A stretch of 61,861 nucleotides of DNA, filler included, from Globobulimina sp. (taxonomy: Eukaryota): assembly GCA_003354225.1 (NCBI GenBank). It is 27 parts of 27 records of this genome, joined end to end, with 100 filler letters (N's around TTAATTAATTAA, not from the genome) between each part and the next. Parts side by side here need not be neighbours in the genome. Positions count along the whole stretch, not along the records: positions 43,612 to 45,805 come from PIVH01008279.1; 26 more parts are not named here. One strand, 5' to 3'. This document shows, piece after piece, positions 1-61,861 of the stretch. The notes under the pieces were generated by a model. That model was not told the origin of the DNA and made no database searches. It saw nothing but the letters and a program-made list of their open reading frames with translations. Each line of letters starts with the position of its first letter. Position 1 is the first letter of the stretch. The position numbers were made by a program, and so were the translations under genes.

Positions 1-1
1 G

Positions 2-1113
2 GAGGTAGTCATCGATGAGCGCAAATTGATGAAAATAAATGAATTAAAATTAAATAAAGATACGATAATGGCAATTGACGTAATTTGGCCAGATGCGGAT
101 GAAGCTGTACGCAAAGAAAGAGAGCGCATCGATAATGCAACAAAATGGACAGCTGACATTTCACCGGATATTTTTTTCCAAGAATATAGAAATTGGCCTG
201 AATACGAAGCCTTTATTGCAGCATTTTTATTAAGATTCCCAGAGATCGCATCGGTGGAAGTCATGGATACGCAGACAGTGCAAGGTAGGAATATATTGGT
301 CGTCAAATTGTCGACCGGCGGCAGTGGAAAACCCGGCTTTTATATTCAAGGATGCATTCATGCGCGAGAGTGGTTGGCCTGCGCTGCGGTGACAAAAATA
401 TTAAATGATTTGGCTGAGGGCTACGATCCGGACGATGATGATAATGAAATCACCGCTATATTGCAGCAAATGGACGTTTTTATCGTTCCTGTTCTCAACG
501 TTGATGGTTATATATTTAGCTGGGAAGTGAACAGAAATTGGAGGAAGAATCGAAGAGATTTTGGCTTAACATTTGGAGTGGATTTAAATCGAAATTACGA
601 CGGACCCGCAAATACGTGGTGCAGTGCTGGAGCCAGCACCAATCCGTCGAGTGATAGTTACTGTGGGCCATCGGCGATGAGCGAACCAGAAACTGTTGCT
701 GGCATTGATTTTATTCGAAAGCCGGAGAACAACATTCAGGCAGTCTTTGACCTGCATACAAGCGGGCAATATATTATGTATCCGCAGGCATGGACTGTGG
801 CGCCATTACCCTCGCCATACAATGAGGAGTATGCTACATTGGCGCAGCAAATGTCAGACGCAGTGTATGCTGTCAATAATTATCGATATAATGCAATTCA
901 ATGTGCCCCTACATTTTCCTTCAAATCCAAACGCCAACGGAGACGTATCATTGACTGGCAAATCACCACCTTGACTCCAACAAAAATCAATCGATGAACC
1001 TGCTAAGAGGACCTGGCTTTAATCCAGATCCAAGTAATATTATTCCCGGCGGACGAGAACAACTTCGCGCTGTGATTGTTGTTGCAAAGCAAATTTTGGG
1101 AATGCCAAATTAA
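2..1113 (+). CDS. Zinc carboxypeptidase, M14A family (5'-partial); segment 920-1002 is inverted
   Basis: GCIHAREW (HxxE zinc ligands), WRKNR, GVDLNRN and DLH motifs. C-terminus LRGPGFNPDPSNIIPGGREQ...MPN* is in another frame at 1003-1113. The missing AGSSIDF...AFGFE reads on the minus strand of 920-1003. Confidence 0.92.
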
Positions 1114-1499
1114 TATAATATTAATTGTATTATATAATTTTTCTTTTTTTATTTTATTTTGTCACATAAGCATGACAAGTAACAACAGACCGCATTTATA
1201 CATGTTTATAAAGTTACACTTGGTTATATTTCATAGGAAAGCTCTATTTAACAGTTAAACCAAAAAATGGAAACAGTATTTGTAGACTTGCAAATATGTG
1301 CAGTATATTGTTTCAGTTGTACATACAACCTTGTTTTAATTAGATTTATTGGATTGGTACAAAACAACAAGCAACAAACGTGTATTATAGATCCCATGTA
1401 CACGCACAAAAAATACCAGGTGACTCACTTAAAATTTTGCAAATAAAATTATTTTGCTGCTTATATTGGTGAATTTAATTTGCTGCTATACTAAGCTTT

Positions 1500-2000
1500 A
1501 TAACAGTCAATTTGTAGCCACTTTCATTTCCACCAAATATCACTGTATATACGAATCAAGCCAACAGCAGGTTGTAATTGCCTGATATTCGCTAAGTTCT
1601 TTTTTAAACAGAATTTCATATTCATATTCATATTCGACATCATTTCTTATCAACACTGCACAAATACCATCATCTCCGTCACATGCAATAAATCCATGAT
1701 TGTTTGGTGAAAATGCAATACAATTTACATCTGTTTCTGATGTATTTATAGATTGAATCTGATAATTTCCATATTGCTATGATCTGTGTCGTTAATGGTG
1801 GCCACATAAACATTGCCATCAATACAAGATATACAAATTATCGATAAATTGTAAAGGTTGTTAATAATATAGTCAATACAAGTGACATCACCGTGACATC
1901 ACCACAATTCCAAATATAACTCTGTTTGAATTATCATTCATAAATCTAATATTTGCGGTATATCCTTGAGACAAACTTGCTTCATGCAACCGTGAGTCTG
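1500..2000 (-). pseudogene. Decayed WD40 (G-protein beta-like) gene remnant
   Basis: Fragments in shifting frames: HGDVTCIDY, ISCIDGNVYV, SETDVNCIAFSPNNHGFIACDGDDGIC, AITTCCWLDS. Confidence 0.5.
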
Positions 2001-2060
2001 TGCTGTTTCGCAAATATAGTTTATAAAACAGCTAAAAAACAGCTTTTGTATAGGATAGTA

Positions 2061-2096
2061 TAGGATTTTTGCTTTTGGTTCATTTCTTCAATCAAC
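2061..2096 (-). repeat. 36-bp dispersed element, copy 1 (copy 2 at 15924-15959)
   Basis: TAGGATTTTTGCTTTTGGTTCATTTCTTCAATCAAC versus TAGGGTTTTTGCTTTTAGTTCATTTCTTCAATGAAC, 33/36 identical. Confidence 0.75.
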
Positions 2097-2196
2097 ATTT
2101 AAATTTTCTATTTTTACTAACATTTGAGTGCTTCACTTTGTAACTAAGTATGCTGACCATGGGCAATAACTCTTTGGCAAAATCCCCCAGATGGTC

Positions 2197-2296
2197 NNNN
2201 NNNNNNNNNNNNNNNNNNNNNNNNNNNNNNNNNNNNNNNNTTAATTAATTAANNNNNNNNNNNNNNNNNNNNNNNNNNNNNNNNNNNNNNNNNNNN
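2197..2296. other. Artificial contig spacer (N44-TTAATTAATTAA-N44); first of 26 identical spacers, about every 2.3 kb
   Basis: Identical 100-bp block with stops in all six frames. Contigs: 1-2196, 2297-4492, 4593-6788, 6889-9084, 9185-11380, 11481-13676, 13777-15972, 16073-18268, 18369-20564, 20665-22859, 22960-25154, 25255-27449, 27550-29744, 29845-32039, 32140-34334, 34435-36629, 36730-38923, 39024-41217, 41318-43511, 43612-45805, 45906-48099, 48200-50393, 50494-52687, 52788-54981, 55082-57275, 57376-59568, 59669-61861. Confidence 0.99.
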
Positions 2297-3510
2297 GTCC
2301 CCTGGGTTTTCTCTTTAACAATATCATCCACAAAAAATGGCAATGACACACGTTCCTTATGATCAAACGTCAAGCATTCATTATAATGATTACTTCCAAA
2401 CAACCAATGTTTGCCACCCACACACTGGCAATATGAGTGACAAGCGCCACATTCAATTTTCGCTATCTCATATTCTACCAAATCATTTATCAATTTTGGT
2501 TCAAAAACATCCATATTATCACCATGTCCACATTGACCGTCGCTGTTCAATCCCCATGAATATATCCTCCCTTTCATATCCATGGCTAAACTATGATGAG
2601 TTCCACATTCAATCTCTCGAATCACTATCTTGCCAACCACAAAAAAATCAAGTCGTGTTACTCCAGAAACGCTTTTATTATAATTACCAACGCCTCGCTG
2701 CCCACAATCATTCCTCCCGAATGACCAAACTGTTCCAGCATCAGAAACAAACAATGAATGAGCAAAACCACAGCGAATTTTAGCAATGTTTTTGTCTCGA
2801 AATGTAACCATTTCATTCCAATGAATGCCGTCCATTCCATCAGCACAAGTATCAAATTCAAAGTTACTTTGTCCGGCACAATAAACTTTATTTATTTGCA
2901 AGAAATTAAACACCAATGTGATGACTTCAGTTGGTGTTGAAACTCCAGTTAATTTAAACCAATGTTGTATGATAATTGTTGCCATATTGCGAGGTAATCC
3001 TAACGCAATGGTATAATCTGCAGCAGGTTGAATGTCCGTAATTGGATGAGTAGTGAAAAACGGTTGCAATGTGAGCTGATTTATATGCGAATGCGAATGT
3101 GTTCTGCTTTGCGTATTAAAACCTAACTGATATTTATCATTCGATCCATTCACATATATGTGGTTATCGACTGTTATCCAAAACGTAGAACGCGATGCAA
3201 CGTTGACACAAACGGTATGTACATTTATCGTTGATGTGTTGATTGGGGAGAAAGGCACATAGGCATTGCGAAAGGCAATGTCGTTGTCGGCGCCGCAAGA
3301 ACCGTCCACGTTGTAACCTGCTGCGTAAAAATTATTATGAACGTCGCGAAAGATGCTATAATCTCGGCCAGTATATATATTTGTGATATCGGCGGGGAGT
3401 GTGGTTAACACTGATTGCATGTCACCAATGGAGATCCGTCCTAATTGGCCAAAGTAATTCTCACCAATGACATACATAATGTTGGTTGGGTATTTTGAAG
3501 ACATGATCAC
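2297..3510 (-). CDS. RCC1-repeat (beta-propeller) protein, 3'-partial, with an inserted helical module of about 35 aa
   Basis: Repeated VWSFGRNDCGQRG, IYSWGLNSDGQCG, IECGTHHSLA and IRCGFAHSLF motifs. Confidence 0.9.
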
Positions 3511-3524
3511 ATGATGCGAAAATG

Positions 3525-4463
3525 CTAAAAAACCTTGTACTGCAGCGAGTAATTGAAATAAATAAAGTCAGGTTTGTAATACTCAAAAACAAGTTGTCTG
3601 TTTTGCAATGAAATATCGTTTATTGTTAGTTTATTTTCTCCGTTTTCTCCAATACAATGATGCCTTTCATTGGATTCGATCAATGATATATTTAATCCAT
3701 ACTGTTTCATCAAAGCAGTCAACTCTTTGCTTAAGTTTTCAAAATGCAGCACATGATCACACAGCAGATCTCCATTCAAATCATACACGTAATCATATTG
3801 AGGCAAACCATGGCAATTTAAATGACATGAATGCGCTTTGAAATCAGCAATTAATTGTTTTATTTGTCGATTTAGACTATCCACTGAACAAAATTCAGAA
3901 ATAGGGACATCTTCCAATACATTGTCATGTAAGTAAATGTATTCAGATAATAACCTCGTAAATGGATTACGTACAATGCAGAATAATTTATATTGTGTTT
4001 TGTCATAATAATCAAACGTTTTTAGATAATAACGAGGTGGAATATTATACGGGACACATTTGTGTAAGCATTTGGGCGATCTTTTGTTGATCCAACGTTT
4101 AAAAATGTAACGTTTATTCTTTTTTGGCAATGCATATTTGCCATATCTGAGATTTTGAGAGAATGCAGCGAGCTCTATCGAAGAACCGGCTGTGTTTGGA
4201 ATATGAATAAAGTTCAATTTATAACGAGACTCCAAAACTAATGATTTATTTTCATTCAAAGAAGTACCGATGGTTTGTTTCCTAGCGATTACAATAATAA
4301 CTATAAACATGATGAATGGCAATACCATCAACAGTAACAATATATAGCGGGTGTATTTTCCTCTAGATCCGCGACGGCGTTGTAAACCCATGAGCAATAA
4401 TTTGTTCTTCAACAGCAACATTTTCCTTGTAATGGGGGCGCCCTGACGAAGTCCATTAGGCAT
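3525..4463 (-). CDS. Golgi-type (type II membrane) sulfotransferase, Sulfotransfer_2-like
   Basis: N-terminal TM helix, FIHIPNTAGSSIE (5'-PSB-like), FCIVRNPFTRLLSEY (3'-PB), LHFENL, YYKPDFIYFNY. Confidence 0.85.
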   Translation of the reverse strand: MPNGLRQGAPITRKMLLLKNKLLLMGLQRRRGSRGKYTRYILLLLMVLPFIMFIVIIVIARKQTIGTSLNENKSLVLESRYKLNFIHIPNTAGSSIELAAFSQNLRYGKYALPKKNKRYIFKRWINKRSPKCLHKCVPYNIPPRYYLKTFDYYDKTQYKLFCIVRNPFTRLLSEYIYLHDNVLEDVPISEFCSVDSLNRQIKQLIADFKAHSCHLNCHGLPQYDYVYDLNGDLLCDHVLHFENLSKELTALMKQYGLNISLIESNERHHCIGENGENKLTINDISLQNRQLVFEYYKPDFIYFNYSLQYKVF

Positions 4464-4853
4464 TTTTGTTTTAATTATGTAAAATGAGTAAANNNNNNNN
4501 NNNNNNNNNNNNNNNNNNNNNNNNNNNNNNNNNNNNTTAATTAATTAANNNNNNNNNNNNNNNNNNNNNNNNNNNNNNNNNNNNNNNNNNNNAGCAGTTG
4601 AAAACAGAGAAAGCACTCTTTGAAAAAGAAGAAAGTGTAATAAAATGGAGCAGTTCACTCAAACAATATACTCTGAAATCACATGGTATTTAGATTAGTT
4701 CCGATAGATGTTGTCTCATAATTATTAATTAACTTACATGTATACCGAATATTTCCCTTGCGTTTCAAACAAACGTGAACCTGTTATAATGGTTTACAAG
4801 GGGCGGGGGGTGGTTATGTATCTGAATATAACGTTAAGAGTACTTAAGACTGA

Positions 4854-6788
4854 ATGGGTGCGGTAACTGCGGTTCTGAATAAGAAGCAACATGCTGAGAG
4901 ACAACAACCAGGAATAAAATGCTCCGGGAAACTGTCTGATTGTAAACATTACACCAATTTAATACCAACATTGAATTCTTATGATCACAGTGATGAACCA
5001 CAGAAAATTGATATCGATAATTTAAATATAATTGATATATTGGATGATTATATACATTTAATAGATTCACATGATCAACAATTCCACCAAATATTCAATT
5101 CATTTGACAAAATATGTGATATTAAAACATGCAAAATGTTTGAACGAAATCATAGAGAAAGAATGCAAGAGCATCACAATGCAGATGATTCCAAAGACAA
5201 TGCGTATGATTTGATGGTTAAACAACAAATATTAGACAAAATTCATTGTTATTTTCAACATTCATACGACATCGGACATAGATTAGTCAATGAAGAGAAA
5301 TCAATGGAGACTTTGGCTAAAAAACATGAATTATATCGCTATGCAAATGGCCAAGATAAGTCGAAAAAATTTAATTTACCAATATCAAATATAGCACCTC
5401 TTGAAAATAAAGAAAGCGAAGAATTTGATGATTCCATGTTTGAACCTGGTGTTATGTTTAAATATTTAAACAAATCACAAAATATTGATACCCTGCACAA
5501 GGATGTAGGTTATGCCTATGTTGACCGCAAATATTCATCCTTTAAACAAGAATTATTATCCAATCCAGTCGCTATTCTAGCGATACAACAATATAATTCC
5601 GAACTAAATAAAGCACAAAAACACTTTAACTCAAATTACTGTAAAATATTAGCAGCAAATCAGGAAACACAATCATCGAATAAGCCGCTGAAACTAAAAG
5701 TGTATCATATATTATCTGTAATGATTTATTGTAATTATGATAACTTGCAATATGAATTTAGTAAAACATACAGAAAGATTGATATAAACGAAAAAATAGA
5801 AACAATTGCTAAACGTCATCGGAATTTCTTTCATCTTGGTTTATTTTTGAAAGCAGTCGCGAATGAATTTAGTTATGAGACATCTGTGCTTAATGCAAGT
5901 GGTGATACTATAATGCGGTTCAAAACATTATATCACGGCATCAATCAGCCACTAATGTTTCCTTTGGAAGCGCCAGGCTATACACATATTAATGTTCCAC
6001 TCTCTACATCGACAGCATGGGGCGTTGCTGTTAATTTTTCAACCAACCCAACAAATGCAAAACATGGCATCATTGTTGAGGTAGAAGCTGGAGGATGGAT
6101 GGCAAAATATTTTGAATGCTGCTGGTTATCTGATTTTGCCAATGAGAGAGAACATTTATTTGTTCAGTCAAACACGCATTTATCGTTTATAAATGTTACA
6201 ATTTGTCCGCAAGGGATTGAATTAAAATGCGTTATTCGCGCGGCAAGGATTTTATGGCAATTTTGGGATTATAATAAAAGGAAACATACACAAAACATTG
6301 ATGAAGAATGTAAAGAAGTGACAACATCGCTGATTGAGCATGAAATGAAAATTCAACCCTTTAAATCGTTACATAATTATGCAATACATTTATTTCATCA
6401 ATTTTGTACTCGAAAAACAGGGATAAAAGTCGATTGGGATTTGATGACAGGAAATTATCAATTTCTATTGAAATATTTTAAAGTATCTGGGTTAGAATGG
6501 ATTGATATTAATCAATTTGTTAAATTGTATCCAAATATCGATTGTATTTGCACATATAATGTGTTTGTGTCCAATGCGATTTTGGAGAATTTGTTGTTTT
6601 ATTTAAAGACAAATGATAATATTATTGAGGTTGCGATGGAGGATGTAAAGAACTCAAAGAAACAAATTAAATCATTTATTAAGGAATATAAAATAAGATT
6701 TATTAAAATTGGATATGATATGCATCAAACTGGAGAATATCAAAAAATTATGAAACATTCAATTTACGTATCAGACTATCAGATATCA
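4854..6788 (+). CDS. Uncharacterised protein with a Cys/His-rich N-terminal domain and an ADP-ribosyltransferase-like domain (3'-partial)
   Basis: Open frame of more than 640 codons. LYHG (5928-5939), LSTST..VA..F (about 6000-6040) and LSDFANEREHLF (ExE at 6144-6152) follow the order of ART catalytic motifs. Confidence 0.65.
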
Positions 6789-6888
6789 NNNNNNNNNNNN
6801 NNNNNNNNNNNNNNNNNNNNNNNNNNNNNNNNTTAATTAATTAANNNNNNNNNNNNNNNNNNNNNNNNNNNNNNNNNNNNNNNNNNNN

Positions 6889-8936
6889 TTTTCATGGGCT
6901 TTTAATCGCATTTCAATATTAAACTTATCAGATCCTGTAAAATATAATAAATTCGCATAATAAAACTTATAATTTATAAATTTCAAATCAATCCTTCGAA
7001 AATACACTCGTTTACCTTCATCCTCATCGCATTTCATCTCCTCACTATTTTTATTTCTATTATCCGGATTGTCCAAAGTAATCATTATATCGTTATCATC
7101 CTCAAACGATGGAATATCAAATGTAAAATCATCCGGCACAGATAGCGGTAACTTATTATTATTATTATCATTCCCCACCTCCTCATACCTACATATTCCC
7201 ATATATTTAACCGGGCCATTCGCCAAATCTTCAACCAACAAACCTTTCTCTCGCAATCCGCAAACAATATCTTTCAACAATTCCTTTGAATGTTTCTTCT
7301 CTTTTACATATTTCTCACTTTTATGAGTCAATAATATGTCCACATCGCCGCAGTCTTTCTTCCCTCTCCGATACGAACCACATATATTCATAATTATTCC
7401 CGCATCGATCTCACGCAATACATCACTCACAATCTCGCCAATTTTGGTACATTGCGATCGCGGGATTCTTTTATTAATATATTGGAAATATTTTAGTCCG
7501 ATTTTTTGCTGATGATTTAATAAATCTTTTCTATTTCGTAACGCCTCAATGCTAAATATATTATGTTCTTTTACTAATTGCCTCGCTTTTTTTGGTCCAA
7601 TTCCATGGATTTGACATAATTCGTTGATGGCTTGGACACTGTCATCGGCCCGCAACTTATCCAATTTTTGTAAATGTCCCGTTGTTAATAGCTCCTCTAT
7701 TTTAGCTGCTATTTTTTTACCAACGCCGACGAGTTCTTTTTGTGCTTCTTGGCCTGACCTTATTTTCCTGCCGCTCTCTCTCAACGCTTTACACGCTTTG
7801 GAATATGCGTTGGCTTTGAATTTATTGCCAGCATTTCGTTCAATTATAGACAATTCCCACAGCGCATCAATTAATTCTTTATTTAAGCCAGAACCGGAAT
7901 ATTTATCGGAGTATTTGGAGGCGATGGGGATTCTTTTTTGTTTCTTTTTTTTTGGTGACTCGCTATCATCATTGTCACTGTTGTTTATTTCCGATAATTT
8001 GCGCTTTTTTTTCTTTGTTGGTTGGTTTAATTGCAATGGGGATGGAATATTTTCATTTTTATCACTTTCGAACATTGTTAATAATGCTGACTCAGTTCTG
8101 GGTCGTTTCGCAATTACTTTATTATTTTTATTGTTATTATTGTTATCTTCGTCTGATAAATCCATTAAACATCCATGTTCTGCTCCATTTTTGCAAATAT
8201 TTATAGACTCTCTCTTTTCTTGACAAACTTGACAACATTTATTTGTTTCTAAATTTTTAAATGTACACTTATGGCAATCCCAGCAATTATCGTTTTGTTG
8301 CTCTTTATCGCTTTTATTATCATCAATGTCCATTATGTCCATTGCATTTATGGATTGTTGGTATTTTACACATCTTATTTTTCGCGATTTATCTGATTCC
8401 GTATTGATTTGTAATAATTTGGTGAGGTCAATAATATATTTTGCGTGGGATAAATTGAGATTAATTTGTAAAGTGCCATTGTAATATGCAGATTGAATAT
8501 TATTTGATATATTGTCTGGATATTCGTGCCATTTATTCCCTCCTTTCCACTCCCAAACATATGTTGTTTCAATCTTATTATTTTCACTGTTTTTATTGTT
8601 TTTATTCTTTGGATTTATTGTTTGACAAACTTTACATTGTAATGATGTTCCTGTATTTAAAAAGGTACATTTTGAACATTCCCAATCTTCATTTTCATTT
8701 TCTTGAGCAATATTTGTTACTGTTGGTCTTTTATGGCCACAAATGGTACATATTAAATCAGATAATTTATTATCTAATGTACAATTATCACATTGCCATT
8801 CATCATTATTATCCTTATTCTCTTTATTATCAGTTGGTTTTGTAACATTTGTTTTGGTTTCTTCACAGACTTCACAAACTGATGCAGTCTCTAAATTATC
8901 AAGCCCACAATTACCGCATCTCCAAAAAGTTGACAT
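6889..8936 (-). CDS. X-family DNA polymerase (beta/lambda-like) with four RanBP2/NZF zinc fingers and a WWE domain (3'-partial)
   Basis: Four WxCxxCxxxNxxxxxxCxxC motifs. WWE: VWEWKGGNKWHEY...YIIDLTKLLQIN...RKIR. Pol X: AYSKA, GVGKKIAAKI (HhH), GIGPKKA, GSYRRG..CGDVDIL, RRIDL, LYFTGS. Confidence 0.92.
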
Positions 8937-9010
8937 TATTTTTACCGATAATTGAAGTTTTATATACCAACTGAAGTAAAACTATAGATACAAAACTACT
9001 CATCAGAGTC

Positions 9011-9084
9011 ATGTCAGGGTCAGGGAGTGAAGAAGAAACGCTGGACCTATCGGGGACTGAGACGATTCTCCTGGTCGAGGATGA
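9011..9084 (+). other. Bacterial-like fragment: start of a receiver domain of a hybrid histidine kinase (probable chimeric contig end)
   Basis: GC-richer stretch translating to EETLDLSGTETILLVED, typical of the linker into a REC domain. Confidence 0.55.
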
Positions 9085-9184
9085 NNNNNNNNNNNNNNNN
9101 NNNNNNNNNNNNNNNNNNNNNNNNNNNNTTAATTAATTAANNNNNNNNNNNNNNNNNNNNNNNNNNNNNNNNNNNNNNNNNNNN

Positions 9185-11334
9185 TTTGGATTTTTCTGTT
9201 TTGTAAACTTTACAAAATCATCCAATGATATACATCCATCATTATCAGTATCGATTAGTTCAAATCTTTGTTTTAATCCTTGTCTCCATTCTTCCTGTTT
9301 CGAATTCTTTGTTTCTGTTCCTGTTCCTCGCACCAATTTGGTGCCCGATTTCTTTGAATATAAATTTAAATAATTATGGGAACCCACCAATGACGAACTA
9401 GTACCATCCAATGTGTGTACTATATCATCCATACTGTTGCTGACACTCTTACTCTTACTCTTACTCTTACTCACTGACAATGAGCCTTCTCTGAGTCCTC
9501 TCTGTTCATCATTCGATGTTAATATCTTATTACCAGTGTTGTTATTATTATTATTTGTGAATTTATTATCGAGATAATGTCGCAATTGGTTTATTTTAGT
9601 TTGATCAATAGATTTTTCCAAATCATTCTTTCTTTGTAAATATTCGGCTTTGATTCTTTCAGTCTCATATCTTAAATTTTCATTTTTATGTTGTAGCTCT
9701 TGTTTGTCTTGTTTTAAAATCATAATTTCGTTTTGTCGCTCGGATAACAGTTTTTGAGTCTCATTGTAATCTTTTTGCAATTTATGATATTGCTCCATCA
9801 CATTGTTGTATTGCGATATTAATTCTCGTGTTACCTTCTTACTGTCATGCACTTGGACATTATTATTGTGACTGTCAACAAAGTTTGCTTCCAATAATTC
9901 CCTCAAATTAGTCAGTGATTTTTTGATTTGAATATGTGAGGTACGCACCATTGACAAATGGCTGTCAACAATCACTGGAAAGGAATAATTCTCATTCTCA
10001 TCTGCTTTCATATCGACATCATTCTCATTATTATAATTATTGTTATTTGGCGATGTGGAGGGTGTGGTGGTTGATAATGGCAATGATATGAATTTATGAA
10101 TGATGACAGAGCCCCGAGCCATATCCTGAGGCGGTGTGGTTGGTGGCGGTGACATATTTTTTTTTTTATAATCATTATGTATGGAATCTCGACTACCATT
10201 ATTATTCTCAAATCTTTTTATTTCATTTTGTTGTATTTCCAATTCCTTTTCTAATGTTTCTAATTGACCTGTTTTTATAATTAATGTTATTTAACTGTAT
10301 ACATTATACAATGTCGCAAAATCGCAAACATAGACGACAACTTAACTTAATATCGTATTTGATATGGCTTGCAATTGAATGTTTTTCTGTGCTAAATCAG
10401 CCATTTTCTTTTGAGACAAATCATTTGTTGCCATATGATTAGCAATCTCTTGACTTAATAATTGCATCTCATTACTTTGATTAGTATTTACTTCCTTTAC
10501 TTGATTAAATTCTTTCTGTAATCGATTATATTTACTCAATATATCATTATAATTACTTTCTAAATCTTCATATTTCTCATTTGCTGTTAATTTCTCAACT
10601 TTATCCAGTGATTGTTGTTGTAATAATGTGTTATACTTTATTTCTGTTTCGCTTTCCACTGTTTGTGATGGTGACGGTGATGGCAATGGTAATGGCATTG
10701 GTGTTGCTGTTGGCAATGTGTCCGATGTTTGTGCTTGTAATGATTGTATTAATTGTGATTGTTTATCAATTATACGCTGCATTTCATATTTGCTTAACTC
10801 TCTATTTAATTTAATATTATTTTCAATCAATCTCGCACGCTGTCCAAATCTCAATGAATTTATAGTTTCGTCGCGTTTGATTAGTTGCATACTACAGGTT
10901 ATAATGCAGGTTGTTTTGGTGTTGCCCCCCAAGGAATCCCTTAAGATGGTGGTCAATGCACTATTTTTATATGGTACTTGTGTTTTTTTTGCAGATAATG
11001 AGTGTATTACAAGTTTTATATTATTATTGGCGGTCTCTTCGCTGAGTTCGCTGCCGGCACTGTCAACAAAGTAACACTTGGTTTTGCGGTGTGCATTGTT
11101 GCTTAATTTTTGTTTTACAGTAAGACAGGCCAAGCAATGCGAGCGATGACTCGAAAACAAACTATGTTTAGCTATTTTGGTCCGATTTAGTTTGATAACC
11201 TCAACCATTTTGAGAGCGTCATCCGGAGAGGTCATGAATTTTTGAGTTAAATTCTCAACGTAGGTCTCACCCGATGGTGATAGACATATTTTTAATTTGC
11301 TTGATGAATGCTGTGTTTTTACTTGATTTAACAA
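9185..11334 (-). CDS. Kinesin (kinesin-1-like motor C-half, coiled coil, C-terminal EF-hand); both ends partial; intron 10269-10346
   Basis: RSH, DSAGSE, VPYKNSALTTILRDSLGGNTKT, ETINSLRFGQRA. A 78-bp GTTAAG...AACAG intron joins ORF 10342-11334 in frame to ORF 9133-10242. EF loop DTDNDGCISLDD. Confidence 0.85.
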
Positions 11335-11531
11335 GTGCGTTCACTGAAATTCCAAACTTTTTGATCCCTGGTTTGTTTTGNNNNNNNNNNNNNNNNNNNN
11401 NNNNNNNNNNNNNNNNNNNNNNNNTTAATTAATTAANNNNNNNNNNNNNNNNNNNNNNNNNNNNNNNNNNNNNNNNNNNNGTAATTGAATGGATTAAACA
11501 GGAAAAATCTCAAATATTAAAATGGCAAACA

Positions 11532-12128
11532 ATGAGTAGCAATGAGTTATTGTTGGAAATGCAAACATTAAAAGAAAGTTCAAACGAACTTAAGACAAAA
11601 AGACTGAGATTAGAGAGGGAAACAGATAAAATTCGGCGGAAATTGAAGCTAGAGCTATATGCTGAATATATTGGAGGATTACTAGCGACTCAAATCGTTA
11701 TTTCTGATATCGATGTTTTTATAGCCGGTTATATTCGAAAAGAAGAAGTGAGGATTGGTCAAATTATCCCATATGAAATACAGGGTGTTGTTATGTTATA
11801 TTTTGGTGTCATTGAAAAAACACTTAACAATGAAAAGGTGGATCATATGCAGCGATATATGATGCAAATGAAGGTGACAGAAGAAGATCATGTCAAAGTT
11901 TTGAATGATTTGGGATATGATACAGAAACGTTTGATAAATTCAAATCTGGGAAAGCAGCTTTTCGGCTTGATCCGGAATGTGTGGTTTGTTATGGAGCTG
12001 CAGATCATATGATTTTGCCATGTTGTCATATCTGTCTTTCGGAAGACTGTGTTTCATGTTGGGGCTTAGAGATTTGTCCAGTATGCGACATCCCCATACA
12101 AGATATCAAACAAGTGTTTTATTCCTGA
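11532..12128 (+). CDS. RING-finger (C3HC4-like) protein with an inserted module of about 35 aa
   Basis: CVVC...LPCCHICLSEDC...CPVC at the C-terminus (one ligand appears as Ser); complete ATG-TGA ORF. Confidence 0.8.
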   Translation: MSSNELLLEMQTLKESSNELKTKRLRLERETDKIRRKLKLELYAEYIGGLLATQIVISDIDVFIAGYIRKEEVRIGQIIPYEIQGVVMLYFGVIEKTLNNEKVDHMQRYMMQMKVTEEDHVKVLNDLGYDTETFDKFKSGKAAFRLDPECVVCYGAADHMILPCCHICLSEDCVSCWGLEICPVCDIPIQDIKQVFYS

Positions 12129-12194
12129 CCTCAAAATAAATAAAATACTAAATTAGTAAACTACTGTACTAGTAAGTTAATTTCCAACCTGACC

Positions 12195-12964
12195 ATGTCT
12201 GAATGGCCTGAATGGCGAGGATCTGCAAAAACAGCTGTAATATGGAGACTTACGTATTGCGCAATTAATATCGGATCGCTGTATATTGTGTCCTATATCA
12301 AATCCGATATTTTCATAAAGATATTCGCAAAGCTTGGTGCGGAAACAGGATGTATTGATGAAAAGCAATTGAAACTTTTCAAATTAACCACTGGGATAAG
12401 AGTAATGAAGTTACGTAACAATAAAATGGCTTTCATTTTCAGTTTTGGTATTAAAAAATCTACAGACAAAGTATATGGGCACTCAAACATTTACAATATG
12501 GATTACCAGCATGGTTTTTTGTGTTTGATGGAATCAACCAATGTTTAATTGATTTATCTATAATTTGGGTGTATATAAAATATGGACAGAAACACAACAA
12601 GAACACAAATTGGATGAATATTATCGGAATGGTGTTATTTTTTGTTGGTGCAACTATAGAATCGACCCATGATCATTTATTGAGACAATTTAAAACTTCC
12701 AATGATAATACAGCAAAACTTTATACTCAGGGATTTGCGAAATATGTTGCTTACCCAAATTACTGTGGCTTTATTTTATGGCGAAGTGGTGGTGCATTAT
12801 TATCAAATAACATATGGTGTTCATCAATAATTGGTTTATGTTTCAGTTCAATGTTTATATTTGCTTCAATTCCTGAAAAAGAACACTATTTGAGCACAAA
12901 GTATGGCACGAAATATCGACAATATATCAATAAAACAGCGAAATTATTTCCTGGAATATATTAA
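12195..12964 (+). CDS. DUF1295 / steroid 5-alpha-reductase-like membrane protein; intron 12410-12465
   Basis: GATIESTHDHLLRQFK...KLYTQGFAKYVAYPNYCG...EKEHYLSTKYG.KYRQY..KTAKLFPGIY. A 56-bp GT-AG intron joins the two ORFs in frame. Confidence 0.8.
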
Positions 12965-13387
12965 CATGGTCATTTCAGCTTGCTTTTTGTGAGAAATTGT
13001 CGATATTCATCTTGTAAGTTCAAATTTGTTTTTTAGTTTAAAAAAAACTTTTACAAAACCAATAACGCGGAAATTCTATAATACCTTTTTTTCTTATTGT
13101 TGATTATAATGTAGCTGCAGATCAGAAATGTCACTTGTTTTGAATAAAATTATAACAAGGCATAAAATTAATAAATAAAAATACAATGAGTAAGTAAAAT
13201 AGATACAAAAGATATAGTACGTAAATATACGAAATGTCACAAAAAAACAACAAAAGAATAATTTCAAAATAACATAAAAATACAGTATAATTTTTTTACA
13301 AAGTGTATAATAAAAATAAGCATATTCCCATATTAATATAGGAATCTCTTTTAATAAAATAATCCATATAAAACAAATAAAAAAATA

Positions 13388-13676
13388 TTAAATTGTATCC
13401 AGCAAAGCTGTCTTTTCATTGAATTCGAAGCTTATATATTTGTGATGATTTGACGTATGATTACCTATATTTCCTCGATATTCTTCATTTTTAGAAACTG
13501 TCACATATTGAACCAATCTATAAATAAAATATATTAACAATCCAGAAATTGTTACTGCTAAAATGCCCAACATAATCGACGTAATATAACTGTTTTTATT
13601 TATATCTTGATTGCTTATTTCAAATTCTTCACAAATCTCAAATCCAAATATGTCATAAAACTTTATATTATCATTC
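13388..13676 (-). CDS. C-terminal fragment of a single-pass membrane protein (5'-partial)
   Basis: One hydrophobic helix (MLGILAVTISGLLIYFIY) then a short tail to TAA. Confidence 0.45.
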
Positions 13677-14107
13677 NNNNNNNNNNNNNNNNNNNNNNNN
13701 NNNNNNNNNNNNNNNNNNNNTTAATTAATTAANNNNNNNNNNNNNNNNNNNNNNNNNNNNNNNNNNNNNNNNNNNNATTAAATCGCATTCTCACCAAAAC
13801 AATCAATATGCGCTTATTATCAAATCTTCTGTACACATATCTTCTTTTTTTTGCTTTTTTTCTGTCGACTGCCATTCTCACGTTATTGCTGCGATAAGTG
13901 ATGATAAATCATATGTATTAGTGACAGTAAACAGACAGTTTGGCGAATGGCGAGTTAGTAATAATTTAACATAAACAAAAAATCAATCGGGAATATGAAA
14001 AAAAAACAATTGGCCAAGATAACACATTACATAATAACCGACGGACAAATGATACAAAAAAAAATAGAGAAAAAATAGAAAATAAATTATATAAATAAGA
14101 TACACTG

Positions 14108-15820
14108 TCAATTTGCTTGTGTAGTGCCAGCTTGTTGAATAGGCACAGTTTGAATTATAGGTTGTTGCACAGTTTGTCCCTGCTGGTTTACATAATGAAT
14201 TGGTTGCCGGTATGGCGCAGCCACATAAATAACCCGCGGAGCTTGTTGTGGTACTGGTTGTGGTCTATCTCCTTTCTCCTCAGTATGACGGTGCGGTTTT
14301 GGTTGTGGTGTATCCGCCATTACAACAGCTCGCATTTTCGGTATCCTTTTCGTATTTATTTCCTGTTTGCAATACACAGCAACAATATAAACATCATAAA
14401 AATGGCACGATAACAATAATGGAACTAACAAGGCAAATAAACCAAAATAATAACCAGTAAATATACTAAATAACAACATAAACAATGACTGAATAAATAG
14501 GCACCACACTTGTGCCATAAATGCGCTTTTATTGCATGAATATAAACCAAACCAACACCAAACATTTACCATCACAGCAATACCAGCCATAAAGCAGTTA
14601 AATATACAAAACGTTTTCGTTAAACCGTGATCCTCGAATAATTCCCTACAATCCACGGTTTTGGTGCTCTCACCGTCGGGAACCACACAATTCATCCATG
14701 TCTCATAATCGTCGTATAATATCACTGTGGTAGTCACTGCGGATGCAAACCATAATAGATTCTGCAAAATCATGTAAATTAACCATATCACTGACCATGT
14801 TTGTTGTGTACACATACAACAACAAAAATCATACGGAGCGTTCATTTTGTCGCGAAATAATTTCTGTAACAAATATGAGTACAAAAAAGTCAACAAATAC
14901 TAGTATCTATAAATGGATGCATACCAAAATCTTTTGCTCTGTGCGTTTCTTGCGATAATTTGCATGATAATGAGCTAAATCCGCAGGGTCTGCCACGTGC
15001 ATTACAGCATAATTGTTGGGTGCCGGCGATAACGTACTCATATTTTCATCATAAATACCGCCTTGTTGGAAATATTGCGCCTATATTATTGTATACAGCG
15101 TTAATTAATTTAAATCCGCAAATATAGTTTTTATGTACAATAACAACATAGCAATCGGGTAGAAACAAATTAATTTGCAACAAAAAAAAAACATACCAAT
15201 TGATAAAGCATCCAAAAATAACAAGATAACATGATAGGAATAAATAATCCAAATACTCCCCAATATAAACCACAGAGAATGGAATGAACCAAAATGAATA
15301 TAACTTGAATATTTATGCAAACGTATAATGTCATAAATATCCATGGAACGCATTCTTGCAAGGCATGGAAGGTGAAGATGCAGACACATGTATAAATGGA
15401 GAGGAATGCAATTTCAATGGATAAGAATGGAATGGTTAACCCAGCATTTTCATAGAATTCCCTCGCATCCACACATTCTTTGGGTGCGCCCGCTGATGGA
15501 TAATAACATAGTTCGTGGGTCCAATAATCATCCAATAATACTTTTAGATGATAGCCTGCAATTACTACATTGGTAATGTTTGATAATAATAAATAAATTA
15601 CAAAAAAATGGGCACTGCACCATGAGGAACAACATCCATCATTCTCACGCAATTTGCGTTGAAATAATACCTCCGGCGGTGCTTGTCTTTTTACAACAAC
15701 ATATTGTTTGTTTCTTTTTGGAGCTAATGGTTGTGCTTGTTTTCTTACCACAACGTGTGCTGCCTGGGCCTGTTGCGGCACATTTAATGGTGCTAACTCT
15801 TGTTGGACTTGTTGTGCCAT
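14108..15820 (-). CDS. Membrane protein of about 511 aa with two tandem homologous 4-TM domains; exons 15820-15197, 15080-14925, 14863-14108
   Basis: Two phase-0 GTATG...AG introns (15081-15196, 14864-14924) join both ORFs. The halves align: LDDYWTHELC/YDDYETWMNC, CVDAREFYENAGLT/VDCRELFEDHGLT, GLYWGVFGLFIPIMLSCYF/GYYFGLFALLVPLLLSCHF. Confidence 0.8.
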
Positions 15821-15923
15821 TTAAATTTCAAACTTCGTATCTGATGTTTTTAGTAAATTTCAAAGTTTTTAGTAAAATATGATGTCTGCAATTTGATTTT
15901 CGTTTATGACGATGGTATTTCAT

Positions 15924-15959
15924 TAGGGTTTTTGCTTTTAGTTCATTTCTTCAATGAAC
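15924..15959 (-). repeat. 36-bp dispersed element, copy 2
   Basis: 33/36 identical to 2061-2096; about 100 bp upstream of the ATG at 15820. Confidence 0.75.
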
Positions 15960-16329
15960 GCTTTGATAATTGNNNNNNNNNNNNNNNNNNNNNNNNNNNN
16001 NNNNNNNNNNNNNNNNTTAATTAATTAANNNNNNNNNNNNNNNNNNNNNNNNNNNNNNNNNNNNNNNNNNNNATAAATAAAATGTTAAAAGATAACATTT
16101 TATTAATAATGTTAAAAACATTTTTTAACGCATGATGAAATATGAAATGTTAATTATAAGGTATATTAGGCACGGCCTAGTATATTATGCTTGCGAGCAT
16201 GTTTTTTTAGAAATCTAAACTATTAAAGTAAAGTTTTCGTTTTTAACATTATATGAAAAACCTTAAAATGTTCACTAAGAATCCAATCATTTAACTAGAT
16301 GGGCGACTCTTTTAACATTATATTTTTAA

Positions 16330-18158
16330 CCTATTTTCCTTCCTATAATATGGATGGAACAATCAATGCAATCAAATCGAAAGACAAAGCCAATAATTAT
16401 TTGAATTACATCCATCGTTTCGATGATGACGAAATGGAGGAAGAAAGAGAGGAAATTGAGAATGAACAGTTTAATAAAATAATACATGGATACAAAACGT
16501 CAAATAGATCCAAATTTGGTACGGCTAAGCACGTGGAAGAAACGACGAAGATGAATCAAATTATGCGACGAGATGAGACGCGGAAAGTAATCATGTCATT
16601 TAGCAGAAAGAAAGCGAGAGATATCTGTCATTTTGAAGGCAGGAAAGGATGACAAATATATGGATAGCTACCGCCCCGTCTCCCTGCTTTCAAGCTGCAG
16701 CAATCCGTTTGAGATAAATGGATGGCTGGGAGATACCTAACGTATGGAATCAAGATGAAAATCATTAGAATGAGACACTTTGGATTTATCAAAGGGATTG
16801 GTTGTGTAGACACCATCGCGTATTTGGTCGAATTTGTGTGGAATAATAGGATAATTAGACAAGAAACGCATGTCGTTTTAATCGATTTTAAAGCAGCATT
16901 CGACACATTGCAGCATAGAATGATTTTGGAATGTATGGAATTGGACATTGGCATTACTGGCTTTGCGCTGAGATACTCATATGTTGCATTAGAGTATCGG
17001 TGGGGGAGAGTGTATGTGTATGGATTTTATAGCGAATGGCGTCAGGACTTTTGTGGAGTGCCGCAGGGATGGCCGTCTTCGTCGGTAATCTTAGTGTCGA
17101 ATGGAACGGCGATGGGTGAGAATTTGAGAAAGAATATGCAATATGCGGTTGATTTGATTAGTTACATTTCGAGGAAGAAGAGGCTGTTTCTACAGCCCAA
17201 AAAGCAGAATTATATGGTGATAGATGATAAGCTGAATAAGAGCTGCCATAAGCAACTGTACTTCGATCTGACTATGGATGGCAAAGAAATAACAAAGAAG
17301 TACTCTCCGGTTAGATACCTGGGAGTGTGGATCGATTGGAATTTAAACTGGGACCACCAGTACGCCACAACAATCAGTAATGGTATCTATAACAGATATA
17401 AGAATGCGTCCGAATTGGTATCAAGGCAGTTGGCAAATATCTACAAAGCATTTGTGTATCCTAAGATGCTGTACGCGGCAGAGATATGGTATGCGGATAA
17501 ACACCCATTGACACCAAAGCTGCGTTCTGTGTTTAATGATATGATAAGACATTGCAATGGAACGCCTATTACATGGCAACATGTCCAGATCGGAGAAACG
17601 GATATGACAGAAATGATAAAACAGAGAAAATCGACGCTATGGTCACGTCTAATTAGATCCCCTCAGACAAACATATTGAGCAATATTATTAAAACAAAAT
17701 ATTGGTCGCTATGGAATGAGGAAAGAGTCAATGAAAGATGTGATCATTTTGATGAGAAGTATAACAAAAAAGAGAATCAGATACAGCGCAACAAACTAGA
17801 TATTACGGTGAAGAATGAGATTCGGAGACATGCGATGAGTGATGAATGGAAGTTTACGAATAAGAATGTGAAAGAAAAGAAGTTTGAGAGTAAGATGAAG
17901 ATTGTGAATGAATATAGGAAGAAATATAAAGGCAGATATCATATATTGTACGAGTTGTTCGATGAAGCGAGAAATCTGCGGAATGCGGACTACAAATTCA
18001 TGAAAAATATCGATTATGATACGGTGCCAAGCAATCTAACCTACCATTCGAGTGATGACAGTACACAGAAATTAAGGTTGAGGATTGGGAGGAGAGTCTG
18101 TATTATTATGATAAAGACCCCCAAAAAGTATACAAAGTCAAGAATAGAAATACAGTAG
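16330..18158 (+). mobile_element. Decayed non-LTR (LINE-like) retrotransposon reverse transcriptase
   Basis: YRPVSLLS in an alternative frame near 16668-16695, HFGF, DFKAAFD, GVPQG, RYLGVWID..LNW..Q, IYKAFVYPKMLYAAEIW. Frameshifts are present and the YADD segment is absent. Confidence 0.85.
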
Positions 18159-18180
18159 TGTTCCCGATAAGAGGTACGCA

Positions 18181-18268
18181 TATTAGTGCTAATATATATA
18201 TTAGTTGTACTAATATATTTATAGAATGGAGCACATGTCACGCATTTTTTTACTAATATATAATATAT
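18181..18268 (+). repeat. 88-bp AT-rich sequence shared with the start of contig 16 (34435-34522)
   Basis: 87/88 identical, same orientation. Confidence 0.92.
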
Positions 18269-18368
18269 NNNNNNNNNNNNNNNNNNNNNNNNNNNNNNNN
18301 NNNNNNNNNNNNTTAATTAATTAANNNNNNNNNNNNNNNNNNNNNNNNNNNNNNNNNNNNNNNNNNNN

Positions 18369-18424
18369 CGAGATATGAGATCCGAGATATGAGATCCGAG
18401 ATATGAGATCCGAGATATGAGATC
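18369..18424. repeat. Tandem repeat, 14-bp unit CGAGATATGAGATC x4, running off the contig start
   Basis: Four exact units visible. Confidence 0.9.
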
Positions 18425-18576
18425 TGATGGTTGTGCGGCGGCCCCGCTGCCGCACCTTCTTCTCAAGGGTTCAAGGGTCCCCGACCCACCTAGGTCCAAT
18501 TATCTGAGAAACGCTTTGCAAATACAAGTACTAAAATGTCAGGTTCAGTTATGCTACCAAAGAGTGAAAATAAAAA

Positions 18577-18978
18577 TTATGTTCTTTTAATATTACACAT
18601 TTCGGTGCTGTTATTTGGGGTAATTGTCACTTCTGTGGAACAAGAAAGAGTGTTTTTGGACCACAAAGAAAGACATTTTGCATGTAAACAATTACAATAT
18701 TTTCTATACCATATTTCTGTGAATGGAAATGTTAAAATAATATACATGGTTGAAATCATTGAATCTGTAATAACCAATGCAAAATGTACCCGATATGCCA
18801 TGTAATAAAATTCAAATGTTCCAGTTTTTACTGCATAATCAATTGCTAAACTTTTAACAATTTGCGATGCTGTAAATATTTGAGTTGATAATACAGTTAA
18901 AAATGTCAATAAAAAATATTTTATCATCACATTAAATATTTTTAAAGAATGTTCGTTTTTAAAGAATGTTCCAAACAT
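18577..18978 (-). CDS. C-terminal fragment (last TM helices) of a divergent 7TM receptor-like protein
   Basis: Two hydrophobic helices then DSMISTMYIILTFPFTEIWYRKYCNCLHAKC. The N-terminal part is missing, possibly a chimeric junction. Confidence 0.45.
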   Translation of the reverse strand: MFGTFFKNEHSLKIFNVMIKYFLLTFLTVLSTQIFTASQIVKSLAIDYAVKTGTFEFYYMAYRVHFALVITDSMISTMYIILTFPFTEIWYRKYCNCLHAKCLSLWSKNTLSCSTEVTITPNNSTEMCNIKRT

Positions 18979-19011
18979 CTAACAAGAAACTTTGATGAAA
19001 TCCGCTCATGT

Positions 19012-19650
19012 TTAGCTAGAGATTATTTCGCTTCGTAATACCAATTTGAAATCCTTTTTCGGCAGCGGTTTGGCGTCATCTTTAAGGCTGAGTTTACGCC
19101 ATATTCCAGGGCCACTCGAGGAAGAGTCGCATATATTCGCTAAACCCGTATGTGGTCCGTCCGTATCCCATGCTGGATTAACACCGATTTTTGCATGAAT
19201 AGGAGAAATGGAGAATTGTGCAGCACCAAATCGATCGTCAAAAACGAAATCACATTTTTCCGCATCTGTACCAAATATTGACATTTCTTTGGTTAATTCA
19301 AATGATGGACGGTTGAGTGCGTTATTTAAGGGACGTAAAATGGCCCATGGTTGTCTGTAGGGTCTTGTGTATTGTTCTTCTGCAGCTGACGATGTTATTG
19401 ATGTTTCAGATGTTTCAGGCTCTCGTCTGGTACGTTTTGGACCTTTTGCTTGTGATGATTGAGGATGTATTTGAGGGCTTCTTTTCCTTTTACACCGGTT
19501 TCTGTTTGATGTTGCTTTGGATTTGGAATTGCATGATTTGTAAAATGAAGTTATTGAACGTTGATTTGTGTTTTTCTTCTTTTTTTTACGGTTTCTTCTT
19601 TTTACTGCAGTCGATGAACCTGGCTGTCGTTTATGGTCAGCATGTTTCAT
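19012..19650 (-). CDS. Basic low-complexity protein with a degenerate FHA-like domain
   Basis: PWAILRPLN...FELTKEMSIFGTDAEKCDFVF...ISPIHAKI resembles the FHA pattern FGR..CD...IS..H but lacks the conserved Arg. Confidence 0.5.
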   Translation of the reverse strand: MKHADHKRQPGSSTAVKRRNRKKKKKNTNQRSITSFYKSCNSKSKATSNRNRCKRKRSPQIHPQSSQAKGPKRTRREPETSETSITSSAAEEQYTRPYRQPWAILRPLNNALNRPSFELTKEMSIFGTDAEKCDFVFDDRFGAAQFSISPIHAKIGVNPAWDTDGPHTGLANICDSSSSGPGIWRKLSLKDDAKPLPKKDFKLVLRSEIISS

Positions 19651-19720
19651 GATACTTATTGTCGTTGTTACTCCTCTCTATTTTTCATTTCTAAACTAAA
19701 AAAACAATAGAAATCCGATC

Positions 19721-20548
19721 ATGGATTCTTCACAAAGGAAAAAACACTCAAAATACAGGTATAATAAACTATACACTCTTTGCAATCAACACATGTGCAT
19801 CATATTTGTTTCATATCTCAGGCAGACAGACAATAACAAACAATCATACCACCAATACCAAAGACCGCAATATTCCCAATACAAAAACAGATTGCGTAAC
19901 CAACAAAATTTCCAAAACAACACCAACAAAAACCCGTTCGATTGGCTCTTAGGTTTAATATTTTGCCTCGGCTTCATAGTCGCAATGTTAATTGTCGTCG
20001 TAATCTACGCATTATTCCAACACCACGCACTGCAGAGCATAGACAACAGTCACAAGGAAGAAAATATTGGTGTATCCATCATAGATTATTCCCGCGAAGT
20101 TACCCCCACCAAAATCGAGCCATCAGATATACCCAATACATTGCCACCGCTGCAATCCACACTAATCGGAACCAATGCCATTTACCAATCCCTTCGCGAC
20201 GAGATTGACGTTATGAAAACACCTATAAACTGCAGCTTCATTGACCAGCTCTATCAATGTGAAGGAATGTATTTTAACAATTTCACGCATTACAATGACG
20301 ATTGGAGCCGACTGGTCGGTATAAAATGGCACATTCCCTCTAAAATAGCCAGTACATTCGCTGGGGACAAGAATCAATTTACAAAATGGAGGTACAACAT
20401 CATTAATTACCCGATAATCCCACTTTATTTAACCTCGAAAAAGCCTCGAGTTGAGTTTGAAATATATATTTTCTATGCATTACAATTGCACGATTCAAGC
20501 GCAAGGATTTGCATATTACATAGGACAATATTCGGATATCCATCGTGA
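19721..20548 (+). CDS. Type II membrane protein of unknown function; the 3' end may be chimeric
   Basis: 275-aa ORF with one TM helix (WLLGLIFCLGFIVAMLIVVVIYALF). Confidence 0.5.
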   Translation: MDSSQRKKHSKYRYNKLYTLCNQHMCIIFVSYLRQTDNNKQSYHQYQRPQYSQYKNRLRNQQNFQNNTNKNPFDWLLGLIFCLGFIVAMLIVVVIYALFQHHALQSIDNSHKEENIGVSIIDYSREVTPTKIEPSDIPNTLPPLQSTLIGTNAIYQSLRDEIDVMKTPINCSFIDQLYQCEGMYFNNFTHYNDDWSRLVGIKWHIPSKIASTFAGDKNQFTKWRYNIINYPIIPLYLTSKKPRVEFEIYIFYALQLHDSSARICILHRTIFGYPS

Positions 20549-20800
20549 CCCAGACGTCTATGGANNNNNNNNNNNNNNNNNNNNNNNNNNNNNNNNNNNN
20601 NNNNNNNNTTAATTAATTAANNNNNNNNNNNNNNNNNNNNNNNNNNNNNNNNNNNNNNNNNNNNGGTTTGAACGAAAGAAAAAAGAAAATGAATTAAAAA
20701 ACAATCAAAATGGGTTAAACAAATAGTAATTGATAAACACTGCAATTTGAAATTTTGAATCATATTAATTATTTATGTGTTACACATTTTCATAATAAAC

Positions 20801-22859
20801 TTATCCACGAGATAAATAAGGAAATTTATGTTTACAATAAACTTTAAACCTCCATGTCACAATACAGTTAATTATAATCATTAAAATACCAGCCATTAAC
20901 ATAAATATTTGTGTTTCATCCGATTCCTTTTCATAAAATCGAGTTCCAATATTTGAATTCCACATTGATTCTGTAAATATCAATGGAGTACCATTAGACA
21001 CCAATATATCTTCATCAATTTGCCATCTCTTTGTATTATAATTGAACTCCAAATGCGTATCCACTGCGGCATGGAAGTATGTATACGAATCCATGCAATA
21101 TTTACCATGGTTTGTCCCACCACACACTCTTCCTTTCCCGGCACAGTCTAAATTCCTCCCACAAGAACCAAATGTATCATCCGATTTCCTGGTTAGATTA
21201 GCAATAAATCGAAATACAAATTTCGCTGTTCCATGAATATCATCGTCCTCAATGATGCGATACACCGAAGTATAATGTGTAGGCGATGAATCTTTAGATT
21301 TCGGTGCAAAATTCGACACCAAATCGCAGGTCATATCCAAAAGCAAACATTCCAACAACTGCTCCACCAACAAACAATCTGCATTCACGTTCTGTGATAT
21401 GAATGTTTCATTATACTCAGCAGCATCACTCAATGACATTTTATACAACAATCTTGCATACAACGTCGACGCCATACAGATCTGTTCCACATTCAAATTA
21501 TTATAATACGAATCATAAACACTATGATACCATTTATTCCTATATTCCTGCGGATGATCAGTCAACACAACACCGGCAATGCCAAGCGATCCTTCCTCAA
21601 CATTTCCATTCAAAAATGACCAATATGAGCTCGGTGGAGTGCCTGGCAAATCCGACGAGTTTGCCGCTTCGATTCCAAAGCCCATTGCCTGTTCACTCGA
21701 TATTGTATCAGCAATATTCTTGGCATCATTTATAATGCTCTCAGTATATGGATCTGTGCCGTTATCCTCTGTCCTCTCATAATGAGCATATAACGTCCGT
21801 GTGACTTTATTATCCTTTCCTTTGTGAGCCATTCCAATTTGATTCAATTCTACAACAGCCTCAATGTTGGAAAAATTTAATTTAAGGAAATCCATGGAAG
21901 ATGCATATGGTTCCCAACAACCATAACCTGTACTTTCGGGCTTCATTGCTTTTCTGCATTGAAATGTAGCATTTTGCATATCATGCACAAATTTTCTGGA
22001 GCCCACAAAGTCATACGATTCGCCCTGAAAGGCAGCAAAGATAATTTGTTTATTGATGGCAGGCTTACTAGTATTTGCAGTGTTGTTTATGAGCATAGAT
22101 TTTATTTTGGATAATGCGTCAATGGCCGCCAACCAACCCACCAATCCGCCAATATTACCATTCCCGCCCCGGCATATATTTTGGTGAAATAAGCAGGTGG
22201 TATCCATTGATGTGGTAGCTATTATCAAATTATTTGCACTTTTTATACTCTGATTGTAGAGGTCTGTTTCATTTAAATTGTATTCTTGAAAAGTACTCCA
22301 CACAGAATAACCACCGACAGGTAAACAATTGTCCCGTTCTAAACATGTCTTACTGTCATTTCTACCAAACATTGGATAGGTGAATTCCACAAAATATGAG
22401 CCAAAATCACCTTTTCTGAGGCTCTCCTCATTGTTTTGGGCCCACTGTCGATCGACAAATACAAATGCATGAGTGCAAGGATACATTTTCAGAAAAATAA
22501 ATAAATAAATAAATACATTACACTCAACGCTCTTTATGTCGGCAGATTGTGAGGGAGAGAGTGCGATGATTGCAAACTTATATTCTCGCAAATTATTGAA
22601 TGTTCCAAATGGATTCCATATATAATTAAATTTATGTGATTGTGGCTTGAGATAATAAGATGGCGAATTTGAACCAGATGAATATCCATTTGATATAAAG
22701 GGTGGTTTTAATATTTCATCATCATCCGTTTCGCGTAAAAATATGACACCGTTGATAGACGTCAAGTTTTCAGCTAAATTATCAATTAAATTGGCAGTTA
22801 ATAGAGATAGTTGCATCACTACAGCTATTTTGTGATCGCTTGGATTTTGGTGAATGAGT
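20801..22859 (-). CDS. NCSTN: Nicastrin (gamma-secretase subunit), 5'-partial; probable in-frame intron 22445-22528
   Basis: CLERDNCLPVGGYSVW, FQGESYDFVGSRKF, PPSSYWSFL, GVVLTD...NKWYHSVYD, FTESMW, single C-terminal TM helix. Confidence 0.9.
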
Positions 22860-22959
22860 NNNNNNNNNNNNNNNNNNNNNNNNNNNNNNNNNNNNNNNNN
22901 NNNTTAATTAATTAANNNNNNNNNNNNNNNNNNNNNNNNNNNNNNNNNNNNNNNNNNNN

Positions 22960-23984
22960 TTGCCGTGGTGGTACGGCACTGTGCGTGGCATATCTGGCGG
23001 CGGCGGGTATGCTTTTACTTTGATTTTATACCGTGGCCCTTTGATGACTTTTGGGAGCTTATATCGTTGCTGTAGTGCTTGAGGAGTATGGCCGGGAAGG
23101 TCGGTCTGTCCGTTATGGAATTTGTCATAGATTTCGCCCGCTTGATGCACCACGCGGTTTTGATAGCGTTTGTAACGGTCGTATTCACTGTTTTCGCCGT
23201 TGGGCACTTCGTTGATGCGTTCGTTTTGTCGGCGGAATTTGCGCCATTGAGAGAGAGTGGGGAAGCCTGGATGAGGGCCATTATGCATGTTGCGGTCCCA
23301 CATTTGATTGCGCCATGGGTTACGGCCGCGCAATTTTGCTATTTGCTTTTTCTTTTTTTTGAGGGCACGTTTCCGAATGGCTTGTTCTACTTTGTTTTCC
23401 AGGTCTTTTTCAGATTGGGAGCGTCTGCCTTTTTTGCCTTTTTTACTTTTTTTGGCTTTTTTGCCGCGTTTTGTCTTCTTGCTATGTGGCCCGACGTGGG
23501 ATTTGTGCTTTTCTGCACGTTCCACAGCGTCTTGTGCTTGTTTTTCGAAGATTTGACTTAAGTCTGCGTCTTTAAAGTTGCCTTTGACCACTTTTGTATG
23601 TGGATGAACAAAGTTATCGGTGCCGTCATCACCATCATCAGTGAGATGAGATGATAATAAACGATGTCTATGCTTGGGGTTTATGGAGGATATATAGCTA
23701 ATTTCTCCAAAATCATCCATATTGAAGAAATCCAATCGTATGTTGTTGAAGGATAAGGATATGGTTTCATTCAAATTTATATTAAAAGTGATATTAATAT
23801 TGTTATTGAGTGGATATTTTATAATTTTATGTGTTTGTTGGATGGGGAATTTGTATGAATATGTTTTGAAATAAAATTGATAATCTTCTATGTCTAACTC
23901 TAATTTGTCCAATTCATTACAATATACAATGGAAATATGACAAATAATGAATGATAACGTTGATAAAAGTCTGTTATATTGCAT
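22960..23984 (-). CDS. Secreted protein of unknown function with a Lys/Arg-rich region (3'-partial)
   Basis: Signal-peptide-like N-terminus and a long ORF open to the contig edge. Confidence 0.6.
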
Positions 23985-24147
23985 GGTAAATGTGGTAATT
24001 AGTCTAAATTAGAAATGGTAAATGATTTTTTTGACAATTTAATTAATGAATTTTAATCCCTGTTTACAGAAACGTAATATAGTGACTTTAATCACTCTCC
24101 CATTGTGTCTACATAGCCTGAAAACTCTCAACTAAAAAAACTTTAAG

Positions 24148-24750
24148 CTATTTGAATTCACAAAATTCAAAGTGTTGATCAACAACCCGAACAGTTTGTG
24201 TCTTTTTCCCCATATCAAACATCAACGCAACATTAACATGTTTGTCAGTTGGTAATTTGGTGAAAAATACATAATTTATTTCATCCACATGCAATTCTTG
24301 AATGTTTATTTCAGCGTTCCATATTATTACATCTTTTGATACTGTATTTATTTTAATTGATATTTCTTCATTGGTATCAAACCATTGATACTTTATGAAT
24401 GAATTTGTGTCTTTCAGTGTTTTGTCAAATGATGTCGATGTTTTATAAAAACCATTGCCATATAAATACATTGAATCGTTACAGTTATTAAGATCATAAT
24501 CATGTCCATGGTTCCAATCAGTAAATGACGAGGTTATCAGTCCAATTCCGCAATGATGAGGCATACAAGATTCCATTTTAAATGTGATGGTACAAATAAT
24601 TTCATCCCTATTTGAGAAAAACTCACCAAACTGTAATGTACCAAATCTATTATTTTGCAGAGTTGCTGTCCAGTTTGTTATATCAAAAACAGACTCATTA
24701 TTTTCAATAAATTTCAAATATGTATCGCAATATGACCATATTAATTGCTT
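24148..24750 (-). CDS. SPRY/B30.2-like protein, C-terminal part; the N-terminus is replaced by foreign DNA
   Basis: TLQFGEFF...CGIGLIT...SMYLYGNG...WFDTNEEISIKINTVSKDVIIWN beta-sandwich pattern. Confidence 0.5.
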   Translation of the reverse strand, partial: KQLIWSYCDTYLKFIENNESVFDITNWTATLQNNRFGTLQFGEFFSNRDEIICTITFKMESCMPHHCGIGLITSSFTDWNHGHDYDLNNCNDSMYLYGNGFYKTSTSFDKTLKDTNSFIKYQWFDTNEEISIKINTVSKDVIIWNAEINIQELHVDEINYVFFTKLPTDKHVNVALMFDMGKKTQTVRVVDQHFEFCEFK

Positions 24751-25154
24751 CAGGAGATTTTGAGATATCAACCTTGGAAGCTCTGCTAAAACCACGGGGT
24801 GCATTAAAAAGAAACTGAATGTTATCGAAGTATAATAATGCTGAACTTTTCTTATATAATAAATCGAGTATTTCATTATCCCTTTGACTGGGGGAAGGTT
24901 TTCTCTTTTTGAATAAACGATCCAAACCTGGCATAATAAGGATGATATTTTTAGTGAACTTAATAAGGGTGAGTATCCTGTTCGGGTAAGTGGGTATATC
25001 CCAATGTTCGAAAACTTTATCCATATGTTCCACAGCCTCAACCCATTGAGACTTGTTGTATAATGCAATAGCAATGTTTTTTTCAAACATGGCCAACTTT
25101 TCGTGATCCGTTGGATCTTTATTAAATTTCAAATAAAGCTTTAACCCTTCCTGG
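24750..25154 (-). other. Bacterial-like helical/TPR-type coding fragment (probable chimeric contig end)
   Basis: Separate frame QEGLKLYLKFNKDPTDHEKLAMFEKNIAIALYNKSQWVEAVEHMDKV...SKSPEA ends abruptly at the junction. It resembles TPR regions of bacterial cyclase/AAA proteins (recall only). Confidence 0.45.
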
Positions 25155-25254
25155 NNNNNNNNNNNNNNNNNNNNNNNNNNNNNNNNNNNNNNNNNNNNTT
25201 AATTAATTAANNNNNNNNNNNNNNNNNNNNNNNNNNNNNNNNNNNNNNNNNNNN

Positions 25255-25355
25255 AGACAAGAAACTCAGCAGGTATAACCAGCGTTTTCTGGGATAAGGA
25301 CGTTTCAGGACAAACTGGAAGCGATGGAGGAACATCTAGCACCTCATTACTGATG
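25255..25355 (+). other. Prokaryotic GLUG-associated repeat-like fragment (probable chimeric contig end)
   Basis: ITSVFWDKDVSGQTGSDGGTSSTSLLM matches the S.FWD..TSGQ..S.GG...T..M pattern of prokaryotic surface proteins. Confidence 0.55.
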
Positions 25356-27447
25356 ACCGTTACCATTATTTATACGAGTTCGCGGGATGCGGCCACAAAA
25401 ATTGCGGCAAAGTTAGGTGCAAAGGGCGTCGCCACCGGTGCTTATCATGGCGGCATAAATAATAACACGAGAAACGACATTCAAGCCAAATGGGAACGAA
25501 ATCAGCTTCAATGTATAGTAGCAACGATAGCCTTTGGAATGGGAATTGACAAACCAGATATCCGATATGTAATACATTACGGAATGCCTGATAGCATAGA
25601 GGCGTATTATCAGCATACTGGAAGGTCTGTGTCTACGCATGTATCCATCCACGTTGCCATGATTAAAAAAAACTTTTCACTGTGCATCCTTGCTTAATAT
25701 TTACTTTTGCAGAGCTGGTCGAGATGGCAATAAGTCACAGTGCATTTTATTTTGGAGTCGCGGTGACTTTTCTAAATCGGACTGGCGCGCAAATCAAAGT
25801 AACTCGCAGCAAAATCAGAACCGCATTATCGCGCAAACACAGAAAATGAAACAATTTACATACAGTCGAGAATGTAGAATTGCATTCATTTTGCGCCATT
25901 TTGGCGAGGAGTTCAAAGAATGCGTAGATCGATGTGATAATTGCATACAAAATGAAAAGGAGAAAAGTAATATTTCCCACCGACACAATAATAACAACGC
26001 CAACCACGCAGAGAAAGACTATACCAACGAAGCAAAACATTTAGTCCGCGCATGCAGTGAAACTGGACAACGATTTGGTATCACGACACTTATCCATATG
26101 GTACATGGCAAAGAGAACAAATCCACGAACCGGGTGTTCAATATCAAGAACAAGCCATCGTGGAACACATTGAATAAGTATTCCAATGCATGGATCACTG
26201 CGTTAAGTCGCAAAGTCATCGAATTGGGCTTTTTGGGCGAAAAATGGATGAATGGCAATGGCAGTCAGTATCGAAGGGGGTATAAACGGATATATGTCAC
26301 GGACGAAGGCAATAAGTTATTGCGCGGATATTGCAGTGTTCCGCCATGGATTCCGGACAGTGATATGGTGAAAGCTGAGAAAGAAACGCGATCAAAAGTG
26401 TCTGCGTCCAGTAGATGGGCCTTTAACCGTTCTAAAGTGGCAAATATCACACCCCAAAGCCTCGAAAAATTCGCATTTAAAAGTAATAATAACGGTGGTA
26501 ATAGTAACCGGAAGCGCAGTTATTCGGAGGTGTCGATATCGGAGAATACAAAGGATATATTTAATAAACGCGCAGTCAGCGCACAGAAACGACGAAAAGT
26601 ATCTGATATTGGTACTGTTGTTGTGGCAGCAGAGTCGGTTAACAGTTTAATGGATTTAAGTCTATGTAATGGAAACAATACTAATCAGCAAAAAAAGCCA
26701 GAACTTCTGCAAAATCCGACAGGCGATGGTATGAAGGAGAAGTTGCTGACAATTCGTAAGCGGTTAGCTCAGAAAAACGGTTTGATTGCGTACCAAGTCG
26801 TTAGTAATGACGGCATTGACATATTGCAGAGATTTAGACCGAGTTCTGTTGAGAATCTAAAATTGCTGGACATTAAAGAGGCGTTTATCTCGAAATATGG
26901 CCGTATTGTCACGGGATGGATTAAGAAATATTGCGATAAGCATGCATTAGTTACAGATATGCATTTAAATATTACTGATAACACTGAGAATGGAATGGAG
27001 ATAGAGGACGAAAGCAAAGAGGATACGAATAAAGCAATTATTTTTGTGCCGCAGCAGACCGACTCCACTTTTTTCGAAGAGCCCGCATTGCCATCGATTA
27101 CGCGTCAATCGCAACAAATTTATGAGTCGTTTTGTTGCGGACAGAGTATAAATAATATTGTACGAACACGCGTGATCAAGCGAGAAACAGTGGAGAAATG
27201 CTTGTCTGATATGATTATCAATGGATATAAAATTGATTGGAATAAATTCGCATTTACCATTACGGAAATCAGAGAGTGTTTCGTTGTTTTGTCTCAGGTT
27301 GGAATTCAAGCCAATTATGATACGATTCGCGAGCGAAATGCGGCGGTATTGGCCAAATTAACTGATTCGCAAATTGATTTATTGATTGCTCGATATATTA
27401 TTGATAATTTTAAGAAGCCCAAAGCACGGAATTTTGGTAAAAAATAG
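25356..27447 (+). CDS. RecQ helicase, WRN-like C-terminal half (HELICc, RQC Zn plus winged helix, HRDC, C-terminal HTH); intron 25625-25712
   Basis: AYHGG, VATIAFGMGIDKPDIRYVIHYGMP and YYQHTGR|AGRDG across an 88-bp GT-AG intron; CR..IL.HFGE...CDNC; HRDC-like LLTIRKRLAQKNGLIAYQV...RPSS. Confidence 0.93.
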
Positions 27448-28233
27448 ATNNNNNNNNNNNNNNNNNNNNNNNNNNNNNNNNNNNNNNNNNNNNTTAATTA
27501 ATTAANNNNNNNNNNNNNNNNNNNNNNNNNNNNNNNNNNNNNNNNNNNNAGACCCAGCCTGAATGTTCCCCAATCCCCACTACTATATCCAGAAAATGCT
27601 GGTTAGCTTGACTTTGAGGCATGAGAGAGATACCTATTGTTGAAACAAGTGTTCATTTAGGCCTATACCAAAGAGTACGCGTATACTGTACTAAAGTGAA
27701 AACTTGGCAACTCTGATTATGCTAACATAAATCCTTGCACACAAAGTCACAAACTCATGGTAATTAAAAATTATTCCTATTCACGATCACTGATTTCTAC
27801 GCTTGTGAGTTGTCCATTAGTATATTATGTACGGACTACGGACCGTTTTTAGAAAAAGAGTCACTATATTAACACCGCACGCGTGTGTATATATTTTCTG
27901 CGTTGCAAAACTTGTACGTGTATATACTGTACGTATACCTTGGTTTCATTGGCAAACTGAGTATGATATAGGTATAACACGTATAGGTATAACACTGTAT
28001 CGTATAACTGACAGCTCACATAGTTCGAAAAAAAATAAAAGAATAAAATATAGCTCAATTTAAAACGAGGGAAAAAAGCAATATAAAAAAAAAATTCATG
28101 CAAACAATACAAAATAATGAAACACGAAATGCTAAACAGCCTAAACTAAAAAACACATCACAGACAAATATAATGGATAAGATTAAAAAATATATAAATA
28201 TAAATGTAAGATACATGTCGATATTAATTCGTA

Positions 28234-28758
28234 TTATAAAGTTAAATGATTATATTTGGTGCTATCCTTAGAACATAAATAATCGTATAACTCATCGTCA
28301 TCATCCTCGTACGTATCATCGCTGTGATTGTTACTCTCACATTTTACCTCTTTTATTAATGACATGGCATCCGACTCAGTGAGGGAATTGCTGCGCAAAT
28401 CAGGGAACGAAGCAAGAGATTTCCTATGGATTGTTCGGGGGGACACTACCAAGGGAGATAGCGGTAAAAAGGTAAACGTATCGATGTCATTTTGTTGCTG
28501 AGGAGTTTCCATCGGCATTGCAATTTTAACAATTTTCATTTGTTTTGTTTTCATTGCGTTTATTATTGAATTAATTATTATTTCATAATGAGGATCTTCA
28601 TTTAATTCCAGAGCATCGATCATTTCATCAATCACTGATTCTAATGATTCTTCGTCCGGTTTGTATGAAAAATCGACTTCTTGAAGTTGTCCCTTTGGAT
28701 TAATTATCACTTTCACACAAATTGTGTAGTTTATTTGCCGCGGATCGGTCTGCCTCAA
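28234..28758 (-). CDS. Fragment with a CCT-like (WNK/OSR1 C-terminal-type) domain
   Basis: KGQLQEVDFSYKPDEESLESVIDEMIDALEL resembles the I.F.F....D....VA.EMV..L pattern; the 5' part is missing. Confidence 0.4.
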   Translation of the reverse strand: MRQTDPRQINYTICVKVIINPKGQLQEVDFSYKPDEESLESVIDEMIDALELNEDPHYEIIINSIINAMKTKQMKIVKIAMPMETPQQQNDIDTFTFLPLSPLVVSPRTIHRKSLASFPDLRSNSLTESDAMSLIKEVKCESNNHSDDTYEDDDDELYDYLCSKDSTKYNHLTL

Positions 28759-29199
28759 TGATAATACTCTGGCTACAAATTCATTATCAGCATACGATAA
28801 ACTATTCTCTGTACATATTGTCGATCAATTCAAGGTACAAAACAAAACAAAGTATATAAAGTATGCCACCTGAAGCTGATGGATGATTGGGTTCCTCAGT
28901 CATTGCCGACATTGATTAAGGATGAAAAACAAAAAAAAAGGGTTTTGGGAGTACTAAAAGTTTTTTGGGAGTACTAACAGTTCAATACATTTTTGAAGCT
29001 AGAAATGAAGGTCAATCAATTAAATATATTAAATACTTGAATTTTATAACGGCAATTATTCACCTAACACATTCTTCATTGTTTCATCCAATTGGAGCGA
29101 TTTTGCAACAATCGCATCTTTTTGATCCTTGTTCAATTTCTATAATTTTTTTGTTTTGTTGTATCTTATTTTCAATAAAGTAAAGAATTAAACGTAACA

Positions 29200-29744
29200 A
29201 TCGTTGATGAAAAAACATTTTCTTTCCGATGCCTGATGCTATGTTTTCCTCCGACTTTCTGTGCTTTGTATAAATGCAATTTATTCATTAAATCTTTTAA
29301 ATTTTCATCCAATTTCTGTATTGTAATTAAATTCACAACAAATATATAAACATAAATATATATTTAAAGATATTATAACTTTATTTGCAACAATTTTCAA
29401 TGACTTCTCAGCTGAAAGTAATTGCGATTTTATTTTATTATATTTGTTAATATGTGATGTTAATTTATTTTTATCAAAAGTTATTAATTCAACTGCTTCT
29501 TCATTTAATTCTTGCTGTAATTTTTGCCATTCTTGTCCTTGTATTAACTGTGGATGATTTAATATTTTTGTAATTTTATGCTGTTGATCTGCATTTATAT
29601 TTTGTGAGTAAAAGAAAGATCTTAGTTTACTGTATAAACAATAAATACTTGTCATAATACGTAAATTCATTTGATTGGTAACATCTAATTCGCATTTATC
29701 CCAAACATTGAATAAAATGCTTTGGAAATTAATGTTTTCATCGA
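29200..29744 (-). CDS. Coiled-coil protein fragment (partial, spliced)
   Basis: ORF 29305-29670 is heptad-rich, with an apparent GT-AG intron near 29314-29380. Confidence 0.35.
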
Positions 29745-29844
29745 NNNNNNNNNNNNNNNNNNNNNNNNNNNNNNNNNNNNNNNNNNNNTTAATTAATTAA
29801 NNNNNNNNNNNNNNNNNNNNNNNNNNNNNNNNNNNNNNNNNNNN

Positions 29845-32039
29845 AGAGGAGGTATTTTGAAACCCACCGTTTTTCTTCCCCCTGGCCCAGAATGGGATGA
29901 ATGGATGAAGAAAAACCCTCCAGAACGTAAATTCGCCGTCGATGATCGAAGGTATGAAAGAGCTAAAGAAGAGTATGAAAGAACTCTACGTGGTGAAGCT
30001 AGCACTTGACCAGCTAGCTCAACAAGTGGCTCTAAACCCCGATGGAATGACAATCGATCATATGCAAGCAACAAAATGTTACAAATTGACTCCCCAGACC
30101 CCCCCGACTGGTACCAAAATGTAGTACAAGATGTATTAGAAGAAACTCATCAATTTGACCCTGAAACCTACAATGCTTTTTTAGGTCATCGAGCCAATGA
30201 CGATGACTCGGATTTTCACCCAGCGGCTGAACTTCAGGTGTTGGAAGCTCAGCGAACGCAAAAACCCTCATCTCTCAGCACCGTCGTCACCGCTAAACCA
30301 TTCCATAATATCTGTACCATTGGTGACGTTGTCAAAACCGACGCCATAGTAGGCGGCGAAACTATTAAAACAGTCTTAGATACCGGTTCTCAAGCTAATG
30401 TTGGTAATTCTACTTTAGTAAAAATTTTGGTTAAACATTATGCTGCCCTTGATAAAGCTCAACAACTCATTTGGGACGCTTCACTCGATATGATCGGTTG
30501 GGACGAAAATAGTACACGCAAAATGAAACACGCTGTTTTTCCCCAAATCACCATAAATGGTCACACCACTCGTATCTGTGTGTTCATTGACCCAAATGCC
30601 CGCCATACCTTATTGTTAGGTACCTCAGCGCTCCAAAACCTTCCTATTCAACTTGTCAATCAAATTACTGGCGAACCCTATCTCCCAAAAACAGTGAAAT
30701 TCAAAAAGTTGTCTTGTTCCCAATCAACCCAAACTGAACCATCAAAATCGCCCTCTATAAAACTATCCCATGTTACAAAAGATCTTCAACCATCAGTAAC
30801 TTTCACCCCAACCAATGTTTTTGCTCGCGATACTCTCTCTGACATAGATTATCTACGAGATGAGAATGGTCAAGTTAAGCCAGTACGATTGCCGTCTGGC
30901 CAAATTATCCATCCTGGTACCCTAGAAGGCGACTTTATGATACGAATGGCTCAAGCTAATTACATCCGAGAAAACAATTCGCCTCAAGACTCCAACAATC
31001 CCTCCAAAAGTACCCCAGTAGCCAAAGAGTGGGGTTTTGAAACCCATTCCAATAATAACTTTGACCCCACAGTAGATTTAGACATGACTACTGAACCCCC
31101 TAATGGACCCTTCGAAATCCATCTTTTACAAAAATTCAATTGTGAAGCAGAATCCTCTATTGTTTGCCCTGTTCAAACAGATGTCAAAAGTATACCACCC
31201 TTTTCTGATATCGAATTTGAACCGGACAATGACACCTTACTAAAATATGGAGTCGCAGCCCCCAATGCTATCATTCGCACCGATAAAGACGGTGTTGCTA
31301 ACATAGTTATCGATAATCCAAACCCCACTTTTAGAGCCCAAATGCCTAAAAACGCCAAATTAGGCAATGTCACCCCCTGCGAAGTGTCACCGAGTCCAGC
31401 AAAATTAATTACGGAGACACGAACATTGCCCCCAAACAAAATTCGTCGAAATAACATTCTAAAACGTCGATTGAAAACCAAATTTCGCGATTCCATACCC
31501 CTTATTTTAAATACTGAAATTGTCACCCAAATGGACGACCCTGAACGAAAAACTACTCTTAAATCTCTACTAGACCTATCCCATTTGCCTATTGACCGCC
31601 AAAAAGCCGTATATGACTGGCTTTTAGACCACCATGAAAACTTTTCCCTCTATAAAACCGATCTAGGCGACTGTGATTTAATCATGCATGAAATTGACAC
31701 TGGAGACACAAAACCTATTGCTTTACCCCTTCGTCGACTTCCTTTTGCAATGAGAGCGAGAGTTGAAGAGTCTATTAATAATTTGCTAGCAGCTGGCATT
31801 ATTCGTCCATCTCATAGTCCTTGGGCTTTTCCCATTGTTCCAGTGGTTAAAAAGGACAAAAGCCTAAGACTATGTGTCGATTTTCGCGAATTAAACAAAT
31901 TCACTAAATCTGACCAATTCCCTCTTCCCCGAATTGATGATCTAATTGATACGGTAGGTCGTGTCAAACCTATTATATTCTCAACCACTGATATGGCACA
32001 GGGGTTCCACCAACAACTCATGCATCCCAACAGCATAGA
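29845..32039 (+). mobile_element. Ty3/gypsy LTR retrotransposon internal fragment: gag end, in-frame TGA (30007-30009), aspartic protease, spacer, RT N-half
   Basis: VLDTGS protease motif; IRPSHSPWAFPIVPVVKKD..LRLCVDFRELN, FPLPRIDDL, DMAQGFHQ. Composition is C-rich and unlike the neighbouring contigs. Confidence 0.95.
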
Positions 32040-32941
32040 NNNNNNNNNNNNNNNNNNNNNNNNNNNNNNNNNNNNNNNNNNNNTTAATTAATTAANNNNN
32101 NNNNNNNNNNNNNNNNNNNNNNNNNNNNNNNNNNNNNNNTTGTTGGAGTCACACAAAATAATAATTTAATGGGATATTCAGTTTTTATCCAAGATTGGTC
32201 TGGTTATGGTCCCTTATGGAGCTGATTGTATTTGATTGTTGTAAATAAATGGAGCTGATTGAATAAAGCAATCATAATCTCAACACCGGCCACTGCAGCT
32301 TTTACCGTTTCGGGATTGTCCTTTTGTTTCCTCAAAAAAAGTACTATACAATTTCTGTGTTTCCTCACCACCGACCATCAGAGTCTCCATATCCGCCCAT
32401 AACACAACCTGACCACCACTATAATTATCATCCAAATTTTGAAAACTTCTCTCATATAAAAATCGCCATTCCAATATATTGACATTCCAAAATGAATCAT
32501 ATTTATAATTCTTTTCATAAATTTCATACGTTCCGTCATCAGAAGTTGCAGCCAAAAAATCTCCATTAAATGAACTAAAAGCAAAAACTCTAATAACATC
32601 TGTACATCCAAAATCACCCAAACTCCGCCTCGCCCCCATGAGCAACAACTACGATGGCCACTATAAGCGTTATAACCATGAGCATAAACTCCGTCATATA
32701 AACTGTTAGGATACAACAAATGTTTGCTAAATTGCATATGTTGCTGTCATTAATATTTGTTTGCCAGAAACGAGAAAGTTGTTATTTGCGGAACAACAGA
32801 GAAACAGGAAAAAGCAGTCAGAGCACCACAGAGCACTCAAAGCAGTCGAAACACCGAAAACACTTTCAAACAACGATATGTACATAAATAATTAAACATA
32901 TATATTTTAATACTTATGAATTAATAGTTAATATTTATGAA

Positions 32942-34090
32942 TTATACATGTATACCACAACATTTGTCCTCATCCCCTTGAAATCTCCCTGCTTCACCAC
33001 ACGTTTCGCACATAGTAAACCCTGCAGCATGTTTGAGAATGGGTGGTCCAGGACGTACGGGTTCGTGTGAAGGACAATAATATACCATAGTTTCATCAAT
33101 ATCCCCTTCCACTGTGTTATTACACAATGAACATTCCCAGTATTTTGCCACATATTCGGCACCGGTGGTTTCCCAATACCTGACAAACTGGTACATGTCT
33201 TGGAACCCTGTGATGTTTCGGTCCTTCATATCCCGCGCGCGCCTTTCTGTCGCTTTAACATATTCCAAAGGTATTTTACAATAAAAGCAATATTTCGGTG
33301 TGATAACACCTTTTGGACAACACATCGCTTCTAAACAACAGACCCCCGCATAATCTTCTCGACTGCTCTCTTTTCGACAGCAACACACACCGCCATATTC
33401 CACGTCACTTTCAAAATTGACCCCCAAATAACCAAGAAATACTCCCAAAATAAGAACAATACATTCAAAGAAGATACTAACACCGGCCAATGCTGCGCTA
33501 TATTGTGATAAAACATATATTCCTAAACAGGTGCTGACAGTGGTTAATACCCATAATGCGAGCATAAAACGACATCTTTGCGATGTTTTTGGATCAAATT
33601 TGCTGCTGTTAAAAACAGCAATGATGCCCAATATCTCATCAATAACACCGATCCAAGTCACAAGCACTAAGATCCCGGATGTCGATCCTTAAAAAATTTG
33701 TTAATATAAAGCGATAATATTATGAGATAACTATACCTAAATAAAAAAATTCTCCATTTAGTAAAGCAATGGCATTAAAAAAATCGAGAGAAGAATCTGC
33801 CAATACAGCGTATAATTCAATTACTATCACGGGATCTATGTTGTTTTTCTCTTTTTTCGCATGGGCTTTGTTATCGTCATTATCGCCTTTGTTTTGTGCA
33901 AAATGAACACATGTTTTAATAGATGCTACAATTATACAAACAATGGCGGCTGTCAATGCGGTAAGACCCGTTGCTTCGTCTTCTGTATCCACCCCAAATG
34001 CTGCAGATAATGCGATTGCTGAAATAGCACTGAGTACTCCTAGTGCAATTTGGCCAACTACTCGACAGCTGTGATCTTCGAATTCTTTTT
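32942..34090 (-). CDS. Multi-pass membrane protein with a Cys-rich ZZ-like zinc-finger tail; intron 33688-33736; start unresolved
   Basis: A 49-bp GTATAG...TTAAG intron joins ORFs 33720-33992 and 32942-33667. Tail: CCPKG...CFYC...WECSLC...YYCPSH...H..GFTMCETC. Confidence 0.6.
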
Positions 34091-34152
34091 TTTAGAAATG
34101 TCTGAAGATGTTTGATGTTTCTCTGACTCTGAGCAAAAACGTACTTTATATA

Positions 34153-34300
34153 ATGTCTGAAGATGGCGAAACAATAGTCATTGATAATGGCTCCGGAATG
34201 ATTAAAGCGGGATTTGCAGGCGAAGCTGCACCAATGGCAGTATTTCCTTCTGTTGCAGGTAGATGACGATGACACGGGGTCATGGTTGGTATGTCATCAA
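34153..34300 (+). pseudogene. Actin 5' fragment with two in-frame TGA codons
   Basis: [45 protein letters not shown] versus canonical [39 protein letters not shown]. Confidence 0.88.
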
Positions 34301-34434
34301 TAATTATAATCGTAATATACAAACTGTATAATATNNNNNNNNNNNNNNNNNNNNNNNNNNNNNNNNNNNNNNNNNNNNTTAATTAATTAANNNNNNNNNN
34401 NNNNNNNNNNNNNNNNNNNNNNNNNNNNNNNNNN

Positions 34435-34522
34435 TATTAGTACTAATATATATATTAGTTGTACTAATATATTTATAGAATGGAGCACATGTCACGCATT
34501 TTTTTACTAATATATAATATAT
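34435..34522 (+). repeat. 88-bp sequence shared with the end of contig 8 (18181-18268)
   Basis: 87/88 identical. Confidence 0.92.
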
Positions 34523-34534
34523 TTATGGCAAATA

Positions 34535-36510
34535 CTTTCCCTGTAGATTGGTTTGAAGGGATTAGTTTTCAGATTTTCAGATTTTTGAAAGTACTTTGAA
34601 TCACTGTTTTCTAAAAACTAAAACTCTAAATATGTGTTTTCTAAATAAAAGACGAAAGAAATATTCTAAATAATATGCATTTGAATAAAGATACATTCAA
34701 AATGCAATCAATTTAATATTTGTATATCCGAATCACTGTTTCCATCACTTTTATCAGTCTCATATCCATAATCCCAATGATTGTCATTTATATTATTATA
34801 ATTTAAATCAAAATTAACGTCATCATCATCAGAATCTGTGTCTTGATTTACATTATGATTTCTACCATAACTCTCCTCTTCTTCCTCGCTCTCACTTTGT
34901 TCGGCCTCAATATCACTCGCATTGAAACTCCCAGTATCACTATCCTCCGTTTCCTCATTTTCCTCATTCAAAATTTCATTTTTTGCCTCATTTTCCTCAT
35001 CACTTTGATAATTTCCTGTAATCCCACAAATTCTAAACGAATTACGAATATCTGCCGCAGTAATTGTATTTATTGCAGCCACCAACCATTTTGCCTGTCG
35101 ATTTTTAATTATCGACCACCGTAAATCAATTATAAACGACTCAATATCTCCACCAGCATCAATATATTCATTTACTTGTTTCATATAGAATTTATCAAAA
35201 TTTCTTCTTAATTCCATTTTTATTTACAATCTGATCCATAGGCTGCAGTTCATCCGTCATTCCCGCATCAATTATAACATAATAAATATCACTCCCACTC
35301 AACGTATCATAAAATAATGGATTGCTGATGTTTGTTGAGTGAAAATCAAAAATCACCAAACCCTTGGCATCATCACTTAAATTATATCGACGCCGCATCG
35401 ATTCCATATATATCACAATAATATTCAATAAATATCTCACTTTACTTATATTCGTCGACCAATGCTTTTTTGTATGCGTAACATCCCAATTTGCTGGAAA
35501 CGCTCCTCTGTATACTTCACATCTTTTTGTTTTGCCGCCATAAATAACTTGACAGCCTAATTTATTTCCATTCAATGCACCGCCTGTAATTGCAGTTACA
35601 TTCCGTTTAATATCTCTCCCGGCAATTTTCACTGTACCTCTTCCTCGCAAATTCATAGTATAATCTTGTGATGGCACCGCAGACACACTCGTTTCATCAA
35701 AATTTACCACCATAGAACGATGGATATTATTTTCAACTATTTTTTTATTTACTTTTTTCGCAAATTCTTTCTTTCTTCGTTCTTTTTCTTCTTTACTAAT
35801 ATTTTTACGTGTTGTTGTTGCTCGACGTTTGACATAATTCCAACGCCGATATAATGACTGGTGCAATGTAGCACTTTGAGGGTCAATGGTTCCCCCGTTT
35901 TCTTTCAACATATATGTAGCTCCACCACTTTCTAATTTTGTTTGTATAATTGCTGCCAATACACTTTTATTGACAGCACCACCGGCACTTCTTAGTGCGT
36001 CGCATGCAGCTTTACATTTTTTATCAAATTCACCTAATAATGGCATATGTTTTGGTTTTGGATTAAAACCACATTCTTGCACTGTCGGCTCCCTTCCACC
36101 TGTACAAATATGCATATTTGGTATTGTTTGTATTATTCGGTTTGTGTATGTATACCTAATTTATTTATCGCGTTTTTATAACTTTTCCCCCAGGCACTGA
36201 CCGAGGACCTTTTTAAATTATAACGCGAGTGATTCGCTTTTGTTGCATCCCAACCTGTATTGACAACCTCTTTGGCTATAATTAATTTATGTGCCGGCGC
36301 AATAATCACATACTTCCCTCGTTTGCGATGTGCATCATTTACAATCTGATTAATGTTATTTTCAATTTGTGACATTCTGAATTAATGTACTAATTTCTAT
36401 GGTTTTCTAAACTAAAGTTAAGTTGAAAAGTACTCAATTAAATTAACAACAATCCAAACCAAAATACACAATCTGAAAACTGATCCCTCCAAACCGATCT
36501 ACAGGGAAAG
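34535..36510 (-). mobile_element. Full-length pogo-like (IS630-Tc1-mariner) DNA transposon, 1,976 bp
   Basis: 41-bp TIRs at 34535-34575 and 36470-36510 (38/41 match), flanked by TA on both sides (34533-34534, 36511-36512); encloses a DDE_1-type transposase. Confidence 0.93.
34708..36375 (-). pseudogene. pogo-type DDD transposase; intron 36100-36155; frameshift near 35218
   Basis: NFDET...IFDFH...LQPMD with 36 residues between the second and third Asp. A 56-bp GTATAC...GTACAG intron restores KLG|GREP. The frame breaks just after QPMDQIVNK; acidic tail. Confidence 0.88.
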
Positions 36511-36782
36511 TATGTCAATAATTTGTATAAATGATTCATATGCATCACCAGCGAGGTCTTTTAGTCTCCTATTTTTAACTAAAATAAATATGCCATTGTA
36601 CATTGGATCCATAATATTTTCTTTATCAANNNNNNNNNNNNNNNNNNNNNNNNNNNNNNNNNNNNNNNNNNNNTTAATTAATTAANNNNNNNNNNNNNNN
36701 NNNNNNNNNNNNNNNNNNNNNNNNNNNNNAAAAAGTTGAAACTAACAAAACAATTAAAAAAGAATGGAAAGTTTTACATTGT

Positions 36783-37430
36783 TTGAAAGCAAACGAAAGA
36801 GAAATAGAGTTAGATTCTGATAAAATGGAATTGTTGGAAGAATTTACAAAATATGAATTTCGTATTAAAGTTGTTTTTTTTAATCAGGAAATATATTCTC
36901 AAACAATGAAGGGTGAAACAAAAAAGTTATTCCCTGAATTTCCTTCTATTTTATTGACAGACAATGAGAAATCTCAATTGGTGCAATGGATTCCGAATGG
37001 TATACATCGTAAATTTGCACTATTATTTCGTGCGAGTCGCGATGGATTTGCTGCAGCGAGCTTTCATGAAAAGTGTGATGATAAAGGTGAGACTTTGGTG
37101 ATTGTTAAATCTGAAATGAATCATATATTTGGAGATAGTGTTGGGTATAGACGAGATGAGAATGCGTGGATATATTTATTAAGGAGTTCTAGGAATGATT
37201 TACCTCAGAAATGGTATTGTAAACTACCACAATATGCGATCTTTGCACATTCATCACATGGGCCAATATTTGGAGAAGGAAATGATTTTTATTTGTCCGG
37301 TAGATGCGATGCAAACAGTTACTCATACTCTGATTTAGGAGATTCTTATTCTGCGCCGAAAGATAAAAACAAATTAGCGGGCTCACACCAGTTCAAATGT
37401 ATTGATTACGAGATATGGAAACTGATTTGA
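36783..37430 (+). CDS. TLDc-domain protein (probably 5'-partial)
   Basis: LLFRASRDGF...FHEKCDDKGETLVIVKS...IFG, GPIFGEGND, F...DYEIW. Confidence 0.88.
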   Translation: MKANEREIELDSDKMELLEEFTKYEFRIKVVFFNQEIYSQTMKGETKKLFPEFPSILLTDNEKSQLVQWIPNGIHRKFALLFRASRDGFAAASFHEKCDDKGETLVIVKSEMNHIFGDSVGYRRDENAWIYLLRSSRNDLPQKWYCKLPQYAIFAHSSHGPIFGEGNDFYLSGRCDANSYSYSDLGDSYSAPKDKNKLAGSHQFKCIDYEIWKLI

Positions 37431-37530
37431 CATATTTCCTCTCAATTTTTTCTTTCTGTTCTTCCAAAGCTTCACTACTAAAAAACGAAAAACTTCACTA
37501 CTACAATATATCAACTGAAGCTGTTTAACA

Positions 37531-38481
37531 ATGGCAGCTGATGGTGCTAAACTGCCTAAACATGTGAAATTAAGCATGCAGGACCCAGATGAAATGCAAA
37601 TCGAATTAAGTGTCCAAAAAGCTCTCGATAAACAAATCATGCTCACCCAAAATATTTATAATGCATATTTAATAAAAAAATATAAACGGTCAGAAAGATT
37701 GCGTTGGAAAAGTGCGCCGTGGTTTATGCGATTTTATATTTCTATATTACCATATTTTATTGCTGTGGTTCAATGGATTGCAGTTATTGTTTTGATACTG
37801 ATTCAATTTTATAGCATGGAGCGCGGATCGGATAATTTAAAAACATTTGCTTTTTATCCGGATGAAAATTGGAAACAAAAAAGTTTGATGTGGCCATTTT
37901 TTTTTGTAGCTTTGGCATATACATATTCGAGAAACTTAGCGTGTGAGGTCGATATTTGGTCATTGAAATATGACGGTATCATTGTTTGTGATGCGTCTCA
38001 GCAGAAATATAAATGTAATGCGGAAGTAATGTTTTTAAAGCATTTAACTGAGGGTTTGTTAAACCATTGGGGCGGTTTTGTATTTTATGCAGTTTTGGCT
38101 GCTTGTTCTGATTATGCAGAATTGGGGGATTTGAAGGAAATGATATTTTCTATTTTGGAATATATTTTTATATTTGATTTGGATGAATATTCTTACCTTT
38201 TGGTGAAGGATATATTTGTATTCACTTTCAATGATAAAACAAGTTCGGATGATCCAGATACGCCATTTTATGGTAAAGCGGAATTTACTGTGGATGGAGC
38301 AAAGCAAGCTCCATTAAGAATATTTGCGGTGTTTTTATGTTCTATCACTGTTTTAGGCATTTTTATGAGAAGTTATTTGTTGTTTGCTGTATTTGGCGGA
38401 GCGTGGATTGCTGTGGAAATTATGAAAATATTTATTGGTGGACATGAAGTATCATTATGGATAAAAAAAAGAAATTCATGA
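37531..38481 (+). CDS. Multi-pass membrane protein of unknown function
   Basis: Complete 316-aa ORF with about five hydrophobic helices; FIFDLDE motif. Confidence 0.7.
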   Translation: MAADGAKLPKHVKLSMQDPDEMQIELSVQKALDKQIMLTQNIYNAYLIKKYKRSERLRWKSAPWFMRFYISILPYFIAVVQWIAVIVLILIQFYSMERGSDNLKTFAFYPDENWKQKSLMWPFFFVALAYTYSRNLACEVDIWSLKYDGIIVCDASQQKYKCNAEVMFLKHLTEGLLNHWGGFVFYAVLAACSDYAELGDLKEMIFSILEYIFIFDLDEYSYLLVKDIFVFTFNDKTSSDDPDTPFYGKAEFTVDGAKQAPLRIFAVFLCSITVLGIFMRSYLLFAVFGGAWIAVEIMKIFIGGHEVSLWIKKRNS

Positions 38482-39300
38482 AATGTGTATATTTATTCGT
38501 ACATTAAATGTTGTGTGTTTATTGTGTATATTCCAACCCAGCACCTTCTGGGAGATAAATTACATACATATCATTAGATAGATGTTCGTGCTGTTATACA
38601 AAAGCAATTTGTTTTCTTGTTCAGTGATGGCATGGCTTCCAAAAGCTTGTAAATTATATCAATTTAAACCTACGATTATATGTTGATGATGCTCATTCTA
38701 AATGGTGGCGTAAATTTGCGATTAAGGTAGTACATGAACTAAGCAATTAGGATTTGTATGACATGATAATATAATGCTAGGTTAAAGAGAATTCAATGGA
38801 ATGCAAAAATTCTTTCAACGCATAATAGCTATGATCCTCAGGTATGTTTGTACATGAAATAAATTATGTTTCTGTTGTACATGATATTCAGAAACAAAGG
38901 CAAACACTACACGTTTTTGGGATNNNNNNNNNNNNNNNNNNNNNNNNNNNNNNNNNNNNNNNNNNNNTTAATTAATTAANNNNNNNNNNNNNNNNNNNNN
39001 NNNNNNNNNNNNNNNNNNNNNNNATTGTTGGCTTTGTTTTGTTACAAACTGTCGCGGCTGGTGCTGGATAATAAAAATACTCCTTACACGAATATGATAT
39101 CTAACACGGACTTTTAAAAAAAATATTTTACTGATTGAGATTTTGTGCAATGTGCAAGGATATAAAAACAAAATCATTTTGTTGTTATTTCTTCCATTCA
39201 TTATTGTTACAAAACACAGAAACAAATAATGATAAAAAAAAACAATCTCAACTACTGTACAACACAAAACTAGTGATTTTTTTGTTATTTTGCTAATCTA

Positions 39301-40416
39301 TCATCCTAAAAATGCAGTAAACCATCTAAATGCGGCTTCGGCAGTAAGATTTTGATAAAATTCCTCCCATCGTCTTTCTAACAACACATTTTCAAAAGAA
39401 GTCCAATAATTCATTCCCTCAAATAAATTTATCATTGTTAATGCTAAAATCCCTACAAAAAACATTAAAAATATCGGAGAAAATATTTGCATACAACATT
39501 GATGACAAAATGGGTTCGTAGTCTTCCATCCTCTGCAGCCTATATAACATTCATTACATTATATATATAGTATATATTCAACGCATATATATCGTAAAAG
39601 AAACACTAACAAATAAATATGGCCACTGCAGGGCCAACAATGACAATGGTGATCCAAAAATAGGTGACAGCGCCAACAAAGCCATACATAATTAACCATA
39701 TACAATAACAAAAAAACAAGACACCATTTGCAATGTTCCAGGCAATGCGGAAACCGTCCTGCCAGTCGGGGTTAAGTACGATAGCAATGAAATTGAGTAC
39801 AACTAAGGAATAATTACTTGATATCACAATACGAGCACTAAAACATTGATAATTATTCCACGTGGTACTATCATATATTTCATCGATATAATCACTCTCT
39901 TTCCACGCGAAGAAACTTACTAAATCCAATATTAATATTACAGTCATTGATAATATTTGCCATACAATCAAACAGTAAGCGGTGCCGCTGCCACATGCTG
40001 CATATATTAGTTTTATTATATTCATGTTTTTATATATTTCCCAACATGTATAAGGTTATTAAGGTACATTAATAACCTGATTTTTTGCAGCTTGTACAAC
40101 ACGCGCAATGTGAATCCACTTCAGTAGTAATATTGGGATTGGTTGGTACTGATACATGCGTTTGTTGTTGCTGTTGCATTTCTATCTTCCTTTGTTCCGG
40201 GACTTCAGATGGAAAAGTTATAAAATATGCAATAAGTGCTTGGCATATTATGCCTAATAATACCACAAATAAGGGCATTAATAATGAAGTGGGAACACAG
40301 TCAATCCATATGTACCAAGATTCGTCATTTCCTGTAAATATTGGTTTTGTTGGAGATGGTGTTGGTTCCAACGTTGGATTAAATGTCGGATTAAATGTCG
40401 GTGACCGAGTTGTCAT
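39301..40416 (-). CDS. Multi-pass membrane protein with an N-terminal PTxxPT repeat; three exons
   Basis: Two GT-AG introns join ORFs 40069-40422, 39606-40025 and 39301-39492 in frame (KKS|ACGSG and IFI|CCRGWKTTNPFCHQCCMQ). Confidence 0.7.
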
Positions 40417-40520
40417 GATCACTTCAACTTATATTAAACGATTTTTTACTCGTTTTCATCATCAAAGTCCATGGCGTCGTTACTCTAAAATAAATACCAA
40501 ACATCAATCAAAGTTAAAAT

Positions 40521-41217
40521 ATGGACAGTTTGAATCATTTATGCCTGGGTGATACAGTTAAATACACATCCAACATATTCTATTGATATCATTAAAAAAA
40601 ACAAACAAAAGGTTGAGCTCAAAAAAGACAAAAAAGGCTACCAAGCAAAAGCAGAGATAAAATTTATAGGCCCAATGCAGGATAAAAACGGTATATTTTA
40701 TGGTGTCGCAGTCGACAGAGCGTGGAAAGGAAAACATAACGGAACTTTTAAAAACATCCAATATTTTGAAACAAACCAACAACGCGGCTTATTTGCAAAA
40801 AAAGATCGTATGACAGCATTCATAGAAAAGGCCAAAAATAACAATAAATTTGAAGATAAACGCATATCCATAAATGATTCAGTGTCAATTGCTAAGTTAC
40901 AATGCAATGGAATTGTAAGATTTGTTGGATGCATTGCTCATAAACCCGGTACATTTTATGGCATTGCCTTAGAAGTATCCAACGGGAAACACAATGGCTG
41001 TGTTAAAGGCAGACAATATTTCCATTGCGATAACCACTGTGGCATATTCTTGAAAATCAAAGATATCGAACGCAATATGCATAATAATGGTGGATTACCT
41101 CCAATTGGTGGCATGAATGACAATAATATCTTGGCTAATTTGGTTATGGGTGGCCATGCTCCGCCACCTCCGCCAATCGCTGTTAATAACGCTCTGGAAC
41201 CAGTACCTGGTGGTCCT
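40521..41217 (+). CDS. Tandem CAP-Gly domain protein (3'-partial); intron 40557-40611
   Basis: MDSLNHLCLGDT|VEL; two copies of (I/V).F(I/V)G....G.FYG(V/I)A....GKHNG..K..QYF......G(L/I)F; Pro-rich tail. Confidence 0.9.
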
Positions 41218-41540
41218 NNNNNNNNNNNNNNNNNNNNNNNNNNNNNNNNNNNNNNNNNNNNTTAATTAATTAANNNNNNNNNNNNNNNNNNNNNNNNNNN
41301 NNNNNNNNNNNNNNNNNGCCTCTAAATTGGTTTGGCCGCCCACATCATTGTTTGTTTCACAATTAAAACAAGTACCCATGGCAAAAATGGAGATGTATAT
41401 TTAAATTGGGCAAAAATGGAGATGACAACTCGAGTCTGTTCACTTTAAAGTGGGCTAAATCGGACTTGTACTGCTGTGTTATAAAAAAATAAAAAGCATT
41501 GCGAGTATAAAATATTAACATAGGTCATGGGGAAGAAATT

Positions 41541-43511
41541 TTACACTTTATTCAATAACAATAATGTATGATATGAGCCAGCTGAGGTAGCCACAATTTT
41601 GTCATTTTGATTGGATTGATAATATTCTTTTGGTTTCTTACAAAAAAGATGTTGTCCGTCATAATTATCCACATAAACATCATCCGCACATTGATTATAT
41701 CTGTTATTCCCCCAACAAAATATCTTATTTTCCTCGTTAAGCGCAATGGTATGATGACAGCCGCACGAAATATTTACGATTTGCGTATTATGAAATGCGT
41801 CAATAAAAGTCGGTATAAACCTATCCGATTTCTTATTATTCCCAATTTGTCCCTCATCGCCACGTCCCCATACAAACACATTCCCACTTTTATCAATTGC
41901 CGCGCCGTGATAATTACCTGACGATATCTGCGTTATTTTCTTATTTTGATTTTCAAACCACACCATTTTATTTATTATCACCTGATCCGATGACGATTCC
42001 GTATTATTTATCCCTAACTGTCCTCGATAATTACTCCCAAACGACCACACATTGCCGTTTATATCCAAACAATACGAATGGTCGCGACCTGCCGCAATTT
42101 GGATAATCTCACTTTCCAAATTGCTTATTTTCTTCGGCTGCTTTTGATATTCATTCGCTGTTTTATATCCTAATTGGAACGATTCGTTCAAACCGCACGA
42201 ATAAACCGCACCATCCACCGATAAAAACAATGTATGATACTCGCCGCACGCAATGGCTTTGATGTTGACATTGTTTTTCTGAAAATACTTATTCAACTGC
42301 GGCGTCGTATAATTTTCTTGGTCATCCAAGCCCAGCTGACCATATTCGTTTGCACCACAACAATATATCTCGTTATTGCCCGCACAAATAAACAGCACAT
42401 GGAACGCATTGATACTCCGCGATACCCCTTGTATTTTCAGATTGGAATTGGTGAAAAACGGATGTATCTTCGCCGCCAATTGGTCCTCTTCTGTGTTCAA
42501 ACCTAACTGTCCAAAATCATTGCATCCACTCACATATATGTCGCCATTGCAAGTTAAAAAGCAAAAGGCTTTGTATGAGCAGGATATCACACCGATAATA
42601 CCCACACCGCGACTCCATAGCAACTCTTGTAATTCACGGATATTTTCGTCAGTATTTACCCCCAAATCGCCCTTCTCGTTACATCCCGCGCCAATCAGTA
42701 CATTCTTGGCTGGGTCAATCAGCTCTTTCTTCTCTTCCTGAATCTGTCCTCCTCCTTCAATCTTATACTCCTCTTTCCTCTCTATGCCTATATACAAATA
42801 ATATGCGCCATTTCCATGCATAACATGTAGAAAAGCATACCATTTACTTTTATATTTTCATACATTCTCTTTAATTCAGTCAACTGCTCCAAAATACCGC
42901 CACCGGGACTGTTCAATATCGATCGCAATTCCTCCATTTCCTTCTGCATCGCACTGATTTTATCATTTATATTACGCATCTCATTCAAAATTAAATTTTG
43001 ATGCATTACGTTATATTCGTTATAATGTTTCACTATTTTTTGGTCTTCTTTCTTCTCTGCGCTTTGTGAGGATTCATTGCATCCGATATCAATGAATGGG
43101 CATTTGGTGGGTTTGAATTTGCATTCTTTTAAATGCGTAAATAACTCAGCCACTGCTCCTTCCCAATCACACTCATCGCCTTTGGTAACACCGCCGCCTT
43201 CGTCATATACACCATCCTCTGAGGCAGCCATTGCAGGGACGCTGTGACAGTGTGCAGTGTGTGGGGTATTTATTTGTTTAGTTTCGATTTTGCGAGTATA
43301 GCATACCCAGAATAAAGACAGGAAATATGCTCCTTTGCGATCATATTGTCCAACACGGCGTTCTTTAATGTCGGCTGTGTGATTTGTGTCTTATCCACTG
43401 GGCATAGCTCGTTTCGCTCACATAATGCAATGATGCATTTCCTACAAAATACGTGGCCCATGTTACAGGAGGCTGCTTTTAATGGTATATTGCGACATTG
43501 TTCACACATAA
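41541..43511 (-). CDS. RING + TRAF-type zinc finger + coiled coil + RCC1 beta-propeller protein (5'-partial); introns 43242-43306 and 42788-42840
   Basis: CEQC...C..GHVFCRKC...CPVD; CDWEG...HLKECKFKPTKCPF..IGC; about seven RCC1 repeats. Both GTATGC...AG introns restore one frame. Confidence 0.88.
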
Positions 43512-43939
43512 NNNNNNNNNNNNNNNNNNNNNNNNNNNNNNNNNNNNNNNNNNNNTTAATTAATTAANNNNNNNNNNNNNNNNNNNNNNNNNNNNNNNNN
43601 NNNNNNNNNNNTGTCATATGACAGTATATTATTTCTATTTGTCCATATTGTGTTTGCAAATCAATGGTATTTACAGCACAATTGGTACAAAGACAGACGC
43701 TCTACTTTAAGGTTTGCCGTACGTATTTCTGGTTTCTTGCCATATTAATAATATATAGAAATAATGACATTATCCGAAAATCAAACAGCCAATCAAACAA
43801 CGGGAAAATAATTGATTCGGTACTATTTAATTTATGGACACTGCCATAATGTACGTAAAACAAACAGATACAAATAGAGGGAAAAGGCAACACAAAAATT
43901 AAAACAGTATAAAAAATAAGACAAAACAATCAACATAAA

Positions 43940-45164
43940 CTACAAATTATTATCCTTTATTTTTTTTTTTACATTGGTAACAAATTTATTCCAGTGAGTT
44001 TTCAAAATAATATTATAAACTTCTTGTGTGACCCCTTGGAAAATATCACTCTCCATTCTGAAAAATTGGTTTTCAGCAAATATATGCTCGAAATGATGCA
44101 TCGTTGCCAACATATTTTGTCTTGTGACATCGGAAATATTTAAACTTAAATTTGATTTTTCATCGATACTAACTTCAATTATATTTCTTGCGGTCATAAA
44201 TCTTCTTTTATCTGTGGTTTGGTTGTCAAATTTCTTAATTGCTGTTAAATATATTGCTATCTCATCACGACATTCTGTTAATTGTTTATAATTTGTAGTG
44301 CGGTGTAAGCGGCAGAGTTAGAGTGAGATGACATACGTTGTTGTAAATATTTGAATAAATATTCTGTTGCAACCGATGATAATAAACAAATATCTAAACT
44401 CTTTAAAAAACAATAAACATAATCACAACCAATTGTTTTCACCATCATCATTTCCATTGCCCTCGCAAACGTATAATCCATTGCATATTTTTGCTGTGTA
44501 TACCAAACATATATACATAAAATAATATGCGTACAATGTACAAATCTGTATAATATATTGTTATATTACAATATAGCAAACCTGTATTTTATATGAATTG
44601 GGGAAATAATAAGTAAATGTTTCATGCAATGATTCCACCAAAACAGAAAAATGTGTGCTATCAATATGCATTCTGCCATGTATTGCACCTAAAATCGATA
44701 ACATTTCTGTTAAATTATCATCATTTCGTAATAATGCACGGATTAACCACCCGGTCGTATTTACAAATTTTAAAGCAATTGTTTCTATTTTCGCGGTGCC
44801 AGTGGGATGGAAATATTTTTTGAATATTCTTTTTATTTTATTGAGTTTCACTGCCATCGCTGAATAAATGGCAACACTAATTTCCTGTACATAGAGTCAT
44901 AGACTTATCTTTGCAAAAAAGGGGAATGTTTTTGTATGGACTGATAACTAATTGGCGTTGGATTGATAATGTGCTCATTTCATCATTCCAAAAACCAGCA
45001 GCAATTTGAACAATTTTGGTAGATATCATTGTTTTGGGTGATTGGCAGGTTTTTGATGGAACATATTCGTTAACAAATGTGTCATATTTAGTTGATGTAT
45101 AATTTGGGAATGCTGGTTCACTTAAAGCTTGACTTCTGTCAATTGATTTGATTTGGTTTCCCAT
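43940..45164 (-). CDS. Globin-RGS fusion protein (336 aa) with an MGN N-terminus; exons 45164-44949, 44884-44582, 44493-44337, 44274-43940
   Basis: Three GT-AG introns (64, 88, 62 bp) give an uninterrupted 1,011-nt CDS. Globin: AGFW, AIYSAMA...RIF, ALKF, LSILGAIHGRMHIDSTHF. RGS: SLDICL...EYLFKYL...DEIAIYLTAIKKF...ARNI...SLNISDVTR...IFQGVTQEVYNII...WNKF. Confidence 0.85.
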
Positions 45165-45304
45165 GTTTGAAATGTATTATATATAATATTAGTGGTAAAC
45201 AAAAAAAGTTGTCTTTTTTGATCGATCCTCTTATTCGTCTTTCAATTTTTGGGTTAAAGTTTTTAAAATCTCAGAGAAAAAACACTTTACTTATTAGTAA
45301 GATC

Positions 45305-45805
45305 ATGAGCAATATTACTCATGTATGGACACAAGCAGTAATATTTATATGTTTAATAACAATGATTGTCATTTTAATCAGTTTGCTTTATAAGTTCAAC
45401 CAAGCAAATTCTGCATCATGTCCCAAAGGATCCACTCAGATAAAATCACATAGGAAGACGCCATCGATATCGCTTACTTCAAAGTCGAGTTCATCAATAT
45501 CTGCAATACCAGCAAAACGAAAACCAATTTTAAAATTTTATCAAATTACCACAATCACATCAATATCGACATTTATAATTTCAGTTGCATTTGATTGTGG
45601 AAATGGTGTTTATTATTTTGAATCAGGAATTGATGTGTTTCATACTGAAGAATATTGGTTGATATTGTTAGCAAATATATTTTTTGTGATTTCCAGTGTT
45701 GCGTTGTATGTATTCATGTTTGGCAGAGTCTATATTATATTCAATAAATCCAATGCCGGCCCTGCAAAATATAAGATGAGGTATGATATTTTTACTTTTT
45801 TGTTA
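45305..45805 (+). CDS. Divergent 7TM receptor-like protein, N-terminal part (3'-partial)
   Basis: Three TM helices, a long basic first loop and LYVFMFGRVYIIFNKS after the third helix; same pattern as 49778-50393. Confidence 0.6.
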
Positions 45806-45929
45806 NNNNNNNNNNNNNNNNNNNNNNNNNNNNNNNNNNNNNNNNNNNNTTAATTAATTAANNNNNNNNNNNNNNNNNNNNNNNNNNNNNNNNNNNNNNN
45901 NNNNNCCATATAAATTTCTTAAATTACAG

Positions 45930-47906
45930 AGTATTCGAACAGTGGTTTTACTGTTTATGACATTTGTGTTTGAGATATTTTATTATTGGATATTTTGCTT
46001 TGTATTATGGGTGAATGCAATCGCATATTCGATAGAATCGTCGATTCATTTTTATGTTTGGAGCTGTTACTTACCGATAATGTTTCACATATCGTTATTA
46101 TTCTCACTCTGCGCATATTATAATAAGCATTTCCATCGAGATAGTTTTTTAAAACTTTTTGTGTGTTATGGCGAAAAGAAAAGAAAGATTCCGAAAATAT
46201 TAAAACAATTTAATTTTGGATTATTGTTATTTTTTTTGATCACAATGGTTTGTGTTATTGCAGCGCATTCAAATGGATCATTGGCGGCAAGTATTGTTTT
46301 TATTGCAATGTTTGGCTTATTTGGGTTATTAATGGGCGTGGCACAGTTTATTGTATGTTTGATGGATTTGAAAAATATGCATATTTATCAACAGATGGAA
46401 GAGAGAGTATTGATTATATTTGTATCGATATCAGCCATGTTGTTTATTATCATATTTGCAGTCAATGTATGTCCATAATTTATATATATATATATCCTCG
46501 CAAACTAATTAAATATACGTAACATATGTCAGTTAACAATAGCTTTTGAATGGAATGCGGCAGAAAGCACACAAAATATTGAAGGTATCCGAATCACGCA
46601 ATTAGTGTTTGAGTTATTAATGTTAATGGCAATGCTGTGTATGATATTTTATATTTATTACGATTATATCATGGGAAACGAGTATGAGGATGAAGAGAGT
46701 CAGCAAAGTCAACAAAGCGTTGAGCGGACAAATACATTGACTGACGAACAGAAACACGATTTACATGACTTACCTCCGCCATATCCATATATGCAACATG
46801 TACAGATTGGGAATGATTCCATGGAACATAATCAAATACAACAAATACAACAAAGACAGAGAAGCGCCTCCACTGTGTTTAATGATCCAAGTGATGATGA
46901 AATGGAACAAGCGGCGGTCCGCATAACTCACAGATCGGTAGCCAGCAAATCCAAAACCACAGAAATGGCATCGTTTACAGACAAACTAATGGGAGATAAA
47001 AATTACAAATATAAGCCAGGCGATGCAGTGGATGTAGCTCCGATGCATACAAATGAATGGATGGGTGGCATTGTATTGGATGTTATGCAAAATAATGAGA
47101 TAAAAATACGTATTTTAGATGGACCCTCCATACAAAAGGAAATATTTCTTAATTTAGCAACCGATGCGGATAAAATTAGACTGACTATGGCAAGAAAGCC
47201 AGCTCGGCCATCCATTGAAGTGGCATTAGCAAAACAGGGGAAATTAAGAAAAGCAAAAGGCAGAAAGTTGCCAGAATTACCATTGTTTGGTGCACCGTTA
47301 TTTCAGCAGAAGTTAGTGAACGAGGTACCATTTGCTTTGGTATTGTTGAAAGAATATTTATTTAAATTTAATGGAGATAGACATTTGGGAATATTTGTGA
47401 ATGGGGACATAAATAATATTAATAAAGCACCACAGTTTATGGATGGCATTGTATCGAAAGTGGATGTCAACGGCGTGAAGAAATTAATTGAAAATAATAA
47501 AATATCGCAGCATGAATTTAAAATCGATAAACGTGGTGACGGCGATGAGAGGCATTATGCGATGATATTTAGTGAGTTGATTAAGTTATGGATGAGTTCA
47601 TTGCCACGGCCCTTATTACAAAATATGACAGGTACTTTTTTTGCTCATATCAGCAATATGCGATTGTTGCAGATTGAATGTGAAAAAATCGATGAGCCAA
47701 ATTGGTCGACGTTGGTGTTTATTTGGGACATTTGTGGTGAAATTGCGTTACATTCGCAAATCAATAAAATGACAGTCAAAAGATTGTCTCAAGTGTTTGC
47801 GCCATATCTATTTACAGATAACAATAAAGACAGAGATGCGCAATTAAGACCATATGTCGTTAATTTTTGTCAAATTGGAATAAATTGGAGGATGCAAGCA
47901 TCTTAA
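45930..47906 (+). CDS. Multi-pass (at least 6 TM, GPR137/TOM1-like) membrane protein fused to a Tudor-like barrel and a RhoGAP-like domain (5'-partial); intron 46467-46532
   Basis: A 66-bp phase-0 GTATGT...GTCAG intron joins ORF 45942-46478 to 46605-47906. RhoGAP-like: LFGAPL...VPFAL...GIF, LIKLWMSSLPRPLL, NKMTVKRLSQVFAPYL. Confidence 0.8.
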
Positions 47907-48199
47907 TTCAGGATGAAATGAATGCAATGTGTTTTTTTTTACTTTCGTGTGATATTTTTTGATTTTTAGATTGTAATTCTGTGAACGTGTGTTTCTAAAA
48001 CGAACGTCGAACGCATCATCTTTTATTTCAGAGTCGAAAAGGTTTAGCATCAATGTTTTTCACAGTGGATGCAACCGACCCCCCAACACTACGAAGTTAN
48101 NNNNNNNNNNNNNNNNNNNNNNNNNNNNNNNNNNNNNNNNNNNTTAATTAATTAANNNNNNNNNNNNNNNNNNNNNNNNNNNNNNNNNNNNNNNNNNNN

Positions 48200-49503
48200 C
48201 ATTTCTCGACAACATTCATCAATATGGAGTCCGTATCTTCGGTCCGTTCTAATAAAAACAATATTAATGACATTGCATTTTCATCATTGATATCAAATTT
48301 AATGGTGATATTTGAAGCAATGTTAATAATATCAAATATTTTGATAATGCAATTATTTGACAGCCATTCAGTGTCTTCATAAAAATCAACAATATTTTCT
48401 CGTATACTCTCAGCACATTGCAATAGCGAATAATTTACCAAAGTTTGTAATATAATGTTATTATCAACATCTTCCCAATCAAAATTTATGGCTGATATCA
48501 GATGATATAAAATATCCAAAATGTCGGTGTCTTCGGAAGTATCGCAAATCATTGATGTTAAATTACTCACTAACAGTGGCAAAAAATTCATTTCATTCAG
48601 TAACATTACACGACGCTTATCGCCAATAACAAAATCATGCAAAATACCCAGGCATAATGTAACAAAATCTGTATCTTTAATACTAGTATTTGCAATAAAA
48701 CGTTTAATTATTTCAAACATACCATGTTCAATAAATGCTTGTTCGCTGCGTTGGGAATATGTATGGATATGAATGTAACTCATAACATATACAGCAATAG
48801 AAATAGGATTAGGATCATGTTCATCAATCTCAATGTTATTATTCATACATAACGCCAATAGTTTTTGTATAATGCCAGAATTAATCATTTTATTATCATT
48901 TTCTTTATTCCATGGTAATGTTTCTAATGCATTCAATGCTTTATGGCAATCAGAGGCAACGTCGGAATCAATATGGTTTATAATGTATGGTAACTTATGT
49001 TCAATTTGTAAATAAGAACCAAAATCAATGTATGAATGATCAGTTGGATTTATGCGAAAACTTTCTTTTTTTCTGCCAATTATTGTCAATGATTTGCATG
49101 ATTTTTGGGAGGAAATATGATCCGTTTTATTTAAAAAGGTAAATATGTTTGAAACACAAATGTCATACAAATCTAATAATGATAACGGTGTTTGTGTCGG
49201 TTTTAATTCTGATTCGATTTCTGTTTGTTGTTGATTATTATTTTTATTTTTATTGGCTTGAATGTGTTCGGATATCGATAATTTTTTATTTTGTTCGGTC
49301 TTAAATGATATCAGTAATTTAAATAATTGCTGTTGTTGAGGTAGATGGAGATTAAATTGTTGTTTCAGACATAAATTAATTACTTCTCTAAATCCACCAA
49401 AGAATGAGATTATTTCAGACTGTTTCAATTTTAATGTGTCTTCTCCCAATTCATTGAACAATTTTCTATTATGCAACCATAAACTGAACTGATCAGCTGA
49501 CAT
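48200..49503 (-). CDS. F-box-like plus armadillo-repeat protein (3'-partial)
   Basis: LSLLDLYDICVSNIFTFLNKTDHISSQKSCKSL (F-box-like); MINSGIIQKL, FIEHGMFEII, LNEMNFLPLL (ARM-like). Confidence 0.6.
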
Positions 49504-49580
49504 GATTTGAAAAGCTGTTTTCAAGAAAAGTGAATATTTGAGCTCAGTTAATTGAAAAAGTAAAATCATAATAAATGAAT

Positions 49581-49710
49581 AAGAGCATCCTGTTTTCAAC
49601 GTCAGATTTTTATTGTTTCTGAGAAACGAAGGCAAACCTATCAGTCACCAGAAAAGTTTTGCTTATACCTTACCCCAATAAAAATCTGACGCTGAAGACG
49701 GGATGCTCTT
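49581..49710. repeat. 130-bp element with 35-bp terminal inverted repeats (MITE-like or hairpin)
   Basis: 49581-49615 versus the reverse complement of 49676-49710: 32/35 match, 60-bp spacer. Confidence 0.85.
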
Positions 49711-49777
49711 TCACGAACAGACATGTTAGTTGGAAAAGTTTAAAGTTAAATCCCACATTCGATATATATTCCAAACA

Positions 49778-50393
49778 ATGTCTCTTCCTCGAGATCATAT
49801 CATTACGAGCTACTTAGTACTTCCAGCAGCCATCATTTCATCAATCATTGCAGTATTAACCATAGCAATTTCTGGATATGTCATGTATCAATTAAACCGT
49901 TTTCATAAACAGAAACGAACTACGGATGCCAAAGAATTGAATGTGAATACTTCTGCCAATAAACGCAATTCCAAAACAAAATCTAGTTTTAAACCGCAGC
50001 AAAAAGTGAAAGACGACAAAGCCAAATCATATGTTAAACGAACCGCAACTGTTTTACTTTTAGGCAATTCCGGCTGCGCCTTCTTTAATGCCGTATATTG
50101 TATATATTTGATATTTGATCCATATCAGGACGATGCTGTATTTTACAAATATCACAACTCTCATTTCTTACGTATTATATCCACCGTGTCGTGGTACATT
50201 GGCGCAGTTGCAATAATATGGTTTTTTAATGGCCGCTTATATTTTATCTTCAAAGGCTCATTATACAGATATCCAAGAAACGCGTTTCTAACAACCAATA
50301 TTGCCGTTACTTTGATGTGCATCGTTTCTGTTTTCATAGCATATTATGGAGTGTATACTGGCAATTTAATTGTTGCTGAGATCGCTTTTAATT
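49778..50393 (+). CDS. Divergent 7TM receptor-like protein, N-terminal part (3'-partial)
   Basis: Four TM helices, a long basic first loop and IIWFFNGRLYFIFKGSLYRYP after the third helix. Confidence 0.62.
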
Positions 50394-50493
50394 NNNNNNN
50401 NNNNNNNNNNNNNNNNNNNNNNNNNNNNNNNNNNNNNTTAATTAATTAANNNNNNNNNNNNNNNNNNNNNNNNNNNNNNNNNNNNNNNNNNNN

Positions 50494-52686
50494 GTGGATG
50501 AGGCCGATGAGGTAAAGCTTCAATTTAAATTAAGTGATGATTACAAATCTGCTATTTCCATTTCAAAGGTATTTACCATTGCAATGTTATACGATAGAAT
50601 CCACGAAAAAGTCAGGAATGAAATATTGGATATAACAGATTTGAACACTGTGGATCATGTTACTTTTATTAAATTCGTGGATGATATGTTTTATTGTGGC
50701 GATTGTAACAACCCAGCAACTTTTAGATGGACTGTAAAAAGCAGGGCAGCGTCAGATTTGTTTCACGCCGTACTCTGTACACAAAAAGATGTCGTTTCGC
50801 TGGGACAAGTTCGAAAAACGGTTGATTCTCTGATCAGTGATGTGAATAATATGGATTGTGGCGGCATAATCCGTGTCATGAATCATTTAAAAACACTGAT
50901 AACCAGAGATAAGAAAAAGTTGCAGGAAGCAATGCTGTCAAATAATAGTACTAAACGACCAAAAACAAAACATCCACGATTGAATTTAAAGCATTATGAT
51001 GAGCATAAATTTGGCGAATTTATACAAGAAATTAAAGCTCCACTTCATGAATGTGGCTATTTGTGTGAGTGTCGAGTTTGTTGTAATAAAACCATACGGC
51101 GAATAAATTTGGATCATGACGAGATAGAAAAGAAAGGATCATTTATATTGGAGAAAGAAGCTGAAATTGTTAGTATCATAAATATGCAAAGTTGTGCGGA
51201 TTGCAATTGGATGTTTGATAAAGTGGTGTTTGATAAAGTTTTGTCATTCAGTCGGGATTCTATATCCATTCAGCAATTGTATAAATATTCTGTGCGGTTT
51301 GCTCGATTCTTGCGGGAAAATGTGAGGATCAATGAGATAATGAATAAGTATCATAAATATATGCGAATAAAAGAGAGGCACAATCATTATAGGAATGGAG
51401 ATATCATTCAAAAGAACGGCAAAACAGATTTGGTGGCAATGAGTCATAAATTGCGGCAAAAAGAATTATTGAGAAAGAAATTAGAAAATGGCAAAGCATA
51501 CCGATGGATTCATGAGCGGCTATTTGGTAAACAGACAGATGATAAAGTTAAGCCAGAAGGTGTTGAGAGTGTCGGTTTGACAGAATTTAAAAAGCATTAT
51601 TTTAGTGATACGCAGTATAGATCTGAGGAGAAGGCGAAACAATTTAAATTGGCAATAAATTGGTTATATGAATATTCGTCGAGCAATGGTGAGATGTGCA
51701 AAAATATAAATTTATTCTGGTCCTTCAAAGCAAAAACAAACGAAAGTCGCTACAGCAAACCGCACGGAACTATGATCTTAAAAATCTATGATTTTATGCA
51801 AAATGCGCAACATTTGGATGGTTCGTATTGTATAAGTCCGCAAGAGTTTGCTTTATGGAAACGGGATTTAGAAACAACGGAGGAATCCACAAAAAGATTG
51901 TTTTATATAATTCGGGGTGAAATGCGCTCGTTGTCATTGAAGCAATTTTATCATTATTTTACATTCTTATTACGAATGAAGTACCACGTTCAAGATGTCA
52001 TTTTGCGTTCCAATCAAAGAGAAGATACTACGGTTTCGCAGAATGGCCTCAAAATTGAACTAAATATACCTTCTGATGCTGAGGCGGAATGGTTATTCCT
52101 TGCCGTCGACCAGCAACACGAAGGCAAGCTGACATGGAAGCAAATCACGCAATATTTAGAAAAAACTTTGTCTTTAAGGAAAAACATGAAAGATTTCTTC
52201 CATGAAAAAGAAAAAGAATATAAGTACGAGATGAAACAGGCTGAGATGATCACAAAAATGACTGAGGAACAATCGCATATTTTAAAGAAATTGGAAAAGA
52301 TTGAGATGGATAAATTGAATAATAATGCTTCATTACAAAAAGTGAGGGATATCTTGATTGGGTTTGGAAGGAGTAACAATTTGAAATATTTGGATTTTGT
52401 GGCTGCGATGGAAAATGTCGGAGTTAAATTGAAGCATAATTTGGGGAAACAGATATTTGATGATTTAGTATCGAAGCAAGAAGATGCTCAAAATATAAAT
52501 AATGAGGTATTGGGTGTTGATGCTTTGATGCGTAGAATGGAAATAATTGTACCGAATCATTACCAGTTAACAGCAAAACAAATTTGTCAAATTGCAATGA
52601 GTCAACTTATATTGAATGAGCAATCACGAGGCTTAGTAATAAGTCAATATGACACAACAGAGAGGAGTTTGGATCTTTCGGTTTGA
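50494..52686 (+). CDS. Large protein with EF-hand-like motifs and a Cys cluster (5'-partial)
   Basis: 730-codon open frame; EAEWLFLAVDQQHEGKLTWKQI EF-like; HECGYLCECRVCC. Confidence 0.65.
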   Translation: MDEADEVKLQFKLSDDYKSAISISKVFTIAMLYDRIHEKVRNEILDITDLNTVDHVTFIKFVDDMFYCGDCNNPATFRWTVKSRAASDLFHAVLCTQKDVVSLGQVRKTVDSLISDVNNMDCGGIIRVMNHLKTLITRDKKKLQEAMLSNNSTKRPKTKHPRLNLKHYDEHKFGEFIQEIKAPLHECGYLCECRVCCNKTIRRINLDHDEIEKKGSFILEKEAEIVSIINMQSCADCNWMFDKVVFDKVLSFSRDSISIQQLYKYSVRFARFLRENVRINEIMNKYHKYMRIKERHNHYRNGDIIQKNGKTDLVAMSHKLRQKELLRKKLENGKAYRWIHERLFGKQTDDKVKPEGVESVGLTEFKKHYFSDTQYRSEEKAKQFKLAINWLYEYSSSNGEMCKNINLFWSFKAKTNESRYSKPHGTMILKIYDFMQNAQHLDGSYCISPQEFALWKRDLETTEESTKRLFYIIRGEMRSLSLKQFYHYFTFLLRMKYHVQDVILRSNQREDTTVSQNGLKIELNIPSDAEAEWLFLAVDQQHEGKLTWKQITQYLEKTLSLRKNMKDFFHEKEKEYKYEMKQAEMITKMTEEQSHILKKLEKIEMDKLNNNASLQKVRDILIGFGRSNNLKYLDFVAAMENVGVKLKHNLGKQIFDDLVSKQEDAQNINNEVLGVDALMRRMEIIVPNHYQLTAKQICQIAMSQLILNEQSRGLVISQYDTTERSLDLSV

Positions 52687-52787
52687 TNNNNNNNNNNNNN
52701 NNNNNNNNNNNNNNNNNNNNNNNNNNNNNNNTTAATTAATTAANNNNNNNNNNNNNNNNNNNNNNNNNNNNNNNNNNNNNNNNNNNN

Positions 52788-53589
52788 TTTTCAGGTCGCC
52801 ACGCGTGAATTTGTTCGATTTGGGCCGTCCGGGATCCAGTACACTGCGGGCAAAGGATAGGACAGTTGGCGTCTCGTCGTTTAGCCGATGGATGGTGTCA
52901 ATATATACAAAGTCCCTGGCCTCGACAAAGGGCGCCGGAGATCTGTATTCTTCGAATTCAATCTTGCAAGTCGTCTCAATGACTTCTAAGGGACCACAGT
53001 CTTTCATTTGGCCGTCGCCCGCCAATAAACGTACGCGTTTGTCGCGGATGGCGTGGATTAGGATATTCTGTGGATAGTCGAGTACTTTCTCGCCGCGGTA
53101 CAGTGATAAGGCGGAAGAGTGGATGTCCTTTTTGTACTTTTTAACGCCTTTCTTCTCGCCTTGATAGATCCAGCCGTCCCGTTCGGTGCCGTTCATGGCT
53201 TCCACGAATAATTTGTACGCTGAGGAGACTATGGGATAATAACGGTTTTGTGGTGGGAATAGAGTGGATTCTGGCCGTTGGTGTTGCTGTTGTTGGGCTT
53301 GTGCGGTGTAGGATTGTTTTAATTGTTTGATGATTTCATTGAAGTTTGGTTTGCATGGCGCAGACCATTGAGACCGTTGTTGCGTGATATTGATTTTAAG
53401 GAAGTTGAATAAACCGGCAAATATTAGTGTTAAAAAGGATGAACATGCTGCTATCAATATTATTTCAAATGATGATAAGGAGATGTTGGTGGATGATGCA
53501 TATGATAGAGAGTCACAGGTTGTGGTGTTGTCTAATGTGGTACACGAGAGGTTGGAGAATGTTGAATTTGTCAGAGAAAACGTTGACAT
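52788..53589 (-). CDS. START (lipid-binding) domain protein with an N-terminal TM helix (3'-partial)
   Basis: GWIYQGEKKGVKKY, YRGE, PAPFVEARDFVY, SFARSV...P....FTRG. Confidence 0.85.
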
Positions 53590-53784
53590 GTTTTAATTAA
53601 TTTGATGCTTTGACTTAGTAGAAAAATGTAGTAAAAAAAGAAAATAATCGATTCGACGACAAAATGTATGTAACAGATAATTATAATTAGAAATTTAGAA
53701 TAATACGAATACAAAGTAATACAAAAAAAAATAATTTACAAAGTAATTGTTTAATTTTTTTAAACTCTTTTTATTTTTTATGAA

Positions 53785-54265
53785 TTAATTATTTGTTTCT
53801 CGTGATATTTCCAAAAGACATAATCCTCCGCCATGTCCAACCTTCATTTTATTATTGTTTTTCATGACAGCAATATAACATCCATTGTGTTCCGCCGATT
53901 CCAATTTAACAGATCCTTTATGCCGATCGCCGTGAACTTTAAACACAGTCCATTTGCCCCCAGCTCCTCCAACATCGATCTCTTTATTTGCTTTAATTCG
54001 TAAATATTTGCCTGTTTTCTTGGATTTAAAACGACATTTATTACCACCATTTTGTGGGTCTGCTTCCCATTGAGCTAAATATAGAAAATATAGAAAGTGT
54101 CAAAGTTATATATAGTGCGATTTTGCGCATACCAAATCCTCCTTTTCCACCCTGATGATCTACTTCACCCAAATCACCAGGTTTAACACGAATATGTTGA
54201 CCATTCACATGCTTTATCACCACAGTATTTGTCTGCTTGAACATATATGGTTTATTAAATGGCAT
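53785..54265 (-). CDS. Small beta-trefoil (fascin/hisactophilin-like) protein, 140 aa; intron 54075-54132
   Basis: The spliced product has three repeats: GQHIRV...VDHQGGKGGFAQW, GKYLRI...IDVGGAGGKWTVF, GCYIAV...VGHGGGLCLL; complete ATG-TAA. Confidence 0.75.
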
Positions 54266-55081
54266 TGTTGCTAACGAGAGGATTTAGATGGTTAGGTCAA
54301 AGGAGGTTGAAAAAAGTTTTTTGTAGATAACATCTGGAATATGTTTAAAACAAAATTATCCGAGCCGGATGTAGTGCATATTATGGTGGATAACATACAT
54401 ACAAGGCACACACAGCAAAGTACGAGGTACGCACTTATGTTAGGTATTGGAATCCATTTTTTGTACAGCATTGCGGTTGAATGTAAATTACAAACATTGT
54501 TCGCGTTATTTGAAACCATAAAATAATTATTGTTAAACATATGACAAAACAAAAGCAATTATAAATAATAATTCAAAACCTACAGTTAAATCCAAACAAT
54601 ACAAAACAAATACAAAACCAAAATGGAATCAATTTGCCACTAAAACAACCAAAAAAATTACAAAATGGTAAACTTATCCATATTCCACTATGTACATAAT
54701 CATTATATCATTTCCCAACTTTATATCTTTTTGACTCTGTAAATTTAAACATACAAACAAATAACACTCCAAAAACAAACAAAAAAAAAGCAACTTAACT
54801 ATTTTTCCTATCACCACCCCCCTCATGATGGAAAGCATTATGATTATCACTCGTATAAATACTGCTCGTTTTCCTCACCGCCTCCGCAACCTTCACCGGG
54901 TTCTTCTTAGGCGGCTTCCGCTTAAAATCGCCCATCGGCATCGTCCGTCTCCGCGGCGGCAACTCCGGCGGCTTGACAAACNNNNNNNNNNNNNNNNNNN
55001 NNNNNNNNNNNNNNNNNNNNNNNNNTTAATTAATTAANNNNNNNNNNNNNNNNNNNNNNNNNNNNNNNNNNNNNNNNNNNN

Positions 55082-57275
55082 CCTCTGTTTGGCCTCATAT
55101 TCCTCCGTATAATCTTTGACCGAATAATGTGAGGGTCCTTTCTCATAATCAACAAATCCCACCACATCATCTTCAATCAAATACGTATTAAACGGCGCCA
55201 AATTGTTGCTGCACAAAGACACTTTATCTCGAAACACAAACTTATTCCATCCCTCATAAATAATCATGGCCGACAACGACTGGAATTTCTCTATTTTGGC
55301 ATTAAACCAACGATGAGTTGAAACATCATACGATTGGATGGCCAACGCATCAAATTCTGGGTTGTATACATTGTCTGGATCTTGTGGCGAATAATTATTT
55401 TTGGTTAAAAACGAGTGCGTACTTTCAAACGGATCGAATAAAGGCAGGCCCAAATCTGGCAATATTTCATCATATTTAATAGCACCGCGTGAATGTGCAC
55501 AATAATCTGAATATTCCCTCCTCCGATAAACACAGCCAACGTCTTCCCACTGCTCCGTCTTTGCTCTCGCTTTCATAAAATCCATAGCTCGCTTAAGTTT
55601 CTCTTTGTATATAAACTCTGTAATTCCTTTTCTGTTCACTGCAAACTGAATAATTTCTGCCTCACCAAAGCCATCAATGCGAAGTCTCCGCCGTTTGTTT
55701 AAGTATTTATTCATTAATTCTTCATCCATATCCATTTGCTGTATTGGAAGTATCTGACTATGCTTCGCATGAAATGGTAATATCTCTGATATATTCAAAT
55801 GATATCCCCGCTGAAACAGAACAGTGCAAACCAATGCATCTGGCACAGCCATCGCCGCATATTGCTGAATTGCGACATGTTTCTGTGGTTGCAATGCATT
55901 TCCATTCTCATCCAACTCCTCCTCACAATCAACAGCAATGTCATAATTATATTGCTTCTATCCTCATCTGTGGCCAGCCATTCTTCCAAAATGTAATCTG
56001 TTGGAATATGCTTGGGATGCAATGGTTTAATTTCATAAAAATATTCTTTAATCCATGGCCTTTTCGGCTGAGGGGACCATTTATGAAATTTGACAGTTTC
56101 GCCACAATACATTGCATTTTCATATTTCAAATTCAATCTGGTTTTGGCACAAACATACTGCGACATTTCCCACATTCTCACTCTTTTCTTATATTCTTCA
56201 AAATCTTCACTCAATCCACAGATTGGCCTCTCACTTTCCACGGATTTGTTATGTGGCTGATACCACAGCAAACTGCCTGGGAAATGTTTGCTAATTATTT
56301 TATTTTTCTTCCTTCCGCGTCGACAATCCTCTTGAAAGAATTTGAATATATTTGTGGCATTTGCATTGGCGGCGAGATTTGCATTTCGTTTCTTAAAATC
56401 CTCGAATAACTCTGCTATAATTGGTAATGCTTTGCGTTGCTGAAAGGATGCATAGATTGATTGCAATTCATTCACCAAACCATCCAAATTCACGCTGTAC
56501 GGACTCAATATCCATTCCTCCCAAGCTACACTCTGAAAAGTTAATATTTGCGGCACTGTAATATAATAAATGGAGTCATCCGCTTTGATATCTTCATCCA
56601 AATTAAAATGTTGCTCGCCAATTCCATCCGTATTCAACAAACTAAACGGCAAAACCAATGGTTTTAAATTTTCATCATTATTATCTTCAATCTCCAACAC
56701 ATCCAAATCAATGATATATTTTTGAGCCGCGGGTCGCCATTCGTGAGCTTTGCCATTCCATCCATACTCATTCTGCGTAATCTTGAAATATCGCGACCTA
56801 TAAATGCCATGTTCTCGCATCATATCATAATGATATTTGGCGTCTTTATCCCATAAATAAAAGTCTCTCTTTGTTCGCTGCCTCCATTGCTCATCCTGCT
56901 GAATATTAACATCATCATCAAACTTAAAACAGGCATTCAAATCCTTGACCCATTTGCTTCCATCAACATTATATTCACTTTGATTGGAAACAATTAGTTT
57001 ATATCGAATATTTGCCGCCTTATCATCTATATCCAACTGCAATTTGTCCAGCAATCTGTTCACTTCTTGTTGTAGCTCACTCGCATTCTTTGGATATGCT
57101 CGCAATGCTATTTTTTTATCATTCACATCCCACCGAAATCCGACATATTTTATAATCATAATATCTGCAAATATCACTTTCTTGGATGTACTGACACTAA
57201 TTTCCGATGATGTGGAGAAAGAGTGGCCAATTTCATCAAATCTCGCAATGATAAGTATGCGATGATTAATCGTTC
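55082..57275 (-). CDS. Large protein with Tudor/MBT-like barrel(s); partial at both ends; one frameshift near 55955
   Basis: ORFs 55795-57177 and 55034-55915 overlap in different frames; YDVSTHRWFNAKI...IIYEGWNK...NNLAPFNTY. Confidence 0.6.
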
Positions 57276-57375
57276 NNNNNNNNNNNNNNNNNNNNNNNNN
57301 NNNNNNNNNNNNNNNNNNNTTAATTAATTAANNNNNNNNNNNNNNNNNNNNNNNNNNNNNNNNNNNNNNNNNNNN

Positions 57376-59148
57376 GATTAATTTTTGATTTATTCCTTTT
57401 ATCGTTATGCGGGTTATGAAAACGTTTTTGTCCTCGTATTTTAATTTAGTTCTCTGCGCCTTTCCTATGCTTTGGATGCAGTTCTCGGCGGCCACCAATC
57501 GAATCATTCTAAGCCATCCATCTGAGTCTAACCACGTAGGGAATGGGAGATCGCTGCCAGTCTCATTTTGGAGATGAAAGAATGTGGAGCGGCAGAATCG
57601 GCGGACTGTGATTTTATTTGTAGTGATTATATCCGATGGTTTCACCATACATTTGCTTATTAAACGCATCATATTCATATATTGGCCATTGATTTCGCTC
57701 ATTTTTCTGTCATACCACGCATCTTCATCAGAATCGTCATTCTCATCCATTTCATCGTCAATGCTCGGACTGTCTTTGCCATCTTCGCTCATCGGACTTG
57801 GTCTTTTTTTATTTCTTTTTCCGTTCAAATCAGAATGTAATTGCTGTAATCTCTCTGTCTTAATCTCAAACGGTTTGATTAATTGAATTAATAACAATTT
57901 ATAATCAATTTGCTGCACATCATAATTATTTTTCATTGCTTCAATGACCACATATAATAAGCAGAGCGAGTTAATATTGGCGGCAATTTTATGATTAATC
58001 ATTCTCGGCAACGAGTTATTGTTTAATATATTGATTGGTATGTTCATCATGCACATATTTACCGGGCTCCATTCTAATTCCTTTGGTACGTAATCAATTT
58101 GAATATCATTATGGCCATATCGCGGATACGGCGCTGACCAATCAAGTTCCATTAATACTGCTTCTGTGCGGGAACCGGGGACCGGAGTTAACCTCAAAAT
58201 TGTTTTATCGTTTATTACTTCTGTGGCTGGGATTAAATGATGAATAACTAATCGATGGATAGGATGATTCATATTGGCATACTGATAAATTGTAGAGATT
58301 GCTTTGTCGTAATCTGGATATTGGCCAACAATCAAATCGTGCCATACGCTCACCGGAGAATATACGTATAACGAATTCGGTGTTACGTCTACTTTGCTGA
58401 TTTTACATTCATTTTCTGCGTCCCACACAACTTTAAAATCATTTAAATCGCCGGCAATTTTTACTAAATTAATTTTACCGACTCGATGGTCCCAAAATTC
58501 TCCATTTTCTTTAATTTCATAGTCCACGCAGGCTCCCGTTTTCTTGATATTCTTTATTCTTTCTTTATTTTGGGCCGCCACTGTTTCTTCTTTGTTTGGT
58601 TGCTTTTTTTGGGGAGATTTGGGTTTGGATTTGTATCGGCGGTTTTTAGTTGATTGCGATGAAGGATATTGACACATATTGAGGGACTCTAAATTATTCG
58701 CAATTATTGGGGGGAAATGGATATCTCCGAAGGTATAGGTATTATTTGGCGATGGAGGGATTGCAGGCTCATATTGCTCTTTTTTCTTATCATTAATTCG
58801 AGGACTCATCACATTTTTGGCCCAATCTATAGCCGGAAAGTGTAATGCTTTGATTCTAAACGCATTGATGTTAAAAAACGTTTTCGCTTTCATCCACGTT
58901 GGTTGCTGATTATATGGGCATAGTTCTTCTGCGAATGCTACAAATATTACGCCAGTTTGTGATAAGTCAAGATCTTCATTAATATGGTATAATCGTTGCA
59001 TTTCAATTGGGACTTTTTGGCGTTGCGATTTTGATGGTAATAATTCTAATTTGATATTAAATTTACTGGATTCTAAATCTTTTGGTTTGGTTGCCTTTGG
59101 TTTCTGAGCTGGTATTAATGGTTTATTGATTGACTCTTTCTGTGACAT
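57376..59148 (-). CDS. Protein of unknown function (3'-partial)
   Basis: Open frame of about 590 codons from the ATG at 59148 (MSQKESINK); no motif recognised. Confidence 0.65.
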
Positions 59149-59700
59149 TGTCGTTGTTTGTATATTGGTGCGGATAATCGCAGCTATATAGTATACACAA
59201 AGCACATTTATACCATTAATTAACTTCAATTCAGTTATATATGTATTCAATTTATTATCATTTAGTATATATTGCAATGTATTATCATTTTTAGGATTTA
59301 TTTGTTTATCATTTTTTGAATTTGTTAAGATAAATGCAGCTGAAATGCATGACATTTTCAAACAAAATGTCATGTTTTTCAGCTGCAATAACTCATAATC
59401 ATAAAATAATTGATTTGTTATGTATTCTTTTTTTAGTCGAATGAATATAGATTTTTTATCATTTTTTATAAGTCTTATGGCGTTCTCTTTTGCCGAGGCA
59501 ATTTCGAGTAACGTCTGACTACCTGTTTTAGGGTGAGTTTGTTTAGACTTCTTTTTGTCTGAAATAGANNNNNNNNNNNNNNNNNNNNNNNNNNNNNNNN
59601 NNNNNNNNNNNNTTAATTAATTAANNNNNNNNNNNNNNNNNNNNNNNNNNNNNNNNNNNNNNNNNNNNTTTTTTGTTTTTTATTAATTCGTTTTTTGTTT

Positions 59701-61861
59701 TCACCGATCAACGTAACGACGTACTTGCGAATGCAAACTATTTAATGGCCGAATGTTGGACAATACACAGATACCAGATATTGCTGAGCCTGTTTCTGGA
59801 CAAAATATTCGAAAACCAATAATAATCTCACGTAACATACACGGCATTGATACTAATGATAACATCACATTATAATAGCATTCATCCTCTATTTTAGATT
59901 GTAAATACCAGTTTAAATTATTTAATGTAAATATTTCACTGATAAAGCTTGCGTTGGATTCATTCGTTTCGAATTTTATATCGATATTATTGCTTTTCAT
60001 TGCAAATAGTATTACAACATCAACAATGGAGTTATAATTATATAGTGCAATATTAATGCTTTTATAATTAGAATATTTTCGAATAAATCCAGATATCAAA
60101 TGAAAATGTTCCAGCTCTTGTTTATATTTCTCATTTTTTATTTGCTGGATGTCATTCCACACAAAACCTGTCTGATTATCCAATGACAAACATTCTGCAT
60201 TACGTAGCTCAATAAACTGAATTTTTACTTTAAACGTCAACTCATTCAATTTGTATAGGTCTTCCGTAGATAATACGCCTTCGTCCCATCCCCAATTACT
60301 ATTATTTCTATTAAAATGAGCAATGCTTTGCCATCGAATTGCAAATTCAATGCATAATATTTCGATTTTTGCAATAATTTGCGAGACACCAACAGGAAAA
60401 CAACATATTTGACAAAACGCACAAACATTTCCAGCTTTACTTGGAATATAATGATTTGGATATATTTGAATCAAAAACATATTGTTAAAGACTGGAGATT
60501 CAAATATTTTGCCATTGGGTGCCTTCCTAAAACACATCAATAACTCTTGATTTATATGCCATTGGTATTCAAAATAGTGATCCATTGGCAATGATAATGG
60601 GTTATATTCATATATTAATTTATTTTCTCGAGATAGAATCTTTAATATTTTAATATGACATCCAAAGCTTAATTGTTTATATGTATTAAGTAAAAACAAC
60701 GAATGTAATTCTGGAACAGTAAGATTTTTATACCATCCCCAGGTTTTATTTTTGCCTGAAAAGGTTGCAAAAAATGTGTATGATGTTTGGGTTTCAGCAC
60801 AGCATAAACATAAAATACATTCAATCCGTTGCAACTCAGTTGGTAATACAGCCAATGACACAAATAATTGACAAATGTCCCGGTTTTTGTTGTTAATGCC
60901 GCAAGGATAGAATTTAAAATAGAAATAAAGTCCGCAAATTTCAAATATGTCGCTCTCAAACCGCTGCTTCGGTTTTGCGATAATGAAATGTCTCAATAAA
61001 TTCATATCTGTGATATTCCACTCATAGATATTCAATGGATAATATGCTCGAATCAAAGGATAAAATTTAATTAAACTCTTCCTGTTCATATAGCCTTCAA
61101 TCACGAGGCATAGTAACTTGTTTTTATCCACATTTTGATAATGTTTATCCGTATAATGTCCATCTAAATTTATAATGTTTTTATTTTTAATGATGAATGG
61201 TTGTATGATTACAATTTCTGCACAAATGCGCATTGATTTAATACCATTTAATTCCCGTTTATGTAAAGTGCCGATTGGCCAACATTTACTGGTATTTCTT
61301 TCCAGAGTGAAATGGCAAACAGCTGACCATATTTTATTTAATTCTGGGCAGAATATTCTAATTTTTGCTTTAATGCCGCTACCTATCATAGTTTGCGGGA
61401 ATAAACATTGTTGGATACAAATTTGTGTTTGGTTCCTATCTGATTCTTTTTTATAATCCATACCGTTTGGATACACATGAATGCACCATATATTTTTATA
61501 AATATTACTTTCATATCTTTTGCCGACTGGACATTGTAACCAATCGACAATGACATTCTGTTGGATCAACCACTCAAATTTATTATGTTTCTGCTTTATT
61601 CGCATTGGTGTAAAATATGATTGGTTGATTCTTAAAATATTTATACAACATTCAATATGTATTACATCATTCATATCCATATCGTTTATTATCATATTTT
61701 TACATGAATTTGAATTAAAACCAGCTGTGAAATTATCTTTGTCAAAGATAGCAATATCTGTAAATGATGTGGAGGTCTCATGGCAATACAGCCTATAATT
61801 CACAACTATGTTTGTTGTTATCGATTGTAAAACAGTCAACCCCAAATACAATGCACAATGT
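59701..61861 (-). CDS. Tandem MATH/TRAF-like domain protein (5'-partial)
   Basis: Repeated units EW.I...F......FES.(I/V)F....(F/W)...YP.G...C.......P....I......C.E.......F......WGW; three full and two partial copies. Confidence 0.78.
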   Translation of the reverse strand, partial: HCALYLGLTVLQSITTNIVVNYRLYCHETSTSFTDIAIFDKDNFTAGFNSNSCKNMIINDMDMNDVIHIECCINILRINQSYFTPMRIKQKHNKFEWLIQQNVIVDWLQCPVGKRYESNIYKNIWCIHVYPNGMDYKKESDRNQTQICIQQCLFPQTMIGSGIKAKIRIFCPELNKIWSAVCHFTLERNTSKCWPIGTLHKRELNGIKSMRICAEIVIIQPFIIKNKNIINLDGHYTDKHYQNVDKNKLLCLVIEGYMNRKSLIKFYPLIRAYYPLNIYEWNITDMNLLRHFIIAKPKQRFESDIFEICGLYFYFKFYPCGINNKNRDICQLFVSLAVLPTELQRIECILCLCCAETQTSYTFFATFSGKNKTWGWYKNLTVPELHSLFLLNTYKQLSFGCHIKILKILSRENKLIYEYNPLSLPMDHYFEYQWHINQELLMCFRKAPNGKIFESPVFNNMFLIQIYPNHYIPSKAGNVCAFCQICCFPVGVSQIIAKIEILCIEFAIRWQSIAHFNRNNSNWGWDEGVLSTEDLYKLNELTFKVKIQFIELRNAECLSLDNQTGFVWNDIQQIKNEKYKQELEHFHLISGFIRKYSNYKSINIALYNYNSIVDVVILFAMKSNNIDIKFETNESNASFISEIFTLNNLNWYLQSKIEDECYYNVMLSLVSMPCMLREIIIGFRIFCPETGSAISGICVLSNIRPLNSLHSQVRRYVDR

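What the first reader, a model, noticed from the sequence alone, without database searches (positions are those of the whole stretch)
6889..8936. X-family DNA polymerase carrying its own ubiquitin-type and PAR-type reader domains (NZF x3 - WWE - NZF - Pol X)
Seen: one intron-free frame encodes four RanBP2-type zinc fingers (three have the T-F/L dipeptide after the second Cys: CTL, CTF, CTF), a WWE domain, a basic NLS-like linker and an intact Pol beta-like core. Known: NZF fingers with TF often bind ubiquitin, WWE domains bind poly(ADP-ribose), animal Pol beta reaches PAR through XRCC1, and Pol lambda/mu use BRCT. Inference: a self-recruiting repair polymerase that reads PAR and ubiquitin marks. 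I do not recognise this architecture.
Basis: partly seen in the sequence, partly recalled or inferred. Interest (0 to 1): 0.75.

Follow-up and report, generated by a model that had tools for sequence, protein, structure and literature searches.

The report
Foraminiferal Pol beta with reader domains
A DNA-repair polymerase of foraminifera carries its own modules of the kind that bind poly(ADP-ribose) and ubiquitin, so it may find DNA breaks without the scaffold protein that animal cells need, and related polymerases of other protists carry different ADP-ribose modules at the same place.

Summary
Real, not a chimera. Window 6891-8936 (-) encodes 682 aa: NZF-NZF-NZF-WWE-NZF, a basic linker and a Pol beta core with the lyase Lys and three catalytic Asp. 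The thumb is cut off by the contig end. Three full-length NZF-WWE-Pol beta orthologues exist (one labelled Nonionella stella), plus partial ones from Reticulomyxa and Bolivina. An independently assembled contig bridges the junction. The WWE models onto TRIP12/RNF146 WWE and keeps three of the four RNF146 iso-ADP-ribose residues (the fourth is Tyr>Trp), but so do 26 of 29 other WWE domains of this genome. The genome has DNA-dependent-type PARPs, PARG and a Lig3-like ligase. No XRCC1 was found, but the search is insensitive. Best reading (0.6): a Pol beta that recruits itself to PARylated breaks, with ubiquitin and possibly PCNA adding avidity. All binding is inferred. Three literature searches found no description. 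New variant of a known kind.

The parts
6889..9084 (.). the contig (G000:C8263, 2196 nt) that holds the gene; flanking window sequence belongs to other contigs
   Evidence: N-linker layout; contig identity
6891..8936 (-). ORF, 682 aa, 3'-truncated at the contig end; orthologues run about 55 aa further to a full thumb
8856..8930 (-). RanBP2-type finger 1 (GL; no ubiquitin-binding TF motif)
   Evidence: pLDDT about 80
8727..8804 (-). RanBP2-type finger 2 (TL; third position I)
8613..8690 (-). NZF 3, next to the WWE (TF; third position V). The WWE-adjacent finger is TF in 7 of 9 finger-bearing relatives incl. this one, third position Met in 7 of 9
   Evidence: definition in PMC11372445
8367..8564 (-). 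WWE domain; W130, Y167, Q176, R185 align to RNF146 Tyr107, Tyr144, Gln153, Arg163
   Evidence: model rmsd 1.1 A over 68 columns to TRIP12 WWE, 1.3 A to RNF146 WWE, Z 12.8
8211..8288 (-). NZF 4 (TF); present in P0002, P0003, P0004, absent in P0005, P0006, P0007, P0273
   Evidence: L285 kept in 7 of 8, L286 in 7 of 8, F289 in 8 of 8 orthologues against 18% identity in the linker before it; comparison with non-canonical PIP boxes in PMC7225939
7932..8015 (-). two basic clusters (aa 308-314 and 329-335), NLS-like; the first is 86% identical among orthologues
   Evidence: NLS function inferred
7656..7889 (-). 8-kDa dRP-lyase domain; K374, Y378, K408, K412, K424 align to Pol beta K35, Y39, K68, K72, K84
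   Evidence: alignment to PDB Pol beta; K35/K68/K72 named as lyase residues in PMC8607749
7467..7655 (-). fingers (HhH) subdomain
6975..7466 (-). palm with GSYRRG and D531, D533, D650 (Pol beta D190, D192, D256)
7002..7184 (-). about 55-aa acidic insertion in the palm, with a conserved F-x-F-x-I-P motif also seen in several other protist Pol betas
   Evidence: low pLDDT in the orthologue model
6891..6974 (-). start of the thumb/dNTP-binding subdomain with YFTGS, N673, R677 (Pol beta Y271-S275, N279, R283)

Best explanation
[quoted passage not shown] Steps: (1) a WGR-type PARP makes PAR at a break (enzymes present; activity inferred). (2) The WWE binds iso-ADP-ribose in that PAR and brings the polymerase (fold and residues shown; binding inferred). 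(3) TF-type NZFs bind ubiquitin at the site, for example from WWE-RING ligases, and add avidity; the PIP-like motif may add PCNA (motifs shown; binding inferred). (4) The tethered core removes dRP and fills the gap for a ligase (residues shown; activity inferred from Pol beta). In human cells XRCC1 does step 2.
For: Pol beta is the best match by sequence (E 2e-58, against 3e-42 for lambda), by fold (orthologue model Z 31.3 to human Pol beta) and by tree (beta side of a 100/99 split, with the genome's two other Pol X genes on the lambda side). WWE is present in all 9 foram-clade proteins that cover that region, 61% identical against 18-20% in the linkers, and W-Y-Q-R is invariant in them. The genome has WGR/PARP_reg/PARP genes with H-Y-E-type catalytic motifs, PARG, and WWE-RING proteins (2 of 26 WWE ORFs scanned). 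The XRCC1-binding V303 loop (PMC8607749) is replaced by a charged loop in 4 of 4 foram thumbs. Pol betas of other protists carry ADP-ribose modules of unrelated folds at the same place: PBZ+zf-PARP in Thecamonas and Cantina, a TARG1 macrodomain in Paulinella, WWE alone in a 100/100 clade of 8.
Against: Y-Q-R is WWE consensus (26 of 29 other domains). Isolated TRIP12 and DTX2 WWEs, which have these residues, were not recruited to laser damage, and flanking residues mattered for RNF146 (PMC10793466 section 3.1); the closest fold match here is TRIP12. WWE is a promiscuous module in this genome (48 matches). Most Pol beta-side proteins scanned show no reader domain (e.g. Tieghemostelium P0067, Balamuthia P0063, Ploeotia P0064), and the V303 loop has also diverged in other non-animal Pol betas, so that point is weak. 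XRCC1 absence is not established: the BRCT searches missed the BRCT of the lambda-type gene. Finger number and motifs vary.
Confidence: 0.6

Rival explanations
1. The main address is ubiquitinated PCNA. The PIP-like motif binds the clamp and the NZFs read its ubiquitin, as in ZRANB3 (PIP + NZF) or Y-family polymerases (PIP + ubiquitin binder). The enzyme then works in post-replicative gap filling, lesion bypass or long-patch repair, and WWE is secondary.
For: Conserved L-L-x-[MIVAL]-F island; Gln sits at PIP position 1 in P0117 and Reticulomyxa P0006. It resembles the non-canonical PCNA binders listed in PMC7225939. Canonical PIP boxes occur in the N-terminal extensions of 3 of 45 non-foram beta-side proteins against 0.13 expected from shuffles. 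PCNA genes are present.
Against: The motif lacks Gln1 in most orthologues and has only one aromatic residue; it could be any amphipathic docking helix. The WWE is better conserved than the fingers or the motif (61% against 32-57% and 41%), and WWE-only relatives lack fingers.
Confidence: 0.2
2. The modules regulate rather than recruit. WWE binds free ADP-ribose, ATP/ADP or the protein's own ADP-ribosylation, and the NZFs link it to ubiquitin-dependent turnover or to release of PARP from the gap.
For: WWE domains of TRIP12, HUWE1 and DTX1, the nearest folds, are solved with ATP, ADP or ADP-ribose. Several human WWEs did not recruit to damage. A Paulinella Pol beta carries an eraser-type macrodomain rather than a pure reader.
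Against: The long disordered tether with terminal readers fits recruitment better than allostery, and PBZ+zf-PARP fusions in other lineages point to break targeting.
Confidence: 0.11
3. The fusion is a by-product of domain shuffling in a genome rich in WWE and NZF modules, tolerated but unimportant for repair.
For: 48 WWE and 61 PARP matches. The NZF3-WWE start is copied at 82% nucleotide identity over 177 nt into an unrelated gene on C839. Finger number varies.
Against: WWE is kept at 61% identity, close to the palm's 63%, from Reticulomyxa to Nonionella and Bolivina labels, while the linkers drift to about 20%.
Confidence: 0.07
4. Assembly chimera joining an NZF-WWE gene to a Pol beta gene.
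For: Short-contig assembly; an AAT repeat at 8114-8154 breaks the contigs of run X1; part of NZF3 is duplicated elsewhere.
Against: One contig of run X2 spans 7554-8914 with 2 differences and no gap (X2 may be the source sample). Three full-length and several partial orthologues from other sources have the same order.
Confidence: 0.02

Closest known systems
Human/animal DNA polymerase beta (PDB 4rpx, 1bpx) with XRCC1
   Same: 8-kDa lyase, fingers, palm and thumb; lyase and catalytic residues; 42% identity and Z 31.3 for the orthologue model.
   Different: 350-aa N-terminal extension with NZF, WWE, PIP-like and NLS-like motifs; about 55-aa palm insertion; V303 loop not kept. Human Pol beta needs XRCC1 for recruitment (PMC8607749, passages).
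DNA polymerases lambda/mu/TdT (BRCT-Pol X)
   Same: A Pol X core with an N-terminal targeting domain on a flexible linker.
   Different: No BRCT; the core falls on the beta side. The genome has two separate lambda-type genes, one with a weak BRCT match.
RNF146/TRIP12/HUWE1/Deltex WWE domains
   Same: Fold (rmsd 1.1-1.5 A) and Tyr144/Gln153/Arg163 equivalents.
   Different: Trp at the Tyr107 position, as in the Deltex and TRIP12 alignments; here fused to a polymerase, not to an E3 ligase or PARP.
PBZ-bearing repair proteins (APLF; Dictyostelium damage-response proteins; ligase K)
   Same: Repair proteins that carry their own PAR reader (PMC4245714 and PMC6264785, passages).
ZRANB3 (PIP + NZF + APIM)
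   Same: An NZF together with a PCNA-binding-type motif in a DNA-repair enzyme (PMC11372445, PMC7225939).
   Different: ZRANB3 is a translocase/nuclease without WWE; the PIP here is non-canonical and untested.
RNF114/138/166 readers of ADP-ribose-ubiquitin hybrids
   Same: ADP-ribose and ubiquitin recognition side by side in damage-response proteins (PMC13061329, abstract).
   Different: Different domains (their tandem zinc-finger/UIM module is recalled); no evidence here that NZF3 and WWE pack or bind together (pTM 0.34).

Membership tests
DNA polymerase beta (X family, beta branch) | Pol X core with three catalytic Asp and G-S-F/Y-R-R-G | tested here: met
   D531, D533, D650
DNA polymerase beta (X family, beta branch) | 8-kDa lyase domain with K35/K68/K72 equivalents | tested here: met
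   K374, K408, K412
DNA polymerase beta (X family, beta branch) | groups with beta, not lambda, in a tree; no BRCT | tested here: met
   54-row IQ-TREE, 100/99 split; the 160-row FastTree left the foram clade unplaced between the two; no BRCT in Pfam
DNA polymerase beta (X family, beta branch) | complete thumb | tested here: inconclusive
   cut by the contig end here; complete in P0002, P0004, P0273
DNA polymerase beta (X family, beta branch) | XRCC1-binding V303 loop of animal Pol beta | tested here: not met
   tested on orthologues only: charged loop in 4 of 4
DNA polymerase beta (X family, beta branch) | gap-filling and dRP-lyase activity | not testable with these tools
   needs purified protein
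PAR-binding WWE domains (RNF146 type) | WWE fold | tested here: met
   pLDDT 91-95 over aa 131-190; Foldseek E 5e-6, VIA Z 12.8
PAR-binding WWE domains (RNF146 type) | Tyr107/Tyr144/Gln153/Arg163 equivalents | tested here: met
   W-Y-Q-R (Trp for Tyr107, as in the DTX1/TRIP12 alignments). Necessary, not sufficient
PAR-binding WWE domains (RNF146 type) | binds PAR / iso-ADP-ribose | not testable with these tools
   needs a binding assay
NZF ubiquitin-binding fingers | W, four Cys, N, plus T-F/Y and a hydrophobic residue in the second CxxC | tested here: met
   met by fingers 3 and 4; finger 2 has TL; finger 1 (GL) does not meet it
NZF ubiquitin-binding fingers | binds the ubiquitin I44 patch rather than Ran or RNA | tested here: inconclusive
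   fold search returns Ran-binding (Nup153/Nup358) and ubiquitin-binding (TRABID, HOIL-1L, TAB2) fingers alike
PIP box | Q-x-x-hydrophobic-x-x-aromatic-aromatic | tested here: not met
   canonical form not met (no Gln1, Met at 7); fits only the looser non-canonical class
PIP box | binds the PCNA pocket | tested here: inconclusive
   not established with these tools; see Tried and rejected
XRCC1-independent repair system | organism lacks XRCC1 with its Pol beta-binding N-terminal domain | tested here: inconclusive
   0 XRCC1_N matches (1 candidate scored); no XRCC1-like BRCT among 10, 5 and 9 overlapping matches; fragmented assembly, and a known BRCT was missed

The most novel reading that the evidence does not exclude
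Outside animals, Pol beta has repeatedly solved damage targeting without XRCC1 by fusing an ADP-ribose module directly (WWE, PBZ+zf-PARP, TARG1 macrodomain). The foraminiferal form goes further: its WWE and the adjacent, best-conserved TF finger act as one coincidence reader of PAR and ubiquitin, possibly of ubiquitinated ADP-ribose, with a PIP-like motif as a third handle. A repair enzyme, not an E3 ligase, would then read the hybrid mark.
Probability: 0.15. Interest if true: 0.85.

Novelty: new variant of a known kind. Interest (0 to 1): 0.58.

Why it matters
Pol beta recruitment is known almost only from mammals, where it depends on XRCC1. A natural Pol beta with its own PAR and ubiquitin readers lets one ask directly whether PAR-tethering is all XRCC1 must supply, by expressing it in XRCC1-null or POLB-null cells. 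Unrelated ADP-ribose modules on protist Pol betas suggest that coupling to PARP is a general need of this enzyme, met in several ways. Tempering this: every part is a known domain, reader-enzyme fusions are known for PBZ, and WWE is shuffled widely in this genome.

Tried and rejected
Complex prediction of the PIP-like peptide (aa 270-305) with the genome's PCNA gave 'no answer' (score 0.03, mark 0.34; alignments not used; PCNA given in two pieces; peptides are outside the tool's calibration): no evidence either way. The metagenome scan with the foram alignment matched 252 stretches, none confirmed. No RNA holder was listed among 10 runs; run X6 laid nothing; no contig spanned the whole stretch. 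A single origin of all WWE fusions was not rejected and not shown (AU p 0.125, 8 rows against 15); deep nodes are weak, so I do not call the WWE fusions convergent. The shuffle test of the foram linker motif is circular, because the pattern came from those sequences; only the positional conservation and the independent test are used. C6773 (PBZ + BRCT + TPR frames) was read as an XRCC1 candidate and rejected by eye. The first ESM Atlas search gave only generic Pol X clusters at 0.82 or less. The scan's own notes had nothing by words or sequence. Bienstock et al. 2014 (PMC4260717), the main Pol X phylogeny, is not held, so I could not check it. Chimera: rejected. 'Intron-free because a transcript': rejected, since other contigs carry several genes and apparent introns.

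Full report
What the window is. The window is 27 contigs of 2193-2196 nt joined by N-linkers. The finding fills one of them, G000:C8263, window 6889-9084, so the window neighbours say nothing about it. G000 is 70 Mb in 48,370 contigs with no completeness figure. Other contigs carry several genes and apparent introns, so it is a fragmented genome assembly. The nearest named relatives are from Reticulomyxa filosa, Nonionella stella and Bolivina argentea; I infer a foraminifer.

The observation. The minus-strand frame runs 682 codons from ATG 8936 to the contig end without a stop. Pfam gives RanBP-type fingers, WWE (126-188, E 1.2e-13), HHH_8, fingers, palm and the first residues of the thumb. 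The four fingers read GL, TL, TF, TF. PMC11372445 (passages) defines NZFs by Thr-Phe/Tyr plus a hydrophobic residue in the second CxxC, so fingers 3 and 4 qualify, finger 2 is borderline and finger 1 does not. Against PDB sequences the core matches Pol beta best (E 2e-58; lambda 3e-42), with K374/K408/K412 at K35/K68/K72, D531/D533/D650 at D190/D192/D256, and YFTGS. 'Intact' holds up to the cut; about 55 thumb residues are missing.

Not a chimera. Of 59 hits in the first protein search, 6 share the N-terminal region: P0002 (718 aa, 53% over 93% of the query) and P0004 (771 aa) are full-length NZF-WWE-NZF-Pol beta; P0003, P0005, P0006 (Reticulomyxa RFI_09736, partial) and P0007 are partial. A cluster look-up added P0273, 757 aa, NZF x3-WWE-Pol beta, labelled Nonionella stella in EukProt, and two Bolivina fragments. 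One of these, P0093, sits in the same 90% cluster as P0273, so the two are not independent. In run X2 one contig spans 7554-8914 with 2 differences and no gap. Run X1, from another study, covers 6889-8113 and 8155-8944 and breaks at an AAT repeat. An X8 contig covers 6889-7502 with 24 differences and runs 178 letters past the window contig's end. X6 laid nothing. X2 may be the source sample.

The readers. AlphaFold2 on the window's residues 1-243 gives a confident WWE and four fingers joined by low-confidence linkers (pTM 0.34). The WWE matches TRIP12, HUWE1 and RNF146 WWE at rmsd 1.1-1.5 A (Z 12.8). W130, Y167, Q176 and R185 align to RNF146 Tyr107, Tyr144, Gln153 and Arg163, the four residues named as essential for iso-ADP-ribose in PMC10793466 (passage). 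Y-Q-R is present in 19 of 19 WWE domains from Pol beta fusions or their fragments. The control weakens this: 26 of 29 other WWE domains of the genome that cover the three positions also have it (39 domains aligned). Section 3.1 of the same paper reports no recruitment of isolated TRIP12 or DTX2 WWEs to laser damage. Among 10 foram-clade proteins, WWE identity to the query is 61%, the palm 63%, the fingers 32-57% and the linkers 18-20%. The finger next to the WWE is the most canonical: TF in 7 of 9, Met at the third position in 7 of 9. The finger after the WWE is absent in 4 orthologues. Fold search cannot tell ubiquitin-binding from Ran-binding fingers.

Residues 282-289 form an island in the linker: L285 7 of 8, L286 7 of 8, F289 8 of 8, with Gln at PIP position 1 in P0117 and P0006. 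It is not a canonical PIP box but resembles the non-canonical PCNA binders tabulated in PMC7225939 (passages). Independently, 3 of 45 non-foram beta-side proteins with an N-terminal extension have a canonical PIP box, against 0.13 expected from shuffles. PCNA binding is untested experimentally.

The cell around it. The genome has at least 61 PARP and 48 WWE matches, including WGR-PARP_reg-PARP genes with H-Y-E-type motifs (motif reading recalled), 7 PARG matches, and Lig1-, Lig4- and Lig3-like ligases (assignment by recalled sequence features; the Lig3-like frame shows no zf-PARP). Of 26 WWE frames scanned, 6 also matched PARP, 2 RING and 1 SAM; none matched another repair enzyme. Two further Pol X genes fall on the lambda side. 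XRCC1_N gave no match, and three BRCT searches (10 of 16, 5 of 10, 9 of 11 candidates) showed nothing XRCC1-like by eye or by a recalled motif (0 of 124 loci). Those searches missed the weak BRCT of the lambda-type gene (E 0.0015), so absence is inconclusive. The V303 loop that human Pol beta needs for XRCC1-dependent recruitment (PMC8607749, passages) is a charged loop in 4 of 4 foram thumbs, but it has also diverged in other non-animal Pol betas.

The wider pattern. The profile-free search listed the best 150 of 7220 hits. I Pfam-scanned 30 chosen for long N-termini or several matched stretches and 30 more from this and later searches (2 repeats). Found: P0062 (one GF finger + WWE; labelled Nonionella but outside the foram clade, perhaps a co-sampled organism); a clade of 8 WWE-only Pol betas (100/100), unnamed, whose nearest Atlas cluster is mostly Haptophyta (0.92, tied with others; a lead only); zf-PARP + PBZ in Thecamonas trahens (P0081) and Cantina marsupialis (P0092); and a TARG1/OARD1 macrodomain in Paulinella chromatophora (P0090; E 4e-32). 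The last three are single sequences and were not checked for chimerism. Most scanned beta-side proteins show no reader. WWE, PBZ and macrodomain are unrelated folds, so they were gained separately. Whether the WWE fusions share one origin is open (AU p 0.125).

How it most likely works. Shown: architecture, conservation, folds, catalytic and pocket residues, and the presence of PAR writers and erasers. Inferred: PARP marks a break; WWE binds the PAR; TF fingers bind ubiquitin at the site; the PIP-like motif may bind PCNA; the core removes dRP and fills the gap. I put this at 0.6, the ubiquitin-PCNA route at 0.2, a regulatory role at 0.11, a tolerated shuffling product at 0.07 and a chimera at 0.02.

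Against what is known. It is a member of the Pol beta branch and works, by inference, like Pol beta plus the PAR-binding function of XRCC1. Repair proteins with their own PAR reader are known for PBZ (PMC4245714 and PMC6264785, passages); PIP + NZF is known from ZRANB3; ADP-ribose-ubiquitin hybrid marks and their RNF114-type readers at damage sites are known (PMC13061329, abstract; others as search listing). Three full-text searches found no paper on this fusion: WWE / polymerase beta / X family / foraminifera, 3 of 4 terms, 0 papers; X-family / phylogen / protist / domain architecture / PBZ, 4 of 5 terms, 1 paper on rotifers without it in the passages read; WWE domain / DNA polymerase X / fused / eukaryotes / novel architecture, 4 of 5 terms, 0 papers. 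The library lacks most subscription journals and Bienstock et al. 2014, and no supplements were read. Earlier AI notes on this genome list other WWE fusions (unchecked), in line with my own counts; this lowers the surprise of any single WWE fusion here.

Verdict. A real, conserved, apparently undescribed variant of Pol beta, with a plausible and easily tested mechanism and a cross-protist pattern that makes it more than a one-off. Interest 0.58.

Noticed in passing
P0081 (Thecamonas trahens), P0092 (Cantina marsupialis): Pol beta with N-terminal zf-PARP and PBZ, in opposite order in the two; they do not group in the tree.
   Followed up: partly
P0090 (Paulinella chromatophora), aa 3-112: Pol beta fused to a TARG1/OARD1-like macrodomain, an ADP-ribose eraser type, with a PIP-like motif near aa 306. 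Single sequence.
   Followed up: partly
P0091, P0096, P0121, P0123, P0144, P0255, P0256, P0258, P0265: A clade of GC-rich, probably haptophyte Pol betas that start with a WWE lacking the usual first Trp-Glu-Trp but keeping Y-Q-R.
   Followed up: partly
window 7002-7184; P0062, P0064, P0070, P0092 and the WWE-only clade: A long palm-loop insertion with a shared F/L-x-I/L-P-S/D motif followed by acidic or helical residues in many protist Pol betas; function unexplained.
   Followed up: partly
L101 (G000:C839) 1400-1564 against window about 8540-8716: The NZF3 and first WWE residues are copied at 82% nucleotide identity over 177 nt into an unrelated gene; contigs with this copy have several-fold higher depth in runs X1 and X2.
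   Followed up: partly
L009 (G000:C32282) 476-598 (-): A non-polymerase frame shares the palm-insertion stretch (61% identity to aa 585-629) with no DNA match in blastn.
   Followed up: no
G000 whole: Large PARP (61 or more matches), WWE (48 or more) and PARG (7) repertoires; WWE-PARP, WWE-RING and WWE-SAM proteins.
   Followed up: partly
L075/L111 (G000:C6773) 409-2364 (-): Neighbouring frames with a PBZ finger, a BRCT and a TPR region, possibly one spliced gene.
   Followed up: no
L112, L113, L114: At least two distinct PCNA types; one has a long acidic insertion in the C-terminal domain.
   Followed up: no
P0101, P0159, P0102, P0181, P0183, P0008-P0024: Pol X fused to an mRNA capping enzyme, an ATP-dependent ligase, an AP endonuclease 2, an OGFr domain or an NAD-dependent ligase; probably largely viral (inference).
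   Followed up: no
L105 (G000:C29512) 98-895 (+): Lig3-like ligase frame that begins at the DNA-binding domain with no zf-PARP match; C-terminus cut off.
   Followed up: partly

Follow-up and report, generated by a model that had tools for sequence, protein, structure and literature searches.

Here we describe a gene of Globobulimina sp. (Eukaryota; assembly GCA_003354225.1) that joins a globin domain to an RGS domain within a single protein of 336 amino acids. The gene lies on record PIVH01008279.1, which supplies positions 43,612 to 45,805 of the window, by which we mean the whole stretch of DNA analysed (61,861 nucleotides, made of 27 parts of 27 records joined with filler letters); all coordinates count along that stretch. 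The architecture is solid. The mechanism that we infer from it is that of a ligand- or redox-sensing globin-RGS protein that gates G-alpha, and as an explanation of the whole protein we give this reading a probability of about one half; the description ‘gas sensor wired to G proteins’ should be taken as a hypothesis.

The open reading frame runs on the minus strand from 45164 to 43940 and is divided into four exons by three GT-AG introns of 64, 88 and 62 nt. The spliced coding sequence of 1011 nt yields 336 amino acids with a single terminal stop; read unspliced, the frame hits a stop at codon 96. The protein begins with Met-Gly and a low-complexity leader of about 45 residues, followed by a 3/3 globin (residues ~48-192), a short linker and an R4-like RGS domain (residues ~203-330), spans that fall close to the ~50-190 and ~200-330 guessed in the original prediction. 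It has no transmembrane segment. The features of the locus, in the direction of transcription, are:

45165..45257, minus strand: 5′ UTR of at least 93 nt; the 1332-nt contig extends to 45257, with no ATG within
44949..45164, minus strand: exon 1, aa 1-72, with the Met-Gly start, low-complexity leader and globin A helix (Trp59), from the gene model
44885..44948, minus strand: intron 1, 64 nt, GT..AG, phase 0; joint in contigs of X3 and X4
44582..44884, minus strand: exon 2, aa 73-173, globin helices B to G; Pfam Globin E 2.5e-7
44864..44866, minus strand: codon of B10 Tyr79 (TAT), by alignment to Hell’s Gate globin I
44777..44779, minus strand: codon of E7 Ile108 (ATT), by alignments to haemoglobin chains and Hell’s Gate globin I
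44678..44680, minus strand: codon of proximal F8 His141 (CAT), aligned to the F8 His of haemoglobin chains
44494..44581, minus strand: intron 2, 88 nt, GT..AG, phase 0; joint in contigs of X1, X3 and X4
44337..44493, minus strand: exon 3, 157 nt, aa 174-225 plus one base, with the globin H helix, short linker and first RGS helices; the family alignment is unbroken here
44275..44336, minus strand: intron 3, 62 nt, GTATGT..AG, phase 1; joint in contigs of X1, X3 and X4
43940..44274, minus strand: exon 4, aa 226-336 plus the TAG stop, rest of the RGS domain; Pfam RGS E 3.2e-5
44138..44140, minus strand: codon of Asn271 (AAT) in Leu-Asn-Ile, aligned to the ‘INID’ Asn of RGS2, RGS1 and RGS18
43742..43939, minus strand: 3′ UTR of at least 198 nt; the 1332-nt contig continues to 43742

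Contigs from four public sequencing runs (X1 to X4), none of them recorded as RNA, were compared with the locus. Joints omitting exactly 62 and 88 nt are found in contigs of three of the four runs (X1, X3 and X4), the joint omitting 64 nt in contigs of two (X3 and X4), and the unspliced form is present in run X2, which comes from the same sample as X4. Record 17 of X3 is a contig of 1332 nt that runs from 45257 to 43742 and contains all three joints. Because this single contig reaches from the 5′ UTR through every one of the four exons into the 3′ UTR, the locus makes one transcript and is not two genes. The splicing that had been proposed from the genomic sequence, in which four short ORFs are joined through three GT-AG introns into one intact protein, is thus the splicing seen in the contigs, and the locus holds a single expressed eukaryotic gene with introns, encoding a two-domain protein. 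A reassignment of stop codons of the ciliate type was considered and rejected: TAG ends the ORF, there are stops inside the introns, and the contig-backed model needs no reassignment. When the window was searched by tblastn with two relatives, no second copy of the gene was found. Run X1 also holds variant contigs that are about 95% alike, with 21 listed differences, of which 11 are synonymous and 10 change a residue; we dropped these variants as a gauge of selection, since the 11:10 split pools several contigs and is weak.

About 20 full-length proteins can be aligned with the spliced protein over its whole length, and the closest of them is 43% identical to it (E 2e-80). Almost all of the collected relatives (40 of 41) match it, and 21 do so as single alignments that pass through all three exon junctions. 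Twenty of the 30 clusters examined tie to a named foraminifer (five species) and none to any other organism. The Pfam RGS profile is matched at E<=0.01 by 29 of 30 relatives, with a best value of 1.1e-11, and the Pfam Globin profile at the same threshold by only 6 of the 30 when each is taken alone, 10 of those 30 being fragments shorter than 300 aa. One member is labelled ‘hemoglobin-like flavoprotein’ in its source; other members stand unnamed in public transcriptome protein sets. Judged by sequence comparison, the Globobulimina protein belongs, as a divergent copy, to a family with multiple paralogues in which every named member comes from a foraminifer. Every named relative belongs to a benthic foraminifer, which suits the early guess of a sediment-dwelling protist.

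Both domains can be recognized in the exons of the Globobulimina gene itself. Pfam Globin (PF00042) scores 31.6 bits on exon 2, where the cut-off is 22 (profile positions 2-96 of 117, E 2.5e-7), and Pfam RGS (PF00615) scores 24.7 bits on exon 4 (profile positions 30-110 of 117, E 3.2e-5), a marginal match that lies 0.8 bit over its cut-off of 23.9. A phmmer search with exon 4 alone returned no RGS among PDB sequences at E<=1, the matches being three weak ones to surfactin synthetase (E 0.08-0.39); with exon 2 it returned weak haemoglobin matches only (E 0.25-0.98), which we used for placing residues and not as evidence of family. A word-based search with exon 2 gave no match at E<=0.001 among longer proteins. 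The profile of the family, searched against the PDB, gave 24 matches at E<=0.01, namely 5 globins and 19 RGS domains, the best being the globin 3s1i (1e-8) and RGS2 2af0 (6.2e-8, or 4.2e-6 in a second search). The closest solved globins are single-domain and flavohaemoglobin-like (3s1i and 3ubc), and the closest solved RGS sequences are the R4 GAPs RGS2, RGS16, RGS1 and RGS18. The fold was tested on relative P0001, 43% identical, whose AlphaFold model stood in for the 336-aa protein, and in this model the pLDDT is about 88 or more across most of both domains. Its globin helices span residues 71-209 and superpose on 3s1i_A (Hell’s Gate globin I) with a Foldseek TM of 0.86 and an rmsd of 2.0 over 139 columns, and its RGS half gives a TM of 0.85 and an rmsd of 1.7 to RGS4 1agr_H, and a TM of 0.84 to RGS8 2ode_D. 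The linker between the domains is short in this model, with one helix ending at 209 and the next starting from 221. A search of the ESM Atlas with P0001 residues 67-356 gave no usable match. The globin and RGS folds that had been predicted are therefore found by Pfam on the gene’s own exons, by the family profile and in the P0001 model.

In the mechanism that we propose, the globin would bind heme b through His141 and would sense either ligands, namely O2, NO or CO, or the redox state of the heme iron. The signal would then travel along the H helix and the linker to the RGS domain, which would in turn alter its binding to G-alpha and possibly the rate of GTP hydrolysis. The short linker of the predicted P0001 structure would suit such coupling, and it speaks, together with the lack of a fused reductase domain and an RGS half conserved as much as the globin half (beyond the needs of an address tag), against a different view of the protein. 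This is that the globin is an enzyme or protectant, such as an NO dioxygenase, a nitrite reductase or a scavenger of ROS, and that the RGS domain merely targets it to G-alpha or to membrane signalling sites. We consider this unlikely, although it draws on several observations. The best solved globin relatives (3s1i and 3ubc) are single-domain and flavohaemoglobin-like, a lineage associated with NO and O2 chemistry, and one family member bears the name ‘hemoglobin-like flavoprotein’. The foraminifera of the named relatives are placed, in published abstracts, in oxygen-poor, nitrate-respiring settings, and a protective role is discussed for globin X, which is anchored to the membrane (PMC7475203).

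The RGS half keeps some of the residues through which RGS domains touch G-alpha and has replaced others (residue counts here and below are drawn from an alignment of 27 relatives). In RGS4 numbering we take the Asn of ‘INID’ to be Asn128 and that of ‘SEEN’ to be Asn88, the third residue considered being Asp163. In the alignments to RGS2, RGS1 and RGS18, Asn271 stands opposite the Asn of ‘INID’ or ‘VNLD’, and 26 of the 27 relatives have Asn there. At the ‘SEEN’ position the Globobulimina protein has Ile231, and all 27 relatives have Leu, Ile, Met, Val or Phe. The Asp163-like position, which was placed by motif position without a printed alignment, holds Thr318; it is Asn in 23 of 27 relatives and Asp in none. 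Other conserved RGS positions are a Ser and an Arg (each 26/27) and a Trp (27/27). In the alpha3-alpha4 region the Globobulimina copy has an Arg where 26 of 27 relatives have a Cys, the counterpart in the alignments of the ‘FCEEN’ Cys of RGS2. The canonical contacts to G-alpha are thus only partly kept, since the Asn88-like residue is hydrophobic and the Asp163-like residue is replaced. The original prediction had described the retained Asn of LNI and the lost Asn88 equivalent in the same way; its third call, a substituted Asp163 equivalent, holds as far as a Thr stands at the position, with the placement itself resting on motif position.

A partial set of contacts could also belong to an RGS-homology scaffold, of the kind present in axin, sorting nexins and GRKs, that does not act on G-alpha at all and passes the globin signal to some other partner. 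We judge this to be improbable, given that the closest solved sequences are the GAPs of the R4 group, that the Asn128-like residue is present in 26 of 27 relatives, and that the Cys and Asn of the two deviant sites are found there in RGS2 too, itself an active Gq-directed GAP. The idea of a scaffold gains from the Asn88-like position, hydrophobic in all 27 relatives and in the Globobulimina copy, and from the Asp163-like position, never Asp when placed by motif position. Some RGS domains without GAP activity do act as scaffolds, according to an excerpt of PMC3971589.

For the globin half, the proximal F8 His is found in all 27 relatives, the G13 His in 26, an aromatic residue at G5 in 25, a Lys or Arg at E10 in 21, and a Trp at the A12 position (Trp59) in 25. 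Conserved positions in both halves of the protein point to selection on each. At B10, 15 of the 27 have Phe, 10 have Tyr and 2 have Leu, and the E7 column is variable and non-polar, with Leu in 7, Thr in 4, Ile in 3 and Gln in only 2. Because E7 is not conserved, there is no fixed distal residue to stabilize a ligand. Alignment to haemoglobin chains and Hell’s Gate globin I places E11 at Phe112, and both B10 and E11 are mostly aromatic in the relatives. Four residues after F8, the Globobulimina copy has a His where all 27 relatives have Gly. The globin residues read from the DNA alone in the original prediction came out at the same places: A12 Trp59, B10 Tyr79, proximal His141 with its codon at 44680-44678, the His-Phe of the G helix at residues 150-151, and Ile108 as distal E7. 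From these residues the distal pocket is predicted to be non-polar and aromatic, formed by B10 Tyr, E7 Ile and E11 Phe together with a conserved basic E10.

It is very unlikely that the globin fold holds no heme and is a helical module for regulation or dimerisation, in the manner of the non-heme globin domains of RsbR-type proteins. The unconserved E7 and the low count of relatives matching Pfam Globin at E<=0.01 (6 of 30) could be read in this way; however, the proximal His is present in all 27 relatives as well as the Globobulimina copy, G5 is aromatic in 25 of 27, B10 and E11 are mostly aromatic, and the P0001 model superposes on an oxygen-bound globin (rmsd 2.0 over 139 columns). Least credible of all is a fusion that is an artefact of a wrong gene model, of two neighbouring genes or of a dying pseudogene: even though the Globobulimina copy deviates at two invariant or nearly invariant sites, the runs yielding spliced contigs are not recorded as RNA, and 10 of the 21 differences to variant contigs alter a residue, the ORF is intact, one contig holds the four exons with exact GT-AG excisions and the unspliced form occurs in a run from X4’s sample, 21 relatives of other species align through all junctions, and 11 of the 21 differences are synonymous against an estimate of roughly one quarter without constraint.

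In the proposed mechanism most relatives would be held at the membrane, next to G-alpha, by an N-terminal myristoyl anchor, and a few by a multi-pass domain instead. We compared the N-termini with the PROSITE-style myristoylation pattern G-{EDRKHPFYW}-x(2)-[STAGCN]-{P}. The MGNQIKS start of the Globobulimina protein has the Gly2 and fails the pattern at position 6, and because of the Lys at this position it is rightly called a possible but imperfect signal, as was said at the outset. Among the relatives with a Met-Gly start, 18 of 23 fit the pattern. Relatives P0019 and P0017 have multi-pass hydrophobic N-terminal segments in place of the Met-Gly pattern; P0019 has about seven predicted helices ahead of its globin-RGS part, where the AlphaFold pLDDT is mostly 35-70, and a search for relatives of this membrane part found only itself and an isoform.

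The nearest precedent in design is that of the globin-coupled sensors (bacterial and archaeal HemAT, and the diguanylate-cyclase and kinase types), which likewise have an N-terminal globin and a C-terminal signalling output on one chain, and of which the Leishmania globin-adenylate cyclase is another example. Known outputs of heme-globin sensors include chemotaxis, cyclase, kinase and anti-sigma functions, and the globin-RGS fusion would add a further output to these sensor-output fusions. The foraminiferal protein differs from globin-coupled sensors in having RGS as its output and a eukaryote as its host, and its globin is Pfam Globin/flavohaemoglobin-like and not of the sensor/protoglobin lineage. 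No protoglobin-type match was present among the 24 PDB matches of the family profile or among the six Pfam families across 30 members, and the five globins among those PDB matches are flavohaemoglobin-like or extracellular globins. The excerpted text of PMC7475203 gives MCP, kinase, diguanylate cyclase and adenylate cyclase as outputs of globin-coupled sensors, and RGS is not among them there. A literature search found no earlier report of a globin whose output is an RGS domain, three sources that might list one (the 2011 Anantharaman RGS survey, the 2013 review ‘Microbial eukaryote globins’ and the supplementary tables of PMC3971589) lying outside its scope; within that scope it agrees with the original prediction, which knew of no RGS output.

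Other systems resemble one part of the protein or another. With R4 RGS proteins, and RGS2 in particular, it shares the fold, the ‘INID’ Asn and, at the level of the family, the Cys of ‘FCEEN’, but the foraminiferal proteins add an N-terminal globin and replace the ‘SEEN’ Asn, and the Globobulimina copy has Arg at the Cys site. C. elegans GLB-33 combines a 7TM domain with a globin, a design echoed by the two relatives with multi-pass N-termini, and RGS4, RGS5 and RGS16 are under O2/NO control by oxidation of an N-terminal Cys in the N-degron pathway. In that pathway too the level of a gas sets RGS activity and hence G-protein signalling, but the route is one of degradation without a heme domain, whereas the foraminiferal protein has a heme-type sensor domain built in. 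Globin X is acylated (myristoylated and palmitoylated) and membrane-bound (PMC7475203), which is akin to the myristoylation pattern of 18 of the 23 Met-Gly relatives. Neither globin X nor GLB-33 has an RGS domain, however, and the Globobulimina start departs from the pattern at position 6. In neuroglobin the heme state of a globin controls G-alpha binding, the ferric human protein binding G-alpha-i and acting as a GDI (PMC4842972, in excerpt), and neuroglobin chains match the P0001 model with a TM of about 0.72. Neuroglobin differs in being a single-domain protein whose own surface provides the GDI action, whereas the foraminiferal protein has a separate RGS domain, and the best globin match of the foraminiferal family is a bacterial-type globin. 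In the 7TM-RGS proteins of plants and many protists, as described in part of PMC3971589, an N-terminal multi-pass domain holds the RGS at the membrane, and the predicted helices of P0019, about seven in number, are similar in this respect. The Globobulimina protein, in contrast, is without a transmembrane segment.

To our knowledge, the tuning of heterotrimeric G-protein signalling by oxygen is known only as an indirect effect. If the proposed reading is true, the conserved globin-RGS fusion would be a direct and genetically compact link from gas or redox state to the deactivation of G-alpha, and it would be a testable system, being one soluble protein of about 290 residues that is open to spectroscopy and GTPase assay. 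A wider and more tentative reading, possible but doubtful as it stands, is that heme sensors held at the membrane form a family of multiple paralogues throughout the foraminifera, in which the globin reads O2, NO or redox state and directly gates the RGS domain, the multi-pass paralogues being self-contained receptor-GAPs and the whole serving as a core sensor for taxis or metabolic switching across oxic, anoxic and nitrate-respiring sediment. In the excerpts of PMC3971589 and PMC5784254, G-alpha expansions in Rhizaria are reported for Bigelowiella and not for foraminifera. For annotation, the finding means that a set of unnamed transcriptome proteins, and the one labelled as a flavoprotein, belong to a globin-RGS family. 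For the foraminifera themselves, which thrive in oxygen-depleted sediments, this protein is a candidate for how they may sense their chemical position.

The globin-RGS gene is read on the minus strand as four exons interrupted by three short introns.

Exons and introns of the globin-RGS gene
45164, minus: start ATG, located by script
45164-44949, minus: exon 1, 72 aa
44948-44885, minus: intron 1, 64 nt, GT..AG
44884-44582, minus: exon 2, 101 aa
44581-44494, minus: intron 2, 88 nt, GT..AG
44493-44337, minus: exon 3, 157 nt
44336-44275, minus: intron 3, 62 nt, phase 1, GT..AG
44274-43940, minus: exon 4, TAG at its end

The spliced exons make up 1011 nt and encode 336 residues with one stop, the terminal one, while the unspliced reading runs into a stop at codon 96; a script run on the gene found none of the three intron lengths to be divisible by three. 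The region is AT-rich, with a GC content of 0.22-0.42 in 500-nt windows, and the masked runs of N that recur at regular spacing across the window are absent from the gene.

Four public sequencing runs (X1 to X4), all with '?' as their recorded kind and none registered as RNA, were compared with positions 43640-45780. The intervals 44275-44336 and 44494-44581 are exactly absent from contigs of X1, X3 and X4, and a 64-nt interval (the cut also fits one base further on, and so placed it is 44885-44948) is additionally absent from contigs of X3 and X4; read on the plus strand, every skipped interval starts with CT and ends with AC, corresponding to GT..AG on the gene strand. Record 17 of X3 (1332 nt, 2 letters different) runs from 45257 to 43742 and crosses all three joints, so that a single molecule contains both domains together with the 5′ and 3′ UTRs, bearing out the original prediction of one transcript and not two genes. 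No ATG occurs in the 93-nt 5′ leader, so the ATG of the Met-Gly start is the first one in the transcript. X2, from the same sample as X4, holds unspliced sequence (records 12-14), and on the simplest reading X2 would be genomic DNA and the other runs cDNA. Contigs of X1, which comes from another study, carry over 44010-44794 a spliced variant about 95% identical to the window, with 17, 5 and 5 differences in a 543-nt contig and 11 of the 21 listed differences synonymous; it may represent an allele, a different strain or a paralogue of recent origin. There are also short contigs of much greater depth (up to 522, versus 33) that overlap the window only at 44975-45025 and 44601-44632 and then diverge. 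These overlaps are the conserved A-helix and G-helix ('YYFP') stretches, and the contigs suggest paralogous family transcripts from the same organism.

Among the exons taken singly, exon 2 matches Pfam Globin with an E-value of 2.5e-7 (31.6 bits, cut-off 22; profile positions 2-96 of 117), exon 4 matches Pfam RGS marginally (3.2e-5, 24.7 bits, cut-off 23.9; positions 30-110 of 117), and exons 1 and 3 have no meaningful Pfam match. Searched singly against PDB sequences, exon 2 gave weak hits to haemoglobins and nothing else (E no better than 0.25), and exon 4 gave no RGS hit. The case for the two domains therefore leans mainly on the family. A HMMER scan of exon 4 against 1.84 billion representatives returned 40 proteins at E<=0.001, seven of them at E<=1e-10, many being 330-420 aa long with the matching region C-terminal. 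The spliced protein, assembled by script from the coordinates, matches 40 of the 41 collected proteins, the closest being the relative P0001 (43% identity over 283 residues, E 1.8e-80). Twenty-one of the matches are single alignments that span every exon junction (residues 72/73, 173/174 and 225/226), which provides an independent check of the gene model.

Leaving aside nine fragments shorter than 135 aa and the 3043-aa P0015, 30 of the 40 relatives were aligned and scanned with Pfam at E<=0.01; RGS was found in 29 and Globin in only six, ten of the 30 being fragments below 300 aa, and both domains were present in P0001 and in another relative, P0045. Twenty of the 30 clusters looked up bear the name of a foraminifer (Elphidium margaritaceum, Nonionella stella, Bolivina argentea, Globobulimina turgida or Ammonia sp.), the other ten have no species name, and no cluster is linked to any organism outside the foraminifera. 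Paralogues are numerous in several species, with at least eight different clusters under Nonionella stella names; the window copy is at most 43% identical to any relative looked up and would therefore probably represent another lineage of foraminifera, and no second copy was found in the window. One relative, P0011 (974 aa, Bolivina argentea), continues for about 600 residues past the RGS domain without a Pfam match, which could be a real additional region or a transcript-assembly chimera.

A profile built from 23 family members matched 24 PDB sequences at E<=0.01, namely five globins and 19 RGS proteins, led by Hell's Gate globin I (3s1i, 1e-8, profile positions 117-241) and RGS2 (2af0, 6.2e-8, positions 261-347). 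With the same 23-member alignment as input, AlphaFold2 modelled P0001 with a mean pLDDT of 77 and a pTM of 0.60; confidence is high over most of the helices at 71-209 (globin) and 221-356 (RGS), and the first 66 residues are disordered. In a Foldseek search of the PDB, this model came out close to RGS4 (1agr_H, TM 0.85, rmsd 1.7), RGS8 (2ode_D, TM 0.84), 3s1i_A (TM 0.86, rmsd 2.0) and neuroglobin (TM about 0.72). The AlphaFold and Foldseek check proposed with the original prediction thus returned both folds, on a relative 43% identical to the window protein and not on that protein itself. By profile, and by the modelled fold of P0001, the gene product belongs to the globin and RGS superfamilies.

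Residue counts are taken from an alignment of the window protein and 27 full-length family members. A few of these are near-duplicates, and the counts are therefore partly interdependent. Helix positions were assigned from alignments to haemoglobin chains and 3s1i.

Globin positions in the window protein and 27 relatives
A12, Trp59: Trp in 25
B10, Tyr79: Phe 15, Tyr 10, Leu 2
E7, Ile108: variable, Leu 7, Thr 4, Ile 3, Gln only 2
E10, Lys111: Lys 16, Arg 5
E11, Phe112: Phe 15, Tyr 7
F8, His141: His in all 27
G5, Phe151: Phe 21, Tyr 4
G13, His159: His in 26

The predicted pocket is aromatic and non-polar, with a conserved proximal His and without a fixed distal His or Gln. By our helix numbering, the two globin introns are both in phase 0, and the one at 44885-44948 falls near B3/B4 and the one at 44494-44581 where helix H begins. 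Animal and plant globins have introns at B12.2 and G7.0, positions that the window globin does not share. Atypical intron positions have also been described for Guillardia globins in one account (PMC4101818).

The Cys-Asp-Glu-(hydrophobic) motif that the family carries in its RGS half lines up with 'CEEN' in RGS2 and with 'SEEN' in RGS1 and RGS18. Where these RGS proteins have Asn, all 27 relatives have a hydrophobic residue and the window protein has Ile231. The 'INID' Asn is Asn271, kept in 26 of 27, and the C-terminal Asn-His-Trp motif of the family reads Thr-His-Trp in the window protein; from its position in the motif, we tentatively take the first residue to correspond to RGS4 Asp163. 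The window copy also deviates from its family in having His145 (Gly in 27 of 27) and Arg228 (Cys in 26 of 27), with a Cys one position earlier.

The neighbours of the gene are ordinary eukaryotic genes.

Neighbouring genes and other features
41541-42857, minus: RCC1-like protein, Pfam RCC1-like 4.9e-84
40534-41217, plus: CAP-Gly protein, Pfam CAP-Gly 1.8e-34
2245-3567, minus: second RCC1-repeat protein, ORF judged by eye only
45152-47906, plus: hydrophobic ORF run with a RhoGAP domain at its end, E 5.8e-10

The RhoGAP run stands head to head with the globin-RGS gene, their apparent starts about 130 nt apart, and these two GTPase regulators may have a common promoter region. Elsewhere, long plus-strand ORFs at 16713-18158 and 30010-32091 look by eye like reverse-transcriptase or retroelement polyproteins.

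Met-Gly starts occur in 23 of 49 collected proteins, 18 of which fit the myristoylation pattern; the window start, MGNQIKS, misses it because of the Lys at position 6. In two longer relatives, P0019 (661 aa, Nonionella stella) and the 5′-truncated P0017 (509 aa, Bolivina argentea), the leader is replaced by a multi-pass N-terminal region of hydrophobic segments, which a Cys cluster follows before the globin-RGS part. Some seven long helices stand at the N-terminus of P0019 in a low-confidence model, and no relatives of its membrane part were found. As a lead, this type could be a 7TM-globin-RGS receptor form.

A literature search for globins with RGS domains yielded no matching paper with the fusion. 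The main text of a 2020 review of globin diversity mentions neither RGS nor 'G protein', that of a 2014 survey of RGS architectures (PMC3971589) does not mention 'globin', foraminiferal globins are the subject of none of the titles and abstracts among the matches listed for globins and foraminifera, and 'hemoglobin' is absent from the foraminiferal omics papers found. The family sequences are already public with automatic Pfam labels. As far as these main texts, titles and abstracts go, the fusion is undescribed. In joining a sensor domain to an output domain, the protein would work like the globin-coupled sensors; by lineage, however, its globin falls outside that family, being of the Pfam Globin, flavohaemoglobin-like kind.

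The gene thus expresses a single protein in which a globin fold with a heme-ligating type of His is joined by a short linker to an R4-like RGS fold with an Asn128-like residue. Loss of the 'SEEN' Asn is a point against canonical GAP activity; at the other two deviant sites RGS2 presumably has the same Cys and Asn as the family, yet it is a GAP. We think it unlikely that the globin is an enzyme or protectant targeted by the RGS domain, and it is similarly doubtful that the RGS-homology part is a scaffold for a partner other than G-alpha. That the globin is a heme-free module seems very improbable. An artefactual fusion is largely excluded, contradicted by the spliced contigs, including the X3 record over all joints.

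There are two precedents: ferric neuroglobin is described as binding G-alpha-i with GDI action (in PMC4842972), and globin X as acylated and membrane-bound (in PMC7475203). Both halves of the fusion are conserved across foraminifera, and as a sensor coupled to G-protein control the globin half would bind heme, sense O2, NO, CO or the redox state of its iron, and transmit that state to the RGS domain, which may then alter its action on G-alpha at the membrane.
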